NCBI RefSeq assembly: GCF_030684895.1
Contig: NZ_JAUXXP010000016.1
Location: 4,244 to 68,243, forward strand
Reading direction: 5' to 3'
Length of the DNA: 64,000 bases
Source of the DNA: Pseudomonas sp.
GTDB taxonomy: Bacteria; Pseudomonadota; Gammaproteobacteria; Pseudomonadales; Pseudomonadaceae
Every line of letters starts with the position of its first letter. Positions within the stretch are counted from its first letter, which is position 1. The notes under the pieces are model-generated. The model was not told the origin of the DNA, ran no database searches, and saw only the letters and a list, made by a program, of their open reading frames with translations. Positions 1 through 64,000 of the stretch are shown here, one piece after another. The position numbers were made by a program, and so were the translations under genes.

Positions 1-552
1 GTAATCAGCCTTGATCTGCTCGAATACGCCTTGATCGAAGCCCTTGAGGTCCATCTTGTTGATGGCCACAACGATATGCTTGATGCCCAGCAGGCTGGCG
101 ATAAAGCTGTGGCGTTTGGTCTGGGTCTGCACACCATAGCGCGCGTCGATCAGGATGATCGCCAGGTCGCAGGTGGAGGCGCCAGTGGCCATGTTGCGGG
201 TGTACTGCTCATGGCCGGGGGTGTCGGCGATGATGAATTTGCGCTTGGCGGTGCTGAAATAGCGGTACGCCACGTCGATGGTGATGCCTTGCTCGCGCTC
301 AGCCTGCAGGCCGTCGACCAGCAACGCCAGATCCACCTCCTCGCCGGTGGTGCCGGACTTCTTCGAGTCACGGGTAATGGCTTCCAGATGGTCTTCGTAG
401 ATCATCTTCGAGTCGTGCAGCAGGCGGCCAATCAGGGTGCTCTTGCCGTCGTCAACGTTGCCGCAGGTGAGGAAGCGCAGCAGTTCCTTGCGCTCGTGCT
501 GGGCCAGGTAAGCGAGGATGTCTTCGCTGATCAGATCGGATTGGTGCGACAT
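1..552 (-). CDS. cysN: Sulfate adenylyltransferase subunit 1 (CysN/CysNC), N-terminal part; the gene continues past the window start
   Basis: It has no stop inside the window, so it is absent from the ORF track. Reverse translation from ATG (complement of 550-552) gives [49 protein letters not shown]...[15 protein letters not shown]. This contains the GTPase G1 (GNVDDGKST) and G3 (DTPGH) motifs typical of CysN. The start lies 1 nt after the cysD stop. Confidence 0.9.
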
Positions 553-553
553 A

Positions 554-1471
554 TTAAAAGTACCCCTGACGTTTTTTCTCTTCCATGGAACCGGCGGCAT
601 CGTGGTCGATAACGCGGCCCTGACGCTCGGAAGTACGGGTCAGCAGCATTTCCTGAATGATGTCGGTCAAGCTGGTTGCAGTGGACTCCACCGCGCCGGT
701 CAGCGGGTAGCAGCCGAGGGTGCGGAAACGCACCATCTTTTTGGTGATACGGGCTTTCTCTTCGTCGGAGAGGTGCTCAAGGATGCGGTCGTCGTCGATC
801 ATGATCAGCGTGCCGTTCTTCTCGATCACTTCACGCTCGGCGGCGAAGTACAGCGGCACGATCGGGATCTGCTCCAGATAGATGTACTGCCAGATGTCCA
901 GCTCGGTCCAGTTGGACAGCGGGAACACACGGATCGACTCACCCTTTTTGACCTTGCCGTTGTACACGTTCCACAGCTCAGGACGCTGGTTCTTAGGGTC
1001 CCAGCGGTGCTTGCTGTCGCGGAAGGAGTAGACACGCTCTTTGGCGCGGGACTTTTCTTCATCGCGGCGCGCACCACCGAAGGCGGCGTCAAAACCGTAC
1101 TTGTCCAGCGCCTGCTTGAGACCCTCGGTCTTCATCACGTCGGTGTGCTTGGCACTGCCGTAGGTGAAGGGGTTCATGTCCTGCGCCACGCCATCGGGGT
1201 TGATGTGGGTGATCAGGTCCAGGCCGTACTCTTTGACCATCTTCTCGCGGAAGCTGTACATCTCCTGAAACTTCCAGCGCGTATCGACGTGCATCACCGG
1301 GAAGGGCAGCTTGCCCGGAAAGAACGCCTTGCGCGCCAGGTGCAGCATCACGGCGGAGTCTTTACCGATGGAGTACAGCATCACCGGGTTATCGAACTCG
1401 GCGGCTACCTCGCGGATGATGTGGATGCTTTCCGCCTCCAACTGCTTCAGATGCGTCAATTTATCGAGCAT
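554..1471 (-). CDS. cysD: Sulfate adenylyltransferase subunit 2 (CysD)
   Basis: 305-aa ORF with a PAPS-reductase-like fold signature ([31 protein letters not shown]). It is directly coupled to cysN. Confidence 0.95.
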
Positions 1472-1627
1472 GGCTACTCACGGCTATCTCATGAAGAGAG
1501 CGTTATTGGACGGCCTACGGGCCGTGGACGAGGGCGGCACTTTATCACAGCACCCTATTCTATTCAGGAGGCCTCTTAGATCGAAACGATCTAGCTTTAT
1601 ACCTACAGGAAAGGCCGGAAATGCGAC

Positions 1628-2386
1628 CTAAATGGGATTGGGGCAATCGATAAACACATGCTCAATGGCAAAGCGCCGCGCCAGATAATCGCCCAGCGCC
1701 TGCACCCCATAACGCTCGGTAGCATGATGGCCAGCGGCGATAAAGCTGATGCCGTTTTCCCGGGCGCTGTGGAAAGTCTGCTCAGAGGCTTCGCCTGTCA
1801 GGTACAGGTCAACCCCGGCGGCAATCGCCTGATCGATATAGCCCTGGCCACCGCCAGTGCACCAACCAACCCGGCGAATCATCGCGCCCCCCTCAACCAG
1901 CAGCGGCTCACGGCCGAGCACCTGATGCACATGGCGGGCGAAATCACGCGCGGTCATGGCTTCTGCCAGCGAGCCGATCAGGCCGACGGTACGCGAATTT
2001 TCCGGTTCCAGCGGGCCTTCCACGGTAATCCCCAGCTGCGCGGCCAGTTGTACGTTATTGCCCACCTCGGCATGCACATCCAGCGGCAAGTGATAGGCCA
2101 GCAGGCTGAGGTCATTGGCCAGCAGGGTCTGTAGACGGCGGCGCTTCATCCCGGTGATGCAGGGGTTTTCGCCCTTCCAGAAGTAGCCGTGGTGCACCAG
2201 CAGCACATCGGCTTGCGCTTCGACCGCTGCATCGACCAACGCTTGACTGGCGGTAACGCCGCTGACGATCCGCCGCACCTGTGGCCGGCCTTCGACCTGC
2301 AGGCCATTGGGGCAGTAATCATTGATGCGCGCAGCATTCAGGTAGCGGTCGGCTTCTTCCACCAGGGTCGCCAGAGCAATGGCCAT
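1628..2386 (-). CDS. Nif3-like dinuclear metal centre protein (YbgI / GTP cyclohydrolase 1 type 2 homolog)
   Basis: 252-aa ORF. It has NIF3 family hallmarks (DYCPNGLQVEG, LLVHHGYFW, AAGHHATERYG). Confidence 0.85.
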   Translation of the reverse strand: MAIALATLVEEADRYLNAARINDYCPNGLQVEGRPQVRRIVSGVTASQALVDAAVEAQADVLLVHHGYFWKGENPCITGMKRRRLQTLLANDLSLLAYHLPLDVHAEVGNNVQLAAQLGITVEGPLEPENSRTVGLIGSLAEAMTARDFARHVHQVLGREPLLVEGGAMIRRVGWCTGGGQGYIDQAIAAGVDLYLTGEASEQTFHSARENGISFIAAGHHATERYGVQALGDYLARRFAIEHVFIDCPNPI

Positions 2387-2496
2387 AAGGTTTCCTTATC
2401 AACAGTTGCACGGCGCTGCTTTATTCGCAGCGGCTTCTCTATAATGGCGCACCTTAAGGGGCACACCCGCCCCCGGCAACCCTCAGGATTGGATCG

Positions 2497-3639
<1,143 letters not shown>

Positions 3640-3684
3640 CCCCCTCCTTTTGCAAATTGCGCAACGCAAGCGATAACTCTTCTC

Positions 3685-3715
3685 AGATTTAATGTTATGT
3701 TATTACATTAAATCT
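3685..3715. promoter_or_regulatory. Perfect 11-bp inverted repeat (AGATTTAATGT-N9-ACATTAAATCT); candidate Zur/Fur-family operator
   Basis: Read directly from the sequence. It is an AT-rich island in GC-rich DNA, 21 nt upstream of the TonB-dependent receptor start. The core ATGTTAT...ATTACAT resembles a Zur box. A possible sigma70 promoter lies upstream: TTGCAA (3650-3655), 17 nt, ATAACT (3673-3678). Confidence 0.5.
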
Positions 3716-3735
3716 CAATTGAAGGATGCTCTCCC

Positions 3736-5820
3736 TTGCGCGCCGCCCACGCCTTACTTGCCAGCCTGCTGGTTCCCAGCGCCTTTGCCGCTGCAGCAGA
3801 AAACCCCGTTGAGCTGTCCACCATCACCGTCACCGCGCGCCAGGAACAGGCGGATGGCCCCGTGCAAGGCTATCGCGCCACCCGCTCAGCCAGCGCTACC
3901 CGCACCGATACGCCGATTGCGCAGATCGCCCAGAGCATCAACGTGGTACCCGCACAGGTGCTCGATGACCTGGGCACCACGCGCATCGACCGCGCCCTGG
4001 ACTTTGCTGGCGGCGTGTCCAGGCAGAACAACTTCGGCGGCCTGACCTTCCTCAATTACAGCGTGCGCGGCTTCACCACCGGCGAGCTGTACAAGAACGG
4101 CTTCACCATCAACCGCGGCAGCTCCAGCTCGCCGGATACCTCGGGTATCGAGCGCATCGAGGTGCTCAAAGGTCCGGCCGCCAGCCTGTATGGCCGTGGC
4201 GACCCGGGCGGCATGATCAATATCGTCAGCAAGAAACCGCAGGCCGAAGCTTTCAGCCAGCTCAGGGCCAGCGCCGGCAGCTGGGACCGCTACCGCAGCA
4301 GCCTGGACGTCAACACCCCGCTGAATGACGAGGCCACCCTGTTGTCGCGGATCAACCTGGCGGTGGAGGACAACCAGAGCTTTCGCGATCACGTCGGCAG
4401 CGAACGGCAGATCGTCAGCCCTTCGCTGAGCTGGCAGCTGAACCCCGACACCCTGCTGCTGATCGAGAGCGAATTCAGCCGCACCGAGTCGGTATTCGAC
4501 CGTGGCATTCCGGCGGTGAACAACCGCATGGGCGCGGTGAAAAACTCCAGCTTTATGGGCGAACCGAACGACGGCAGCGTGCGAAACGACAACCAGATGC
4601 TGCAGGTCAGCCTGGAGCGCTACCTTAATGACAGCTGGAAACTGCGCCTGGCCAACCACTACGCCCAGGGCCGCCTGCAGGGCAACAGCTCCGAGCCATC
4701 GCGCCTGGTCGGCGACACGCTGACGCGCTTCTATCGCCAGCGCAGCTTTGAGTGGAACGACAGCATCACCCAGGCCGAGCTGCACGGCAGCTTCAACCTG
4801 GGCAGCTGGCAGCACCAGACCCTCGCCGGCCTGGAGTACGAGAACTACCGCAACAGCCAAAAGTACCCGCAAAGCGCGACAACCCTGGGCTACGGCCAGA
4901 ACATCTACCAACCGCAGTACGGCCAGGCCAAGCCGGCCATCGTCAACCCCAACGATTTCTTTGAGCACACCGAGAGCTATGCCCTCAACCTGCAGGATCA
5001 GATCAGCTTTAGCGAGCGCCTGAGTGGCCTGATCGGCGCACGCCTCGAACGCTTCGAGCAAACCGCGCTGAACCGCAGCACGCGGGTCAGCAACAAGCAG
5101 AACCAGGATGTCGCCACCGCCCGCACTGGCCTGCTCTATCAACTGACCCCGCAGGTCGGGGTGTTCGCCAACGCCTCCACCTCGTTCAAACCCAACAGCA
5201 TCAGCAGCCAGGGCACGGTATTCAAACCGGAAAAGGGCCTGGGCTATGAGACTGGGCTCAAGCTCGACCTGCTTGATAGCCGCCTGGGTGCAACCATCGC
5301 GCTGTTTCATATCGACAAGGAAAACGTGCTGACCGCTGACCCGGGCAACCCCGGCGACAGCATCGCCGCCGGCAAGGCCCGCAGCCAGGGCCTGGATATG
5401 CAGTTCAGCGGCCAGCTCAGCGATGCCGTGCGCATCATCGGCGCCTACGCCTATATCGATGCCGAAGTCACCGAAGATAACAGCCTGCCCGTAGGCAGCA
5501 AGCTGCTCGGCGTCGCCCGCCACAGCGGCAGCCTGCTGACCGTCTACCAGTTTCAGGACGGCCGCCTGTGCGGCTCGGACATCGGCGCCGCGTTCAACTA
5601 CGTGGGGGATCGCTCGGGGCAAGCTGGCAGCAACTTCCAATTACCGGCCTACAACACCGTCGATCTGCTCGCCCACTACCAGGCCAGCGATGACCTGAGC
5701 ATCGGCCTCAACCTCAACAACCTGTTCGACCGCGAGTACTACGAGCGCGCGTACAACAGCGTCTGGGTCATGCCCGGCGAGCCGCGCAACCTTAGCCTCA
5801 GCCTGACCCTTAATCTCTGA
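3736..5820 (+). CDS. TonB-dependent outer-membrane receptor (siderophore/metal type)
   Basis: 694-aa ORF with a TTG start. It has a signal peptide ending AFAAAA, the TonB-box-like STITVTA, plug-domain motifs (IERIEVLKGPAASLYGRGDPGGMINIVSK) and a long beta-barrel region. Confidence 0.9.
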   Translation: MRAAHALLASLLVPSAFAAAAENPVELSTITVTARQEQADGPVQGYRATRSASATRTDTPIAQIAQSINVVPAQVLDDLGTTRIDRALDFAGGVSRQNNFGGLTFLNYSVRGFTTGELYKNGFTINRGSSSSPDTSGIERIEVLKGPAASLYGRGDPGGMINIVSKKPQAEAFSQLRASAGSWDRYRSSLDVNTPLNDEATLLSRINLAVEDNQSFRDHVGSERQIVSPSLSWQLNPDTLLLIESEFSRTESVFDRGIPAVNNRMGAVKNSSFMGEPNDGSVRNDNQMLQVSLERYLNDSWKLRLANHYAQGRLQGNSSEPSRLVGDTLTRFYRQRSFEWNDSITQAELHGSFNLGSWQHQTLAGLEYENYRNSQKYPQSATTLGYGQNIYQPQYGQAKPAIVNPNDFFEHTESYALNLQDQISFSERLSGLIGARLERFEQTALNRSTRVSNKQNQDVATARTGLLYQLTPQVGVFANASTSFKPNSISSQGTVFKPEKGLGYETGLKLDLLDSRLGATIALFHIDKENVLTADPGNPGDSIAAGKARSQGLDMQFSGQLSDAVRIIGAYAYIDAEVTEDNSLPVGSKLLGVARHSGSLLTVYQFQDGRLCGSDIGAAFNYVGDRSGQAGSNFQLPAYNTVDLLAHYQASDDLSIGLNLNNLFDREYYERAYNSVWVMPGEPRNLSLSLTLNL

Positions 5821-5843
5821 CCCACCATTCAAGGAACCCCAGT

Positions 5844-6572
5844 ATGCGTACTGCCAAACCCATCATGCTTACCGCACTGCTCGCCGCCCTACTCGCCGGG
5901 CACGTCCAGGCCCACGGCCTGTGGACCGAACAGCGCCGCGGCCATATCGAAACCATCTACGGTCACGGCGCCGAGGACAATGCCTTCAAGGCCGAGAAAA
6001 TCAGCGGCGCCTGGGCCTATGACCGCGCTGGCAAGATGATCCCGGTCAGCGTCCAGCGCCTGGACGATCACGCGCGCCTGCTACCACTGAAAACCCCGGC
6101 GGTGCTCGGCGTGGCGCTGGACAACGGCGCCTGGTCACTGACCCCGGACAAACAGTGGATCAACCAGGGCCGCAGTAAAGTGCCGAACTCGACCGAGTCG
6201 CTGCACACCTTTAAATACAGCCTGGCGATCTACCAGGAAGGCGCCAAGTTGCCGAAGCTGGATCAGTTGAAGATGGTTATCCTGCCGGAAGTCGACCCGC
6301 TCAAGGTCGGCCCCGGCAAGCCGTTGGCGGTGCGGGTGCTGGTGGATGGCAAGCCGGCTGCCGGGGTTGAGTTGGTGGGTGACTACCGTGGTGCGCCGCA
6401 TCAGGTCAGCGCCACCACCGATACTGAAGGGCGCGCCCAGGTGCTGGTACGCAACGAAGGGTTGAATATCATCAGCGCGTCCATCAGCCTGCCGGTCAAA
6501 GGCGACAAGGATATCGAAACGCGCGGCCTGTTTACCTCGCTGACCTTTCTCGGCAAAGCGCACCACGAGTAA
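5844..6572 (+). CDS. Periplasmic DUF4198-like protein, partner of the TonB-dependent receptor
   Basis: 242-aa ORF with a signal peptide (..LLAGHVQA/HGLW). It starts 23 nt after the receptor stop. The family call rests on the remembered DUF4198 pattern and its usual pairing with receptors, so it is moderately uncertain. Confidence 0.55.
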   Translation: MRTAKPIMLTALLAALLAGHVQAHGLWTEQRRGHIETIYGHGAEDNAFKAEKISGAWAYDRAGKMIPVSVQRLDDHARLLPLKTPAVLGVALDNGAWSLTPDKQWINQGRSKVPNSTESLHTFKYSLAIYQEGAKLPKLDQLKMVILPEVDPLKVGPGKPLAVRVLVDGKPAAGVELVGDYRGAPHQVSATTDTEGRAQVLVRNEGLNIISASISLPVKGDKDIETRGLFTSLTFLGKAHHE

Positions 6573-6584
6573 CACGCAGGCAAT

Positions 6585-6620
6585 AAAAAGCCAGCGCGGC
6601 TTACGCGGCGCTGGCTTTTG
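6585..6620. terminator. Bidirectional rho-independent terminator
   Basis: Stem AGCCAGCGC (6589-6597) pairs with GCGCTGGCT (6608-6616). It is flanked by an A-run on the left and TTTT on the right. Confidence 0.7.
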
Positions 6621-6621
6621 C

Positions 6622-6678
6622 GTAGCCCGGATGCAATCCGGGGTAGGTAGTGGCGCTCCCGGATTGCATCCGGGCTAC
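6622..6678. repeat. REP pair: perfect 21-bp inverted repeat GTAGCCCGGATGCAATCCGGG / CCCGGATTGCATCCGGGCTAC
   Basis: Read directly from the sequence. Each arm is itself a hairpin (CCGGAT-GCA-ATCCGG) with a GTAG head. The pair sits 3 nt downstream of the hisC stop. Confidence 0.6.
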
Positions 6679-6681
6679 AAG

Positions 6682-7734
6682 CTACAAGTCTTGCAGCGCA
6701 TCCAGCAGCGCCTGGTTCTGCTCCGGCGTGCCAATGGTGATGCGCAGGAACTGGGCAATGCGCTGCTGCTTGAAGTGACGCACGATCACCCCCTGTTCCC
6801 GCAGGCCAGCGGCCAGGGTCGCGGCATCTTTATCCGGGTGACGGGCAAAGACAAAATTCGCCGCCGAAGGCAACACCGCAAAGCCCAGCTTCTCCAGCCC
6901 AGCCACCACAACCTCACGGTTGTCGATCACCTGCTGGCAGGTTTGCTGGAAATACGCTTTGTCCGCAAACGCCGCCGCAGCGCCGGCAATCGCAATGCGA
7001 TCCAGCGGGTCGGAGTTGAAGCTGTTCTTGATCCGATCCAGCGCCTCGATCAGATCAGGATGGCCGACCGCGATACCGACCCGCAGCCCCGCCAGGGAGC
7101 GCGACTTGGATAAGGTCTGGCTGACCAGCAGATTGGGGTATTTATCCACCAGACTGATCGCCGTCTCACCGCCGAAGTCGATATAGGCCTCATCCACCAG
7201 CACCACGCTATCCGGGTTGGCCTGGAGCATGCGCTCGATGGCCTCCAGCGCCAGAGGGCAGCCAGTCGGTGCGTTCGGGTTGGGGAAAATAATGCCGCCG
7301 TTGGGCCGCGCGTAATCTTCCACGCGAATCTGGAACTGTTCATCCAGCGGCACCTGCACGGAGTCGATGCCATACAGGCCGCAGTACACCGGATAGAAGC
7401 TGTAGCTGATATCCGGGAACAGCAGCGGTTGGCCATGCTGGAACAGGCCGTGGAAAGCGTGCGCCAGCACCTCGTCGGAGCCATTGCCGACAAATACCTG
7501 GGCGGTCTGCACGCCGTAATAATCGGCCACCGCTTGCTTCAAACGGTCGCTGTTGGGGTCCGGGTACAGGCGTAGGTTGTCATTGACCTCGGCCTGCATG
7601 GCCGCGATGGCCTTGGGCGACGGGCCATAAGGGTTTTCATTGGTGTTGAGCTTGACCAGCTTGGCCAGTTTCGGCTGCTCACCCGGTACATAAGGCACCA
7701 GGTCTTTGACGAAGGGGCTCCAGAATTTGCTCAT
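6682..7734 (-). CDS. hisC: Histidinol-phosphate aminotransferase
   Basis: The ORF-track entry 6682-7797 was trimmed to the ATG at 7734 ([34 protein letters not shown]). It shows the class-II aminotransferase pattern with a TLSKS lysine motif. Confidence 0.9.
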
Positions 7735-7766
7735 CTGCCCTTCTCTCCTCGAATTCTTCGGTTTGC

Positions 7767-7837
7767 GCAGGGTGGAAAACCGCGAAGCGTTTTCCACCGG
7801 ACAAGACGGTGGACAAGCAAAGCGTTGTCCACCCTAC
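7767..7837. repeat. REP doublet: two hairpins in inverted orientation
   Basis: The first hairpin is GCAG-GGTGGAAAAC-cgcgaagc-GTTTTCCACC (7767-7798). The second is GGTGGACAA-gcaaagcg-TTGTCCACC-CTAC (7808-7837). Both lie in the hisC-hisD intergenic region. Confidence 0.6.
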
Positions 7838-7847
7838 AAAACAGCCA

Positions 7848-9158
7848 TCAGCTCTTGATGCGGTACTCGGCGCTGCGGGCGTGGGCGGTCAGCGACTCGC
7901 CACGGGCCAGCACACTGGCAACCTTGCCCAACTCCGATGCACCCTCGGCCGAACAATGAATGATCGACGAGCGCTTCTGGAAGTCATACACCCCCAGCGG
8001 CGAGGAATAGCGCGCCGTGCCGGAGGTTGGCAGCACGTGGTTGGGGCCGGCGCAGTAATCGCCAAGGGCCTCGGCGGTGTAGCGGCCCATAAAGATCGCG
8101 CCCGCGTGACGGATCAGCGGCAAGTACTGCTCGGGGTTTTCTACCGAGAGTTCCAAGTGCTCTGGGGCAATGCGATTGGCCACTTCAATGGCCTGCGCCA
8201 TATCGGCCACCAGAATCAGCGCACCGCGACCTTCCAGCGAAGTGCGGGCAATCGTCTCGCGCTCCAGGGTCGGCAGCAGTTTGGCGATGCTCTCGGCGAC
8301 GCGGTCAAGGAAGGCCGCATCGGGGCTGACCAGAATCGACTGGGCGTCTTCGTCGTGCTCGGCCTGGGAGAACAGGTCCATGGCAATCCAGTCCGGATCG
8401 GTCTGGCCGTCACACACCACCAGAATCTCCGAAGGACCGGCGATCATGTCGATGCCGACCTTGCCGAACACGTGGCGCTTGGCGGTGGCGACATAGATAT
8501 TGCCGGGACCGACGATCTTGTCCACCGGCGGCACGCTCTCGGTGCCATAGGCCAACGCGGCCACGGCCTGGGCGCCGCCAATGGTGAATACCCGGTCGAC
8601 CCCAGCGATGCAGGCGGCCGCCAGCACCAGCTCATTGATTTCGCCACGCGGGGTTGGCACCACCATCACCACTTCTGGCACGCCGGCAACCTTGGCCGGA
8701 ATCGCGTTCATCAGTACCGAGGATGGGTACGAGGCCTTGCCGCCCGGCACATACAGGCCGGCGCGGTCCAGCGGCGTAACCTTCTGCCCCAGCACCGTAC
8801 CGTCGGCCTCGGTGTAGCTCCAGGAGTCCTGCTTCTGCCGCTCGTGGTAGCTGCGTACGCGCTCGGCGGCTTTTTCCAAGGCGCTGCGCTGCTCCGGGGT
8901 GATGCGGGTCAGGGCCAGCTCCAGGCGCGCGCGCGGCAGAATCAGATCCGCCATGGAGGCCACATCCAGACCGTCGAACTGCTTGGTGAACTCGACCAAT
9001 GCCACATCGCCACGCTCACGCACCGCCTTGATGATCTCCAGCACGCGATGGTTGACCGCATCATCCGAGACACTTTCCCAGCTCAGCAGATGATCCAGAT
9101 GCTGGGCAAAGTCCTGGTCAGCGGCATTGAGTCGGCGGATAGCGATAGGAGCGGTCAT
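7848..9158 (-). CDS. hisD: Histidinol dehydrogenase
   Basis: The ORF 7848-9206 was trimmed to the ATG at 9158 ([17 protein letters not shown]..). HisD motifs are seen throughout ([30 protein letters not shown]). Confidence 0.95.
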
Positions 9159-9280
9159 AGCGGGCCTCTTAAATTGGCAAATGCTCAAGCGCCCGTAGAG
9201 TAACAACCACTCCGCGCGGGCACCTGAGAATTTTGGCTATAACGCGGATAGGTTAGGCCGCACAGCGGCGGCCATAAGAC

Positions 9281-9916
9281 TCAGCGGGGGTGTCGCGCTT
9301 CGACCGCATCGCGCAGGGTGTCGATCAACGCCTGAATGCGCGCGTGCTGCATCTTCATCGACGCCTTGTTCACCACCAGGCGCGAGCTGATCGTAGCGAT
9401 CAGTTCCTGGGCTTCCAGGCCATTGGCGCGCAGGGTGTTGCCGGTATCGACCACGTCGATGATTTTGTCAGCCAAGCCCACCAGCGGCGCCAGCTCCATC
9501 GAGCCATACAGCTTGATGATATCGACCTGACGGCCCTGCTCGGCGTAATACCGCTTGGCCACGTTGACGAACTTGGTCGCTACACGCAGCCGGCCTTTCG
9601 GCTCAGGTGCCCCGACAGCACCAGCAGTCATCAGTTTGCACTGGGCAATACGCAGGTCCAGCGGCTCGTACAAGCCCTGGCCACCGTATTCCATCAGCAC
9701 GTCTTTACCGGCCACACCAAGATCGGCCGCACCGTGCTCGACATAGGTCGGCACATCGGTGGCACGCACGATCAGCAGGCGCACATCGTCCAGCGTGGTG
9801 GGGATGATCAGCTTGCGGCTTTTGTCCGGGTTCTCGGTCGGCTCGATGCCCGCCGCCGCCAGCAGCGGCAGGGTGTCATCGAGAATCCGGCCTTTGGAAA
9901 GGGCAATAGTCAGCAT
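9281..9916 (-). CDS. hisG: ATP phosphoribosyltransferase, short form
   Basis: The ORF 9281-9988 was trimmed to the ATG at 9916 ([19 protein letters not shown]..). The product is 211 aa, typical of short HisG ([14 protein letters not shown]). Confidence 0.95.
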
Positions 9917-9920
9917 GGCA

Positions 9921-11198
<1,278 letters not shown>

Positions 11199-11444
11199 TT
11201 AGGAGCGCGCAGCCCAATCGGCACGGCTGAAGAATTTCATACTCACGGCGTGGATGCTGCCATCGGCGATCCAGGCATTGAGGTGAGCGTAGATCTGCTG
11301 CTGGCGTTTAACCGGGCTAAGGGCGGCCAATTCGTCACTGATCAGGTTCAGCTGAAAGTTGCAGCCTTCGCCTTCAACTTCCACCTGGGTATCGGGCAAT
11401 TTAGCCTCAAGGAGACTCTTTACTTCTAAGGCCTGCATGCTCAA
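11199..11444 (-). CDS. ibaG: BolA-family protein (IbaG/YrbA)
   Basis: 81-aa ORF immediately upstream of murA, the conserved position. BolA-like segments are present (FQLNLISDEL, PVKRQQQIYAHL, IHAVSMKF). Confidence 0.8.
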   Translation of the reverse strand: MSMQALEVKSLLEAKLPDTQVEVEGEGCNFQLNLISDELAALSPVKRQQQIYAHLNAWIADGSIHAVSMKFFSRADWAARS

Positions 11445-11559
11445 CCTCGATCACTGCATGAATTAACGACTGCCGAGCAGACGCTCGCGGGCCGAGCATC
11501 ATACAAAAAAGCCCCCCGCCTGCGAACCCCGCATTATTGCCAGCCGACCGAAGCCCCGC

Positions 11560-11868
11560 TCAGACCTGCAGCGGAAGAATCTCCAGCAGCCCGCAAACGC
11601 CCGCGATCTCACGCATATCCTTGGGCAGATTGCTCACGCTCAGGCTCTTGCCGGCCGCATTGGCGTCACGCATAAACGCCAGTAACAGCGCCAGCCCGAC
11701 GCTGCTGGACTTCTCCACGCCGGCGCAATCGAGCACGCACGCAGCGGCCGGACTGACCTTGAGCAGGCGCGCGCCTTGTTCGCGCAGCGCCGGGACGCTC
11801 AAGTAGTCGAGTACACCGACCAGGCTGAAAACCCCGGGCGACGCCTCGCTGATACTGGCCTGACTCAC
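11560..11868 (-). CDS. mlaB: STAS-domain protein MlaB
   Basis: 102-aa ORF that overlaps the mlaC stop by 4 nt. It is the last gene of the mlaFEDCB cluster. Confidence 0.8.
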   Translation of the reverse strand: MSQASISEASPGVFSLVGVLDYLSVPALREQGARLLKVSPAAACVLDCAGVEKSSSVGLALLLAFMRDANAAGKSLSVSNLPKDMREIAGVCGLLEILPLQV

Positions 11869-12497
11869 GATGCATTAGCCCCTTGGCGGGCTTTGGCGAC
11901 GGTTTCGGTCCAGTTATCGATGACCTTGTCCAGGTCATTGCGATTGTCCTGCATGGCCTGGGCGAACTGGTCACGGAACAGTTTTCCGACGTTGATGCCA
12001 TTGATCACCACATTGCGCATCTTCCAAGTGCCGCCCTGATTAACCATGGTGTAGGACAGCGGGTAGACCACGCCCTTGCCGTCCCTGATTTCCATATTAA
12101 CCGCTGTACGCTCTGGGTCCTGCTGACCAGCAACCGGCAGAACACGAATGTCCTGGTTGTTGTATTCGAGCAGGGCATTGCCATAGAACTGCATCAGGCT
12201 GCGTTTGAAGTTTTCCTGAAAGCGCTGCATCTGTTCCGGCGAAGCCTGGCGCGAGTAACGCACGGTCATCACGCCACGGGACATACCATCAGCATCCATT
12301 ACCGGGCCGAGAATGCTGTTCAGGGCGTTGTAAAACGCGCCCGGATCGGTGCGGTACTGCTCCTTGTTGGCCTTGAGGTCGGCCAGCAGCGTGGTGGTGG
12401 TCTGCTGCACCACTTCATGGGCCGCCGGAGCCGCCAGCAACGGCAAGGACATGGCGGCCAAACAGATAAACAGACCGTTACGCAGTGCTTTGAACAT
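11865..12497 (-). CDS. mlaC: Periplasmic phospholipid-binding protein MlaC (Ttg2D)
   Basis: 210-aa ORF with a signal peptide. The call rests on the Tol/toluene-tolerance family pattern and the operon context. Confidence 0.85.
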   Translation of the reverse strand: MFKALRNGLFICLAAMSLPLLAAPAAHEVVQQTTTTLLADLKANKEQYRTDPGAFYNALNSILGPVMDADGMSRGVMTVRYSRQASPEQMQRFQENFKRSLMQFYGNALLEYNNQDIRVLPVAGQQDPERTAVNMEIRDGKGVVYPLSYTMVNQGGTWKMRNVVINGINVGKLFRDQFAQAMQDNRNDLDKVIDNWTETVAKARQGANAS

Positions 12498-12512
12498 AAT
12501 CAGTACCTCTAT

Positions 12513-12983
12513 TTAATTAGCCTGGTCTTTGTTGACCGAATTAAGCAGAAACTTGCCAATCAGGTCTTCCAGTACCAATGACGACTGCGTGTCGTGAATA
12601 GTGCCGCCATCGCGCAGCACCTCTTCTTCGCCACCCACGCTAATCCCAATGTACTTCTCGCCCAGCAGGCCCGCGGTCAAAATCGAGGCAGTGGAGTCTG
12701 CCGGAAGGTTATCCACGGCATCATCCAGCACCATGGTGACACGCCCCATATAGCTGTCGCGGTCCAGATCAATCGCGGTGACCTTGCCGATGGTCACTCC
12801 GGCCATGGTCACTTTCGATCTGACCGTCAAACCGGCGATATTCTCAAAGTGCGCATACACCTTGTAGGTATTGTCGCTGCTGCCGACGGTCAGGCCGCTG
12901 ACGCGCAAGGCCAGCAGCAGCAAAGCCAACAGCCCGGCCAACAGGAACAAGCCGACACCAACTTCCAGCGTGCGGTTCTGCAT
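12513..12983 (-). CDS. mlaD: MCE-domain protein MlaD
   Basis: 156-aa ORF with an N-terminal TM helix followed by an MCE domain (GLTVRSKVTMAGVTIGKV). Confidence 0.9.
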   Translation of the reverse strand: MQNRTLEVGVGLFLLAGLLALLLLALRVSGLTVGSSDNTYKVYAHFENIAGLTVRSKVTMAGVTIGKVTAIDLDRDSYMGRVTMVLDDAVDNLPADSTASILTAGLLGEKYIGISVGGEEEVLRDGGTIHDTQSSLVLEDLIGKFLLNSVNKDQAN

Positions 12984-13780
12984 CAGAAATCTCCAAACAT
13001 CAAAGCGGTCAGAATAAAGTCCAGCCCCAATACGGCGAGTGAGGCGTACACCACGGTTTTCGTGGTGGCACGACTAATCCCTTCCGAAGTCGGCTCACAG
13101 TCATAGCCCTGGAACACGGCGATCCAGGTCACGACAAACGCAAAAACCACGCTCTTGATCACGCCATTGAGCACATCTTCGCGAAACGAAACACTGCTTT
13201 GCATATTGGCCCAGAACGAGCCTTCATAAACCCCCAGCCAGTCGACGGCGACCATCGCGCCGCCCCAGATACCAACCACACTGAAGATCATCGCCAGCAG
13301 CGGCATCGAGATAAAACCAGCCCACAAGCGCGGTGCGACAATATATTTGAGCGGGTCAACGCCGATCATCGCCAGGCTCGACAGTTGCTCGGTGGATTTC
13401 ATATTGCCGATTTCTGCGGTCAACGCCGAGCCGGCGCGCCCGGCAAACAGCAAGGCAGTCACCACCGGCCCCAGCTCACGCAGCAGCGTCAGGGCGACCA
13501 TCTGCCCCACCGCCTGCTCCGAGCCGTATTTGGCCAGAATGCTAAAGCCCTGCAGCGATAGCACCATGCCGATAAAGATGCCGGACACGACAATGATGGC
13601 CAAGGACATCACCCCAACCGAATACAACTGCTTGATCAACAGCTGAAAACTGTTGCCGGTCGAACCCCGACCAAACAGTGCGCGCAGCAGAAAAAGCACC
13701 GAACGCCCCAGCGTAGCCACCACATCAATACCGGCGCGACCGAACAAGCGCACCCGCTCGAGCACAGATGTCTTGCGCAT
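12983..13780 (-). CDS. mlaE: ABC permease MlaE
   Basis: 265-aa multi-TM ORF. Its start and stop overlap the neighbouring genes. Confidence 0.9.
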
Positions 13781-14589
13781 CAGCGCTCCCCCAGAAGATC
13801 GTCGCGGTAATTGGCCGCAGGAAAGTGAAACGGCACCGGACCATCGGGAATGCCCTGCATAAATTGACGTACGCGGGGGTCCTCAGATGCTTTCAACTCG
13901 TCAGGCGTGCCCTGCCCCAGCACCTGGGTGTCGCCGACGATATAGATGTAGTCGGCAATGCTCGCGGTTTCCGCCAGGTCATGGGACACCACTATGCTGG
14001 TGATCCCCAGCGCATCTGTCAGCAGACGAATCAGACGTACCAGAACGCCCATGGCAATCGGGTCCTGGCCGACGAAAGGTTCGTCATACATCAGTATTTG
14101 CGGGTCCAGGGCAATCGCCCTAGCCAGCGCCACGCGGCGCTTCATACCGCCCGACAACTCATCCGGCATCAGCTCCAGAGCACCGCGCAGGCCCACTGCC
14201 TGCAATTTCATCAGCACGATGTCGCGAATCATCTCTTCCGGCAGCTTGGTATGCACTCGCAGCGGAAAAGCGACGTTCTCGAACACGTCCAGGTCTGTAA
14301 ACAGCGCACCACTCTGGAACAGCACGCCCATCTGCTTGCGCATATCGAACAGTTCACTGCGCGACAGCGTCGGCAAATTCAGGCCATTGACCCAGACTTC
14401 ACCCTGGCTCGGCTTAAGCTCAGCGGCGATCAGGCGCAGCAGGGTGGTTTTGCCACAGCCAGACGGCCCCATGATCCCGGTGACCTTGCCACGGGGAATC
14501 TGAATATCGATGTTTTGGAAAATATCCCGCTCGCCGCGTTTAAAGCTGACGCCCTTCAGCTCAACTGCATACGGGTTCTCGGCGCTCAT
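13780..14589 (-). CDS. mlaF: ABC ATPase MlaF
   Basis: The ORF 13780-14763 was trimmed to the ATG at 14589 ([16 protein letters not shown]..). Walker A (GPSGCGKTT), the signature (LSGGMKRR) and Walker B (LMYDEP) are present. Confidence 0.9.
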
Positions 14590-14835
14590 CTGGACTCCTT
14601 GCTCAACGCTTGCCTGACTGACGCACCGCCCCGAACAAAGGGCACTACGGCTCGTCGAACGTACCGAAAATGGCCGCGAACTATACCATCGCCGCATTCC
14701 TCGCCCAAGACTGAAGGTGTTGCCGAAGATAAGCGCCGCACAGTTCCAACCAACAACTGACAATTGGAAACACTGGGCAGGCGCCCCTTTACCGTTATAA
14801 TCGGCAGCTTTTAGCCCGTACGCCGCAGAGAAGTC

Positions 14836-15810
14836 ATGAGCCAGTCCACCGATCTGATCCAGTCAGCGCAGCGCACCATTCGCCTGGAGCTCGAAGCCAT
14901 CCAGGATCTGCTGGCGCGTATCAACGGTGATTTCGTAAGCGCCTGCGAGCTGATTCTCGCCAGCAAAGGCCGCGTGGTCGTGGTCGGCATGGGCAAGTCC
15001 GGCCATGTCGGCAACAAGATTGCCGCCACCCTGGCCAGCACCGGCACCACCGCGTTCTTTGTGCATCCGGCCGAAGCGAGCCATGGCGACATGGGCATGA
15101 TCACCCGCGACGACGTGGTGCTGGCCCTGTCCAACTCCGGCTCCACCGCAGAAATCGTCACCCTGCTGCCGCTGATCAAGCGCCTCGGCATCCGCCTGAT
15201 CAGCATGACCGGCAACCCGGAATCGCCACTGGCCAAGGCCGCCGAAGTCAACCTGGACGCCCGCGTGTCCCAGGAAGCCTGCCCGCTGAACCTGGCCCCA
15301 ACCTCTTCCACTACTGTATCGCTGGTACTGGGCGACGCCCTGGCCATTGCCCTGCTGGAAGCCCGCGGCTTTACCGCCGAAGACTTTGCCTTCTCCCACC
15401 CGGGCGGTGCATTGGGCCGACGCCTGCTGCTCAAGGTGGAGAACGTCATGCACGCCGGCGACAGCCTACCACGCGTCAAGCGCGGCACCTCGCTACGCGA
15501 CTCGCTACTGGAAATGACCCAGAAGGGTCTGGGCATGACCGTGGTGACCGAGAACGATGGCCGCCTAGCCGGAATATTTACCGACGGCGACCTGCGCCGC
15601 ACCCTGGATCGTAATATTGACGTGCGCCAGACCATTATTGATGACGTAATGACCGTCCACGGCAAGACCGCCCGCGCGGAAATGCTCGCGGCAGAGGCTT
15701 TGAAAATCATGGAAGACCACAAGATCAGCTCGCTGGTGGTGATCGACGACAACGACCTACCAATTGGCGCGCTGAACATGCACGACCTGCTCCGCGCCGG
15801 GGTGATGTGA
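14836..15810 (+). CDS. kdsD: Arabinose-5-phosphate isomerase KdsD (SIS + tandem CBS)
   Basis: 324-aa ORF with the SIS motif VVVVGMGKSGHVG and C-terminal CBS repeats. Confidence 0.95.
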   Translation: MSQSTDLIQSAQRTIRLELEAIQDLLARINGDFVSACELILASKGRVVVVGMGKSGHVGNKIAATLASTGTTAFFVHPAEASHGDMGMITRDDVVLALSNSGSTAEIVTLLPLIKRLGIRLISMTGNPESPLAKAAEVNLDARVSQEACPLNLAPTSSTTVSLVLGDALAIALLEARGFTAEDFAFSHPGGALGRRLLLKVENVMHAGDSLPRVKRGTSLRDSLLEMTQKGLGMTVVTENDGRLAGIFTDGDLRRTLDRNIDVRQTIIDDVMTVHGKTARAEMLAAEALKIMEDHKISSLVVIDDNDLPIGALNMHDLLRAGVM

Positions 15811-16349
15811 TGAGCGCCGACGTGATCAACCCCGATCTGCTACAACGCGCCAAAGCCGTCAAACTGGCGATTTTCGACGTTGACGGCGTGCTCACCGACG
15901 GCAAGCTGTACTTTCTGGTCGATGGCAGCGAATTCAAGACCTTCAACACCCTCGACGGCCATGGCATCAAGATGCTGATCAACTCGGGCGTGCGCACCGC
16001 TATTATCAGCGGCCGCAAAACCCCGGTGGTTGAGCGCCGCGCGCAGAACCTGGGGATTCAACACCTGTACCAGGGCCGCGAAGACAAGCTGGTGGTACTC
16101 GATGAGCTACTCGGCGAACTGGGCCTAGACTATGCACAGGTCGCATACCTGGGTGACGACCTGCCCGACCTGCCGGTGATCCGCCGCGTAGGCCTGGGCA
16201 TGGCGGTCGCCAGCGCCGACGGCTTTGTCCGCCAGCATGCCCACGGAATCACCCGTGCTCGCGGTGGCGAAGGCGCCGCACGTGAGTTCTGCGAACTGAT
16301 CATGCACGCCCAAGGCACCCTTGAAGCCGCTCAAGCCGCTTACCTATAG
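15807..16349 (+). CDS. kdsC: KDO 8-phosphate phosphatase KdsC
   Basis: 180-aa ORF with the HAD motif LAIFDVDGVLTDG and YLGDDLPD. The start may be the second ATG at 15810. Confidence 0.9.
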   Translation: MMSADVINPDLLQRAKAVKLAIFDVDGVLTDGKLYFLVDGSEFKTFNTLDGHGIKMLINSGVRTAIISGRKTPVVERRAQNLGIQHLYQGREDKLVVLDELLGELGLDYAQVAYLGDDLPDLPVIRRVGLGMAVASADGFVRQHAHGITRARGGEGAAREFCELIMHAQGTLEAAQAAYL

Positions 16350-16356
16350 GCCAACC

Positions 16357-16926
16357 ATGCCCCGCAAGTTATTCAATATTGTTCTGTTCGCCTTTGTCGC
16401 CCTGCTAGTGGCGGCACTCGGCTACTGGAACCTCAGTCCGGATGGCTTTAGCCAGCAATCGCGCAGCGCTGAAACTGACAACGCCATCGATTTTTACGCC
16501 ACCAACACCTATACCGTGCAATACCAGGCCGATGGCAAGCTGCACTACGAGCTAAACGCCGACAAGGTCGAGCACATCAAGGCCAGCGACATCACCCTAA
16601 TGACCAGCCCGAACATGAACCTGTTCCGCGGCACCGAGCTGCCCTGGAAAATCCGCAGCGAACGCGGCGAAGTATCGCCAGGCGGTGTTGAGGTCGAACT
16701 GATCGACAAGGTGCGCGTTGAGCGTACCGACGCCAAAGGTCGCCCGACTATCCTCACCACCAGTCGCCTGACCGTATTCCCCGAGAAGGAATATGCGCAG
16801 ACCCAGCAAGCCGTTAGAATCGACGCGGCCAATGGGGTGACCACGGCAAAAGGAATGAAAGCGTACATGAATGACGGCAGGATGCTCCTGCTGTCCAACG
16901 TAAGAGGTCAGCATGAGGCTCGTTAA
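16357..16926 (+). CDS. lptC: LPS export protein LptC
   Basis: The ORF 16321-16926 was trimmed to the ATG at 16357 (MPRKLFNIVLFAFVALL, a TM anchor). It sits between kdsC and lptA. Confidence 0.85.
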   Translation: MPRKLFNIVLFAFVALLVAALGYWNLSPDGFSQQSRSAETDNAIDFYATNTYTVQYQADGKLHYELNADKVEHIKASDITLMTSPNMNLFRGTELPWKIRSERGEVSPGGVEVELIDKVRVERTDAKGRPTILTTSRLTVFPEKEYAQTQQAVRIDAANGVTTAKGMKAYMNDGRMLLLSNVRGQHEAR

Positions 16927-17455
16927 CACCCTCCCCCTACTACTTAGCCTCAGCGCCGCACTCGGAAGTGTCAGCGCCTGGGCCCTGCCGTCCGACCGCG
17001 AACAGCCGATTCGCATCCAGGCCGACAGCGCAGAACTGGACGACAAGCAAGGCGTGGCGGTTTATCGCGGCGACGTCGTCATCACCCAGGGCACCATGAA
17101 GGTCACCGGCGACACCGTGACCATCACCCAGAACGCCCAGGGCGATGTCGAGGTATTTACCTCGGTTGGCAAGCCGGCCTACTACGAGCAGAAACCGTCC
17201 GCCGACAAGCAGATCGTCAAAGCCTACGGCCTGACCATCCAATACTTCATGGCCAATGATCGCGTTGTATTGATTGACCAAGCCAAGGTGATTCAGGAAG
17301 GCAACACCTTCGAAGGCGAGAAAATCGTCTATGACACCCAGCGCCAGATCGTCAACGCCGGCCGCGCCACAGGCAGCAACGTCACTGCGCCACGTCCGCG
17401 CATCGACATGGTGATCCAGCCGAAGAACAAACCAGCCGACCAGCAGGCGCAGTAA
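16913..17455 (+). CDS. lptA: Periplasmic LPS transport protein LptA (LptH)
   Basis: 180-aa ORF with a signal peptide and an OstA-like N-terminal pattern ([29 protein letters not shown]). Confidence 0.9.
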
Positions 17456-17457
17456 TA

Positions 17458-18183
17458 ATGGCCACATTGAAAGCCCAACACCTGGCTAAAAGCTACAAAG
17501 GCCGCCAGGTCGTGCGTGACGTCAGCCTGAGCATCGACAGCGGACAGATCGTCGGCCTGCTAGGCCCCAACGGCGCCGGCAAGACCACCTGCTTCTACAT
17601 GATCGTTGGCCTGGTACAGGCCGATCAGGGCCGCGTGATGATCGACGACCTCGACGTCAGCCATCAGCCCATGCATGGCCGCGCCCGCGCCGGTATTGGC
17701 TACCTGCCACAGGAAGCCTCGATTTTCCGCAAGCTCAGCGTGGCCGACAACATCATGGCCATCCTGGAAACCCGCAAGGACCTCGACGGCGCCTCACGCC
17801 GCAAGGAACTTGAAAGCCTGCTGCAGGAATTCCATATCAGCCACATCCGCGACAACCTCGGCATGAGCCTGTCCGGTGGTGAGCGCCGCCGCGTGGAAAT
17901 TGCCCGCGCCCTGGCAACCAACCCCAAGTTCATCCTGCTCGACGAGCCGTTCGCCGGTGTCGACCCGATTTCCGTGGGCGACATCAAGCAGATCATCCAT
18001 CACCTCAAAGCCAAGGGCATCGGTGTGTTGATCACCGATCACAACGTGCGCGAGACCCTGGATATCTGCGAAACCGCCTATATCGTCAGCGATGGTCAAC
18101 TGATCGCCGAAGGTGATGCCGAGGCAATTCTGGCCAACCAGACAGTCAAAGAAGTTTACCTGGGGCATGAGTTCCGGCTGTAA
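17458..18183 (+). CDS. lptB: LPS export ABC ATPase LptB
   Basis: 241-aa ORF with Walker A (GPNGAGKTT), the signature (LSGGERRR) and Walker B (ILLDEPFAG). Confidence 0.95.
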
Positions 18184-18321
18184 CCACAGCTTTTCTCAAG
18201 CTGACTGCAGCCAAGGCTAGGCAAAACCCTTAAAGTCAGGCATATAATTTGCTTCCTAGTGGCGCTTTTTGAAAACGCCCTGTAGTGGATTGCGCACAGA
18301 CGCCGGTAAATAAGGTCTGCA

Positions 18322-19836
18322 ATGAAACCATCGCTAGTCCTGAGAATGGGCCAGCAGCTGACGATGACACCGCAGCTGCAACAGGCCATCCGCCTGCTCC
18401 AACTGTCTACCCTGGATCTGCAACAAGAGATCCAGGAGGCCTTGGAGTCCAACCCGATGCTCGAACGCCAGGAAGATGGCGATGATTTCGACAATTCGGA
18501 CCCTATGGCCGATGGCGCAGAAAGCGCCAGCCCCAGCGAACAGCCCGAAGCGCCCTATCAGGAAACCAACTACCAGGAAGCCACGCAGACCGTGGACAAC
18601 CTGGAAGAAGGCGATTGGGGCGAGCGTATTCCCAACGAGCTGCCCGTCGACACCGCCTGGGAAGACATCTACCAGACCAGCGCCAGCAGCCTGCCCAGCA
18701 GCAGCAACGATGACGACGAGTGGGATTTCACCACCCGCACCTCCAGCGGCGAGAGCCTGCAAAGCCACCTGCTGTGGCAGCTCAACCTGGCCCCGATGTC
18801 GGATAAGGATCGCCTAATCGGCGTCACCCTGATCGACTGCATCAACCAACAGGGCTACCTGGAAGAGACCCTGGAAGAAGTGGTCGAAGCTTTCGATCCG
18901 GAATTGGATATCGAGCTCGACGAAGTCGAAGCCGTGCTGCATCGCATCCAGCAGTTCGAGCCTACCGGCATCGCCGCGCGCAACCTGGGCGAGTGCCTGC
19001 TCCTGCAACTGCGTCAGCTGCCGACGAAAACCCCATGGTTGAGCGAAGCTCAGCGCCTGGCCAGTGACTACCTCGACCTGCTCGGCAGCCGCGACTACAG
19101 CCAGCTGATGCGCCGCATGAAGCTCAAGGAAGATGAGCTGCGCCAGGTTATCGACCTGATTCAGAGCCTCAACCCGCGCCCCGGCTCGCAGATCGAATCC
19201 AGCGAGCCGGAATACGTGGTGCCCGACGTAATCGTGCGCAAACACAACGAGCGCTGGCTGGTGGAACTCAACCAGGAAGCCATGCCGCGCCTGCGGGTGA
19301 ACGCGCAATACGCAGGGTTTGTGAAACGCGCCGACTCCAGCGCCGACAACACCTTTATGCGCAACCAGCTGCAGGAAGCGCGCTGGTTTATCAAAAGCCT
19401 GCAAAGCCGCAACGAGACGCTGATGAAGGTCGCCACGCAGATCGTCGAGCACCAGCGCGGCTTCCTCGATTACGGCGACGAGGCGATGAAGCCTTTGGTG
19501 CTGCACGATATTGCCGAAGCGGTGGGCATGCACGAGTCGACCATCTCGCGTGTGACCACGCAAAAATTCATGCATACCCCGCGTGGCATTTACGAGCTGA
19601 AATACTTCTTCTCCAGCCATGTCAGCACCTCCGAGGGCGGCGAATGCTCGTCCACTGCGATCCGCGCCATCATCAAAAAACTGGTCGCGGCGGAAAATGC
19701 GAAAAAGCCGTTGAGTGACAGCAAGATCGCTGGTTTACTGGAAGCACAGGGCATTCAAGTCGCTCGCCGCACGGTCGCCAAGTACCGTGAGTCCCTCGGA
19801 ATAGCGCCTTCCAGTGAGCGCAAACGATTGATCTAA
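18322..19836 (+). CDS. rpoN: RNA polymerase sigma-54 factor
   Basis: 504-aa ORF beginning [33 protein letters not shown]. It has an acidic region II and a C-terminal RpoN box ([10 protein letters not shown]). Confidence 0.97.
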
Positions 19837-20028
19837 GGCGGCACGAAGAAGGAAGACGACCACTCGATACAGAACACCCCCGGCCTCGCCTTTTCGCAAA
19901 AGCAGCCATACTGCCAACAAGCAATCAGCGACCGTGCCAGGCTCGTTCCGTAGAGTCTTCCACGCCACAGTGTTCCGGCGGCAGGTCTCTCGCCTGCCTC
20001 TTACACACGGCAACAAGGAGAAAGCGGT

Positions 20029-20337
20029 ATGCAAGTCAACATCAGTGGACACCAGCTGGATGTGACCGACGCCCTACGCGACTACATCGCCGAAAAACTC
20101 GGCCGATTGGAGCGCCACTTCGACAAAATTACCAACGTGCAAGTCACCATGGAGGTCGAGAAACTCAAACAGAAAATCGAAGCGACCCTGCACATTGCCG
20201 GCGGCGAAGTTGTTGCCAACGCCGAGCATGAAGACATGTACGCAGCCATCGATCTACTGACTGATAAACTCGACCGACAACTCATCAAACACAAGGAAAA
20301 ACAGCTCGAACGTCAACAGGGCGCTATGGCCCGCTGA
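20029..20337 (+). CDS. hpf: Ribosome hibernation promoting factor
   Basis: 102-aa ORF beginning MQVNISGHQLDVTDALRDYIAEKL. It occupies the conserved position after rpoN. Confidence 0.9.
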   Translation: MQVNISGHQLDVTDALRDYIAEKLGRLERHFDKITNVQVTMEVEKLKQKIEATLHIAGGEVVANAEHEDMYAAIDLLTDKLDRQLIKHKEKQLERQQGAMAR

Positions 20338-20352
20338 CATCGTCTATCTCCT

Positions 20353-20826
20353 ATGATCCGACTTGAAACTATCCTGACCCCCGGCCGTTCCCTGGTGAAC
20401 GTGCCGGGCGGCAGCAAAAAACGTGTTCTCGAACAGATTGCCAACCTGGTGGCGCGCGAGCTGCCTGACCTGGACGGCCAAGACATCTTCGAAAGCCTGA
20501 TTGCCCGCGAAAAACTCGGCTCGACCGGTTTCGGTAATGGCATTGCCATTCCGCACTGTCGCCTGCCCGGTTGCACTGCGCCGATCAGCGCCTTGCTGCG
20601 CCTGGACGCCGCCGTGGACTTCGATGCCATCGACGGTGCACCGGTGGACCTGCTGTTTGTCCTGCTGGTGCCAGAGGCCGCCACCGATGCTCACCTGGAA
20701 CTGCTCAGGCAGATCGCCAGCATGCTTGATCGCAGCGATGTACGTACCAGTCTGCGCCAAGCCGAAAGCAGCGAAGCCCTGTATCAGGTGGTCGTGGACG
20801 TACAAAGCCAACTCAACCGAGCCTGA
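20353..20826 (+). CDS. ptsN: Nitrogen-PTS EIIA protein PtsN
   Basis: 157-aa ORF with the EIIA(Ntr) active-site region [13 protein letters not shown]. Confidence 0.9.
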
Positions 20827-20828
20827 GC

Positions 20829-21686
20829 ATGCGCCTGATCATCGTCAGCGGTCGCTCCGGCTCAGGAAAGAGCACCGCCCTCGATGTACTTGAGGACAAC
20901 GGCTTCTACTGCATCGACAACCTGCCGGCCGGGCTGCTGCCTGAATTGGCCGAGCGCGCCCTGCTGCACACCGAACTGCTGCATCCGCAGGTCGCGGTGT
21001 CGATTGATGCACGCAACCTGCCGAGCCATCTCAAGCGCTTCCCTGAGCTGCTTGAAGAAGTTCGCGCGCGGCATATCAAGTGCGATGTGATCTACCTGGA
21101 TGCCGACGAAGAGACCTTGCTCAAGCGTTTCTCGGAAACCCGTAGGCGCCACCCGCTGACCAACGAAAGCCGCTCGCTGGCCGAAGCCATCGCCGATGAA
21201 AGCCTGCTGCTCGGGCCGATCATCGATTTGGCCGATCTGAAAATCGACACCACCCATCTCAATCTGTATCAGCTGCGCGACAGCCTCAAGCTGCGCCTGC
21301 TCAATCAGCCAGAGCCGGGCACCGCGTTTCTGCTGGAATCCTTCGGTTTCAAGCGCGGTATGCCGGTGGATGCCGACCTGGTATTCGATGTGCGCTGCCT
21401 GCCCAACCCCTACTGGAAGCCGGACTTGCGCGATTTCTCCGGGCTCGACCAGCCGGTAGTCGATTACCTCTCGGCCCAGGCCGATGTCGAGGACATGTAC
21501 CAGGACATTCTCGCCTACTTGACCAAGTGGCTGCCGCGCTTTGCTGCCAGCAACCGCGCCTACGTCACGGTGGCGATTGGCTGCACCGGCGGCCATCACC
21601 GCTCGGTGTACCTGGCCAACCGCCTGGGTGAAACCCTCAAACCCATCCTGAAAAATGTTCAGATTCGCCACCGCGACCTCAGTTAA
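20829..21686 (+). CDS. rapZ: RNase adapter protein RapZ
   Basis: 285-aa ORF with the P-loop [12 protein letters not shown] and a C-terminal GCTGGHHRS motif. Confidence 0.9.
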
Positions 21687-21698
21687 GGAATTGCCGCG

Positions 21699-21971
21699 AT
21701 GCCCGCCTGCGAAATCACCATTATCAACAAGCTTGGCCTGCACGCCCGCGCGGCAGCCAAGTTTGTCGGCGTCGCCGGGCGTTTCCCCTGTCAGGTCAAA
21801 GTTGGCCGCACGCCGGAGAGCCTGGTCGATGGCAAGAGCATCATGGCGGTGATGATGCTCGCCGCCGGTAAAGGCACGGCCGTACACCTGCATACCGAAG
21901 GCGAACAGGATGCCGAAGCGCTGCAGGCGCTGAGCGAATTGATCAACAACTACTTCGACGAAGGCGAATAG
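21699..21971 (+). CDS. ptsO: HPr-family phosphocarrier NPr
   Basis: 90-aa ORF containing NKLGLHARAAAKFV, with the active-site His in the HPr context. Confidence 0.9.
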   Translation: MPACEITIINKLGLHARAAAKFVGVAGRFPCQVKVGRTPESLVDGKSIMAVMMLAAGKGTAVHLHTEGEQDAEALQALSELINNYFDEGE

Positions 21972-21987
21972 CTGATCGAGGGACAGT

Positions 21988-22024
21988 AAAAAGGGGCTGA
22001 GCGCTTACGCGACAGCCCCTTTTT
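21988..22024. terminator. Bidirectional rho-independent terminator between the convergent ptsO and pmbA
   Basis: Stem AGGGGCTG (21992-21999) pairs with CAGCCCCT (22013-22020). An A-run precedes it and TTTT follows. Confidence 0.7.
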
Positions 22025-22037
22025 CATACACGCGGAA

Positions 22038-23384
22038 TCAACTACCGGCCACCGTCATGCGCTCGATCAGCACCGAGCCGGTGCGGATATTGCTGCGCAG
22101 TTCCAAATCATTACCCACCGCAACAATCTGCTTGAACATGTCGCGCATATTGCCGGCAATGGTGACTTCCTGCACCGGGAACTGGATCTCGCCATTCTCC
22201 ACCCAGTAACCACCGGCACCACGCGAATAGTCGCCGGTGACCATGTTCAGGCCCTGCCCCATCAGTTCGGTGACCAACAGGCCGCGGCCCATGCGCTTGA
22301 GCAGCGCCTTCTGGTCTTCATCGCCGTGACTGACAAACAGGTTATGCACGCCGCCGGAGTTGGCGGTGCTGGGCATGCCCAGCTTGCGTCCGGAGTAGGT
22401 GCCGAGCACATAGGACAGCAGCTCGCCGCGCTCGACAAAGGATTTGGCATAGGTCGCCAGACCGTCGCCATCGAAGGCCGCGCTGCCCAAGGCGCGAGGG
22501 ATATGCGGGCGTTCATCCAGCGTCAACCACTCAGGGAATAGCTGCTGACCGAGTGTCCCTTCAAGAAACGACGATTTGCGGTACAGATTGCCGCCGGAAA
22601 TAGCCGCGAGAAAGCTGCCAAACAGGCCACCCGCTAATTCTGCAGCGAACAGCACCGGCACTTCGCAGGTCGGCACCGGACGCGCGCCCAAACGGCTTAC
22701 TGCACGCTCGGCAGCGCGACGGCCAATGCTGCCGGCATCGGCCAGCAATTCGCCCTGGCGATTGACGTCGTACCAGTAGTCGCGCTGCATCTGCCCGCCA
22801 TCTTCGGCGATCATCACGCAGCTCAAGCTGTGCCGCGTGCTGGCGTAACCGCTGATAAAGCCATGGCTGTTGCCATAAACCCGGCAACCCTGATGGGTAT
22901 TCAGCGTCGTGCCATCGGCGTTCTTGATCCGCTGGTCTGCGGCAAAGGCCGCTGCCTCGCAGCTCAAGGCCTGTTCAATAGCCTGCTCCGGGGTAATCGA
23001 CCAGGCGTGATACAGATCCAGCTGCGGCAGTTCGCGGGCCATCAAGCCCGCATCGGCCAAACCGGCGCATTCGTCCTCGGAGGCATGTTTGGCAATCGCC
23101 AACGCGGCCGCTACGGTCTCGCGAATCGCCGCTTCGCCACTGGCCGAGGTGCTGGCCGAACCCTTGCGCTGACCGACATACAGGGTGATACCGAAACCCT
23201 GGTCGCGATTGAATTCAACCGTTTCCACTTCACCCTGACGCACCGTGGTGGACAAGCCCTGCTCTACCGAAACTGCCACTTCACAGGCACTCGCGCCCTG
23301 CTTTTTCGCTTCAGCAATAATCTGCTCCACCTGCGCCTGCAAATGCGGCACAGCCTGGGGGCCGACGATGTCTACTGCACTCAT
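22038..23384 (-). CDS. pmbA: Metalloprotease PmbA (TldE)
   Basis: The ORF 22038-23420 was trimmed to the ATG at 23384 (MSAVDIVGPQ..). The product is 448 aa with the PmbA/TldD family pattern. Confidence 0.9.
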   Translation of the reverse strand: MSAVDIVGPQAVPHLQAQVEQIIAEAKKQGASACEVAVSVEQGLSTTVRQGEVETVEFNRDQGFGITLYVGQRKGSASTSASGEAAIRETVAAALAIAKHASEDECAGLADAGLMARELPQLDLYHAWSITPEQAIEQALSCEAAAFAADQRIKNADGTTLNTHQGCRVYGNSHGFISGYASTRHSLSCVMIAEDGGQMQRDYWYDVNRQGELLADAGSIGRRAAERAVSRLGARPVPTCEVPVLFAAELAGGLFGSFLAAISGGNLYRKSSFLEGTLGQQLFPEWLTLDERPHIPRALGSAAFDGDGLATYAKSFVERGELLSYVLGTYSGRKLGMPSTANSGGVHNLFVSHGDEDQKALLKRMGRGLLVTELMGQGLNMVTGDYSRGAGGYWVENGEIQFPVQEVTIAGNMRDMFKQIVAVGNDLELRSNIRTGSVLIERMTVAGS

Positions 23385-23487
23385 AAGAACTCCTGAACGA
23401 TAAGCGGCAAGCGCGGCCAAACAGGCCAGACGCTTACAGCTGGAAACTTGCTGCTATCATGTCGGCGTTTTCCACTGGACCGCCACC

Positions 23488-24006
23488 ATGTCTGAATACC
23501 TTGACGACTTCTCCGGCGAGAAGAGCAAAACCCAGGTCAAGCGCGAGTTTCATGCGCTACAAGATCTGGGGCAACGCCTGACTACCCTGAAACTCGACCT
23601 GCTGAACAAGCTGCCGCTGACCGACGAGCTGCGCCGCGCGCTGGCCGAAGCGCCCAAGCACACGGCCAATGCCGCGAAAAAGCGCCATGTGCAGTTTATC
23701 GGCCGACTGATGCGCGATCAGGACATCCCAGCCATCCTGACCCTGCTCGACCAGCTGGATGCCTCCACCCGCCAGTACAACGAACGCTTTCATAATCTGG
23801 AGCGCTGGCGTGACCGTTTGCTCAACGGCGACGACGACACCCTGGAAAAATTTGTCGGTGAATACCCCGACGCTGACCGCCAGCACCTGCGCCAGCTGAT
23901 CCGTCAGGGCCAGCACGAACTGGCGCAGAACAAAGCGCCTGCCGCTTCACGCAAAATCTTCAAATACATCCGCGAGCTGGATGAAACCCAGCGCGGTTTG
24001 CGCTAG
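23488..24006 (+). CDS. yjgA: Ribosome-associated protein YjgA (DUF615/DarP)
   Basis: 172-aa basic ORF, divergent from pmbA as in enterobacteria and pseudomonads. Confidence 0.85.
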
Positions 24007-24019
24007 GCCTCTCGGTCAT

Positions 24020-24051
24020 GATGGGTTACGCCTTCGGCTAACCCATCCTAC
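24020..24051. repeat. REP hairpin GATGGGTTA-cgccttcggc-TAACCCATC-CTAC
   Basis: Read directly from the sequence. On the minus strand it reads GTAG-GATGGGTTA...TAACCCATC. It lies between the convergent yjgA and tldD. Confidence 0.55.
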
Positions 24052-24056
24052 AAATC

Positions 24057-25514
24057 TCAACCGCCCGTCCCGCCCACCGTAATCGCATCGATCTTCAGCG
24101 TCGGCTGGCCCACGCCAACCGGCACCGACTGACCGTCCTTGCCGCAGGTACCGACGCCGCTGTCCAGCGCCAGGTCGTTACCAACCATCGACACCTTGCT
24201 CATGGCTTCCGGACCATTGCCGATTAGCGTTGCTCCTTTGACCGGGGCGGTGATCTTGCCGTCCTCGATCAGGTAAGCCTCGCTGGTGGAAAACACGAAC
24301 TTGCCGCTGGTGATATCCACCTGGCCGCCGCCAAGGTTGGCGCAGTAGATGCCTTTCTTCACCGAACGGATGATTTCTTCCGGGTCACTCTCGCCAGCCA
24401 GCATGTAGGTATTGGTCATGCGCGGCATCGGCAAGTGCGCATAGGACTCACGGCGACCGTTACCGGTGCACGCCACGCCCATCAGGCGGGCATTCAGCTT
24501 GTCCTGCATGTAGCCCTTGAGCACGCCGTTCTCGATCAGCGTGGTGCACTGGGTCTGCGTGCCTTCATCGTCCATGCTCAGGGAGCCGCGGCGCTCGGCC
24601 AGGGTGCCGTCATCGACGATGGTGCACAGGCTGGAGGCCACCTGCTCGCCCATACGGCCGCTGTAGGCCGAACTACCCTTGCGATTGAAGTCGCCTTCCA
24701 GGCCATGGCCGACTGCTTCATGCAGCAGCACGCCAGACCAGCCTGCGCCCATCACCACGGCCATAGTGCCTGCCGGGGCCGGAATCGCTTCGAGGTTGAC
24801 CAGCGCCTGGCGCAGGGCCTCACGGGCATAGCCCATGGCGCGCTCTTCGTTGTTGCTGGTCTGCTCAAGGAAGTAGCGGTAATCGGTACGTCCGCCGCCG
24901 CCATGGCTGCCGCGCTCGCGGCGACCGTTCTGCTCGACGATCACGCTGACATTGAAGCGCACCAGCGGGCGAATATCCGCGCCCAGGCTGCCGTCGTTAG
25001 CGGCGACCAGAATGCGATCCCACACCCCGGCCAGGCTGACCGAAACCTGCTTGATGCGCGGATCAAGGGCGCGAGTGGCGACGTCGATGCGCTTGAGCAG
25101 CTCGACCTTTTCCGCCCGGCCCAGCACATCCAGCGGGTTGTCCTGGGCATACAGCGGCTTGACCAGCGGGCTGCTGAACGCTTGCACGCGGCCGTTCTGC
25201 CCGGCGCGGGCAATCGAGCGGGCCGCGCGTGCCGCCTGGCTCAAGGCGTCAGCGGTAATCGCATTGCTGTAGGCAAAACCGGTTTTCTCGCCGGACTGAG
25301 CGCGCACGCCGACGCCCTGATCAAGGTTGAAACTGCCTTCCTTGACGATGCCATCCTCCAGCGCCCAGGTTTCCGAAACCTGGCTCTGGAAGTACAGATC
25401 GGCCGCATCGATTCCCGGCCCGGCCAGGTCGGCCAAAATTCCAGGCAGATGCTCAATGGTCAAACCGCCCGGCCCCAGCAGATGTTCACTGACGGACACC
25501 AACATATTGTTCAT
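24057..25514 (-). CDS. tldD: Metalloprotease TldD
   Basis: 485-aa ORF with the HEAVGHGLE zinc motif. Confidence 0.95.
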
Positions 25515-26380
25515 TGCTCAATCTCGTTTATGACTGTTGCACCTGGCAGCCGTGGTTCGGCTGCCGCAAAAAATCGTTTATGCCGCGCCACCGGCATACG
25601 CTGACGGATCGCCGCCTGCTCGGCCGCATCACGCTCGGCCAGCAGGACGCCCGGCCCCTGTGGCAGTTCGGCGAGCACGCGCCCCCAAGGGTCGACCAGC
25701 GCCGAATGGCCAAAGGTCTCGCGCCCGCCCGGATGGCTGCCGCCCTGACCGGCCGCCAGTACATAGCACTGGGTTTCGATGGCCCGCGCGCGGGTGAGTA
25801 TTTGCCAATGCGCCGCGCCGGTAACCGCAGTAAAGGCCGCCGGCACGCTGATCAACTCGGCGCCAGCCGCACGTAACGCGCTGTACAGCTCGGGGAAGCG
25901 CAGGTCATAACACACCGTCAGACCCAAACGCCCAACCGGAGTATCGGCTACCACCACCAGGCTACCGAAGGCGTAATCGTCAGACTCGCGATAGCGGCCG
26001 TGGCTGTCGCTGACATCCACATCAAACAGGTGCAGCTTGTCATAACGCGCCACCCGCTGGCCTTGATTATCGATCAGCAGGGAGCAGGCATGAGCCTTGG
26101 CGTCAGGCTGGCCATCCGGTGGCAAGGGCAAGGTGCCGGCGACAATCCACAGGCCCAGATCGCGGGCAGCCTGTTGTAACCAGGGCAGAATCGGCCCCTC
26201 GCCCAACGCTTCGGCACGCCCCAGTGCGGCCTGATCACGCCGGCCCATGGCCGCGAAGTTTTCCGGCAGCACCGCCAGCCGCGCACCTTGCGCAGCAGCC
26301 TGTTCGAGCAACTGCCGAGCCTGCGCCAGATTGGCCAGGACATCGGCCTGGCTGACCATTTGAATGACTGCGAAAGTCAT
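25511..26380 (-). CDS. Carbon-nitrogen hydrolase family protein (nitrilase superfamily)
   Basis: 289-aa ORF. The E-K-C triad contexts are visible ([22 protein letters not shown]). Its stop overlaps the tldD start by 4 nt. Confidence 0.85.
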
Positions 26381-26465
26381 GACTGCCTTATCTCTCTATC
26401 GGTATCAGGCTTCAGCTTACAAGCCATACCGGCAGACTGCACGGCTGCATATTCGCCGTGCGGGT

Positions 26466-29400
26466 TTACTGCGGTTTCTCGAAGGGTTTGTCGAAACTGA
26501 TATCCGGGTTCTGCCAGGAGCCCTTGACGTCGTACTGCACGCTGGCAAAGCGCGCCACGCGGTCACCCAGCAGCTTATCGGCGATAAACAGCGCCCCACC
26601 AATAGCCGGCGCACCAACTATCAACGCGGCCAAAGGCAGGTTGTTGGTCACCGGCAGGGTCACCAACAACTTGGCATCAATGCGATCATTGGCCATGTCC
26701 AGGGTGCCATTGAGCTCCAGATTGCTCGACGGCCCTTCAAGGGTGATCGGCTCGCGGGTCACGAACACACCGTTATCGGCCACCAGCAGGCCCTTGACCC
26801 GGTCATAGCTCAGGCCCTTGCCAAGCAGATCGGAGAAGTCCAAGCGCAGGCGTCGACCAATCGAGTTGAAATTCAGCAAGCCGAATACCCGCAGCGCCGA
26901 AGCCGGACCTTCCACCTCGGAGAACTGGCCCTTGCGCAGCGAGGCATCCAGCGTGCCGCTAAAACGCTTCATGCCAAACCAGGCCGGCGAGCCGGGCCAG
27001 TCGCCATCCACATCCAGATGAAAATCTCGGCTGCTGGCGGTGGGGGCAAAGCCCCAGGCGATCAATACATCAGCCAGATCGGCGCCACCCATACGCCCCT
27101 TATAGCTGCTGCGCATGCCGCTTGCGGCGTTTAGCCAGGTGGCCCGACCGCCAATCTTCAAGCCCTTGAGGTTGAGGTCCAGCTCGTTGAAATGCACCCC
27201 GGTGCCGACCGGACGCGCCTTGAGCGACCAGCTGCCCAGCGGTTCGATGCCCTGATAAACCTGGGCAATACGCACGTCCAGCGCCGGGAAGCTGCTCGGA
27301 TCAACGCTGGCCAGCGGGTCTGGTGCCTCGACCACAGGCTCGCCTGCAGCCTTCTTCTCTGCCGCCGGTAAGCGCAGGTAATCGAGCGTCAGGGCAATCG
27401 GCAGCTCACGGGTATCCGGCAAGCCGACCTGGCCTTTCAGCTGCGCACTGTCGAGGCTGACTGCCCAGGTTGCAGCATCGCGCTGAACCGCCACTTCTAA
27501 CGCATCCAGGCTGATGCCAAAACCGCTGAAACGGCCAATACGCAGCTGCGCGTCCTTGAACAGCCGCTGCGCATCATCGACTGGCACGCTGGCATAGGGC
27601 TGCAACACCTGCTGCCAGGCCGACCAGTCCAGCTCGGCCACGCGCCCGCGCACACGCAGGCCCTGACTGGTCGGCAGGCTGGCCGGGCCATCGGCCAGGC
27701 GAATCTCGCCGCGACCTTGGTTGAACTGCCCCGGACGGGCGGCCAAGGTCAGGCTCAGCAACTCGGCGTAATCCAGCCAGTAGCGCTGCTCACGGCCACC
27801 CAGGGTCATGCGCCACTGCGTCACACGCTCCTCGGCAGCGGTCTTGCCGAACGGTGCCGGCAGCGCCAGCGTGGCGCCTTTGAGGGTGGAACTCACACGT
27901 AACTGACTGTCGGCGCCGTCCAGGGTCAGGTTGAGGCGATAGGGTAGATTGCCACTGATGGGCAGCGGCTGGGTCACGCCCAGCCAGCTGCTCAGCTCCT
28001 TGACGGCGATCTGCCCGTTGGCCTCGATGCGACTGCGCGCCTTGCCGCGCGCGCCTTCGGCCAGCGCCTTGGCGCGCATCGCATGACCCAGTACCTGGGC
28101 ACGAATATCCGGGGCGCTGAGGCCGCTGGCGGTGTTGTAACGAAAGGCGCCCTGCAACTGACTGAACTGCAGCGGCGGGTTGGGCAGGCTGAGTTGTGCG
28201 CTTTCAGTGGCGAAATCCACCACCACTTCCGGGGCAAGGCCTTTACGTAGCGGCAGGTCGAGCTTGAGCTTGCCAGCCAGCGCCCCCGCGCCAGTCCAGC
28301 CAGCGAAGGTTTCTGCAGTGCCGATCGGCGCTTGCTGCAAGATATGCAGGGCATCATCGACATTGCTGCTCAGCTCGCTGGTCAACAACAGACGTGGCGG
28401 CTGACCGGGCAATGCAGTCGCGATCAGCGCCTGGGCATTGTTCACTCGACTATCGAGAATGCGTCCTTCAGCCAGTTCGACGCGCACGCCGCTGTCTTCG
28501 ATCAACACCTTGCCACGCCCCTCGCGCAGCGATGGCCAGCCGGGCTGAAAGGCCAGCTCGGCATCATGCACGGCGAAGAATAGGCTGATGCTGTGCGCAG
28601 CATGCTCGGCCCCCTTGTTCAGCGAGCCCTGGTACTGGAAATAACCTTCATCGACCGCGCCACCACGGATGGCAGTTTTCAGCCAGGCGTCCAGGTCGGC
28701 ACTCATGCCCGGCGCGCGGCTCGGCAGGTATTTCTCGGTAAAGCGCGCGTCGCCGTTACGCAGGCCGACGCGCAAGTCCATATAGTCTTCTTGCGTCGGG
28801 TCGAAACGCAGGCGAATCAGAAAATCACCGGCAGCCGGCCCCTCCTCACCCACCACTTGCAGATACGGACTGCGCAGGGTGAACGCTTCCTCATCTATCT
28901 GCCAGGTCAGCAGGGCATTGGCTTTCTGGTAGTGCCAGGGTTTGGGGAACAGAGTATCGAGGTGCAGGGAAAAGTCTTCGCTATCAACCCGCAGCTCACC
29001 TTGACCGAGATCACCACTGATGCTGCCGCTGACATTTTCTGCAGCAGGCGAGCCGTGCCATGCAGCAAAGCCAATGCGCTCTAGATTGGCCGAGAACTGC
29101 AGACGCTTGCTATCGGTCAGGTGCGGCCGGTAGTCGAGCTGAATATTGCGCAGCGCGCCATGCGGCTTGAGCTGCTCGAGTAACCCCAGGGCGTTATCCG
29201 GCAGCGGTGCAAGCCCCGCCACCAGCGGCTGCAGCGGCGCCAGGTCGAGTCGATCAGCACTCAGCAACCATTGCTCCTGCACGTCTGCGCTTTCCGCCTG
29301 CTGGGTCAGCGCCAGGCGCACCTCGCCCCAGCGCTGCTCATCACGACTGAAGGCCAGGTCATCCAGCACCAGCTTGAAACCCAGCTCGGTGCGGGTGAAA

Positions 29401-30299
29401 TAGGCATTCAACGCCAGATTATGCAGCGCCACCGCTTCGCGCTTGGCATAGCCGGCCTTGAGCTGTGGCACATGCAGACGACTGACCGCCCGCTGTACGC
29501 CGCCATTGGCCCAGCTCAACCAGACCTCGCCGCCCAGCTGTAACTGCTCAAGCCGCCATTGCGCCAGCAGGCTCGCCGGCACCCAGGCAGCCCAATCGCT
29601 CTGCGGCAAGCTCAGGTACAGCTCGGCTTCGGCCTCCTGCCAGCGTTTGGCGCTTATCCGCGTGCGCAACTGCAGGGCCAGTGGCTGGCCGTCAGGCAAC
29701 AGCAGGCGGCCGTCCAGACGCTGTCGAATACTGCCGTTACGCAGGGTGAGATTGACATAGGTCAGGGTCCGCGCCGGCTGCTCGAAGGCTTGTACGGTGA
29801 TCTGGCTGTTAAACAGCGACAGGCGCTTGACCATCTGCGATTGCGTCAGCACCTGAGCCAGATCCAACGGCGCCGGGTCGCTGCGTTGCGGTAAGCCTTT
29901 GAGCGACCAGCGACCGTCCTCGCCCTGCTGCACCACCAGTTGCAGGCCATCCAGCTCGAGCCGGGCGATACGTAGCTGCCGCGCCAGCAGGCTGGCCAGC
30001 ACATCCGGCACCACGCGCACCTGATCCAGCTGCAAGGCCCCGGCGCCCTCACCGACCGCCACATCGTGAGCGATCAGCACCGGCGAAAAACCTTGCCAGA
30101 GGCCTTCCAGCGCACCGATCTGCACCGGCATGGCCAGCGCTGCACGGGCCTTGTCTTCGGCGTCCAGGCGGTATTCGGCGACCAGCGGCACCAGCTCGCG
30201 GCCAAGGCTGACATACAGCGCTGCCAATACCAGCGCCAAAGCGCACACCCCCAATGCGCCACGCAGCAGCAGGGCAGTCCAACGCGCCAACGCCTGCAT
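26466..30299 (-). CDS. yhdP: YhdP-family (AsmA-like) large envelope protein
   Basis: 1277-aa ORF with a single N-terminal TM helix and a very long beta-rich periplasmic body. It sits in the conserved position next to rng. Confidence 0.85.
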   Translation of the reverse strand: MQALARWTALLLRGALGVCALALVLAALYVSLGRELVPLVAEYRLDAEDKARAALAMPVQIGALEGLWQGFSPVLIAHDVAVGEGAGALQLDQVRVVPDVLASLLARQLRIARLELDGLQLVVQQGEDGRWSLKGLPQRSDPAPLDLAQVLTQSQMVKRLSLFNSQITVQAFEQPARTLTYVNLTLRNGSIRQRLDGRLLLPDGQPLALQLRTRISAKRWQEAEAELYLSLPQSDWAAWVPASLLAQWRLEQLQLGGEVWLSWANGGVQRAVSRLHVPQLKAGYAKREAVALHNLALNAYFTRTELGFKLVLDDLAFSRDEQRWGEVRLALTQQAESADVQEQWLLSADRLDLAPLQPLVAGLAPLPDNALGLLEQLKPHGALRNIQLDYRPHLTDSKRLQFSANLERIGFAAWHGSPAAENVSGSISGDLGQGELRVDSEDFSLHLDTLFPKPWHYQKANALLTWQIDEEAFTLRSPYLQVVGEEGPAAGDFLIRLRFDPTQEDYMDLRVGLRNGDARFTEKYLPSRAPGMSADLDAWLKTAIRGGAVDEGYFQYQGSLNKGAEHAAHSISLFFAVHDAELAFQPGWPSLREGRGKVLIEDSGVRVELAEGRILDSRVNNAQALIATALPGQPPRLLLTSELSSNVDDALHILQQAPIGTAETFAGWTGAGALAGKLKLDLPLRKGLAPEVVVDFATESAQLSLPNPPLQFSQLQGAFRYNTASGLSAPDIRAQVLGHAMRAKALAEGARGKARSRIEANGQIAVKELSSWLGVTQPLPISGNLPYRLNLTLDGADSQLRVSSTLKGATLALPAPFGKTAAEERVTQWRMTLGGREQRYWLDYAELLSLTLAARPGQFNQGRGEIRLADGPASLPTSQGLRVRGRVAELDWSAWQQVLQPYASVPVDDAQRLFKDAQLRIGRFSGFGISLDALEVAVQRDAATWAVSLDSAQLKGQVGLPDTRELPIALTLDYLRLPAAEKKAAGEPVVEAPDPLASVDPSSFPALDVRIAQVYQGIEPLGSWSLKARPVGTGVHFNELDLNLKGLKIGGRATWLNAASGMRSSYKGRMGGADLADVLIAWGFAPTASSRDFHLDVDGDWPGSPAWFGMKRFSGTLDASLRKGQFSEVEGPASALRVFGLLNFNSIGRRLRLDFSDLLGKGLSYDRVKGLLVADNGVFVTREPITLEGPSSNLELNGTLDMANDRIDAKLLVTLPVTNNLPLAALIVGAPAIGGALFIADKLLGDRVARFASVQYDVKGSWQNPDISFDKPFEKPQ

Positions 30300-30315
30300 T
30301 CAGTTCACGCCCATA

Positions 30316-31773
30316 TCAGAGCAGCACCACATCGTATTGCTCCTGGGAATACATGGTCTCGACCTGAAACTTGATGGTACGACCAATAAAGGCTTCGAGA
30401 TCGGCGACATTGCCCGACTCTTCATCGAGCAGACGGTCGACCACTTTCTGATTGGCCAGCACACGATAGCCTTCCGGCTGGTAAGCCCGCGCCTCACGGA
30501 GAATCTCGCGAAATATTTCGTAGCAGGTGGTTTCCGCCGTTTTCAGCTTGCCGCGTCCCTGGCAGCAGCTGCACGGCTCGCACAACACCTGCTCAAGGCT
30601 TTCACGGGTGCGCTTGCGGGTCATTTGCACCAGGCCCAGCTCGGTGATGCCAATAATATTGGTCTTGGCGTGATCGCGCTCCAGCTGCTTCTCCAGGGTA
30701 CGCAGCACCTGACGCTGGTGCTCCTCATCGATCATGTCGATAAAGTCGATGATGATGATCCCGCCGAGATTGCGCAGGCGCAGCTGGCGAGCAATCGCGG
30801 TGGCGGCTTCCAGATTGGTTTTGAAGATGGTCTCTTCCAGCGTGCGATGGCCGACGAAGGCGCCGGTATTCACATCGATGGTGCTCATCGCCTCAGCCGG
30901 ATCGATGATCAGGTAGCCACCGGACTTGAGCGGCACCTTACGCTCCAAGGCCTTCTGGATTTCGTCCTCGACGCCATACAGATCAAAGATCGGCCGCTCG
31001 CCGGGATAGTGCTCCAGGCGGTCGGCGATTTCCGGCATCAGCTCATCGACGAACTGGGTGATTTTGCCGAAGGTCTCCCGCGAGTCGACGCGGATCTTCT
31101 CGATTTTCGGGCTGACCAGGTCGCGCAGGGTGCGCAGCGCCAGGGACAGATCCTCGTAGATCACCAGCGGCGTCGGACCGACTTTCATCTGCGTGGCAAT
31201 CTGCTCCCACAGACGGCGCAGGTAACGGATATCGGCGAGGATTTCATCGGCCCCGGCGCCGTCGGCCGCAGTGCGCAGGATAAAGCCGCCGCTTTCCTCA
31301 ATGCCTTCGGCGGCCACGCAATCGGCCACCACCTGCTTCAGACGCTCGCGCTCAGCTTCGTCCTCGATTTTCAGCGAGATGCCAACGTGGGCGGTGCGCG
31401 GCATATACACCAGGTAACGCGAGGGGATCGACAGCTGAGTGGTCAGGCGCGCGCCCTTGCTGCCAATCGGGTCCTTGGTGACCTGCACCACCAGGCTCTG
31501 GCCTTCATGCACCAGGGCGCTGATGCTTTCCACCGCAGGGCCTTCGCGACTGGAGATTTCCGCCGCGTGAATAAACGCCGCACGCTCCAGGCCGATATCG
31601 ATAAAAGCCGCCTGCATGCCCGGCAGCACGCGCACCACCTTGCCCTTATAGATATTGCCGACGATGCCACGCTTCTGCGTGCGTTCGACATGCACTTCCT
31701 GCAGTACGCCGTTTTCCACCACCGCCACGCGCGACTCCATCGGCGTGATGTTGATCAGGATCTCTTCACTCAT
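30316..31773 (-). CDS. rng: Ribonuclease G
   Basis: The ORF 30316-31971 was trimmed to the ATG at 31773 (MSEEILINITPMESRVAVVENG..). The product is 485 aa with an S1 domain followed by an RNase E/G catalytic core. Confidence 0.95.
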   Translation of the reverse strand: MSEEILINITPMESRVAVVENGVLQEVHVERTQKRGIVGNIYKGKVVRVLPGMQAAFIDIGLERAAFIHAAEISSREGPAVESISALVHEGQSLVVQVTKDPIGSKGARLTTQLSIPSRYLVYMPRTAHVGISLKIEDEAERERLKQVVADCVAAEGIEESGGFILRTAADGAGADEILADIRYLRRLWEQIATQMKVGPTPLVIYEDLSLALRTLRDLVSPKIEKIRVDSRETFGKITQFVDELMPEIADRLEHYPGERPIFDLYGVEDEIQKALERKVPLKSGGYLIIDPAEAMSTIDVNTGAFVGHRTLEETIFKTNLEAATAIARQLRLRNLGGIIIIDFIDMIDEEHQRQVLRTLEKQLERDHAKTNIIGITELGLVQMTRKRTRESLEQVLCEPCSCCQGRGKLKTAETTCYEIFREILREARAYQPEGYRVLANQKVVDRLLDEESGNVADLEAFIGRTIKFQVETMYSQEQYDVVLL

Positions 31774-31831
31774 GCGCTTATCTCTTGTGAGAGCATGCTG
31801 AAAGCCGGGACTGTGGCACTCGTGCCAGCCA

Positions 31832-32452
31832 TCACCCGCGACCCGCAACCTCTTGACTGTGATCTGGCAGCGACTGCCAGCACGGAATAGCAAATTCTGC
31901 GAGCAACGCGGCAGTCTCACACAGTGGCAAACCCACCACCGCCGAATAACTGCCGTGCAACTGGCTGACAAACACCGCCGCCAGGCCCTGAATACCGTAA
32001 CACCCGGCCTTGTCCTGCGGCTCGCCGCTGGCCCAGTAAGCCTCGATTTCCGCCTGACTCAACGCACGGAAGGTGACCTGGCTTGTGACCACCCGCGACT
32101 CCAGCCGTTCGCGGCTGGCCAGTGCCACGGCCGTCAGCACCTGATGAGTGCGCCCGGACAAAGCACTCAAGGTCGCCAGCGCATCGTCACGGTCGACAGG
32201 CTTGCCGAGAATCCGCCCATCGAGCACCACGGCGGTATCGGCGCCGAGCACCACGGCATCCGTAGTATCGGCCAATGGCGCCAGCCCAGCCTGCGCCTTG
32301 GCGCGAGCCAGACGCTCTACATAGGCGATTGGCGACTCACCTGGCAATGCATTTTCATCAATTGGGGCGATTTGCGTGAGGAAGGGCACAGCAATTTGCG
32401 TCAGCAGTTCACGGCGACGCGGCGACCCGGAAGCGAGATAGAGGGTGGCCAT
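31832..32452 (-). CDS. maf: Maf-like nucleoside triphosphate pyrophosphatase
   Basis: 206-aa ORF with the [14 protein letters not shown] motif. Confidence 0.9.
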
Positions 32453-32497
32453 GCTGACTTCTCCCTGTCGGATAAACGCAAGGCCGAGCGGCCTTGC

Positions 32498-32983
32498 TTA
32501 ATTGACGCCTAGACGCTGATGCAGCCCGCGCAGCAAGGTGCAGACCCAAGGCCAGAGCAAGGCACTGACCAGCGCCGGCAAGACAAAGGTCAGAGTCGGC
32601 GGGCGACTGCCGGTCAGGGCGTTCAGCCACAGCTGCACCAGCTGCGCCAGGCCGAACACCACCAGCAGCACCGTGCTCTGCTGCCACATTGGGAACATGC
32701 GCAAACGCTGATGCAGGGTCAGCACCAGGAAAGTGATCAGGGTCAGGATCAGCGCATTCTGCCCCAGCAAACTGCCATTCAGCACATCGGCCAACAAGCC
32801 GATGGCCCAGGCCGTGGTCATGCCTACGCGATGTGGCAACGCCAGCACCCAATAGGTCAGAAACAGCGCCAGCCACAGCGGCCGGCCCAGCTCCATAAAC
32901 TTGGGCATGCTCGATACGCTAAGCAACAGCGCCAGAGCAAATGTCAGCCAGACCACCCAGATATTGCTTGAACGTGCGGCCAT
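32498..32983 (-). CDS. mreD: Rod shape-determining protein MreD
   Basis: 161-aa polytopic membrane ORF directly after mreC. Confidence 0.9.
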   Translation of the reverse strand: MAARSSNIWVVWLTFALALLLSVSSMPKFMELGRPLWLALFLTYWVLALPHRVGMTTAWAIGLLADVLNGSLLGQNALILTLITFLVLTLHQRLRMFPMWQQSTVLLVVFGLAQLVQLWLNALTGSRPPTLTFVLPALVSALLWPWVCTLLRGLHQRLGVN

Positions 32984-33897
32984 TATTGCGCTGCCTCCGA
33001 CGGATTGGCGGGCGCTGCTGGTGCGTCGGCCGCGGGTTGCGCCTGCTGCAGGATTTCACGATCCAGGGCTTCCTGCGCCTGCGCCGACTCGGTGGCGCGC
33101 TGCTCCGGCGTACGCGGATCGGTAAATACCAGCAGCATATAGCGGCTGCGGTTCAACATAGCCGTGGGCACCGCACGGACAATCGCAAACGGCTGGCCGG
33201 AGTCGTGGATCACTTCACTGACCATGGCCACCGGATAACCGGCCGGGAAACGCTGCCCCATACCGGAGCTGACCAGCAGATCACCTTCCTTGATATCCGC
33301 CGTGTCGGCGACATGCCGCAGCTCCAGGCGCTCCGGGTTACCGGTGCCGCTGGCGATGGCACGCAGGCCATTGCGATTGACCTGCACCGGAATGCTGTGG
33401 GTGGTGTCAGTCAGCAGCAATACGCGCGAGGTGTAGGGCATGACCTCGACCACCTGGCCCATCAGGCCGCGGGCGTCCAGCACCGGCTGGCCGAGGAACA
33501 CGCCATCCTTCTCACCCTTGTCAATCAGAATGCGATGGGTAAAGGGGTTGGGGTCGATACCGATCAGCTCGGTGGCCAGTACGTCATCATCGACCAGCGC
33601 AGCCGAGTTGAGCAGCTCGCGCAGGCGCACGTTCTGCTCGGTGAGGGCGGCAAGCTTCTGCAGCCGGCGCTGCATCATCAGCTGTTCGGCCTTGAGCTTT
33701 TCGTTCTCGGCGGCCAGCTCATTGCGCGTACTCAGTTCCTGAGTCGCGCTCTCCCACACCCGCACCGGCAAGCGACCGACCCAGTAGACCGGCTCGACGA
33801 TCAGGCCCAGCTGCGCCCGCACCGGCTGCAACAGAGTGAAGCGCGCATCGACCACCATCAGCGCAGCCGACAGCACGGTGAACACCAGCAGGCGCAC
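32983..33897 (-). CDS. mreC: Rod shape-determining protein MreC; the ORF-track start is GTG 33897, and the real N-terminus probably begins 12 codons upstream at 33933
   Basis: 304-aa ORF with a coiled-coil, a beta domain and a Pro/Ala-rich tail. The in-frame upstream codons encode I-KPLFAKGPSLG, which matches the conserved MreC N-terminus. Confidence 0.9.
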   Translation of the reverse strand: MRLLVFTVLSAALMVVDARFTLLQPVRAQLGLIVEPVYWVGRLPVRVWESATQELSTRNELAAENEKLKAEQLMMQRRLQKLAALTEQNVRLRELLNSAALVDDDVLATELIGIDPNPFTHRILIDKGEKDGVFLGQPVLDARGLMGQVVEVMPYTSRVLLLTDTTHSIPVQVNRNGLRAIASGTGNPERLELRHVADTADIKEGDLLVSSGMGQRFPAGYPVAMVSEVIHDSGQPFAIVRAVPTAMLNRSRYMLLVFTDPRTPEQRATESAQAQEALDREILQQAQPAADAPAAPANPSEAAQ

Positions 33898-33960
33898 ACC
33901 CAGCGAAGGACCTTTGGCAAATAGCGGTTTGATCGGCAGCTCCTCACAGCGTCAGGCAGC

Positions 33961-33999
33961 AAAACAAAAGCTGCAAGCGAGTAAAACCCGGCTTGCAGC
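33961..33999 (-). terminator. Intrinsic terminator/attenuator between mreB and mreC
   Basis: On the minus strand, GCTGCAAGC-N12-GCTTGCAGC is followed by TTTTGTTTT. It begins about 20 nt after the mreB stop. Confidence 0.55.
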
Positions 34000-34021
34000 T
34001 CAAGACTTGGAGCGGTCGCGC

Positions 34022-35074
<1,053 letters not shown>

Positions 35075-35328
35075 CTAGGCAACGCGTGGGTAAAGACGAA
35101 GCGCGGTAAAGGCGCTGCTAAAAAGTGCGGCAAACTCTAACAACGGCAGGGATTTTGAGCAAGGCACCAATATGTTAGATTGCCGGTTTTTCAGGGCTTT
35201 AAGGCCCATCATCGCGGCCTTTGACCGCCACCTGTCACTATCTGTTCCCTGCGCACCCGTGCATGGCGACTCGTTCACATTTCCAAAGGCGGCCAGCGAC
35301 TGCGCTGCTTTATATAGGGAGAAACCTG

Positions 35329-35616
35329 ATGGCGCTTGAACGCTCCGACGTGGAGAAAATCGCTCATCTGGCTCGACTGGGCCTGAATGAAGCCGATATC
35401 CCGGGTACCACTGAGACCCTCAATAACATTCTCGGCCTGATTGATCAGATGCAAGCAGTCAATACTGACGGCATCGAGCCGCTGGCCCACCCGCTGGAAG
35501 CCACTCAGCGCCTGCGCGCCGACCAGGTCACCGAACGCAACCAGCGCGAGGCCTACCAGGCCATCGCCCCGGCTGTGGAAAACGGCCTGTATCTGGTTCC
35601 GAAAGTCATTGAGTAA
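35329..35616 (+). CDS. gatC: Asp/Glu-tRNA amidotransferase subunit C
   Basis: The ORF 35221-35616 was trimmed to the ATG at 35329 ([19 protein letters not shown]..). The product is 95 aa. Confidence 0.95.
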
Positions 35617-35631
35617 GGGAAAAGCCTAGCC

Positions 35632-37083
35632 ATGCATCAATTTACCCTGGCCGAGATCGCCCGCGGACTCGCCGACAAACAGTTTTCCGCTGAGGAACTG
35701 ACGCGCAACCTGTTGGCGCGCATCGCCCAACTCGACCCGCAGCTCAACAGTTTTATCACCGTCACCGAAGAGCTGGCGCTTGAGCAGGCGCAAGCCGCCG
35801 ACGCACGCCGCGCTAATGGTGAAAGTGGCGCCTTGCTTGGCGCACCGATTGGTCACAAAGACCTGTTCTGCACCCAGGACGTACTCACCAGCTGCGGCTC
35901 GAAGATCCTCACCGGCTTCAAGGCTCCGTATAACGCCACCGTGGTCGACAAACTCGCCGCCGCCGGCGCCGTGACCCTGGGCAAGCTGAACATGGACGAA
36001 TTCGCCATGGGCTCGGCCAACGAATCCAGCCACTACGGTGCGGTGAAAAACCCGTGGGACGTCACCCGCGTGCCGGGCGGCTCCAGCGGTGGCTCGGCTG
36101 CAGCGGTCGCTGCACGCTTGCTGCCAGCGGCTACCGGCACCGACACGGGCGGCTCGATCCGCCAACCCGCTGCGCTGACCAACCTTACCGGGATCAAGCC
36201 GACCTACGGCCGCGTTTCGCGCTGGGGCATGATCGCCTACGCCTCCAGCCTCGATCAGGGCGGCCCACTGGCCCGCACGGCTGAAGATTGCGCATTGATG
36301 CTGCAAGCCATGGCCGGTTTCGATGCCAAAGACTCGACCAGCGTCGATCAGCCGGTGGACGACTACCTCGCCGTCCTCAGCCAGCCGCTGAATGGCCTGC
36401 GTATCGGCCTGCCGAAGGAATACTTCGGCGCCGGCCTCGATGCACGCATCGGCGAGAAGGTAATGGCGGTGGTGGACGCGCTGAAAAAGCTCGGCGCGAC
36501 CGTCAAAGACATCAGCCTGCCGAATATGCAGCACGCGATTCCCGCCTACTACGTGATCGCTCCAGCCGAAGCCAGCAGCAACCTGTCGCGCTTCGACGGC
36601 GTGCGCTTTGGTTATCGCTGCGAAAACCCGGTGAACCTGGAAGACCTGTACAAGCGCTCGCGCGGCGAAGGCTTCGGTGCTGAGGTTAAACGGCGCATTA
36701 TGGTCGGCACCTACGCGCTGTCCGCCGGTTACTACGACGCCTATTACCTCAAGGCGCAAAAGATCCGCCGGCTGATCAAGAATGATTTTGTCGCCGCCTT
36801 CAATGACGTCGACGTGATCCTCGGCCCAACCACGCCAAACCTGGCCTGGAAACTTGGCGAGAAGAACAACGATCCGGTCGCCGCCTACCTGGAAGACATC
36901 TACACCATCACCGCCAACCTCGCCGGCATCCCCGGCCTGTCGATGCCTGCCGGCTTCATCGATGGCTTGCCGGTTGGTGTGCAACTGCTCGCCCCTTACT
37001 TCCAGGAAGGCCGCCTGCTCAACGTCGCCCACCAGTACCAACAGGTTACTGACTGGCACACCCAAGCTCCGGCTGGATTCTGA
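35632..37083 (+). CDS. gatA: Asp/Glu-tRNA amidotransferase subunit A
   Basis: 483-aa ORF with the amidase signature [13 protein letters not shown]. Confidence 0.97.
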
Positions 37084-37259
37084 GGACGACACACATGCAA
37101 TGGGAAACCGTGGACCGTGGTCTGCCTGGAAATTCACGCCTGGCTCAACGCCAGCAAGTCACTGACTGGCATCAACCAGTCCTGAGCGGATTCTAAGGAG
37201 CACAGACATGCAATGGGAAACCGTAATCGGGCTGGAAATCCACGCCCAACTCAGCACCC
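37041..37259. repeat. Imperfect tandem duplication (period 113 bp) of the gatA 3' end / spacer / gatB 5' end
   Basis: Aligned by eye. The gatA stop 37081 corresponds to TAA 37194, and ATGCAATGGGAAACCGT at 37095 corresponds to the same string at 37208. Flanking blocks match at about 70-90%, with one 7-bp indel. Confidence 0.75.
37095..37196 (+). other. 33-codon chimeric sORF / gene remnant ([33 protein letters not shown])
   Basis: It starts with the first 6 residues of GatB behind the SD GAGGA. It ends with a GatA-like C-terminus (compare the real [14 protein letters not shown]). It was created by the junction duplication, and whether it is translated is unknown. Confidence 0.4.
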
Positions 37260-38656
37260 AATCGAAGATTTTCTCCGCCAGCGCCATCGCCTTCGGCGCC
37301 GAGCCCAACACCCAGGCCAGCCTGGTTGACCTCGGCATGCCCGGCACCCTGCCGGTGCTCAACGCCGAAGCCGTGCGCATGGCCTGCAAGTTCGGCCTGG
37401 CGATTGATGCCGAAATCGCGCCGAGCAACGTCTTTGCGCGTAAAAACTACTTCTACCCAGATCTGCCCAAGGGCTACCAGACCAGCCAGATGGACCACCC
37501 CATCGTCGGCAAGGGCTTCCTCGACATCACCCTGGAAGACGGCACGCAAAAACGCATCGGCATCACTCGCGCGCACCTGGAAGAAGACGCCGGCAAGAGC
37601 CTGCACGAAGACTTCCACGGCATGAGCGGCATCGACCTTAACCGCGCCGGCACGCCGTTGCTGGAAATCGTTTCCGAGCCGGACATCCGCTCAGCCAAGG
37701 AAGCCGTGGCCTACGTCAAGGCGATCCACGCCCTGGTGCGCTACCTGGGCATCTGCGACGGCAATATGGCCGAAGGCTCGCTGCGCTGCGACTGCAACGT
37801 CTCGGTACGCCCGGTCGGCCAGGCCGAGTTCGGCACCCGCGCCGAGATCAAGAACGTCAACTCCTTCCGCTTCATCGAGAAAGCCATCAACCATGAAGTG
37901 CAGCGCCAGATCGAGCTGATCGAGGACGGCGGCAAGGTGGTGCAGGAAACCCGTCTGTACGACCCGAATAAGGACCAGACGCGCTCCATGCGCAGCAAGG
38001 AAGAAGCCAACGACTACCGTTACTTCCCCTGCCCGGACCTGCTACCGGTGGTGATTGAGCAAAGCTTCCTCGACGAGATTCGCGCCAGCCTGCCGGAGCT
38101 ACCAGTCGAGAAACGCGCGCGCTTCGAAGCCGAGTTCGGCCTGAGCACTTACGACGCCGACGTACTGGCCGCCAGCCGCGAACTGGCCAACTACTTCGAG
38201 GCAGTCAATGCGGTGTGTGGCGACGCCAAGCTGGCCGCCAACTGGGTGATGGGCGAGCTGTCCAGCCTGCTCAACAAGGACAACCTGGAGATTGAACAGT
38301 CGCCGGTTTCCGCCGAGCAGCTGGGCGGGATGATCCTGCGCATCAAGGACAACACCATCAGCGGAAAAATCGCCAAGATGGTCTTCGAGGCCCTGGCCGC
38401 CGGCAAAGGCGCAAGCGCCGACGAAGTGATCGAGAAGAAAGGCCTTAAGCAGGTCACCGACTCGGGCGCCATCGAAGCGATGCTCGACGAAGTGCTGGCA
38501 GCTAACGCCGAGCAGGTCGAACAGTATCGCGCTGCTGATGAAGCCAAGCGCGGCAAGATGTTCGGCTTCTTTGTCGGCCAGGCCATGAAGGCCTCGAAAG
38601 GCAAGGCCAACCCCGGCCAAGTGAACGAACTGCTGAAGAAAAAGCTCGACGCTTGA
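37208..38656 (+). CDS. gatB: Asp/Glu-tRNA amidotransferase subunit B
   Basis: 482-aa ORF beginning [17 protein letters not shown]. Confidence 0.97.
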
Positions 38657-38673
38657 GCCTTGTGGTAATACAC

Positions 38674-38702
38674 AACGCCGGGTCAGCCCGGCGTTGTTTT
38701 TT
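38674..38702 (+). terminator. Rho-independent terminator after gatB
   Basis: AACGCCGGG-tcag-CCCGGCGTT is followed by GTTTTTT. Confidence 0.75.
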
Positions 38703-38726
38703 CCGCCGCCCCATCATGGAGCCGCC

Positions 38727-39098
38727 ATGCGCCTTCTGTTAATCGCCCTAACCAGCCTCTTGCTCAGCGCCTGCGCCAGCCAGGGCCAGGTCGACCCGCA
38801 GGGTTACCGTGCCGAAGGGCAGGCGTCCTATTACGGCGCGCGCCATCACGGCAACAAAACCGCCAGCGGTGAACGCTTCGACCAGAACGCCCTGACCGCC
38901 GCACACCGCAGCCTGCCGTTTGGCAGTCGGGTACAGGTAACCAACCTGCGCAACGACAAAACCGTGGTGGTGCGCATCAACGACCGCGGCCCCTACAGCA
39001 AGAAGCGCATCATCGACTTGTCACAAAAAGCCGCCGAGCAGCTGGATATGCTGCGCGACGGCGTAGTACCGGTGCGCGTGGAACAACTGGCCAACTGA
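38727..39098 (+). CDS. RlpA-like (DPBB domain) lipoprotein
   Basis: The ORF 38694-39098 was trimmed to the ATG at 38727. It has the lipobox LLSAC and DPBB motifs ([30 protein letters not shown]). Confidence 0.85.
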
Positions 39099-39198
39099 AC
39101 ACAGCTGTTTACAAAGAAGCACTAGACAGCCCTGATCAGCCTCTGGCGCAACGCAAGCCGATGATTAAACTAGCGCCACTTTCCTGGAGCCCCTTGCA

Positions 39199-40287
39199 AT
39201 GACCCTGATGACCTTTGTTTACCTGATCGCCGGCCTGGTGCTGCTGGTGGCCGGCGCTGAAGTACTGGTACGCGGCGCGGCCAAACTGGCGGCGCAATTC
39301 GGCATTCCGCCACTGATCATCGGCCTGACCGTAGTGGCCTTCGGCACCAGCGCGCCGGAAACCGCCGTCAGCGTGCAAGCGGCGTTCAACAACAGCGGTG
39401 ATTTGGCCATTGGCAACGTAATCGGCAGCAACATTGCCAACATTTTGCTCATCCTTGGCATGACTGCGCTGGTGGCACCGCTGATTGTCTCGCGCCAGCT
39501 GATCCGCCTGGATGTGCCGATCATGATCGGCGCCAGCCTAGTGGTTTACGCCCTGGCCTGGGACGGCAGTTTGAGCCGCCTGGACGGCATCATTCTGTTT
39601 ACGGGCGTGATCAGCTACACCGGCTTTTTGATCATTAGCTCCCTGCGCGACAAAAGCTCAGGTGAGGATGATGAGTTTGCCAAAGAGTTTGGTCTCGACG
39701 AGCCTGCCAAACCCTACGCCTGGGTGATCAACCTCGGCTTGATCATTGCGGGCCTGGTGCTGCTGGTTACCGGCTCCAATTTCCTGGTTGAAAGTGCCTC
39801 CACCTTGGCCCGCGCCTGGGGTATTTCAGAGCTGGTCATCGGCCTGACCGTGGTGGCCATCGGCACCTCGCTACCGGAACTGGCCACCTCGATCATGGCC
39901 GCCATCAAGGGCGAACGTGATATTGCCGTGGGCAATATTGTCGGCAGCAACATCTTCAACCTGCTCTGCGTACTGGGCCTGGCTTCCATGGTTGCCCCTC
40001 AAGCGATTAAGGTGGCCGCCAATGCCCTGGCCTTCGACTTCCCGGTAATGATCGCCGTGGCCGTAGCCTGCCTGCCGATCTTCTTCGCCGGCTACCGCAT
40101 CAACCGCTGGGAAGGCCTGCTGTTCCTCGCCTACTACCTGGCCTATACGGTCTACCTGGTGCTGTCGTCGACTGGCCGCCCGTTTGCCGAAGTTTTCGGT
40201 GATGCGATGCTGGGTTACGCCCTGCCGCTGACCGCGGTGACCCTGGTGATCATTGCGGGGCGCGCCTGGCACAAACAGCGCATCTGA
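39199..40287 (+). CDS. CaCA-family cation/calcium antiporter (YrbG-like)
   Basis: 362-aa polytopic ORF. It has two alpha-repeat motifs (GTSAPE..GNVIGSNIANILLILG and GTSLPE..GNIVGSNIFNLL). Confidence 0.85.
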   Translation: MTLMTFVYLIAGLVLLVAGAEVLVRGAAKLAAQFGIPPLIIGLTVVAFGTSAPETAVSVQAAFNNSGDLAIGNVIGSNIANILLILGMTALVAPLIVSRQLIRLDVPIMIGASLVVYALAWDGSLSRLDGIILFTGVISYTGFLIISSLRDKSSGEDDEFAKEFGLDEPAKPYAWVINLGLIIAGLVLLVTGSNFLVESASTLARAWGISELVIGLTVVAIGTSLPELATSIMAAIKGERDIAVGNIVGSNIFNLLCVLGLASMVAPQAIKVAANALAFDFPVMIAVAVACLPIFFAGYRINRWEGLLFLAYYLAYTVYLVLSSTGRPFAEVFGDAMLGYALPLTAVTLVIIAGRAWHKQRI

Positions 40288-40358
40288 GCCTCTAGACGGG
40301 GGTTTGGCCATGACCCTCGCTGGGCGTTGTCCATAAACGCCCCAGGCGGTGATAAGCC

Positions 40359-41129
40359 TCAGGGATAGCTGAAGCTTTTGACCAAGGTCAGCTCACCTGT
40401 AGAACGCATAGGCACGATATACGACTCCTGCCGTTCGTTTATCGTGCCTTCCTGACTGATCAGGGTGATCTGCGCGGTGGTCAGTGCCGACGCGCCTGCG
40501 CCGCCGTAATAGTTCACATACACCAGGTATTGACCCGGCTGCGGCGTCGGCGAGGCGATCATCTCCGGCCCATAGCCGGTGGTCACATCAACATCCAGCG
40601 CCGCGCCGTTGGCCAGGCCCCGCTCGCCATACCAGACATGCCCGCCGTCCGGCGTAACCAGGTGCAGATCGAGGTCGGTGTTGTCCGTGTCCCATGCCAG
40701 CACCACCCGCAGCTTGGCAGGGGTCTCGCCGCTGCCCTGGTTGTAGAACTGCACACGCCGCGTTTGCTGGCCATCCGGGCTGCGCACTTCGACATTATTG
40801 CTGCCCGACGGAAATACGAACGGCCGGTCGAAACGGCCGTCCTCCTGCACTTTGAGTGGCATGCTGATGCCATTGACGATCAGCCGCGCCGGTTTTTCCG
40901 CAACCTTGGGCACGCCCTGAATGAGGCCACGGATGCGTGTCGTCTCGGCCTGATCGACCGCACTATTGACCGAAGAGGCCGGGTAATTGACCGCCTGCAT
41001 AAAATGCGCGCCTTCGGCCGAGCCCTCGCGCCAGCCAGCGCGCGGGGTATCCAAACGGATTTCGGCGGCAGCAACGAATGGCAACAGGCTGACCAGTAAC
41101 AGAGCAATTGGGGTGCGGCGAAAGATCAT
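40359..41129 (-). CDS. magF: YfaP/DUF2135-family periplasmic protein, last gene of the A2M operon (MagF-like)
   Basis: 256-aa ORF with a signal peptide. It is a clear paralog of the ORF at 49775-50563 (shared LDLHxVTPDG, GxGPEM, YLxYVNY). The symbol comes from remembered PAO1 mag operon synteny. Confidence 0.7.
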   Translation of the reverse strand: MIFRRTPIALLLVSLLPFVAAAEIRLDTPRAGWREGSAEGAHFMQAVNYPASSVNSAVDQAETTRIRGLIQGVPKVAEKPARLIVNGISMPLKVQEDGRFDRPFVFPSGSNNVEVRSPDGQQTRRVQFYNQGSGETPAKLRVVLAWDTDNTDLDLHLVTPDGGHVWYGERGLANGAALDVDVTTGYGPEMIASPTPQPGQYLVYVNYYGGAGASALTTAQITLISQEGTINERQESYIVPMRSTGELTLVKSFSYP

Positions 41130-41131
41130 GG

Positions 41132-42781
41132 CTATTCCAGCAGCAGGTGGCGGGCAAGGTGTTCTATGTAGTCTTCGTCCTGGCTATTGGGGTGCGCCTC
41201 AAAGGCCAGGTGCAGGTACTCATGAGTCAGGTCGAGGCGATCCTGCAGGGAGTACAGGCCACGGACGAAGATACGCCGCCGCTCGCGGTCGACGTAGGGG
41301 CGCCCGGAAAGCAACTGACAGACCGCAAATTGACGGGTTTCACTGTAGCCGGGCTCAGCATCGAGTCGCGTGCGCCAGGTGCGTTGCTGCGCCAACAACC
41401 AGGCTTCGGCAGCGACCAGGGGCTGGCAAGCAGCATGGGGTTTATTCCAGCGCGTCAAGCTGGCACGCGGGAAGGCACGCAGCAGAATACTGTCGTAGCG
41501 CATTCCCGCCGCAGCCTGTTCCATGGCGTGCTGCCAGGAAAGCCGATCACTGCCGGGCAGGTCGGCGTGATAATTCACCGCACTACCCGCGAGCACCAGA
41601 TCGGTAGTCCACGCGGTTACTTCACGGGCGGCGGCCGAGGCCGGCCGTGGCGCTACGCGCTGTCGGGCGCTGCTGTCGCTGATCGCCAGGCAATCGCCGC
41701 GGCGCTCGGCGCTTTGCAACAGATAGGTGCGAATAGCCACCGCCAGAGCCTTGGCCGCCTCGGCCGGTTGTGCGCTCGCCTCACGATCGAGCACCCGCGC
41801 CACGTACTCCTCGCGCGCTAACCGCGCCGTCAGTTGCGGGGCAGATGCACCGACAGCCAAAAATAACTCGCCGGAGCTGTCGACCGACAAGCGGTTGCCA
41901 TTGACGAACTGCACCTCAAATGAGCCGCGCAGGGCGCCATTGGCGGCGCGCTGGCCTGTATCGCGCTGCAGCACCGCCTGCACCGGGTAGCGGGCGAACA
42001 GCGCCACCTCGACGCAGCGCCCTTCATCCATCGAAGGGCCGTTCGGCAGCGCCGCCTCCAATGCCTCGGCATAGCGTTGGAGAACATCTTGGCTGGTGCC
42101 CGAACCGCCCACCCAGAGCGGCGTGCCGTCGACCAACCAGCCCGCGAAACCGCCCTGACGCGCACGGGTATCATGCTCAGCCAGCCAACTCCAGGTCTTC
42201 ACCCGCATGCGTGCCCCCAACACGCTGAGGGTCTTTTCCTGGGAGGGTTGCAGCAGCACGTCGAGAAGCACTTCACGTGCCTGCTGCTGGGCGGGCAACC
42301 GCGCCAAAACACTCAACAACTCGCTGACCGGCACCCTGTGTTGCGGCTCAAGGCGGGTCAAGTCTTGCAGCCATGCGGGCGCGTCATGCGCCTGCCAATA
42401 GCGCGCCCAATCCTGCGCCACCAACTGCAAACGTTGCGGGGCGAAATACAGGCCGCAGGACTGCACCAACGCCTGATCGCGCTCGATGCTCTCGCCAGAG
42501 GCGCAGCAATACAACTCGTCGCGGTTCTCGCCCTTGCACATGTAGGGCTGTTCGGGCTGCTGGTTGTCGACCAGATAGGCATAGACGAACAACTTCCACA
42601 GACTGCCCAGTGGCGCCTGCAGCTCGGCAGGCACCGCGCCGCGCGACAGCACCTGGCGTTGATCGAGTTGCAGCAGGCGTGCTTCCGGCCCGGCGCCAAG
42701 CGCCAGCTTCAGCGGCGCAGCAGGCGCAGCCAGCGGCAGGCAGGCAAGCAGCCAGCAGGCCAGGCGCACCGACTTACTCAA
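41132..42781 (-). CDS. magE: YfaQ/DUF2300-family secreted protein (MagE-like)
   Basis: The ORF-track entry runs to 43042 but overlaps magD. The likely start is TTG 42781 or GTG 42769, in front of the signal peptide [22 protein letters not shown]. The Cys-rich MCKGENRDELYCCASGE motif, a SpoIID-like block and a C-terminal HEYLH are present. Confidence 0.7.
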   Translation of the reverse strand: MSKSVRLACWLLACLPLAAPAAPLKLALGAGPEARLLQLDQRQVLSRGAVPAELQAPLGSLWKLFVYAYLVDNQQPEQPYMCKGENRDELYCCASGESIERDQALVQSCGLYFAPQRLQLVAQDWARYWQAHDAPAWLQDLTRLEPQHRVPVSELLSVLARLPAQQQAREVLLDVLLQPSQEKTLSVLGARMRVKTWSWLAEHDTRARQGGFAGWLVDGTPLWVGGSGTSQDVLQRYAEALEAALPNGPSMDEGRCVEVALFARYPVQAVLQRDTGQRAANGALRGSFEVQFVNGNRLSVDSSGELFLAVGASAPQLTARLAREEYVARVLDREASAQPAEAAKALAVAIRTYLLQSAERRGDCLAISDSSARQRVAPRPASAAAREVTAWTTDLVLAGSAVNYHADLPGSDRLSWQHAMEQAAAGMRYDSILLRAFPRASLTRWNKPHAACQPLVAAEAWLLAQQRTWRTRLDAEPGYSETRQFAVCQLLSGRPYVDRERRRIFVRGLYSLQDRLDLTHEYLHLAFEAHPNSQDEDYIEHLARHLLLE

Positions 42782-45700
42782 CCTCAAGCTCAGCCAGTGC
42801 CGGCTGGCTTTCCAGCGCCTGATCCTGTGGCGCGTACATGCGTTGATAACGCACTGGCGGCAGACTGAACTGGCCCTTCTGCGAGAAGCGCACCAGGTGA
42901 CGGAATACCTGTGTGCCTTGCAGGCTGTCGATCGGCACGGCATAGAGCAATTGACCGGGTTCGTGACGGGCCTTTTCCAGTGGTGCGGCTTCTGCGGAAC
43001 CCAAACCACTGACCTGAATACCCCAGGTGGTGCGTTCGACATCGGCGCCAGGCGGCAATGGCACTTCCAGCAGGCCGTAGCGCAGCGGGCGTTCGGCCTC
43101 AGTGTGCAGGGTCACTTCGTCGAGGTAGAGGCTGTCACTGGAAAGCGTATCGTCACCCACTTCCTCGGCGCTGAACTCGAAAGCATTCTCCCCTGGCACC
43201 AGGCGCAGCAACCGCCGGCTGACCTTGACCGGCAGGTTGCTGAGCGGCGCTTGGCTGCTGCGCAGGCTCACTGCAACTTGCAGCGATTGTGCAAGATTCT
43301 CCGGTAGATCCAGGCTGCTGGGCAGGCCTTCTCCTTGCCAATGCCAGACGCGCTCGCCACTGGTGCTTGGCTGCGCCAGCCAGCCAGCGCCCAGCTCCGG
43401 CGCGGCGAGCACTGGCACCTCCTCAATAACGCGCTTGAGCCAGGTCAACACCAGGGCCCGCTCTAGCGTCGACTGCTCCGGCGCCAGACGCTGCAGCAAG
43501 GCAACGGCGCGGGCCTGATCCGGAACAGCCAGGGTCAGCTTGATGGCTTCGGCAAATGGATGATCGCTGGCGACGAGCACACCCTCGGCCTGTTCCAGCT
43601 GCACCTTGAATGAAGGCGGCACAGCCACCTTGGCTTGATTCGCCAGGTGCGCGGTCAACACGCGGGCGATGGCTAACCCGAGGGTCGAATCTGGAGCACT
43701 CATAATCAGGCTGGCTACACCATCATCGGCAAGGGTGATAGCTTCGCCCTCCCCGGCGCGGCCAAGATCGGCGAGCAGGCCTTCGAGCAGGCTGTTCACC
43801 GGCAGCTGCATGTCACGGGCGAAGGACAGGATCAGCGCGCGCTGCAACGGCGGGGTGTTCAGCGCCTGCTTGGCATAGACCTCCAATACCCGCTGCCAAT
43901 GCTCCGCTGGCAAGGCGATATTCAGTACGCGGCTGGCATGCCAGTCGGCGTAATAGGCATAGGCCGTAAGGAAGGCATCCGCCTCGCCAGCTTCGCCCCA
44001 CCAAGTGAACGCGGCCTCCGGCCCAGCCATCTGCACCAAGCGCAGGCGGCTGTTCTGCATGATCAGGCGCAGGCGCTCGCCGATCCGCGGCTCACCCTTG
44101 GCCAGCGCCGGATAGACCAGGCTTAGCGGCAGCAGGCGACTGGCAGTCTGCTCAACGCAACCATAGGGATATTCCAGCAGCGCATCCAGGTTGTGCATAA
44201 ACAGACTTTGCACGCCGTTCTCCAGGCGCAGGCTTACCTCTGAGGCATCGGCCGGCAGGCTCAGCGGGTTGCTGCCCGCATTGGCGGTCAGGCGTTGGCT
44301 TTGCAGATCCTGCCAGCCGGCAGCGTGGGTGCGCAGGCTGACGTTCAGGGCATCGACGGTCTTACCGTCCTGTTGCAACTCGCCGCTCCATTGCGCCGCA
44401 GTGACTGCATCCTGGGCCAGCGCCACGTAGTTGATGCCTGGGGCCAGGGCCAGTTCGATGCGTTTTTCCTGCCCGGCATAACGGCTGAGCAACTCAGCCT
44501 TGGTCGCCGTCTCACCCTGGTTGAAGACGAACAAGCCCAAGGCCGGGCGGTCGCCGCTGCGAAACAGGCTTGGCCCACTCCATTTCAGGTACAGGGGTTT
44601 TTCCGAGCGGATGAACTGCTTCTTCTGGCCGACCTGGCCATCCTCGTTGACCGCACGCGCAGTGATGCGCCAGCGGGTCAGCGAATCCGGCATGCGGAAG
44701 CTGAAGCTCACCTTGCCGTCGGCACCGGTAACCAGATCCGGTTGCCAGGCAGCCGTGTCGACGTCTTCGCGGCGTGGCCGCTCCAGCACTTTGACCCCGC
44801 GCTCGCTGCGATTGGCGCGGCCGGGGGCGGTTGGCGCACCAGGCAAAGCGACGTCGTAGCTGATAAATGACAGGCTGGCGCTGGTGCGCACGTTGTTGCG
44901 CCGCGGGTGATAGAAGAACTGATCAATTCCCGGGGCGACTTCCGGTTGCAAGGCATAGATCATCTCGTCCACCACGCTGAGCGTCAGGCGCGTGGCATTG
45001 GGCTGGCCGGCAAAGCGCGTGGCGATCTCGACGGTGACAGTCTCGCCCGGCTGGTACTGCTGTTTATCGGCGACGATGTCGATCTCGATCTGTGGCTGGG
45101 AGACCTTGATCCCGGCATTCTGAAAGCTGTAATCCCCGCCCTTGGTGTAGAGCACGGAGAACGTCAGGTTAGGCGAGAAATCCGCCTTGACCGCAATTCG
45201 CGCGCGGTACTGGGTATCGTTGAGCTTTTCCAGTTCCAGCCAATCAGCGCCCTGGGACAGCAGCGCGGTGGCTTCCACCTGATCGCGCTCCAGGGTCAGC
45301 AAGGCATCGTTGATCGGTTCGGGGAAGGTGATCAGCGCCAGCGCTTCGTCGCCCGCCAGGTACTCGGGCTTGTCGAAGACGATCTCCACCGTGCCGGCCA
45401 CGGCCTTGATCCCTTCACCGCTAACCGTGTGACCGGTGGCACCGAGGATCAGGCCATGCCGGTTTTTCAGGGTAATGCTATAGGTGCCGGGCCGCTCGAA
45501 GGCAATGGTGAACCCTTTGCTCTCAGCCTCCAGGCTGGCGTCGCCCTGGCTCTGGTCTTCCAGGCGTACCCACTCGTAGCGGGCAGGCTTGAGAGTGCTC
45601 GGCTGCTCGGCGCTGTAGCCGAACGTGATGCGCTCGCCGACGCGGCTAAAGCGCTGCGCGGCTGCCAGACGATAGTGCGCGGCACCGCGCTCGATAAGGA

Positions 45701-47408
45701 TTTCCTTGCTGGTTTTGACCCGGTAAGCCGCGCCATCACTGGCGAACACGGTCAGCAGGTAACGGCTGGGTTTGTCCGCCGCCGGCAGCTCCAGGGCCGC
45801 GCGGCCCTTGCTGTCGGTACGCAGCTCGGTGCTGCTGAGCTCCACCGGGAACTGACCGAGGTATTGCAGCTCGTTGTCGATCATCGACAACTGCTGCGCG
45901 CGCAGACTGAGTTGCAGGCGCGCATCCTTGACCGGTTTACCGTCTGGATAGAGTAGCGTCAGATTGCCAGTAATCGCCTCGCCAGTACGCAGGTCGGCCT
46001 TGTCCAGATTCAATGCGATTTCAAAATGCGGCTTGATGTAGTCCGCCACGCGGAAGGCACTGCTGTAGAGCTGATCACGGTAGGCGAAGCGCAACTCGTA
46101 GCCCCCGGCCACGGCATTCTCCGGCAACTGGAAACGGCCTTGGGTGCCGGCCTTGCCATCCAACTCCAGGCGCAGGGTTTGCAACACGCTGCCGGTCGCA
46201 TCGAGAACGCTTAGCGCCACCGGGGCGTTGGTCGCGGCGACCGAATCGCGGGCATTCTTGAACTCACGCCCAACGATTTTCACCTCGACCCAATCGCCCG
46301 GCCGGTACAGCGGCCTGTCGGTAAAGGCGTAGAGCTTGGTGTCATAGATTTCGCTGTCGTAATAGAAGTTCTCGGAGACGAACACACCGCCCTCGGCATC
46401 CTCACCAAGCACATAGGAACGCTCCGGGCTGGCATGCTGCAAGCGCAACAGCCCCCGGGCATCGGTGGTGCCGCTGCTCATCACGCCCAGACCGTCACTC
46501 CACAGCACCTTGGCGCCGCTCACCGGACTGCCCTCATGCTTACGCGCGGTCCAGACCAACAACTGGCCGCCAGCGATCTTGCTCACCGCCACTGTATTGG
46601 AAACGAACACCACGGTGGTGGCGCGATATTTACCAACCAGCGCCTCGACCAGATATAAGCCCGGCTTGAGCTTGCCCAGGGGGATGTAGACATTACCCGG
46701 CATGCTGTTGACGAACTGGCTGGACGAGCCTGCCAGCTCTACGCCCTCTGGCGGGGCGATGCTCTTCGCCTCCCAGAGCGGATAGCGGAACTGACTGACC
46801 ATGGGCAGGCCAGGCATCGGCGCGTACTGCGGCTGCGCCTCGAATTCGCTGGGTGCAACGATCGCCTCGCCCATCCTCAGTTCCGGCGCTTCTTCGGTGA
46901 CTTGCCTGCGCGACTCGTAGGAGAAGGCCCGTTGCATCACCCGGCGTGATTTGCGGTACCAGTTGTCCCACAAATACGACAGGGTATTGGACAGTCCCTC
47001 ACCCTTGAACTGACCTTCGGCAACCACCCGATGCAAATTCTTCTGTCGCTTGAGAAAATCCAGCGGCTGATCAATACGGTACACCCGTACATCGACCCCG
47101 CCGTAAGGCTCCATCAGGTAGCGGCGATAATCTCGCCCCGGTGCCTCCAGTCGCACCTGGGCGGTTTCGTCGCTGGCGAAACTGCTGTCGGCAAGCAGGA
47201 AGAACGACTCACCGCTCAACGGCGTGTAGCCGCTGCTCGCTACCGAATCGTCGGCTTGCACGACGGGTACCAGCAACGCCGCGCACAGCGCCACCCCGGG
47301 CAGCCAGGTGTGGCGGCCAACGGCAATCAGCGTGCGAGAAAATGCAGCCGATAAATGCCGATAAAGTTGGGGTTGATTGCATCGGGTATCCATCGGGTGT
47401 CCTTCCAT
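42774..47408 (-). CDS. magD: Bacterial alpha-2-macroglobulin family protein (YfaS/MagD class)
   Basis: 1544-aa ORF (alternative ATG at 47393). It has a signal peptide ending VVQA/DD with no canonical lipobox, repeated MG-like beta domains, and an A2M thioester-domain block [17 protein letters not shown]. Confidence 0.9.
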
Positions 47409-47992
47409 GTCATGAGTTGTTGCACGCTGACCGCGCGCATGCCGTTGTCGGTCGGGGTGCTGGAGCCAGTGTGATAGGCAATGTCGCGGCCCATCCAGAT
47501 CATCAGGTGCTGATCGTCGCCTTGGTCGAAGAACAGCAGATCGCCGGGGCGCGCCTGGTTGAGGTCGCGGCCACCGAAGATGCTGTTGTGTTGAATAAGT
47601 TTGATCGCGTTAACGTAGGGCCCGACCTCGCCATTGCCCTGTTGCCACTGCTGCGCCAGGCGCCGCCGGGCATCACTCAGCGCCAGCTCCGGCGGTAGAT
47701 AACGGTTGGACAAGCCATTGCTGCGCAGCCACTTGGCGTCGTGCACTTTCAGCGCTTCATTGGCGGCAAAGCGCACCAGGCCCGCGCAGTCCTGCTGATG
47801 CCAGCGCGGGCTAGGCCCCTGACGCAGTTGCTCCTGGGCGATGCGCACAAACCAGGCACGAAACACCTGAGACTGCTCAGGATCGAGCGTCACCGGCGGC
47901 TCCGCTCGCAGGCCCAGGCTCGCGCACAACAGCCACAGCGCAACGCAGACTCGCCAAATGCTCACAGCGCACGCCACTCCAGAGGCAGCCAT
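47327..47992 (-). CDS. magC: DUF1175 / NlpC-P60-like protein (YfaT/MagC-like)
   Basis: 221-aa ORF. An alternative GTG start at 47965 forms a GTGA overlap with the magB stop. Motifs DCAGLVRFA and [19 protein letters not shown] resemble the NlpC/P60 Cys and His motifs. Confidence 0.75.
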
Positions 47993-49737
47993 TGCCAGGC
48001 TTCCTTGGCCTCACTGCCGGCGGGCAAGGTCAGGGCATATTTGCCGTGTCCGGCCAGGGCTTTCAGTTTGGGCAGCAGCAATGTCTGCGCGGCGTTACGA
48101 AATACCGGCTCCATGTCCGCCGGCAGGCTGTCGAAAGTCTCCTGCTCGAACAACGCCGAGAGGCTGTCCGGCGCCAGGTACGCCGGCACCAGAACGTTCT
48201 GAGGCAGCACGTCGGCGAGTGGCGGGAAGCGTTTGTCGAGGGTGCTGAGCGCCTTGTCGACCAGCCGATCGTCCAGAGAAAAAAGCAGCGTCGAACCATG
48301 TCGGGCCATGCTTACCCGGAAAAAGCCGCGCGCCGCCATAGCCTCGGGTTGCTGGGCATCGCTGGCAGGATAAGGGCCAAAGTTGGAACTCACCTCACGG
48401 CGCCAGGTTCGCTGTTCACCCAGGCTTTGTGCGATCACGGGGAAGCTGCCCTCCGCCGTATTGGCCTCCCAGGCACCGATCAGCGAGCCGAATAGCGTGC
48501 CCATCTGCTGATCCAATTCGGCGCTGGGCGGCGCACTCAGCAGACCGACCAGCAACGGCGAATGCAACCGCGATTCGGCGTACCAGCAGAGCCCGGCCGC
48601 GCCGCTGAGCTGAGCAGTGAGTGCCTTGGCCACCGCCTCCTCAGTGCCCACCTTGCTCAACAGGCGCTCGGATACTCCCCCTGCCACCGGCAGCGCCACA
48701 CAGGCGCTGGCGCCCATCGGCATGGCCCGCCATACCGGGGCGAAATCCAGCGTCGGCTGATCGTCGGCTTCGTTAAGCGCCAGGTAGCTGCGCCAGCCGC
48801 CGGCGTCCATCTCGAAGCGCACGCCGGCGAATGCCGGAATGAAGCGCTGATAGCCAAGGGCAAGGAAGCTCGACGCCAGCGTAATGCGTTGCTCCAGTTG
48901 TTCACGCGCCGGCAAGCCGAATCGCTCCGGGAAGGGTTGCCCACCCTCCAGCAGCGCCGCAACTGTGTGCGCCGACACCCTGGCCAGCGCCGGCGAGGCC
49001 GGCTCCAGCATCGGCGCCTCGGCGTCGACTGACGGGGCCTCGTCTATCTCTACGGCACTGGCAACATACTCGGACTCGGGCGCCAGGAGCATGTCAGCGC
49101 TCGATAGCAGGAGCAACTGATCGCCATAAGAGACGAACAACAGCGAGCGATGACTGTTGTAGCGCAGGCTATAGAACGGCACGACTTCATCATTGACCAG
49201 CAACTCACCGGCCTGGCTAAGCTGCTGGTCGTCCAGCGCCACCTTGGCCAGAGGCTCCAGCACCTTGGCCAGGCCGCCGCGCTGAATACGCACCAGGAAA
49301 TGCTTGAGCTTGCCACTGGCATCGCGCCACATGGCAACATCGGCGGGCTGGTCGAGCAGCTCGTCGAGCAGACTATCGCGCAGCTGCAGGTCATGTTCGA
49401 AGATGATCCTGCGCAGGCTGCCGGCCAAACCGAGTCGATCGGCATTGCCCTCGTAATAGAACACCAGGTCTTCGGTCAGGGTGTCGCGCAGCAGCGGCAC
49501 GGCCAGCAGATCCCTGGGCAGACGGCTCAGGGAGCTGCTTTCGATCAGCACGTCCGGGCGCGCCATATCCAGCCCGAGGACGTTTTTCTCGGCCAGCTCC
49601 GGGCCGCTTCGTATGGCCTGGAACCAGCCAAACAGTCCGGCCGCGACTATCGGCACAGCCAGGGCAAGGCCGATAAGCAGCGGGCGCAGGCGCCGAACAG
49701 ACGCGCTGGCGCTGGCGGGTGTGGTGTTGTCACTCAT
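47962..49737 (-). CDS. magB: YfaA/DUF2138-family protein with an N-terminal TM anchor (MagB-like)
   Basis: 591-aa ORF with the TM helix [19 protein letters not shown]. The family assignment comes from operon position and size, not from a recognised motif. Confidence 0.65.
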
Positions 49738-49774
49738 GTATGGAAACCCCAGTTCTTCCCTGCTGTGGGAGCAC

Positions 49775-50563
49775 TCAATAGTTGAAAGACTTGATCAGTA
49801 GCAGATCGCCGATAGTGCGCAGCGGCACGACGAAGGTCTCGCGCTTTTCATTGACGGTGTTTTCGTTGAAGACCAGGTTGATCTGCGCGGTGATCACCTC
49901 GTTCTGATTGCTACCAGCCTGGAAGTTGTAACCCTGGCTGTTCAGGTTGCCCCAGTAGTTGACGTAAATCAGGTAGGTACCGTGCAATGGCGCGCTCATG
50001 GTAAACATCTCCGGGCCCGGGCCATCGACGCTGTCGACGTCCAACCCACCCCCATTGCTCAGCACCGGGCGGGCCCAGAACGCATGCTGGCCATCCGGAG
50101 TCACCACATGCAGGTCGAGTTCGGCCTTGGGATCGTCCCAACCCAGGGCAATCCGCACCCGCGCCGGGGTTTTGCTCAGGTTGGCTTCGTAAAACTGCAC
50201 GCGTTTGAGCCGCTGGCCTTCGGCACTGACCAGCTCGACGCTGTTCGAGCCAGCGCCAAAGTTGTAGGGACGAGCAAAGCGACCTTCGGCATCGGTATAA
50301 AGAGGCAGGGGGTTGCCGTTGACCACCAGGCGGTGCGGCGTACGCTCTGCGGCAAGGTCTTTCAGCTTGCCTTCGATCATGCTGCGGCTGCGCTGGCCAC
50401 CGCGATCAATCGGCGGCGTTGGATACGCCACGCGCGGCGTTTGCATGTCATTGAGCAAGCCGGAATAGCGCCAGCCGGCAGTCGGTCCATCCAGGCTCAT
50501 CGCCGGTTCGGCCTGCAGTCCAGTCGCCAGCAACAGGCCGAGACACACGTAAACACCGCGCAT
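49775..50563 (-). CDS. magA: YfaP/DUF2135-family periplasmic protein, first gene of the A2M operon (MagA-like)
   Basis: 262-aa ORF with a signal peptide (LLLATGLQA/EP) and the SD AAGGA. It is a paralog of 40359-41129. Confidence 0.7.
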   Translation of the reverse strand: MRGVYVCLGLLLATGLQAEPAMSLDGPTAGWRYSGLLNDMQTPRVAYPTPPIDRGGQRSRSMIEGKLKDLAAERTPHRLVVNGNPLPLYTDAEGRFARPYNFGAGSNSVELVSAEGQRLKRVQFYEANLSKTPARVRIALGWDDPKAELDLHVVTPDGQHAFWARPVLSNGGGLDVDSVDGPGPEMFTMSAPLHGTYLIYVNYWGNLNSQGYNFQAGSNQNEVITAQINLVFNENTVNEKRETFVVPLRTIGDLLLIKSFNY

Positions 50564-50719
50564 GCTTAATCCTTTAAAACGGGTGCGAGGGGACGCAAAT
50601 TAAAGACTTGCAAGCGAACTGACAATCTCCACCGGGTCTCGGTGACGAGGTTTCCGGCATCCATCACACTTTACTCGGCTGGTGGGGCAGCTCCAGCAGA
50701 TGCAGCCTTGTCGCACGAC

Positions 50720-51661
50720 TCAGATCCAACCGCCCCACTGCAGCACAAACAGTCCGAGGTTGGTGGTCACTACCGTGGCCAGGGTGGTCAGCACGATGAT
50801 CGCCGCCGCCAACTGATGATTACCGCCCACCGCCTTGGCCATCACGAAACTGGCCGCCGCCGTGGGGCTGGCGAAGTACAGAAAGAGAATCGCCAGATCG
50901 GCATCGCGAAAGCCCCACAGCCAGGCGCCCAGGGTTGCCAGCAAGGGCAGCCAGAGCACCTTCATCAGGCTTGAGCTGAGCGCCATGCCACTGCTCTCGC
51001 GCAGCGACTCCAAGGTCAAGGTGCCGCCAATGCAGATCAACGCTAGCGGCAGGCTCATCTGCGCAAAGTACTCGCCAGAAGTCAGCAGCCAAACCGGCAG
51101 CGCAATCTGCCAGACGGCAAAGGGAATGGCCGCCAGCACGCCGATGATCAGCGGATTGCTGAAGATGTTCTTGGTCAGACTCCAGGCATCGGTTTTGGCC
51201 TGTGGGCTATAAATCGCCAGGACAATTGCCGACAGGGTGTTGTAGCTGAGGATCACCACCCCACCGAGCACCGCGCCGACCGATAGGCCGTAATCGCCAT
51301 ACATGCTGGTGGCCAGCGCCAGGCCGATAATGCCGTTGTTGCCGCGAAACGCGCCCTGGGTGTAGATGCCGCGATCCGCCTCAGGGCAGCGCAGGATCGC
51401 CCAGCCCCAGGCCAACAGAAAGCAGCCCAGAGTCGCCAGCACAAAATACACCAGCAAGGCCGGCTGCAAGGCGGTGCGCAAATCCGCCTGGACGATACCG
51501 AGAAACAACAGGGTGGGCAGCGTGCCACGAAACACCAGCGCGGATGCGGTGTTGATAAAGGCCGCATCAATCAGCCCCAGACGCTTGAGCGCCACGCCGA
51601 GAAACAGCATGGAAAACACCGGGGCGGTTACGCTGATGGTTTGCTGAACAACGGCGAGCAT
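50720..51661 (-). CDS. AEC (auxin efflux carrier) family transporter
   Basis: 313-aa ORF with about 10 TM helices and the two-halves architecture typical of AEC/MdcF-like permeases. Confidence 0.8.
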   Translation of the reverse strand: MLAVVQQTISVTAPVFSMLFLGVALKRLGLIDAAFINTASALVFRGTLPTLLFLGIVQADLRTALQPALLVYFVLATLGCFLLAWGWAILRCPEADRGIYTQGAFRGNNGIIGLALATSMYGDYGLSVGAVLGGVVILSYNTLSAIVLAIYSPQAKTDAWSLTKNIFSNPLIIGVLAAIPFAVWQIALPVWLLTSGEYFAQMSLPLALICIGGTLTLESLRESSGMALSSSLMKVLWLPLLATLGAWLWGFRDADLAILFLYFASPTAAASFVMAKAVGGNHQLAAAIIVLTTLATVVTTNLGLFVLQWGGWI

Positions 51662-51753
51662 GACAGCCCCTGACCAGTTAGATAGGGGGCTAATGATAGC
51701 AAGGTTGCCTGGCGGAAAGCTTTCAGCAGCCTTTCATGCCTAGAACATAACGT

Positions 51754-52314
51754 TTAGCGACGTACCGGACGCTTCTGCAATTTGCGCTGCAAGGTGCGCC
51801 GGTGCATGCCCAAAGCGCGGGCGGTGGCGGAGATATTGCCTTCGTGCTCGCTAAGTACGCGCTGGATATGCTCCCACTGCAGGCGGTCCACCGACATCGG
51901 GTTTTCCGGCACCAGGGTATCCAGGTCGGCATGCTGGGTTAGCAGCGCCGCCAGCACATCATCGGCATCGGCCGGCTTGCACAGGTAGTTGCAGGCGCCG
52001 CGTTTGATTGCCTCTACGGCGGTGGCAATGCTCGAATAACCGGTGAGGATCACCACACGCATCTCAGCGTCCAGCTCCAGCAGCTTGGGCAGCAGCACCA
52101 GACCAGAATCACCTTCCATCTTCAGGTCGACCACGGCGTAATCCGGCACATCCTGTTCGGCCAGGGCCAGGCCTTCTTCGGCCGAGCCAGCGGTGGAAAC
52201 CCGCAGGCCACGACGGCTCATGGCGCGGGCCATAACGCGGGTGAAGGTCGGATCGTCATCGACCAGCAGCAGGTGCGGTTGTTCTTCGCCTTCGAACAGC
52301 ACTTCATCGCTCAT
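51754..52314 (-). CDS. roxR: RegA/PrrA/ActR-type response regulator (RoxR)
   Basis: 186-aa ORF with a receiver domain (LLLVDDD, VVDLKM) and a Fis-type HTH (NISATARALGMHRRTLQRKL). Confidence 0.85.
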   Translation of the reverse strand: MSDEVLFEGEEQPHLLLVDDDPTFTRVMARAMSRRGLRVSTAGSAEEGLALAEQDVPDYAVVDLKMEGDSGLVLLPKLLELDAEMRVVILTGYSSIATAVEAIKRGACNYLCKPADADDVLAALLTQHADLDTLVPENPMSVDRLQWEHIQRVLSEHEGNISATARALGMHRRTLQRKLQKRPVRR

Positions 52315-52326
52315 TCGGGTATTTCC

Positions 52327-53580
52327 TTAGCTTCGGCCATAGGCGCGCGGCAGTTTCAGCTCGGTGAGCGTGCCGCCTTCTTCGTGGTTATACAGTTTAA
52401 CCGTGCCGCCAGCACGGGTGACGCTGGCCTGACTGAGGAACAAACCCAGGCCGAAACCCTTACCCTTGGTGGTGAAAAACGGCCGCCCCAGCTGCTCGGC
52501 AATCGCCAGCGGCACACCCGCGCCAAAGTCGCGGATGCTCAGGCGCAGCCATTGATGATCCCAGTCCAAACGGATATCCAGCTTGTCCGGGCAGGCATCG
52601 GCAGCGTTGTTCAGCAGGTTGAGCAGCGCCTGGGTCAGATCGGCTGGCGGCATCATACGTGGCGGCGCGCCACGGCCCAGGCATTGGTAGCGATAACTGG
52701 CTTCGGGGCGCATCAGGTGCCAGCGGTTGAGGGTGGTTTCCAGCCACTCCACCGAAGACAACTCGATCACCGCCTGACGCCGATCCGCTTCGGCGGCGCG
52801 CACCAGATGCTGCAGGGTTTCCTTGCACAGTTTGACCTGCTCCTGCAGCACCGCCAGATCCTCTTGCAGGGTCGGTTCCTGATGCTCGCGGCGCAGTTCC
52901 TTGATCAACACGCTCATGGTCGCCAGCGGCGTACCCAGCTCATGCGCGGCACCCGCCGCCTGGGTTGCCACGGCGAGCAGCTGCTGGTCACGCAAACCCT
53001 CTTCACGGCGCTCGGCGCGCAGCTCTTCTTGGTGACGCAGCTCTTCGGCCATCTTCGCCACAAAGAAGGTGATCAAGCCGGCGGCCAAAGCAAAGCTCAA
53101 CCACATGCCGTAGATCAGCAGGCTTTCCCGTGGCCCCTGCGGTAACTCCAGCGGGTGCGACCAGACCAGCAGAAAGGTGTAACCGCCCAGCGCCAGGCCG
53201 GACAGGGTGATGGTGTAGAGCCAGGGCAAGGTCGCCGCCGCAATGGTCAGCGGCACCAGGTAATAAGAAACAAAGGGGTTGGTCGAACCACCCGAGTAAT
53301 ACAGCAGCAAGCTGTGGATGATCAGGTCGCAGCCCAGTTGTACCGCGTATTCCTGCTCGGTCACCGGCCAAGGGCCACGTAGGCGCAGCGCGGTGAGTAG
53401 GCACAGCACCAGGGAAATGCCGAGGGTCACGCTCAGTTCCAGCCAGGGCAGCGGCAACGCACCGGACTTGTACGCCAGGCCCACAGAACCGGCCTGCGCC
53501 GCCAGCACCAGAATGCGGATCAGGGTCAGGCGCCAGAGGTTTTGCCGGCTCGCCGACAGTAGCTGCACAGGTGCGAGCAT
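52327..53580 (-). CDS. roxS: RegB/PrrB-type sensor histidine kinase (RoxS)
   Basis: 417-aa ORF with six N-terminal TM segments, the H-box AAHELGTPLATM, and N and G boxes (LNNAADA, GFGLGL). Confidence 0.85.
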   Translation of the reverse strand: MLAPVQLLSASRQNLWRLTLIRILVLAAQAGSVGLAYKSGALPLPWLELSVTLGISLVLCLLTALRLRGPWPVTEQEYAVQLGCDLIIHSLLLYYSGGSTNPFVSYYLVPLTIAAATLPWLYTITLSGLALGGYTFLLVWSHPLELPQGPRESLLIYGMWLSFALAAGLITFFVAKMAEELRHQEELRAERREEGLRDQQLLAVATQAAGAAHELGTPLATMSVLIKELRREHQEPTLQEDLAVLQEQVKLCKETLQHLVRAAEADRRQAVIELSSVEWLETTLNRWHLMRPEASYRYQCLGRGAPPRMMPPADLTQALLNLLNNAADACPDKLDIRLDWDHQWLRLSIRDFGAGVPLAIAEQLGRPFFTTKGKGFGLGLFLSQASVTRAGGTVKLYNHEEGGTLTELKLPRAYGRS

Positions 53581-53791
53581 AGAATCTCCAAGATGCTCAT
53601 TTAGCGAGCCGCAGGAGTATAACCAAGCCTCTGTGCGCCTAACTGCGGCAACGCGCCGCAGCCAATGTCACACTCATCAATGATCCGAGAATAAATTCTG
53701 GAACCGGATTTAACCCGTCCAGTCTGATCGCTACGTCTACCCTCTGGAAAGCCGCGCATACCCCATGCGCCCATCACATAAAGGAATCATC

Positions 53792-54502
53792 ATGCTGCCA
53801 TTGTCCCGCCTCGCCACCGCCCTGCTGCTGAGCGCCACCAGCCTGTTGAGCGCCACGGCCATGGCCGAAGAAGCGCGTTACAACCAGGTCGCGCTGCGCG
53901 CCGAGGTCAATCAGGAAATTGCTCACGACCTGATGCACGTCACCCTCTACAGCGAAGCCCAGGACAGCGACCCAGCCGCCCTCGCCGCGCAGATCAGCAA
54001 GACCCTCAACGCCGGCATCGCCCAGGCCCGCCTGGTCAAAGGTGTCAGCGTCGCCTCAGGCAGCCGTAACAGCTACCCGGTGTACGACGACAAGGGCCAG
54101 AAAATCACCGCCTGGCGCGAGCGCGCCGAGTTGCGCTTGGAAAGCGCTGACTTCAGCGCGTTGTCCAAGCTCACCGGGGAAATGCTGCAAACCCTGAAGA
54201 TGGGCGGGATGAACTTCAGTATCGCCTCAGACACCCGCAAAACCCACGAAGACGCCCTGCTCAAGGATGCCGTGGCAGCCTTCAAGGCCCGCGCGCAACT
54301 GGCCACCGAAGCCCTCGGCGGCAGCGGCTACAAACTCGTCAGCCTGAGCCTGAACAGCGGTGGCTTCCAGCCGCCGATCATGCGCATGGAAGCGATGAAA
54401 GGCGCAGCGATGATGGATGCGTCAGCCACTCCGGATATCGAAGCCGGCACCAGCCAGGTAAGCATTAATGCCGATGGCGTAATCGAAGTGCAGATGCCGT
54501 AA
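53792..54502 (+). CDS. SIMPL-domain (DUF541) periplasmic protein
   Basis: The ORF 53765-54502 was trimmed to the ATG at 53792 (MLPLSRLATALLLSATSLLSATAMA). The family call is by pattern and remembered synteny. Confidence 0.75.
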   Translation: MLPLSRLATALLLSATSLLSATAMAEEARYNQVALRAEVNQEIAHDLMHVTLYSEAQDSDPAALAAQISKTLNAGIAQARLVKGVSVASGSRNSYPVYDDKGQKITAWRERAELRLESADFSALSKLTGEMLQTLKMGGMNFSIASDTRKTHEDALLKDAVAAFKARAQLATEALGGSGYKLVSLSLNSGGFQPPIMRMEAMKGAAMMDASATPDIEAGTSQVSINADGVIEVQMP

Positions 54503-54724
54503 AAACTGCTACAAACAGAAGCAGCGCCGTTATCCGACGATAGCGGCGCTTTGCCATGTTATCCCCGCTCTTTTATAGAATTGCGACACCAGGTACAGCT
54601 GCATCGTCATTCCTGTTCTCTCTGCGACATGCCACTTGCCTGCGGCATACGCCCTGCATAGCTTCACCCAAGGTCTCCACAAGAGGCCCCTCAGGATCAC
54701 AACCACAATAACCATGAGGTCACT

Positions 54725-56323
54725 ATGCGTAAGAACGCCGTCATCCAGGCTCTACTCGCCGCTGGGCTGATCGCCAGCACGCCACTTGCCAGCGCCGCCG
54801 GCAACCTGGTGTTCTGCTCCGAAGGCAGCCCCGCCGGGTTCGACCCTGGCCTGTACACCACCGGCACCGACTTCGATGCCGCTGCGGAAACCGTGTTCAA
54901 CCGCCTGAGCCAGTTCGAGCGTGGCGGCACAGCCGTAATCCCGGGCCTCGCCGAGAAGTGGGACATCAGCGAAGACGGCCTGAGCTACACCTTTCACCTG
55001 CGCCCCAAGGTGAAATTCCATACCACCGAATACTTCAAGCCGAGCCGCGACTTCAACGCCGATGACGTGCTGTTCACCTTCCAGCGCATGCTCGACAAGG
55101 ACCACCCGTTCCGCAAAGCCTACCCGTCGGAGTTCCCCTACTTCACCGACATGGGCATGGACGCGAACATCGCCAAGATCGAAAAACTCGACGACATGAC
55201 CGTCAAGTTCAGCCTCAACGAAGTCGACGCCGCCTTTATCCAAAACCTGGCGATGAGCTTCGCCTCAATCCAGTCCGCCGAATACGCCGACAGCCTGCTC
55301 AAGGCCGGCAAAGCCGCCGACATCAACCAGAAGCCTATCGGCACTGGCCCGTTCGTCTTCAGCCGCTACCAGAAGGACGCCTCGATCCGCTTCAAGGGCA
55401 ACAAGGAATACTGGCAGCCGGACGAGGTGAAGATCGACAACCTGATCTTCGCCATCAACACCGACGCCTCGGTGCGCATGCAGAAGCTCAAGGCCGGCGA
55501 GTGCCAGGTCACCCTGTTCCCGCGGCCGGCGGATCTGGACGCGCTGAAAAAAGACCCGAATCTGGACATGCCTGAGCAGGCCGGGTTCAACGTCGGCTAT
55601 ATCGCCTACAACGTCACCCACCCGCCGTTCGACAAGCTCGAAGTGCGCCAGGCGCTGGACATGGCGGTAAACAAGCAAGGCATCATCGACGCGGTGTACC
55701 AGACCGCCGGCCAGCTGGCGGTCAACGGCATGCCGCCGACCCAATGGTCCTATGACGAGAGCATCAAGGACCCGGCCTATGATCCGGAAAAGGCCAAAGA
55801 GCTGCTCAAGGCCGCCGGCATCAAGGAAGGTACCGAGATCACCCTGTGGGCCATGCCGGTGCAGCGCCCGTACAACCCCAACGCCAAGCTGATGGCTGAA
55901 ATGCTGCAAAGCGACTGGGCCAAGGTCGGCATCAAGGCCAAGATCGTCAGCTACGAATGGGGCGAATACCTCAAGCGCGCCAAGGCCGGCGAGCACGACG
56001 CCATGCTGATCGGCTGGAGCGGCGACAACGGTGACCCGGACAACTGGCTGGGCACCCTGTACGGCTGCGACGCAGTGGACGGCAACAACTTCTCCAAGTG
56101 GTGCCATGCCGACTACGACAAACTGGTGAAAGCCGCCAAGCGCGTGACCGACACCGCCGAGCGCACCGAGCTGTACAAACAGGCGCAGGTCATCCTCAAG
56201 CGTGAAGTGCCAATCACCCCGATCGCCCACTCCACGGTCTACCAACCAATGAGCAAGAAGGTTGAGGACTTCCGCATCAGCCCCTTCGCGCTGAACTCCT
56301 TCTACGGCGTCGGCGTCAAGTAA
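54725..56323 (+). CDS. dppA1: Dipeptide ABC transporter substrate-binding protein (family 5 SBP)
   Basis: 532-aa ORF with a signal peptide. About 75-80% of residues look identical to the 58584 paralog. The paralog number comes from remembered PAO1 order only. Confidence 0.85.
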   Translation: MRKNAVIQALLAAGLIASTPLASAAGNLVFCSEGSPAGFDPGLYTTGTDFDAAAETVFNRLSQFERGGTAVIPGLAEKWDISEDGLSYTFHLRPKVKFHTTEYFKPSRDFNADDVLFTFQRMLDKDHPFRKAYPSEFPYFTDMGMDANIAKIEKLDDMTVKFSLNEVDAAFIQNLAMSFASIQSAEYADSLLKAGKAADINQKPIGTGPFVFSRYQKDASIRFKGNKEYWQPDEVKIDNLIFAINTDASVRMQKLKAGECQVTLFPRPADLDALKKDPNLDMPEQAGFNVGYIAYNVTHPPFDKLEVRQALDMAVNKQGIIDAVYQTAGQLAVNGMPPTQWSYDESIKDPAYDPEKAKELLKAAGIKEGTEITLWAMPVQRPYNPNAKLMAEMLQSDWAKVGIKAKIVSYEWGEYLKRAKAGEHDAMLIGWSGDNGDPDNWLGTLYGCDAVDGNNFSKWCHADYDKLVKAAKRVTDTAERTELYKQAQVILKREVPITPIAHSTVYQPMSKKVEDFRISPFALNSFYGVGVK

Positions 56324-56336
56324 CCATCCCGGCAAT

Positions 56337-56370
56337 AAAAAACGGCGGCCAATGGCCGCCGTTTTATTTA
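56337..56370. terminator. Bidirectional terminator between the convergent dppA1 and mdpA
   Basis: AACGGCGGCC-aat-GGCCGCCGTT is flanked by A- and T-runs. Confidence 0.75.
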
Positions 56371-56382
56371 CTGCAACCGCAC

Positions 56383-57609
56383 TTATCCCAACCCAAATGG
56401 GTCATCCAGCGAATGGCTCGGCACGGTGAACCAGCGCGGCCCATCGGCGCTCATGTAGAAGTGATCCTCCAGGCGCACGCCGAACTCACCCGGCACGCAG
56501 ATCATCGGTTCATTGCTGAAGCACATGCCTTCGGCCAGCGGCGTCAGATCGCCACGCACCAGATAGGGCCCTTCATGGATATCCAGACCGATACCGTGCC
56601 CGGTGCGATGCGGCAGACCCGGCAATTTGTAATCCGGGCCCAGGCCCGCCGCTTCCAGAGTGCGCCGCGCCGCAGCATCCACCGCCTGGCAGGGCTGGCC
56701 GAGCTGCGCGGCCTCGAACGCTGCAAGCTGCGCGGCTTTCTCGATGTTCCAGAAGTCACGTTGACGCTGACTGGGCTCGCCGAAGACATAGCTGCGGGTG
56801 ATGTCCGACAGGTAGCCGTGCACCTGGCAACCGGTGTCGATCAGCACCATATCGCCCTGTTTGAGGGTCTGCGCGTGTTTGACGCCATGGGGAAAAGCAC
56901 TGGCCGGACCAAATAGCACGATGCAGAACGTCGAGCCCGCCGCGCCGACGGCGCGATGCGCCTGCTGAATAAACTCGGCCACCGCCGTGGTGCTGATGCC
57001 TTCGTGCAGCACAGTGGCGACGGCCTTGTGCACCTCGAGGGTCATGTCCTTGGCGCGCTGCATCAGGGCCAGCTCCGCCGCTGATTTGCGCTGCCGGCAG
57101 TAAGCACTGACCACCGCGCCATCGACAAACTCGTAGCCTCTGGCCAGGCGGCGTATGCCGTCGACCATAAAGAACGCCAGCGTCGGACAGAGGCCGACTT
57201 TCACTGGCTGCTCTGGATCGGCCGTGATGCCCATTCGCTGCAGGGTATCGAGCAGCAACTGATAGGGGCTTTCGTGCTCCTGCCAAGTATTGATGACCCC
57301 TGCGAGCACCTGGAAGTCGCGAATCGTACCGACCTCAAATGCCGGGGCGAGGTATTCCAGCGGCCCCTCGGCCGGGATAATGGCGCCCACCATGCGCTCA
57401 CTGGGATGCCAGCGCACGCCAGTGAAATACTGCAGGTTGCTGCCGGCGTTGATAAATATTGCGGCAACACCTTCGGCCTGCATGCGCGCCTGAGCGCGAC
57501 CCACCCGCGCCTGATACTCGGCAAGTTCGATAGGCTGTGCGCCATCCATCATGTTGTGCAGCCCGGCAAGCGCCTGTTGCGGCGTACAACCTCCAACACC
57601 ATGGGTCAT
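56383..57609 (-). CDS. mdpA: M24-family metallopeptidase (Xaa-Pro dipeptidase / creatinase-like)
   Basis: 408-aa ORF with the SD AAGGAG 6 nt upstream. M24 metal-ligand contexts are visible (DTGCQVHGYLSDITR, HRTGHGIGLDIHE, SNEPMICVPGEFGVRLED). Confidence 0.8.
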   Translation of the reverse strand: MTHGVGGCTPQQALAGLHNMMDGAQPIELAEYQARVGRAQARMQAEGVAAIFINAGSNLQYFTGVRWHPSERMVGAIIPAEGPLEYLAPAFEVGTIRDFQVLAGVINTWQEHESPYQLLLDTLQRMGITADPEQPVKVGLCPTLAFFMVDGIRRLARGYEFVDGAVVSAYCRQRKSAAELALMQRAKDMTLEVHKAVATVLHEGISTTAVAEFIQQAHRAVGAAGSTFCIVLFGPASAFPHGVKHAQTLKQGDMVLIDTGCQVHGYLSDITRSYVFGEPSQRQRDFWNIEKAAQLAAFEAAQLGQPCQAVDAAARRTLEAAGLGPDYKLPGLPHRTGHGIGLDIHEGPYLVRGDLTPLAEGMCFSNEPMICVPGEFGVRLEDHFYMSADGPRWFTVPSHSLDDPFGLG

Positions 57610-57651
57610 CTCGCGCTCCTTTTGTATGGTTAGCGGTATTCATCAGACGTA

Positions 57652-57703
57652 ATTTAAGTAAGGCTTAAATATAACGCAGCAAGTATTTAAGTCACACTTA
57701 ATT
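57652..57703. promoter_or_regulatory. Two copies of the palindrome ATTTAAG-N5-CTTAAWT in the mdpA-psdR divergent intergenic region
   Basis: 57652-57670 is ATTTAAGtaaggCTTAAAT (perfect) and 57685-57703 is ATTTAAGtcacaCTTAATT. Their centres are 33 bp apart. They overlap a plausible mdpA promoter on the minus strand: -35 GTGACT (57690-57695) and -10 TATATT (57668-57673). Confidence 0.6.
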
Positions 57704-57779
57704 TATTAAGGATTGTCCGACGACTTTTATGCGTGGCGCCGAACGGTATACTGGCGCTCTTTCAGCACGAGCCAGGGTT

Positions 57780-58343
57780 ATGACCGCAGATCGCATCGGA
57801 GAACGTTTGCGCCGCTACCGGCGGGCCGCGAAGAAGACCCTGAATGAAGTCGCCAGCGAATCGGGGCTCACCGCCAGCTTCCTCTCCCAGGCCGAGCGCA
57901 ACCTGACCGGCATCTCGATTTCCTCACTGGCCAGCATCGCCAAGTCACTCGACATTCCGCTCAACGTGCTGTTCGACCAACCGCCACAACCCGAGCCCGA
58001 CTCCCACCAGGGCGAGCGGGTGCGCTACACCATCGAAGGCCAGCCCCTGGCCTACGAGCGGCTGTCCAGCAGCTTCCCGGGCAACCAGTTGAACGCGGTA
58101 AAAATGAGCATGCCGGTCGGCTACCAATCCGAACTGATCGCCCATGAAGGTGCCGAGTTCGCCTACGTGTTATCCGGCAAGATTCTCTACACCATCGACG
58201 GCCGCCAGTACCCACTGAGCGCCGGCGACTCGGTGCACTTCGATGCCGGCAAGGCCCATCGCCTGGCCAATGTCGGTAACGAGGTAGCGGAAATGCTGGC
58301 CATCACCACCCTCAGCCTGTTCGACGACCACAGCACGCCCTGA
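57780..58343 (+). CDS. psdR: XRE-family HTH + cupin transcriptional regulator (PsdR-like)
   Basis: The ORF 57729-58343 was trimmed to the ATG at 57780 (MTADRIGERLRRYRRAAKKTLNEVA). It has an N-terminal HTH_3 and a C-terminal cupin (GAEFAYVLSGKILYTIDG..GDSVHFD). Confidence 0.8.
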   Translation: MTADRIGERLRRYRRAAKKTLNEVASESGLTASFLSQAERNLTGISISSLASIAKSLDIPLNVLFDQPPQPEPDSHQGERVRYTIEGQPLAYERLSSSFPGNQLNAVKMSMPVGYQSELIAHEGAEFAYVLSGKILYTIDGRQYPLSAGDSVHFDAGKAHRLANVGNEVAEMLAITTLSLFDDHSTP

Positions 58344-58385
58344 CCCCGATAACGGGTGCGCGCTAGCACAGTGTGATGACAACAA

Positions 58386-58436
58386 ATGTTAGTAGCGCTT
58401 AATTTCTATTGACCTCAATTTCAGCATGACTTAATT
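58386..58436. promoter_or_regulatory. Two further copies of the same palindrome over the dppA3 promoter
   Basis: 58386-58404 is ATGTTAGtagcgCTTAATT and 58418-58436 is ATTTCAGcatgaCTTAATT. Their centres are 32 bp apart. They bracket and overlap TTGACC (58409-58414), 17 nt, TAATTT (58432-58437). Confidence 0.6.
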
Positions 58437-58583
58437 TCGAGCGCGGCAGGTTGCTGAGCGATTTCGCTCCACCGCAGCTCTGGGCCGGCCTATTCACCCG
58501 ACAGGTCGGAACGCAGCGGTGCTGATCACAGCCCACGAGGCTGGCCCTCAATGACGCCCAAAAAAAGAATAAATGAGGTACTC

Positions 58584-60182
58584 ATGCGCACTCACACGTC
58601 CATCCAGGCCATGCTCGTCGCCGGACTGCTTCTCGGCTCGACATACGCATCCGCCAGCAACCTCGTGTACTGCTCCGAAGGCAGTCCCGGCGGTTTCGAC
58701 CCGGGCCAATACACCACCGGCACCGATTTTGACGCCGCCTCGGAAACCCTATTCAACCGCCTTGCCCAGTTCGAGCGCGGCAGCACCCTGGCCGTACCGG
58801 CCCTGGCGACTGAATGGCAGGTCAGTGACGACGGTCTCAGCTACACCTTCAAGCTGCGGCCTGGGGTGAAATTCCACAGCACCGACTACTTCACCCCCAG
58901 CCGCACCTTCAACGCTGATGACGTGGTGTTCACCTTCCAGCGCATGCTCGACAAGGATCATCCGTTCCGTAAGGCCTATCCGACCGAGTTCCCGTACTTC
59001 ACCGACATGGGCCTGGACAAGAACATCGCCAAGGTGGAGAAAGTCGACGACCTCAGCGTGCGCTTCACCCTGAACAATGTGGACGCGGCCTTTATCCAAA
59101 ACCTGGCGATGAACTTCGCCGCCATCCACTCCGCCGAATACGCAGACCAGCTGCTCAAGGCTGGCAAAGCCGCCGACATCAACCAGAAGCCGATCGGCAC
59201 CGGCCCCTTCGTGTTCAACCGCTATCAGAAAGATGCGCAAATTCGCTTCAAGGGCAACAAGGACTACTGGCTGCCTGAAGATGTGCAGATCGACAACCTG
59301 ATCTTCGCCATCAACACCGACGCCTCGGTGCGCGCGCAAAAGCTCAAGGCGGGCGAATGCCAGGTCACCCTGAACCCGCGCCCAGCTGACCTTGCCGCGC
59401 TGCAAAAAGACCCGAATCTGCAGGTGCCCAGCCAGCCTGGCTTCAACCTGGGTTATATCGCCTATAACGTGACCCGCGCGCCATTCGACAAGCTCGAAGT
59501 GCGTCAAGCGCTGGACATGGCCATCGACAAACCGGCGATCATCAGCGCGGTCTACCAGGGCGCCGGGCAACTGGCGGTCAACGCCATGCCACCGACCCAG
59601 TGGTCCTATGACGAAAGCATCAGCGCAATTCCGCAAGACATCGAAAAAGCCAAGGCCCTGCTCAAGCAGGCTGGCGTTGCCGAAGGCACCAAGATCACCC
59701 TATGGGCCATGCCCGTGCAGCGCCCGTATAACCCCAACGCCAAACTGATGGCCGAAATGCTTCAGGCCGACTGGGCCAAGGTGGGCATCAAGGCAGAGAT
59801 CGTCAGCTACGAGTGGGGCGAGTACATCAAGCGCGCCCATGCCGGTGAGCATGACGCCATGCTGATCGGCTGGACCGGCGACAACGGTGACCCGGACAAC
59901 TGGCTGGGCACCCTGTACGGCTGCGACTCGGTCAATGGCAACAACTTCTCCAAATGGTGCGATGCCGGCTACGACAAGGTCGTCAAGCAGGCCAAGGCGA
60001 TTACCGATCGCGACGCCCGCACCAAGCTGTATCAGCAGGCGCAACAGATCATCCAGCAACAATTGCCGATCTCCCCGATCGCGCATTCAACGGTCTATCA
60101 GCCCATGCGCAACAGCGTAGAAGGCTTCGAGATCAGCCCCTTCGGGCGCAACAGTTTCTACGGCGTCAGCAACACGCGCTGA
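58584..60182 (+). CDS. dppA3: Dipeptide ABC transporter substrate-binding protein paralog
   Basis: The ORF 58551-60182 was trimmed to the ATG at 58584 (MRTHTSIQAMLVAGLLLGSTYASA). It is a family 5 SBP. Confidence 0.85.
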   Translation: MRTHTSIQAMLVAGLLLGSTYASASNLVYCSEGSPGGFDPGQYTTGTDFDAASETLFNRLAQFERGSTLAVPALATEWQVSDDGLSYTFKLRPGVKFHSTDYFTPSRTFNADDVVFTFQRMLDKDHPFRKAYPTEFPYFTDMGLDKNIAKVEKVDDLSVRFTLNNVDAAFIQNLAMNFAAIHSAEYADQLLKAGKAADINQKPIGTGPFVFNRYQKDAQIRFKGNKDYWLPEDVQIDNLIFAINTDASVRAQKLKAGECQVTLNPRPADLAALQKDPNLQVPSQPGFNLGYIAYNVTRAPFDKLEVRQALDMAIDKPAIISAVYQGAGQLAVNAMPPTQWSYDESISAIPQDIEKAKALLKQAGVAEGTKITLWAMPVQRPYNPNAKLMAEMLQADWAKVGIKAEIVSYEWGEYIKRAHAGEHDAMLIGWTGDNGDPDNWLGTLYGCDSVNGNNFSKWCDAGYDKVVKQAKAITDRDARTKLYQQAQQIIQQQLPISPIAHSTVYQPMRNSVEGFEISPFGRNSFYGVSNTR

Positions 60183-60398
60183 GAACGTGCACCAACGGCG
60201 GGCCAGCGGGCCCGCCGAACACCTAATAAAAACGACTGTATTCCTCGCCCGGCAATCACCGGCTGAGTGTTTCGTAGCTGCCAAAACGTTCGCAAGAATG
60301 CGCTTTCCGAGCGTTGCCGGGGCTGTTTCGTCCCTGCGACAGGTAGTCCGTATGAGCACTCCTTGCCTAATAAAAAAGCCGTTACAGGAGCCAAGCAA

Positions 60399-61766
60399 AT
60401 GACCTTAACCCTTCGTACCAGCATTCCCCTGAGCCTCGCCATTCTCACCCTCAGCAGCTACAGCCAGGCGGCTGAACCCAGCGGCCAGGACAGCGCCAGC
60501 GGCTTTTTCGAGGGCCAGAGCCTGTCCTTGAGTACCCGCAATTTTGCCGCTCGCGAACGTTTCCAGGGCCATTCCGGCCTGAATATCCCCAAGGATGGTG
60601 GTGCGCAGTTCACCCAGTCGCGCTACACCTGGGTGCAAGGCACACAGCTCAAGTACAACTCCGGCTACACCCAGGGTACGGTTGGTTTCGGCATCGATGT
60701 GGCGGCGTTCAACGCAATCAACCTGGAGCGCGGCAAGGGCCGTATCGCTGGCGGCGGCAACCGCACCCTGGCCGACAGCAACGGTCATGGCCAGGAGCAC
60801 TGGTCCAAACTCGGCATCGCCAACCTACGCGCGCGTATTTCCCGCAGCGAACTCAAAGTCGGGCGTTTTCAAGTCGAAACACCGGTATTCAACGCCATCG
60901 ACAACCGTGCCCTGCCATCCAGCTTCAACGGCGTCGGCCTGGTCAGTGAAGAGCTGGACAACCTCAATCTGCAAGCGGGTAGCTTTCGCCGCACCAGCCC
61001 GCGCACCGGCGCAGGCGATGAAGCCCTGACCACCGAATACGGCACTCGCCAAGCAGAAGGAGAACGCTACAACTACCTGGGCGGCAACTACAAAGCGCTG
61101 GATAACCTCGAAGTAGCACTGTATGGCGGGCGCTTTGAAGACATCTGGGACCAGTACTACCTGGGTATTACCCACGATCTCGGTGACCGCGAACAGCTGT
61201 CCCTGCGCACCGCCTTCAACGGCTACCACACCCGTGACAGTGGCGCGCGTGAAGCCGGCTATATCGATAACAATACCTGGAGCCTGGCCTTTACCCTCGG
61301 TCATCAGGCTCACGGCCTGACCCTGGCCTGGCAGCAGGTCGAGGGGGATGAATACTTTGATTACGTACACGAAACGTCCGCTATCTACCTGGCCAACTCG
61401 CTGCTTTCCGACTACAACGGCCCGAACGAGAAATCCGCGCAGATCCGCTATGAAACGGATTGGAGCTATTTCGGTATACCTGGCCTAAGCACCATGGCCT
61501 GGTACGCCAAAGGCTGGGATATCGACGGCACTCACTACGACGGCGGGCGCAATGGCGCCCACGCCAACTACGCCGACGTACTCAGCCAGGATGGCGAAAA
61601 ACACCGCGAGTACGGACTGATGGCGAGCTACAAGGTGCAGAGCGGAGCAATCAAGGACAGCACCTTCAAGGTCACCTACATGTCGCACAAGGCCAGCCAG
61701 AACCAGGCCGATGGCAGCGTCAACGAGCTGCGCATCGTCAGCACCCTGCCCTTTGACCTGCTCTAA
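60399..61766 (+). CDS. opdP: OprD-family substrate-specific porin (OpdP-like)
   Basis: The ORF 60267-61766 was trimmed to the ATG at 60399 (MTLTLRTSIPLSLAILTLSSYSQA). OprD family motifs are present (GFFEGQSLSLSTRNF, KVGRFQ..TPVF, LRIVSTLPFDLL). Confidence 0.9.
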   Translation: MTLTLRTSIPLSLAILTLSSYSQAAEPSGQDSASGFFEGQSLSLSTRNFAARERFQGHSGLNIPKDGGAQFTQSRYTWVQGTQLKYNSGYTQGTVGFGIDVAAFNAINLERGKGRIAGGGNRTLADSNGHGQEHWSKLGIANLRARISRSELKVGRFQVETPVFNAIDNRALPSSFNGVGLVSEELDNLNLQAGSFRRTSPRTGAGDEALTTEYGTRQAEGERYNYLGGNYKALDNLEVALYGGRFEDIWDQYYLGITHDLGDREQLSLRTAFNGYHTRDSGAREAGYIDNNTWSLAFTLGHQAHGLTLAWQQVEGDEYFDYVHETSAIYLANSLLSDYNGPNEKSAQIRYETDWSYFGIPGLSTMAWYAKGWDIDGTHYDGGRNGAHANYADVLSQDGEKHREYGLMASYKVQSGAIKDSTFKVTYMSHKASQNQADGSVNELRIVSTLPFDLL

Positions 61767-61783
61767 GCACCGGGAGAGTCAGC

Positions 61784-63373
61784 ATGCACTTGAACCTACG
61801 CCATCTCCCCTTGCTGCTCGCTTTCGGCTGCACAGCCATTCAGGCAAAACCACTGGTGGTGTGCACCGAAGCAGCGCCGGAAGGCTTCGATATCGTCCAA
61901 TACACCACAGCGGTAACCGCCGATGCGGCGTCTGAAGCGCTGTTTGATCGCCTGGTGCGTTTCAAACCCGGCACCACCGAAATCGAACCGGCCCTGGCCG
62001 AGCGCTGGGACATCAGCCCCGATGGGCTGAGCTACACCTTCTATCTGCGCAAAGGGGTGAAGTTTCACAGCACCGCCTGGTTTACCCCCAGCCGCGAGAT
62101 GAACGCCGATGACGTGCTGTGGAGCATCCAGCGCCAGCATGACCCCAAGCACCCTTGGCATGTTCAGGCCAACCGCGGCTTCCCGTATTTCGAGGCCATG
62201 GAATTCGGCAAGCTGATTGCCCGCATCGAAAAGCTCGACGAGCACCGCGTACGCTTCGTGCTCAACCAGCCCCAGGCGCCTTTCCTCGCCGACCTGGCCA
62301 TGGGCTTCACCTCGATCTACTCCGCCGAGTATGCCGAGCAGCTGCTCAAAGCCGGCAAGCAGGAACTGCTCAACAGCCAGCCAATCGGCACCGGACCGTT
62401 TGTATTGCAGCGCTACGCCAAGGATGCTCAGGTGCGCTACAGCAGCCACCCGGACTATTGGGATGGTGAGCCAGCTTCAGAAAAACTGCTGTTTGCCATC
62501 ACCACCGATCCCAATGTGCGCATCCAGCAGCTGCGCGCCGGGGCCTGCCACATTGCCCTGTACCCACGCCCCTTCGATATTCCGGCACTCAAGGCCGATG
62601 ACACATTGCAGGTACTGGAACTCGACTCACTGCTGACCTCCTACGTGGCCCTCAACGTGCGCCATAAACCGCTGGACGATGTGCGCGTACGCCAGGCGAT
62701 CAACCTGGCCTTCGACAAGCAGGCCTACCTCGGCGCGCAGTTCGGGGCCGAAGGCGCCAGTCCGGCCGTAGCGCCCTACCCGTCAACCCTGCTCGGCTAC
62801 GACAATCAGCTTGAGGGCTGGCCCCATGACCCTCAGCGCGCCCGTCAGTTGCTCGCCGAAGCCGGCCACGCGAACGGCATCAGCCTGTCGATCTGGACCC
62901 GCCCAGGCGGCGGCCCCACCAACCCCAACCCATCACTCGGCGCACAAATGCTGCAAGCCGACCTGGCAGCAGTCGGCATTAAAACCGACATCCGCGTGAT
63001 GGAATGGGGCGAGCTGATCAAGCGCGCGAAGAACGGCGAACACGACCTGGTGTTTATGGGCTGGGCCGGCGATAACGGCGACCCGGATAACTTCCTCACC
63101 CCCAACCTCTCTTGCGCCGCCGCACAGAGCGGCGAGAACCAGGCCGGCTGGTGTGATAGCGAGTTCGACAGGTTGATCACCCAGGCCCGGGAAACCATAG
63201 AACCACAGCAGCGCGCTGCGCTGTACCGCCAGGCGCTGGGAATTTTCCATCAGCAGGCACCGTGGATTCCCCAGGCTCACCCCAAGCAATTCAGTGCGGT
63301 CAGTGGTGATGTCGAGGGTTTTACCCTCAGCCCCATGGGCTCGAACAATTACGCCAAGGTAAAGCGGCACTGA
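61784..63373 (+). CDS. dppA4: Peptide ABC transporter substrate-binding protein, more divergent paralog
   Basis: 529-aa ORF with a signal peptide. It is a family 5 SBP (GLSYTFYLRKGVKFH, MGWAGDNGDPDNF). Confidence 0.8.
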   Translation: MHLNLRHLPLLLAFGCTAIQAKPLVVCTEAAPEGFDIVQYTTAVTADAASEALFDRLVRFKPGTTEIEPALAERWDISPDGLSYTFYLRKGVKFHSTAWFTPSREMNADDVLWSIQRQHDPKHPWHVQANRGFPYFEAMEFGKLIARIEKLDEHRVRFVLNQPQAPFLADLAMGFTSIYSAEYAEQLLKAGKQELLNSQPIGTGPFVLQRYAKDAQVRYSSHPDYWDGEPASEKLLFAITTDPNVRIQQLRAGACHIALYPRPFDIPALKADDTLQVLELDSLLTSYVALNVRHKPLDDVRVRQAINLAFDKQAYLGAQFGAEGASPAVAPYPSTLLGYDNQLEGWPHDPQRARQLLAEAGHANGISLSIWTRPGGGPTNPNPSLGAQMLQADLAAVGIKTDIRVMEWGELIKRAKNGEHDLVFMGWAGDNGDPDNFLTPNLSCAAAQSGENQAGWCDSEFDRLITQARETIEPQQRAALYRQALGIFHQQAPWIPQAHPKQFSAVSGDVEGFTLSPMGSNNYAKVKRH

Positions 63374-63504
63374 TTCTGCAAGCCGTACTCAAAACAGGAG
63401 CCACCGACGCGCACCAACTGCGCGCCAGTGGCAGATCGACACACTATGCCCGCGGCCCACGTAGCCGTTGGCGCGAATACACTGATGCGGAGTAACAAAC
63501 ACCC

Positions 63505-64000
63505 ATGTTTGCTTTTATCGCACGCCGCTTGGGATTGCTGATCCCCACCTTCTTCGGCGTTACCTTGCTGACCTTTGCGCTGATCCGCATGATCCCCGGC
63601 GACCCGGTGGAAGTGATGATGGGCGAACGCCGGGTGGACCCGGTCATGCACGCCCAGGCCATGGAGCGCCTGGGTTTGAACAAGCCGCTGTATGCCCAGT
63701 ACTTCGACTACATCGGCAAGCTGGCCCAGGGCGATCTGGGTGAGTCGCTGCGCACCCGCACCAGCGTCTGGGACGAATTCACCACGCTGTTTCCCGCCAC
63801 CCTGGAGCTGTCCCTCGCCGCTCTGCTGTTTGCCGGCACCCTGGGGCTGATCGCCGGAGTGATTGCTGCACTGAAACGGGGCTCGCTGTTCGACCATGGG
63901 GTGATGGGCATCTCGCTGGCCGGTTATTCCATGCCGATTTTCTGGTGGGGCTTGCTGCTGATCATGTTCTTCTCGGTGTGGCTGGGCTGGACGCCGGTGT
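63505..64000 (+). CDS. dppB: Dipeptide ABC transporter permease DppB, N-terminal part; the gene continues past the window end
   Basis: It is not in the ORF track because it has no stop. The ATG at 63505 gives MFAFIARRLGLLIPTFFGVTLLTFALIRMIPGDPVEVMMGER..., the canonical DppB/OppB N-terminus. Confidence 0.9.
   Translation, partial: MFAFIARRLGLLIPTFFGVTLLTFALIRMIPGDPVEVMMGERRVDPVMHAQAMERLGLNKPLYAQYFDYIGKLAQGDLGESLRTRTSVWDEFTTLFPATLELSLAALLFAGTLGLIAGVIAALKRGSLFDHGVMGISLAGYSMPIFWWGLLLIMFFSVWLGWTPV

Follow-up and report, generated by a model that had tools for sequence, protein, structure and literature searches.

The six-gene cluster examined here, part of the window (the whole stretch of 64,000 nucleotides of Pseudomonas sp. 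DNA that was analyzed), is by its sequence the Pseudomonas magABCDEF operon, a clear ortholog of magABCDEF from P. aeruginosa. Its host lineage is environmental Pseudomonas, alcaligenes/Aquipseudomonas-like. The mag system is already known, and the one mechanistically useful difference is that MagD, its alpha-2-macroglobulin (A2M), has a thioester motif here. This motif is the most interesting property of the locus and was absent from a preliminary description of the cluster. We consider it quite likely that the operon specifies a periplasmic defense complex with a thioester-bearing MagD. Our own results concern gene content, orthology, the presence and homology of motifs, the covariation of Met and Cys, and the fold of MagE.

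The genes and their export or membrane signals are as follows:

49775..50563, minus strand: magA, secreted DUF2135 protein, 262 aa
50510-50563, minus strand: Sec-type signal peptide of MagA, MRGVYVCLGLLLATGLQA
47962..49737, minus strand: magB, DUF2138 protein, 591 aa (Pfam DUF2138, E 2.6e-221; NCBIfam PRK11410)
49621-49689, minus strand: single N-terminal transmembrane helix of MagB, aa 17-39
47327..47965, minus strand: magC, DUF1175 / NlpC-P60-fold protein, 212 aa from GTG 47965; the longest ORF starts at ATG 47992
42774..47393, minus strand: magD, alpha-2-macroglobulin, 1539 aa from ATG 47393
41132..42769, minus strand: magE, 545 aa from GTG 42769 (alternative TTG 42781, 549 aa), signal peptide at the N-terminus
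40359..41129, minus strand: magF, second secreted DUF2135 protein, 256 aa
41067-41129, minus strand: signal peptide of MagF

The ORF listing contains six minus-strand ORFs (49775-50563, 47962-49737, 47327-47992, 42774-47408, 41132-43042, and 40359-41129), exactly where the preliminary description had put six genes. Their sizes include 262, 591, 221, 1544, and 256 aa, of which 221 and 1544 are for the longest ORFs, as are the coordinates 41132-43042. Pfam recovered every predicted family far above the curated cut-off, in the order DUF2135, DUF2138, DUF1175/NlpC-P60, A2M, DUF2300 plus SpoIID, and DUF2135, and NCBIfam and Pfam place all six proteins in the expected families. The profile check proposed earlier for A2M, DUF2135, DUF2138, DUF1175, and DUF2300 thus found them all, and both Pfam and the comparison of loci agree with the earlier reading of a Mag/YfaS-type A2M operon with peptidoglycan-enzyme-like partners. 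The DUF2135 scores of the MagA and MagF proteins were 59.8 and 55.1 bits, and the two are 41% identical to each other; MagB scored 736 bits for DUF2138; MagC scored 204 bits for DUF1175 (E 3.6e-60), with a weak NlpC_P60 match; and MagD has the domains MG2, A2M, A2M_BRD, and bMG10.

The order A-B-C-D-E-F is found in each of the 78 Pseudomonas loci that span the operon as far as magF, and two more contigs, which stop inside the operon, are colinear for their extent. This shared order and the orthology bear out the earlier equation with P. aeruginosa magABCDEF. MagA is 69-85% identical to the product of the operon's first gene in all the Pseudomonas loci compared, and MagA-type orthologs occur in betaproteobacterial operons too (51-58% identity). 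On one side the operon is flanked by gatA and gatB and on the other by a RoxR/RoxS-like two-component pair; synteny with roxSR and gatB is kept in the closest relatives. The placement between gatCAB and roxSR in the preliminary description therefore named the right flanks, but they are not immediate: gatB is separated from magF by genes for an RlpA-like DPBB protein and a Na/Ca exchanger, and magA from roxR by one for an AEC-family transporter.

The junctions depend on the start codons. A 37-nt gap between magA and magB and a 2-nt gap between magE and magF were found, as previously described. The described GTGA overlap of magB and magC holds for GTG 47965, which gives a 212-aa MagC, equal in length to the MagC chain in PDB; the 221 aa given with it belongs to the upstream ATG 47992, which would overlap magB by 31 nt. 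The 67-82-nt overlap of magC and magD reflects two magD starts, ATG 47393 (67 nt) or ATG 47408 (82 nt). The 1539-aa start is the publicly annotated one (P0001), and a Citrobacter ortholog is annotated with the same 67-nt overlap. The 8-nt overlap of magD and magE, with a MagE of ~549 aa, arises only with TTG 42781; the gene callers' choice is GTG 42769, which gives a 4-nt gap and 545 aa (P0271, 100% identical). Judged by these tight or overlapping junctions, the mag genes are probably co-transcribed.

Upstream of magA lie two candidate elements:

50564..50625, minus strand: candidate promoter and leader of magA (TTGTCA at 50620-50625, 17 nt, TAATTT at 50597-50602, then AAAGGATTAAGC ATG)
50570-50573, minus strand: ribosome-binding site of magA, AGGA within the leader

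Upstream of magA, related Pseudomonas loci share this layout and the AAAGGATTAAnCATG block. A consensus promoter scan made no call upstream of magA, and the leader has no significant RNA structure; we infer that TTGTCA-17 nt-TAATTT may be the magA promoter. A consensus terminator scan found none after magF and five terminator-like matches elsewhere, which is fewer than chance.

MagD matches the public protein P0001 (1539 aa, “alpha-2-macroglobulin [Pseudomonas sp.]”) at 100% identity and fluorescens-group MagD at ~70%. Two of its features concern the thioester:

44148..44171, minus strand: thioester motif YPYGCVEQ of MagD (Cys1079 and Gln1082 in 1539-aa numbering, Cys codon TGC, pocket tyrosines at -4 and -2)
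42828..42842, minus strand: RMYAP of MagD, C-terminal MG domain, with a Met-Tyr pair corresponding to the one in SMYVPQ of ECAM

YPYGCVEQ aligns residue for residue with YPYGCLEQ of ECAM (Cys1187) and with CGEQ of CD109. In type I bacterial A2Ms a Met-Tyr pair shields the thioester, and the pocket residues have been defined (PMC4498604); all four (Tyr -4, Tyr -2, and the Met-Tyr of the C-terminal MG domain) are in MagD. Cys1079 is the sole Cys after the signal peptide, as is the case in most homologs. The thioester Cys is present in 17 of 78 Pseudomonas species loci, in 26 of 31 distant metagenomic operons, and in 98 of 120 betaproteobacterial homologs. Among type II proteins, Cys and the pocket Met occur together in 155 and are both missing from 164, with 8 having just the Cys and 8 just the Met (counts not corrected for phylogeny), and the trend also appears at the level of clusters. 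Where the Cys is lost, the Met gives way to V, L, I, or S; as an exception, Leu takes this position in some Cys-bearing proteins of the citronellolis group. Recent papers define the “type II” A2M class as thioester-less, although a 2012 paper implied that some members retain the motif. A MagD with an intact thioester motif contradicts the current definition. The type II members that we sampled seem mostly to keep the Cys, and the thioester-less proteins of P. aeruginosa and E. coli look like exceptions.

CxEQ and the pocket residues alone are not proof that a thioester forms. CVEQ could be a silent relic, with no thioester or an irrelevant one, and MagD could trap targets non-covalently within a MagA/MagB/MagF complex as in P. 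aeruginosa, whose MagD entraps protease without a thioester (PMC5764988). Many lineages have Gly, Ser, or Phe in place of the Cys and still retain the operon, as a relic would allow, so at least part of the function does not need the thioester; the YPYG-VEQT remainder is conserved even without the Cys, which suggests a structural role apart from thioester chemistry. However, the Cys is kept across homologs that are 41-51% identical, mostly as the only mature Cys; a free thiol would face the thiol-oxidizing system of the periplasm; and the shielding Met is kept or lost together with the Cys, which is hard to explain without a role for the thioester. We consider a relic unlikely and lean toward a functional thioester.

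Under the defense explanation, the operon would encode an inner-membrane-tethered surveillance complex. MagD (~165 kDa) would be exported via a Sec signal peptide and kept at the inner membrane by MagB, a single-pass membrane protein. The DUF2135 paralogs MagA and MagF would bind MagD, and MagC (NlpC/P60 fold) would bind peptidoglycan. MagE would be secreted, with three modules (PBP/beta-lactamase-like, SpoIID-like, and HExxH), and may act on peptidoglycan. By analogy with P. aeruginosa, the complex would guard the envelope against foreign periplasmic enzymes, notably peptidoglycan-targeting T6SS effectors, by bait-triggered trapping, probably plus wall binding or repair. The window's MagD is expected to have an internal thioester (Cys1079-Gln1082) and, after activation, to attach covalently to its target, like type I A2Ms.

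Complex assembly, localization, GacA control, and T6SS protection come from the literature on orthologs, and functional claims for this operon are carried over from P. aeruginosa MagD (~70% identity) or from E. coli. P. aeruginosa MagD is periplasmic and associated with the inner membrane through MagB (PMC3735191; PMC5764988). MagA, MagB, and MagF each bind MagD 1:1, and MagB anchors and stabilizes it (PMC5764988, 2018; PMC3735191). The operon is part of the GacA regulon and came up as a hit in a T6SS-resistance CRISPRi screen (PMC12663445, 2025); deletion of magD causes sensitivity to the peptidoglycan-targeting effectors VgrG3 and Tae1 (PMC12663445). VgrG3 is lysozyme-like whereas MagD is a protease trap, and this mismatch counts against trapping as the explanation. 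Given these papers, the 2025 work on YfaQ (bioRxiv 10.1101/2025.02.11.637708), and the MagC structure 7bk8, the preliminary description was out of date in stating that only MagD and MagC had been studied and that the trigger and the other roles were obscure, and in calling the system largely unexplained it overstated the gap.

The canonical lipobox is absent from the MagD signal peptide (aa 30-47), and anchoring would therefore be via MagB rather than a lipid. The AlphaFold2 model of MagB (pLDDT 88.7, pTM 0.85) has a helix at 18-40, and a fold search against PDB gave no significant match; Cys346 and Cys384 are invariant. Its presumed role as the anchor of the complex is carried over from PMC5764988. 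MagC and MagE have features of peptidoglycan enzymes:

47774-47791 (DCAGLV), 47495-47512 (QHLMIW), and 47465-47476 (YHTG), minus strand: NlpC/P60 triad positions Cys, His, and His of MagC
42593-42604 (SLWK) and 42191-42199 (KTW), minus strand: PBP/beta-lactamase-fold motifs of MagE
41777-41788, minus strand: DREA in the SpoIID-like module of MagE, candidate catalytic Glu
41210-41224, minus strand: C-terminal HEYLH of MagE (HExxH)

MagC is near-identical to “MagC” in PDB 7bk8 (E 1.6e-118), and its triad residues are at least 97% conserved among 152 family members. MagE matched DUF2300 (237 bits, two matches) and SpoIID (28.1 bits versus a cut-off of 23), and a profile alignment to SpoIID 4rwr puts its Glu on the Glu of VVASEM. 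MagE models as a PBP/beta-lactamase fold: a Foldseek search with the AlphaFold2 model (pLDDT 82.5) gave 239 matches at E <= 1e-3, including PBP transpeptidase domains and beta-lactamases of classes A and D (E about 2e-6, probability 1.0). SxxK, KT, the Glu, and HExxH are invariant (57-111 homologs). An active MagE and an inactive one seem about equally plausible. For E. coli YfaQ (MagE), a 2025 study gave an independent model and a phenotype: yfaQ mutants have wider cells and cluster phenotypically with peptidoglycan and envelope mutants (bioRxiv 10.1101/2025.02.11.637708). A study of PAO1 located MagE in the cytoplasm (PMC3735191), which fits badly with a periplasmic enzyme.

These modules of MagE, the conserved triad of MagC, and the yfaQ phenotype also favor an operon mainly for cell-wall remodeling or repair, with MagE and MagC as effectors, MagD as a scaffold or regulator, and T6SS sensitivity arising indirectly via an altered sacculus. 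Mutation of magD improves growth in chlorhexidine (PMC12663445), and type I A2Ms, too, have a cell-wall partner in PBP1c, as this explanation would suggest. But MagD still has a bait-region domain and a complete MG architecture, along with the thioester motif in the protein studied here; it traps protease in vitro (PMC5764988); PAO1 protection is specific to certain effectors rather than general (PMC12663445); and MagC homologs, according to a summary in PMC10318531, are inactive peptidoglycan binders without hydrolase activity, the conserved triad notwithstanding. We find this explanation quite unlikely. The original proposal for bacterial A2Ms, a colonization factor against host proteases such as neutrophil elastase, draws on the finding that human neutrophil elastase alters the conformation of MagD (PMC3735191) and on reportedly reduced virulence of magD mutants in a chronic infection model (as cited in PMC5764988). 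It seems very unlikely here: environmental Pseudomonas, soil Oxalobacteraceae, and metagenomes are the sources of the operon and its closest relatives, and periplasmic MagD is reachable only once the outer membrane is breached.

Compared with known systems, type I A2Ms encoded with pbpC (E. coli ECAM/YfhM and Salmonella SaA2M) share with MagD the CxEQ, the flanking YPYG and QTAS, and the four pocket residues, as well as the bait-region and MG-domain architecture and a partnership with peptidoglycan enzymes. In contrast, MagD has only 22% identity to ECAM, is ~110 residues shorter, and lacks a lipobox, and its locus has five dedicated partner genes instead of an adjacent pbpC. E. coli yfaA-yfaT-yfaS-yfaQ-yfaP has orthologs of the B-C-D-E-F core in genes that overlap or abut (45-67% identity for the partners, 54% for the A2M), and a Citrobacter plasmid locus has the same order. 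E. coli has no leading DUF2135 gene (magA), consistent with the earlier statement that an extra yfaP paralog leads here, and in YfaS the motif is gone entirely (EPWGGVINT), along with the pocket Met (RSYAP).

Betaproteobacterial YfaS-type operons (Duganella, Massilia, Janthinobacterium, Thauera, and Azonexus), for which we found no experimental studies in the literature, encode an A2M that has the thioester, only one mature Cys, and the pocket Met; its identity to MagD is 41-51% over the thioester-domain fragment and about 41-51% over the whole protein. Their DUF2138, DUF1175, and DUF2300 partners are ordered as in the window's operon, but both DUF2135 paralogs are in tandem after magE rather than one at each end.

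P. aeruginosa PAO1 magABCDEF (PA4492-PA4487), a “type II” A2M complex, has all six families in this order, a like neighborhood (gatCAB side and roxSR side), and a crystallized MagC near-identical to ours; the AEC transporter, Na/Ca exchanger, and RlpA-like genes are extra in the window. The aeruginosa-type Cys-free cluster (P0047) has ~70% identity to the window's MagD. PAO1 MagD traps protease non-covalently and has no cysteine at all, with YPYGGVEQ and a non-Met pocket residue, versus YPYGCVEQ and RMYAP here, so covalent trapping would be expected here and not in PAO1.

The locus consists of six consecutive open reading frames on the minus strand, and the open reading frame listing places them at exactly the coordinates in the preliminary description. 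With the corrected starts of magC, magD, and magE (see below), they are:

49775–50563, minus strand: magA, DUF2135 protein
47962–49737, minus strand: magB, DUF2138 protein
47327–47965, minus strand: magC, DUF1175 protein
42774–47393, minus strand: magD, alpha-2-macroglobulin (A2M)
41132–42769, minus strand: magE, DUF2300 and SpoIID protein
40359–41129, minus strand: magF, second DUF2135 protein

Profile searches with Pfam and NCBIfam recovered all of the expected families for the six proteins, in the transcription order DUF2135, DUF2138, DUF1175, A2M, DUF2300 with SpoIID, and DUF2135. MagB also matches the NCBIfam equivalog PRK11410, and MagC has a weak NlpC/P60 match besides DUF1175. In MagD, the Pfam models MG2 (82.6 bits), A2M (70.9), A2M_BRD (55.2), and bMG10 (32.2) all exceed their cut-offs. 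Families, gene order, and orthology agree, and the earlier identification as a Mag/YfaS-type (type II) A2M operon was correct: the locus is a further member of the known Mag system, orthologous to the studied operon.

The close packing that had been described is confirmed by direct reading of the junctions, with small corrections to the starts of magC, magD, and magE. There is a 37-nt gap between magA and magB and a 2-nt gap between magE and magF. The magB/magC junction is a GTGA start/stop overlap, which makes MagC 212 amino acids long, versus 221 for the longest open reading frame. The magD/magE junction is either an 8-nt overlap (TTG start, 549 amino acids) or a 4-nt gap (GTG start, 545 amino acids, which is the choice in public gene calls). 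Finally, magC and magD overlap by 67 nt from the annotated ATG at 47393, or by 82 nt from an upstream ATG. The 67-nt overlap is out-of-frame (window 47327–47393) and is annotated likewise in the orthologue from a Citrobacter plasmid (locus L002, 12240–12306); the N-terminal residues of MagD (M-D/A-T-...-Q-x-Q) recur in betaproteobacterial operons. Such a long and widely conserved overlap suggests translational coupling. We also noticed a 2034-aa open reading frame in a Logan assembly (public protein P0106) that is a MagD–MagE fusion, with A2M domains followed by SpoIID and DUF2300. One indel or an assembly error could be enough to produce it, given the 4–8 nt junction here, or it could be a natural fusion.

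We infer co-transcription of magA through magF from the tight and overlapping junctions only. Relatives have in common a TTGTCA-17 nt-TAnnnT layout ahead of magA, and a conserved block (AAAGGATTAA, also given as AAAGGATTAAnCATG) covers the ribosome-binding site; the magA leader carries AAAGGAUUAA, and transcription is predicted to start near 50590. A consensus promoter scan called no promoter anywhere in the operon region, including upstream of magA, and the fold of the magA leader RNA (z-score 0.35) showed no significant structure and gave no support for an RsmA hairpin. A terminator scan found none 3' of magF, and its five terminator-like matches elsewhere are fewer than expected by chance. 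Between magF and the Na/Ca exchanger gene, which are convergent, window 40320–40345 contains an imperfect inverted repeat (CTGGGGCGTT ... AACGCCCAG), 14 nt past the magF stop; this repeat lacks a T-run and was not called by the terminator scan.

On one flank of the operon, the window contains yhdP, mreB and mreC, gatA, gatB, an RlpA-like DPBB gene, and the Na/Ca exchanger gene, and on the other flank an AEC-family transporter gene and a RoxR/RoxS-like pair. The closest relatives keep these flanks (roxS-roxR-AEC transporter on one side and Na/Ca exchanger-RlpA-like gene-gatB on the other). The small RlpA-like gene (38694–39098, plus strand; lytic transglycosylase fold), between gatB and the mag operon, keeps its position in most relatives from the aeruginosa lineage. 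This adds a further cell-wall gene to the neighbourhood, but one that is transcribed from the other strand and is unlikely to be related to the mag operon. In the window, magA is separated from the AEC transporter gene by just 156 nt. In the close relative Aquipseudomonas alcaligenes NBRC 14159 (L010:394-8950), and in two other loci of close relatives (L007 and L011), a type I A2M and pbpC are inserted at this point on the opposite strand, so that they lie beside the mag operon. The type I A2M of NBRC 14159 is a 1966-aa open reading frame with bMG3, MG2, bMG5, bait-region, and bMG10 domains, and its pbpC encodes Transgly, Transpeptidase, and BiPBP_C domains.

To survey the operon, species-representative genomes were scanned with a MagB alignment, which gave 80 loci, all from Pseudomonas. 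The order magA-B-C-D-E-F holds in all 78 loci that reach through magF, and the contigs of the other two stop inside the operon. Two loci in assemblies labelled Gordonia sp. IEGM753 (L033) and Janthinobacterium sp. (L056) hold a fluorescens-type Pseudomonas mag operon, with the layout and identities of true Pseudomonas loci; these assemblies are probably contaminated or mislabelled. For wider diversity, we scanned metagenomes with distant MagB sequences as the query. The order B-C-D-E-F is also found in E. coli, on the Citrobacter plasmid, and in distant metagenomic loci. E. coli and the Citrobacter plasmid have yfaA-yfaT-A2M-yfaQ-yfaP without the leading DUF2135 gene, and in a third layout, from the metagenome scan, both DUF2135 paralogues stand in tandem after magE. 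In metagenomic operons, MagA-type proteins are 51–58% identical to the MagA of the window and MagF-type proteins are 39–45% identical to it, so the duplication of the DUF2135 gene is old. Pseudomonas shifted one copy to the front, and the enterics lost it.

The preliminary description called the function of this system largely unexplained, which is out of date: its role and regulatory input have been published, and its molecular mechanism has not. In P. aeruginosa, MagD is periplasmic, is cleaved, is associated with the inner membrane via MagB, and co-purifies with MagA, MagB, and MagF, and its synthesis is under RetS/RsmA control (PMC3735191). MagD binds MagA, MagB, and MagF, each at 1:1; it depends on MagB for its stability and traps a protease non-covalently (PMC5764988). 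[quoted passage not shown] A search of the PADLOC models for anti-phage defence gave no match to any of the six proteins.

A public protein from a metagenome-assembled Pseudomonas genome matches the MagD of the window at 100% identity. Identity is 72–81% with the proteins from Aquipseudomonas, P. alcaligenes, P. citronellolis, and P. knackmussii, and about 70% with those of the fluorescens group. The window MagD has a signal peptide without an L-x-[GAS]-C lipobox, as read by eye at the N-terminus. Type II, operon-encoded A2Ms were defined in 2013, 2018, and 2025 papers as being without a CxEQ thioester (PMC3735191, PMC5764988, PMC12663445), and according to the 2013 paper they lack cysteine altogether (PMC3735191). 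Where this definition expects no CxEQ, the window MagD carries CVEQ (Cys1079 to Gln1082). The stretch aligns residue for residue with KAYPYGCLEQTASGLFP of ECAM (the type I A2M of E. coli) and with the CGEQ of human CD109, and the residue of ECAM that aligns to Cys1079 is the thioester-forming Cys1187. Cys1079 is the only cysteine in MagD besides two in the N-terminal leader and signal peptide. At the same position, E. coli YfaS has EPWGGVINT, a Citrobacter protein has QPYGGVINT, and a cysteine-free cluster of MagD proteins (P0047; 4290 member sequences, probably P. aeruginosa) has YPYGGVEQT.

How common is the cysteine? Among the 78 Pseudomonas species loci, 17 have GCVEQ, 60 have glycine, and one (P. 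schmalbachii) has a cysteine shifted by one residue. Members of the P. schmalbachii clade (L014, P0018, and P0051) have YPYCGVEQ, with the cysteine one residue earlier than in YPYGCVEQ, and leucine in place of the pocket methionine described below. In distant metagenomic operons, GC[VIT]EQ is present in 26 of 31, in thioester-domain fragments that are 41–51% identical to that of the window. A search seeded with one distant metagenomic MagD gave 120 betaproteobacterial homologues (from Duganella, Massilia, Janthinobacterium, Pseudoduganella, Leeia, Azonexus, and Thauera), of which 98 have GCxEQ and 88 have exactly one cysteine beyond residue 60. A sequencing error as the source of CVEQ is ruled out, as the motif is common to dozens of independent genomes. 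A neighbour-joining tree of Pseudomonas sequences only is ambiguous as to the direction of the change. A recent regain of the cysteine within Pseudomonas is disfavoured by its predominance in distant betaproteobacterial and metagenomic operons. Because of this wider sampling, and because the motif is universal in the superfamily, it is more likely that the cysteine was retained, with repeated loss to glycine, serine, or phenylalanine.

We therefore treat the absence of CxEQ as a property of two model organisms and not of the family, since most of the sampled members keep the motif; the locus is assigned to its class by orthology and operon context, and not to type II in the sense of lacking a thioester. 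An older description is consistent with this: a 2012 paper, quoting a survey from 2004, describes a second class of A2Ms without CxEQ "in many species" (PMC3328433). That wording says many and not all, which limits the novelty of a thioester-bearing type II protein. We did not find experimental work on such a member in the literature.

The pocket around the thioester offers a second, independent line of evidence. In type I bacterial A2Ms, two tyrosines of the thioester domain, at -4 and -2, shield the bond, and the C-terminal MG domain contributes Met-Tyr to complete the pocket (PMC4498604). The window MagD has both pocket tyrosines, and its RMYAPQ near the C-terminus, which contains the pocket methionine Met1519, aligns with SMYVPQ of ECAM. 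PAO1 MagD has leucine at the pocket methionine position. We then compared the thioester cysteine and the pocket methionine across 341 non-identical type II sequences.

Thioester cysteine and pocket methionine in type II A2Ms (numbers of sequences, from the set of 341, uncorrected for phylogeny)
Cysteine present: methionine present in 155, absent in 8
Cysteine absent: methionine present in 8, absent in 164

Because these counts ignore phylogeny, a Fisher P value for the association is not meaningful as such. When the sequences were clustered at 25% distance, 53 clusters had both cysteine and methionine, about ten lacked the cysteine and had valine, leucine, serine, or threonine at the methionine position, and a few were mixed. 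The pattern does recur in separate clades, and we read it as evidence that the thioester is probably functional where the cysteine is present.

Among the partners of MagD, MagB has a confident AlphaFold2 model (pLDDT 88.7, pTM 0.85) with an N-terminal transmembrane helix (residues 18–40), the predicted membrane anchor. Cys346 and Cys384 of MagB are invariant across its family and probably form a periplasmic disulfide. Against the PDB, the MagB model had no significant match (the best was the Treponema lipoprotein TP0453, with E = 5e-3 and a low TM-score), so we propose no fold-based function. MagC is near-identical to the MagC structure 7bk8 (E = 1.6e-118). DUF1175 has been summarised as an inactive peptidoglycan binder (PMC10318531); at least 97% of 152 homologues have the same NlpC/P60 residues as MagC, namely Cys, His, and His. 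A DUF2135 profile gave only chance antibody matches in the PDB, leaving MagA and MagF without a detectable solved relative, and searches of the PDB with the single sequences of MagB, MagE, and MagA gave no match.

In the numbering of the 545-aa protein, the MagE family is invariant at Ser56-x-x-Lys59, Ser104-Cys-Gly, Lys191-Thr192, Glu330, an Asp-Ser-Ser-x-x-Gln-Arg-Val motif, and His516-Glu-x-x-His520 followed by Asp531, Glu532, and Glu536, and the homologues that share these invariant motifs are only 43–70% identical. The AlphaFold2 model, for which the input alignment was made from the search matches, has a mean pLDDT of 82.5 and a pTM of 0.49, so the packing of the domains is uncertain. 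In the model, Ser56 starts a helix (55–68) and Lys191-Thr192-Trp193 lie on a strand (188–197). Foldseek matched the first ~260 residues to class A and class D beta-lactamases and to the transpeptidase domains of penicillin-binding proteins (PBPs) with probability 1.0; there were 239 PDB matches with E <= 1e-3, and all of the 50 matches listed are beta-lactamases or PBPs. The N-terminal domain is thus predicted to have a PBP or serine beta-lactamase-like fold with the SxxK and K-T motifs. The third motif of this fold, SxN, is uncertain, and SCG at 104–106 is a candidate for it.

The middle of MagE matches SpoIID in Pfam (28.1 bits versus a cut-off of 23), and the EEYVARVLDREA segment of the family profile aligns marginally to the SpoIID structure 4rwr (E = 0.018). 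This alignment places the invariant Glu330 (in DREA) on the glutamate of VVASEM, which we take to be the catalytic residue of SpoIID. The Pfam model of DUF2300 matches MagE once inside the PBP-like domain and once at the C-terminal end, so an internal duplication may have occurred. HExxH is found only in the C-terminal copy (41210–41224), followed by the conserved Asp, Glu, and Glu, and may be a metallopeptidase-like site; Pfam reports only DUF2300 for the isolated tail, and we found no description of this site in the literature. Together, the motifs, the predicted fold, and the SpoIID alignment make MagE a plausible multi-module peptidoglycan enzyme. In PAO1 (the P. aeruginosa reference), MagE was detected only in the cytoplasm, which argues against a periplasmic role (PMC3735191). 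In E. coli, yfaQ mutants are wider and their phenotypes cluster with those of peptidoglycan and envelope mutants, and YfaQ was modelled as transpeptidase-like and SpoIID-like (bioRxiv 10.1101/2025.02.11.637708).

How might these proteins act together? If the findings from orthologues carry over, MagD would assemble with MagA, MagB, and MagF at the inner membrane, under Gac/Rsm control, and would trap its target when the bait is triggered, with protection against peptidoglycan-targeting T6SS effectors as the outcome. Activation would expose the Cys1079–Gln1082 thioester, so that MagD would be covalently joined to the target, while MagC and MagE would link the complex to the sacculus and might also repair it. 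We consider less likely than not the joint reading that the thioester is ancestral and prevailing in the mag/yfa macroglobulins, with PAO1 MagD and E. coli YfaS as degenerate exceptions, and that a covalent MagD works with active repair by MagE. Were it true, MagD would attach covalently either to an incoming effector or protease or to the peptidoglycan itself, through amine groups; MagE would be an active wall enzyme (PBP-like, SpoIID-like, and HExxH) that repairs damage; and the Mag system would be a covalent "tag-and-repair" module of envelope immunity. A thioester-bearing MagD would then also be a ready tool for finding natural targets by covalent capture.

The operon alone adds little; it is of value chiefly as a representative of the thioester-bearing majority in a class that has been called thioester-less. 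Among the sampled sequences, this locus and its many relatives indicate that the thioester, with the pocket that protects it, is retained in most of the class, so the mechanism inferred from P. aeruginosa may not be general. Recent work asks how thioester-less type II A2Ms function and what they trap. A thioester-competent MagD would cross-link to its activator, and the enzymes captured during a T6SS attack would be accessible by mass spectrometry. The PBP-like, SpoIID-like, and HExxH residues of MagE are concrete sites for mutation in examining the long-proposed link between macroglobulins and cell-wall repair.

Compared with the type I A2Ms ECAM and SaA2M (from Salmonella), the window MagD likewise has CxEQ with the Tyr-x-Tyr and Met-Tyr pocket. 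The type I proteins have a lipobox and an adjacent pbpC, whereas MagD has no lipobox and there is no pbpC anywhere in the neighbourhood within the window. That MagD is a type I A2M that replaced the original gene is ruled out by its identity, which is about 70% to MagD orthologues over the full length and 22% to ECAM. As a type I A2M and pbpC adjoin the mag operon in A. alcaligenes, the two A2M systems are distinct. A peptidoglycan enzyme such as MagE beside MagD would resemble the arrangement in type I A2Ms, which are paired with PBP1c.
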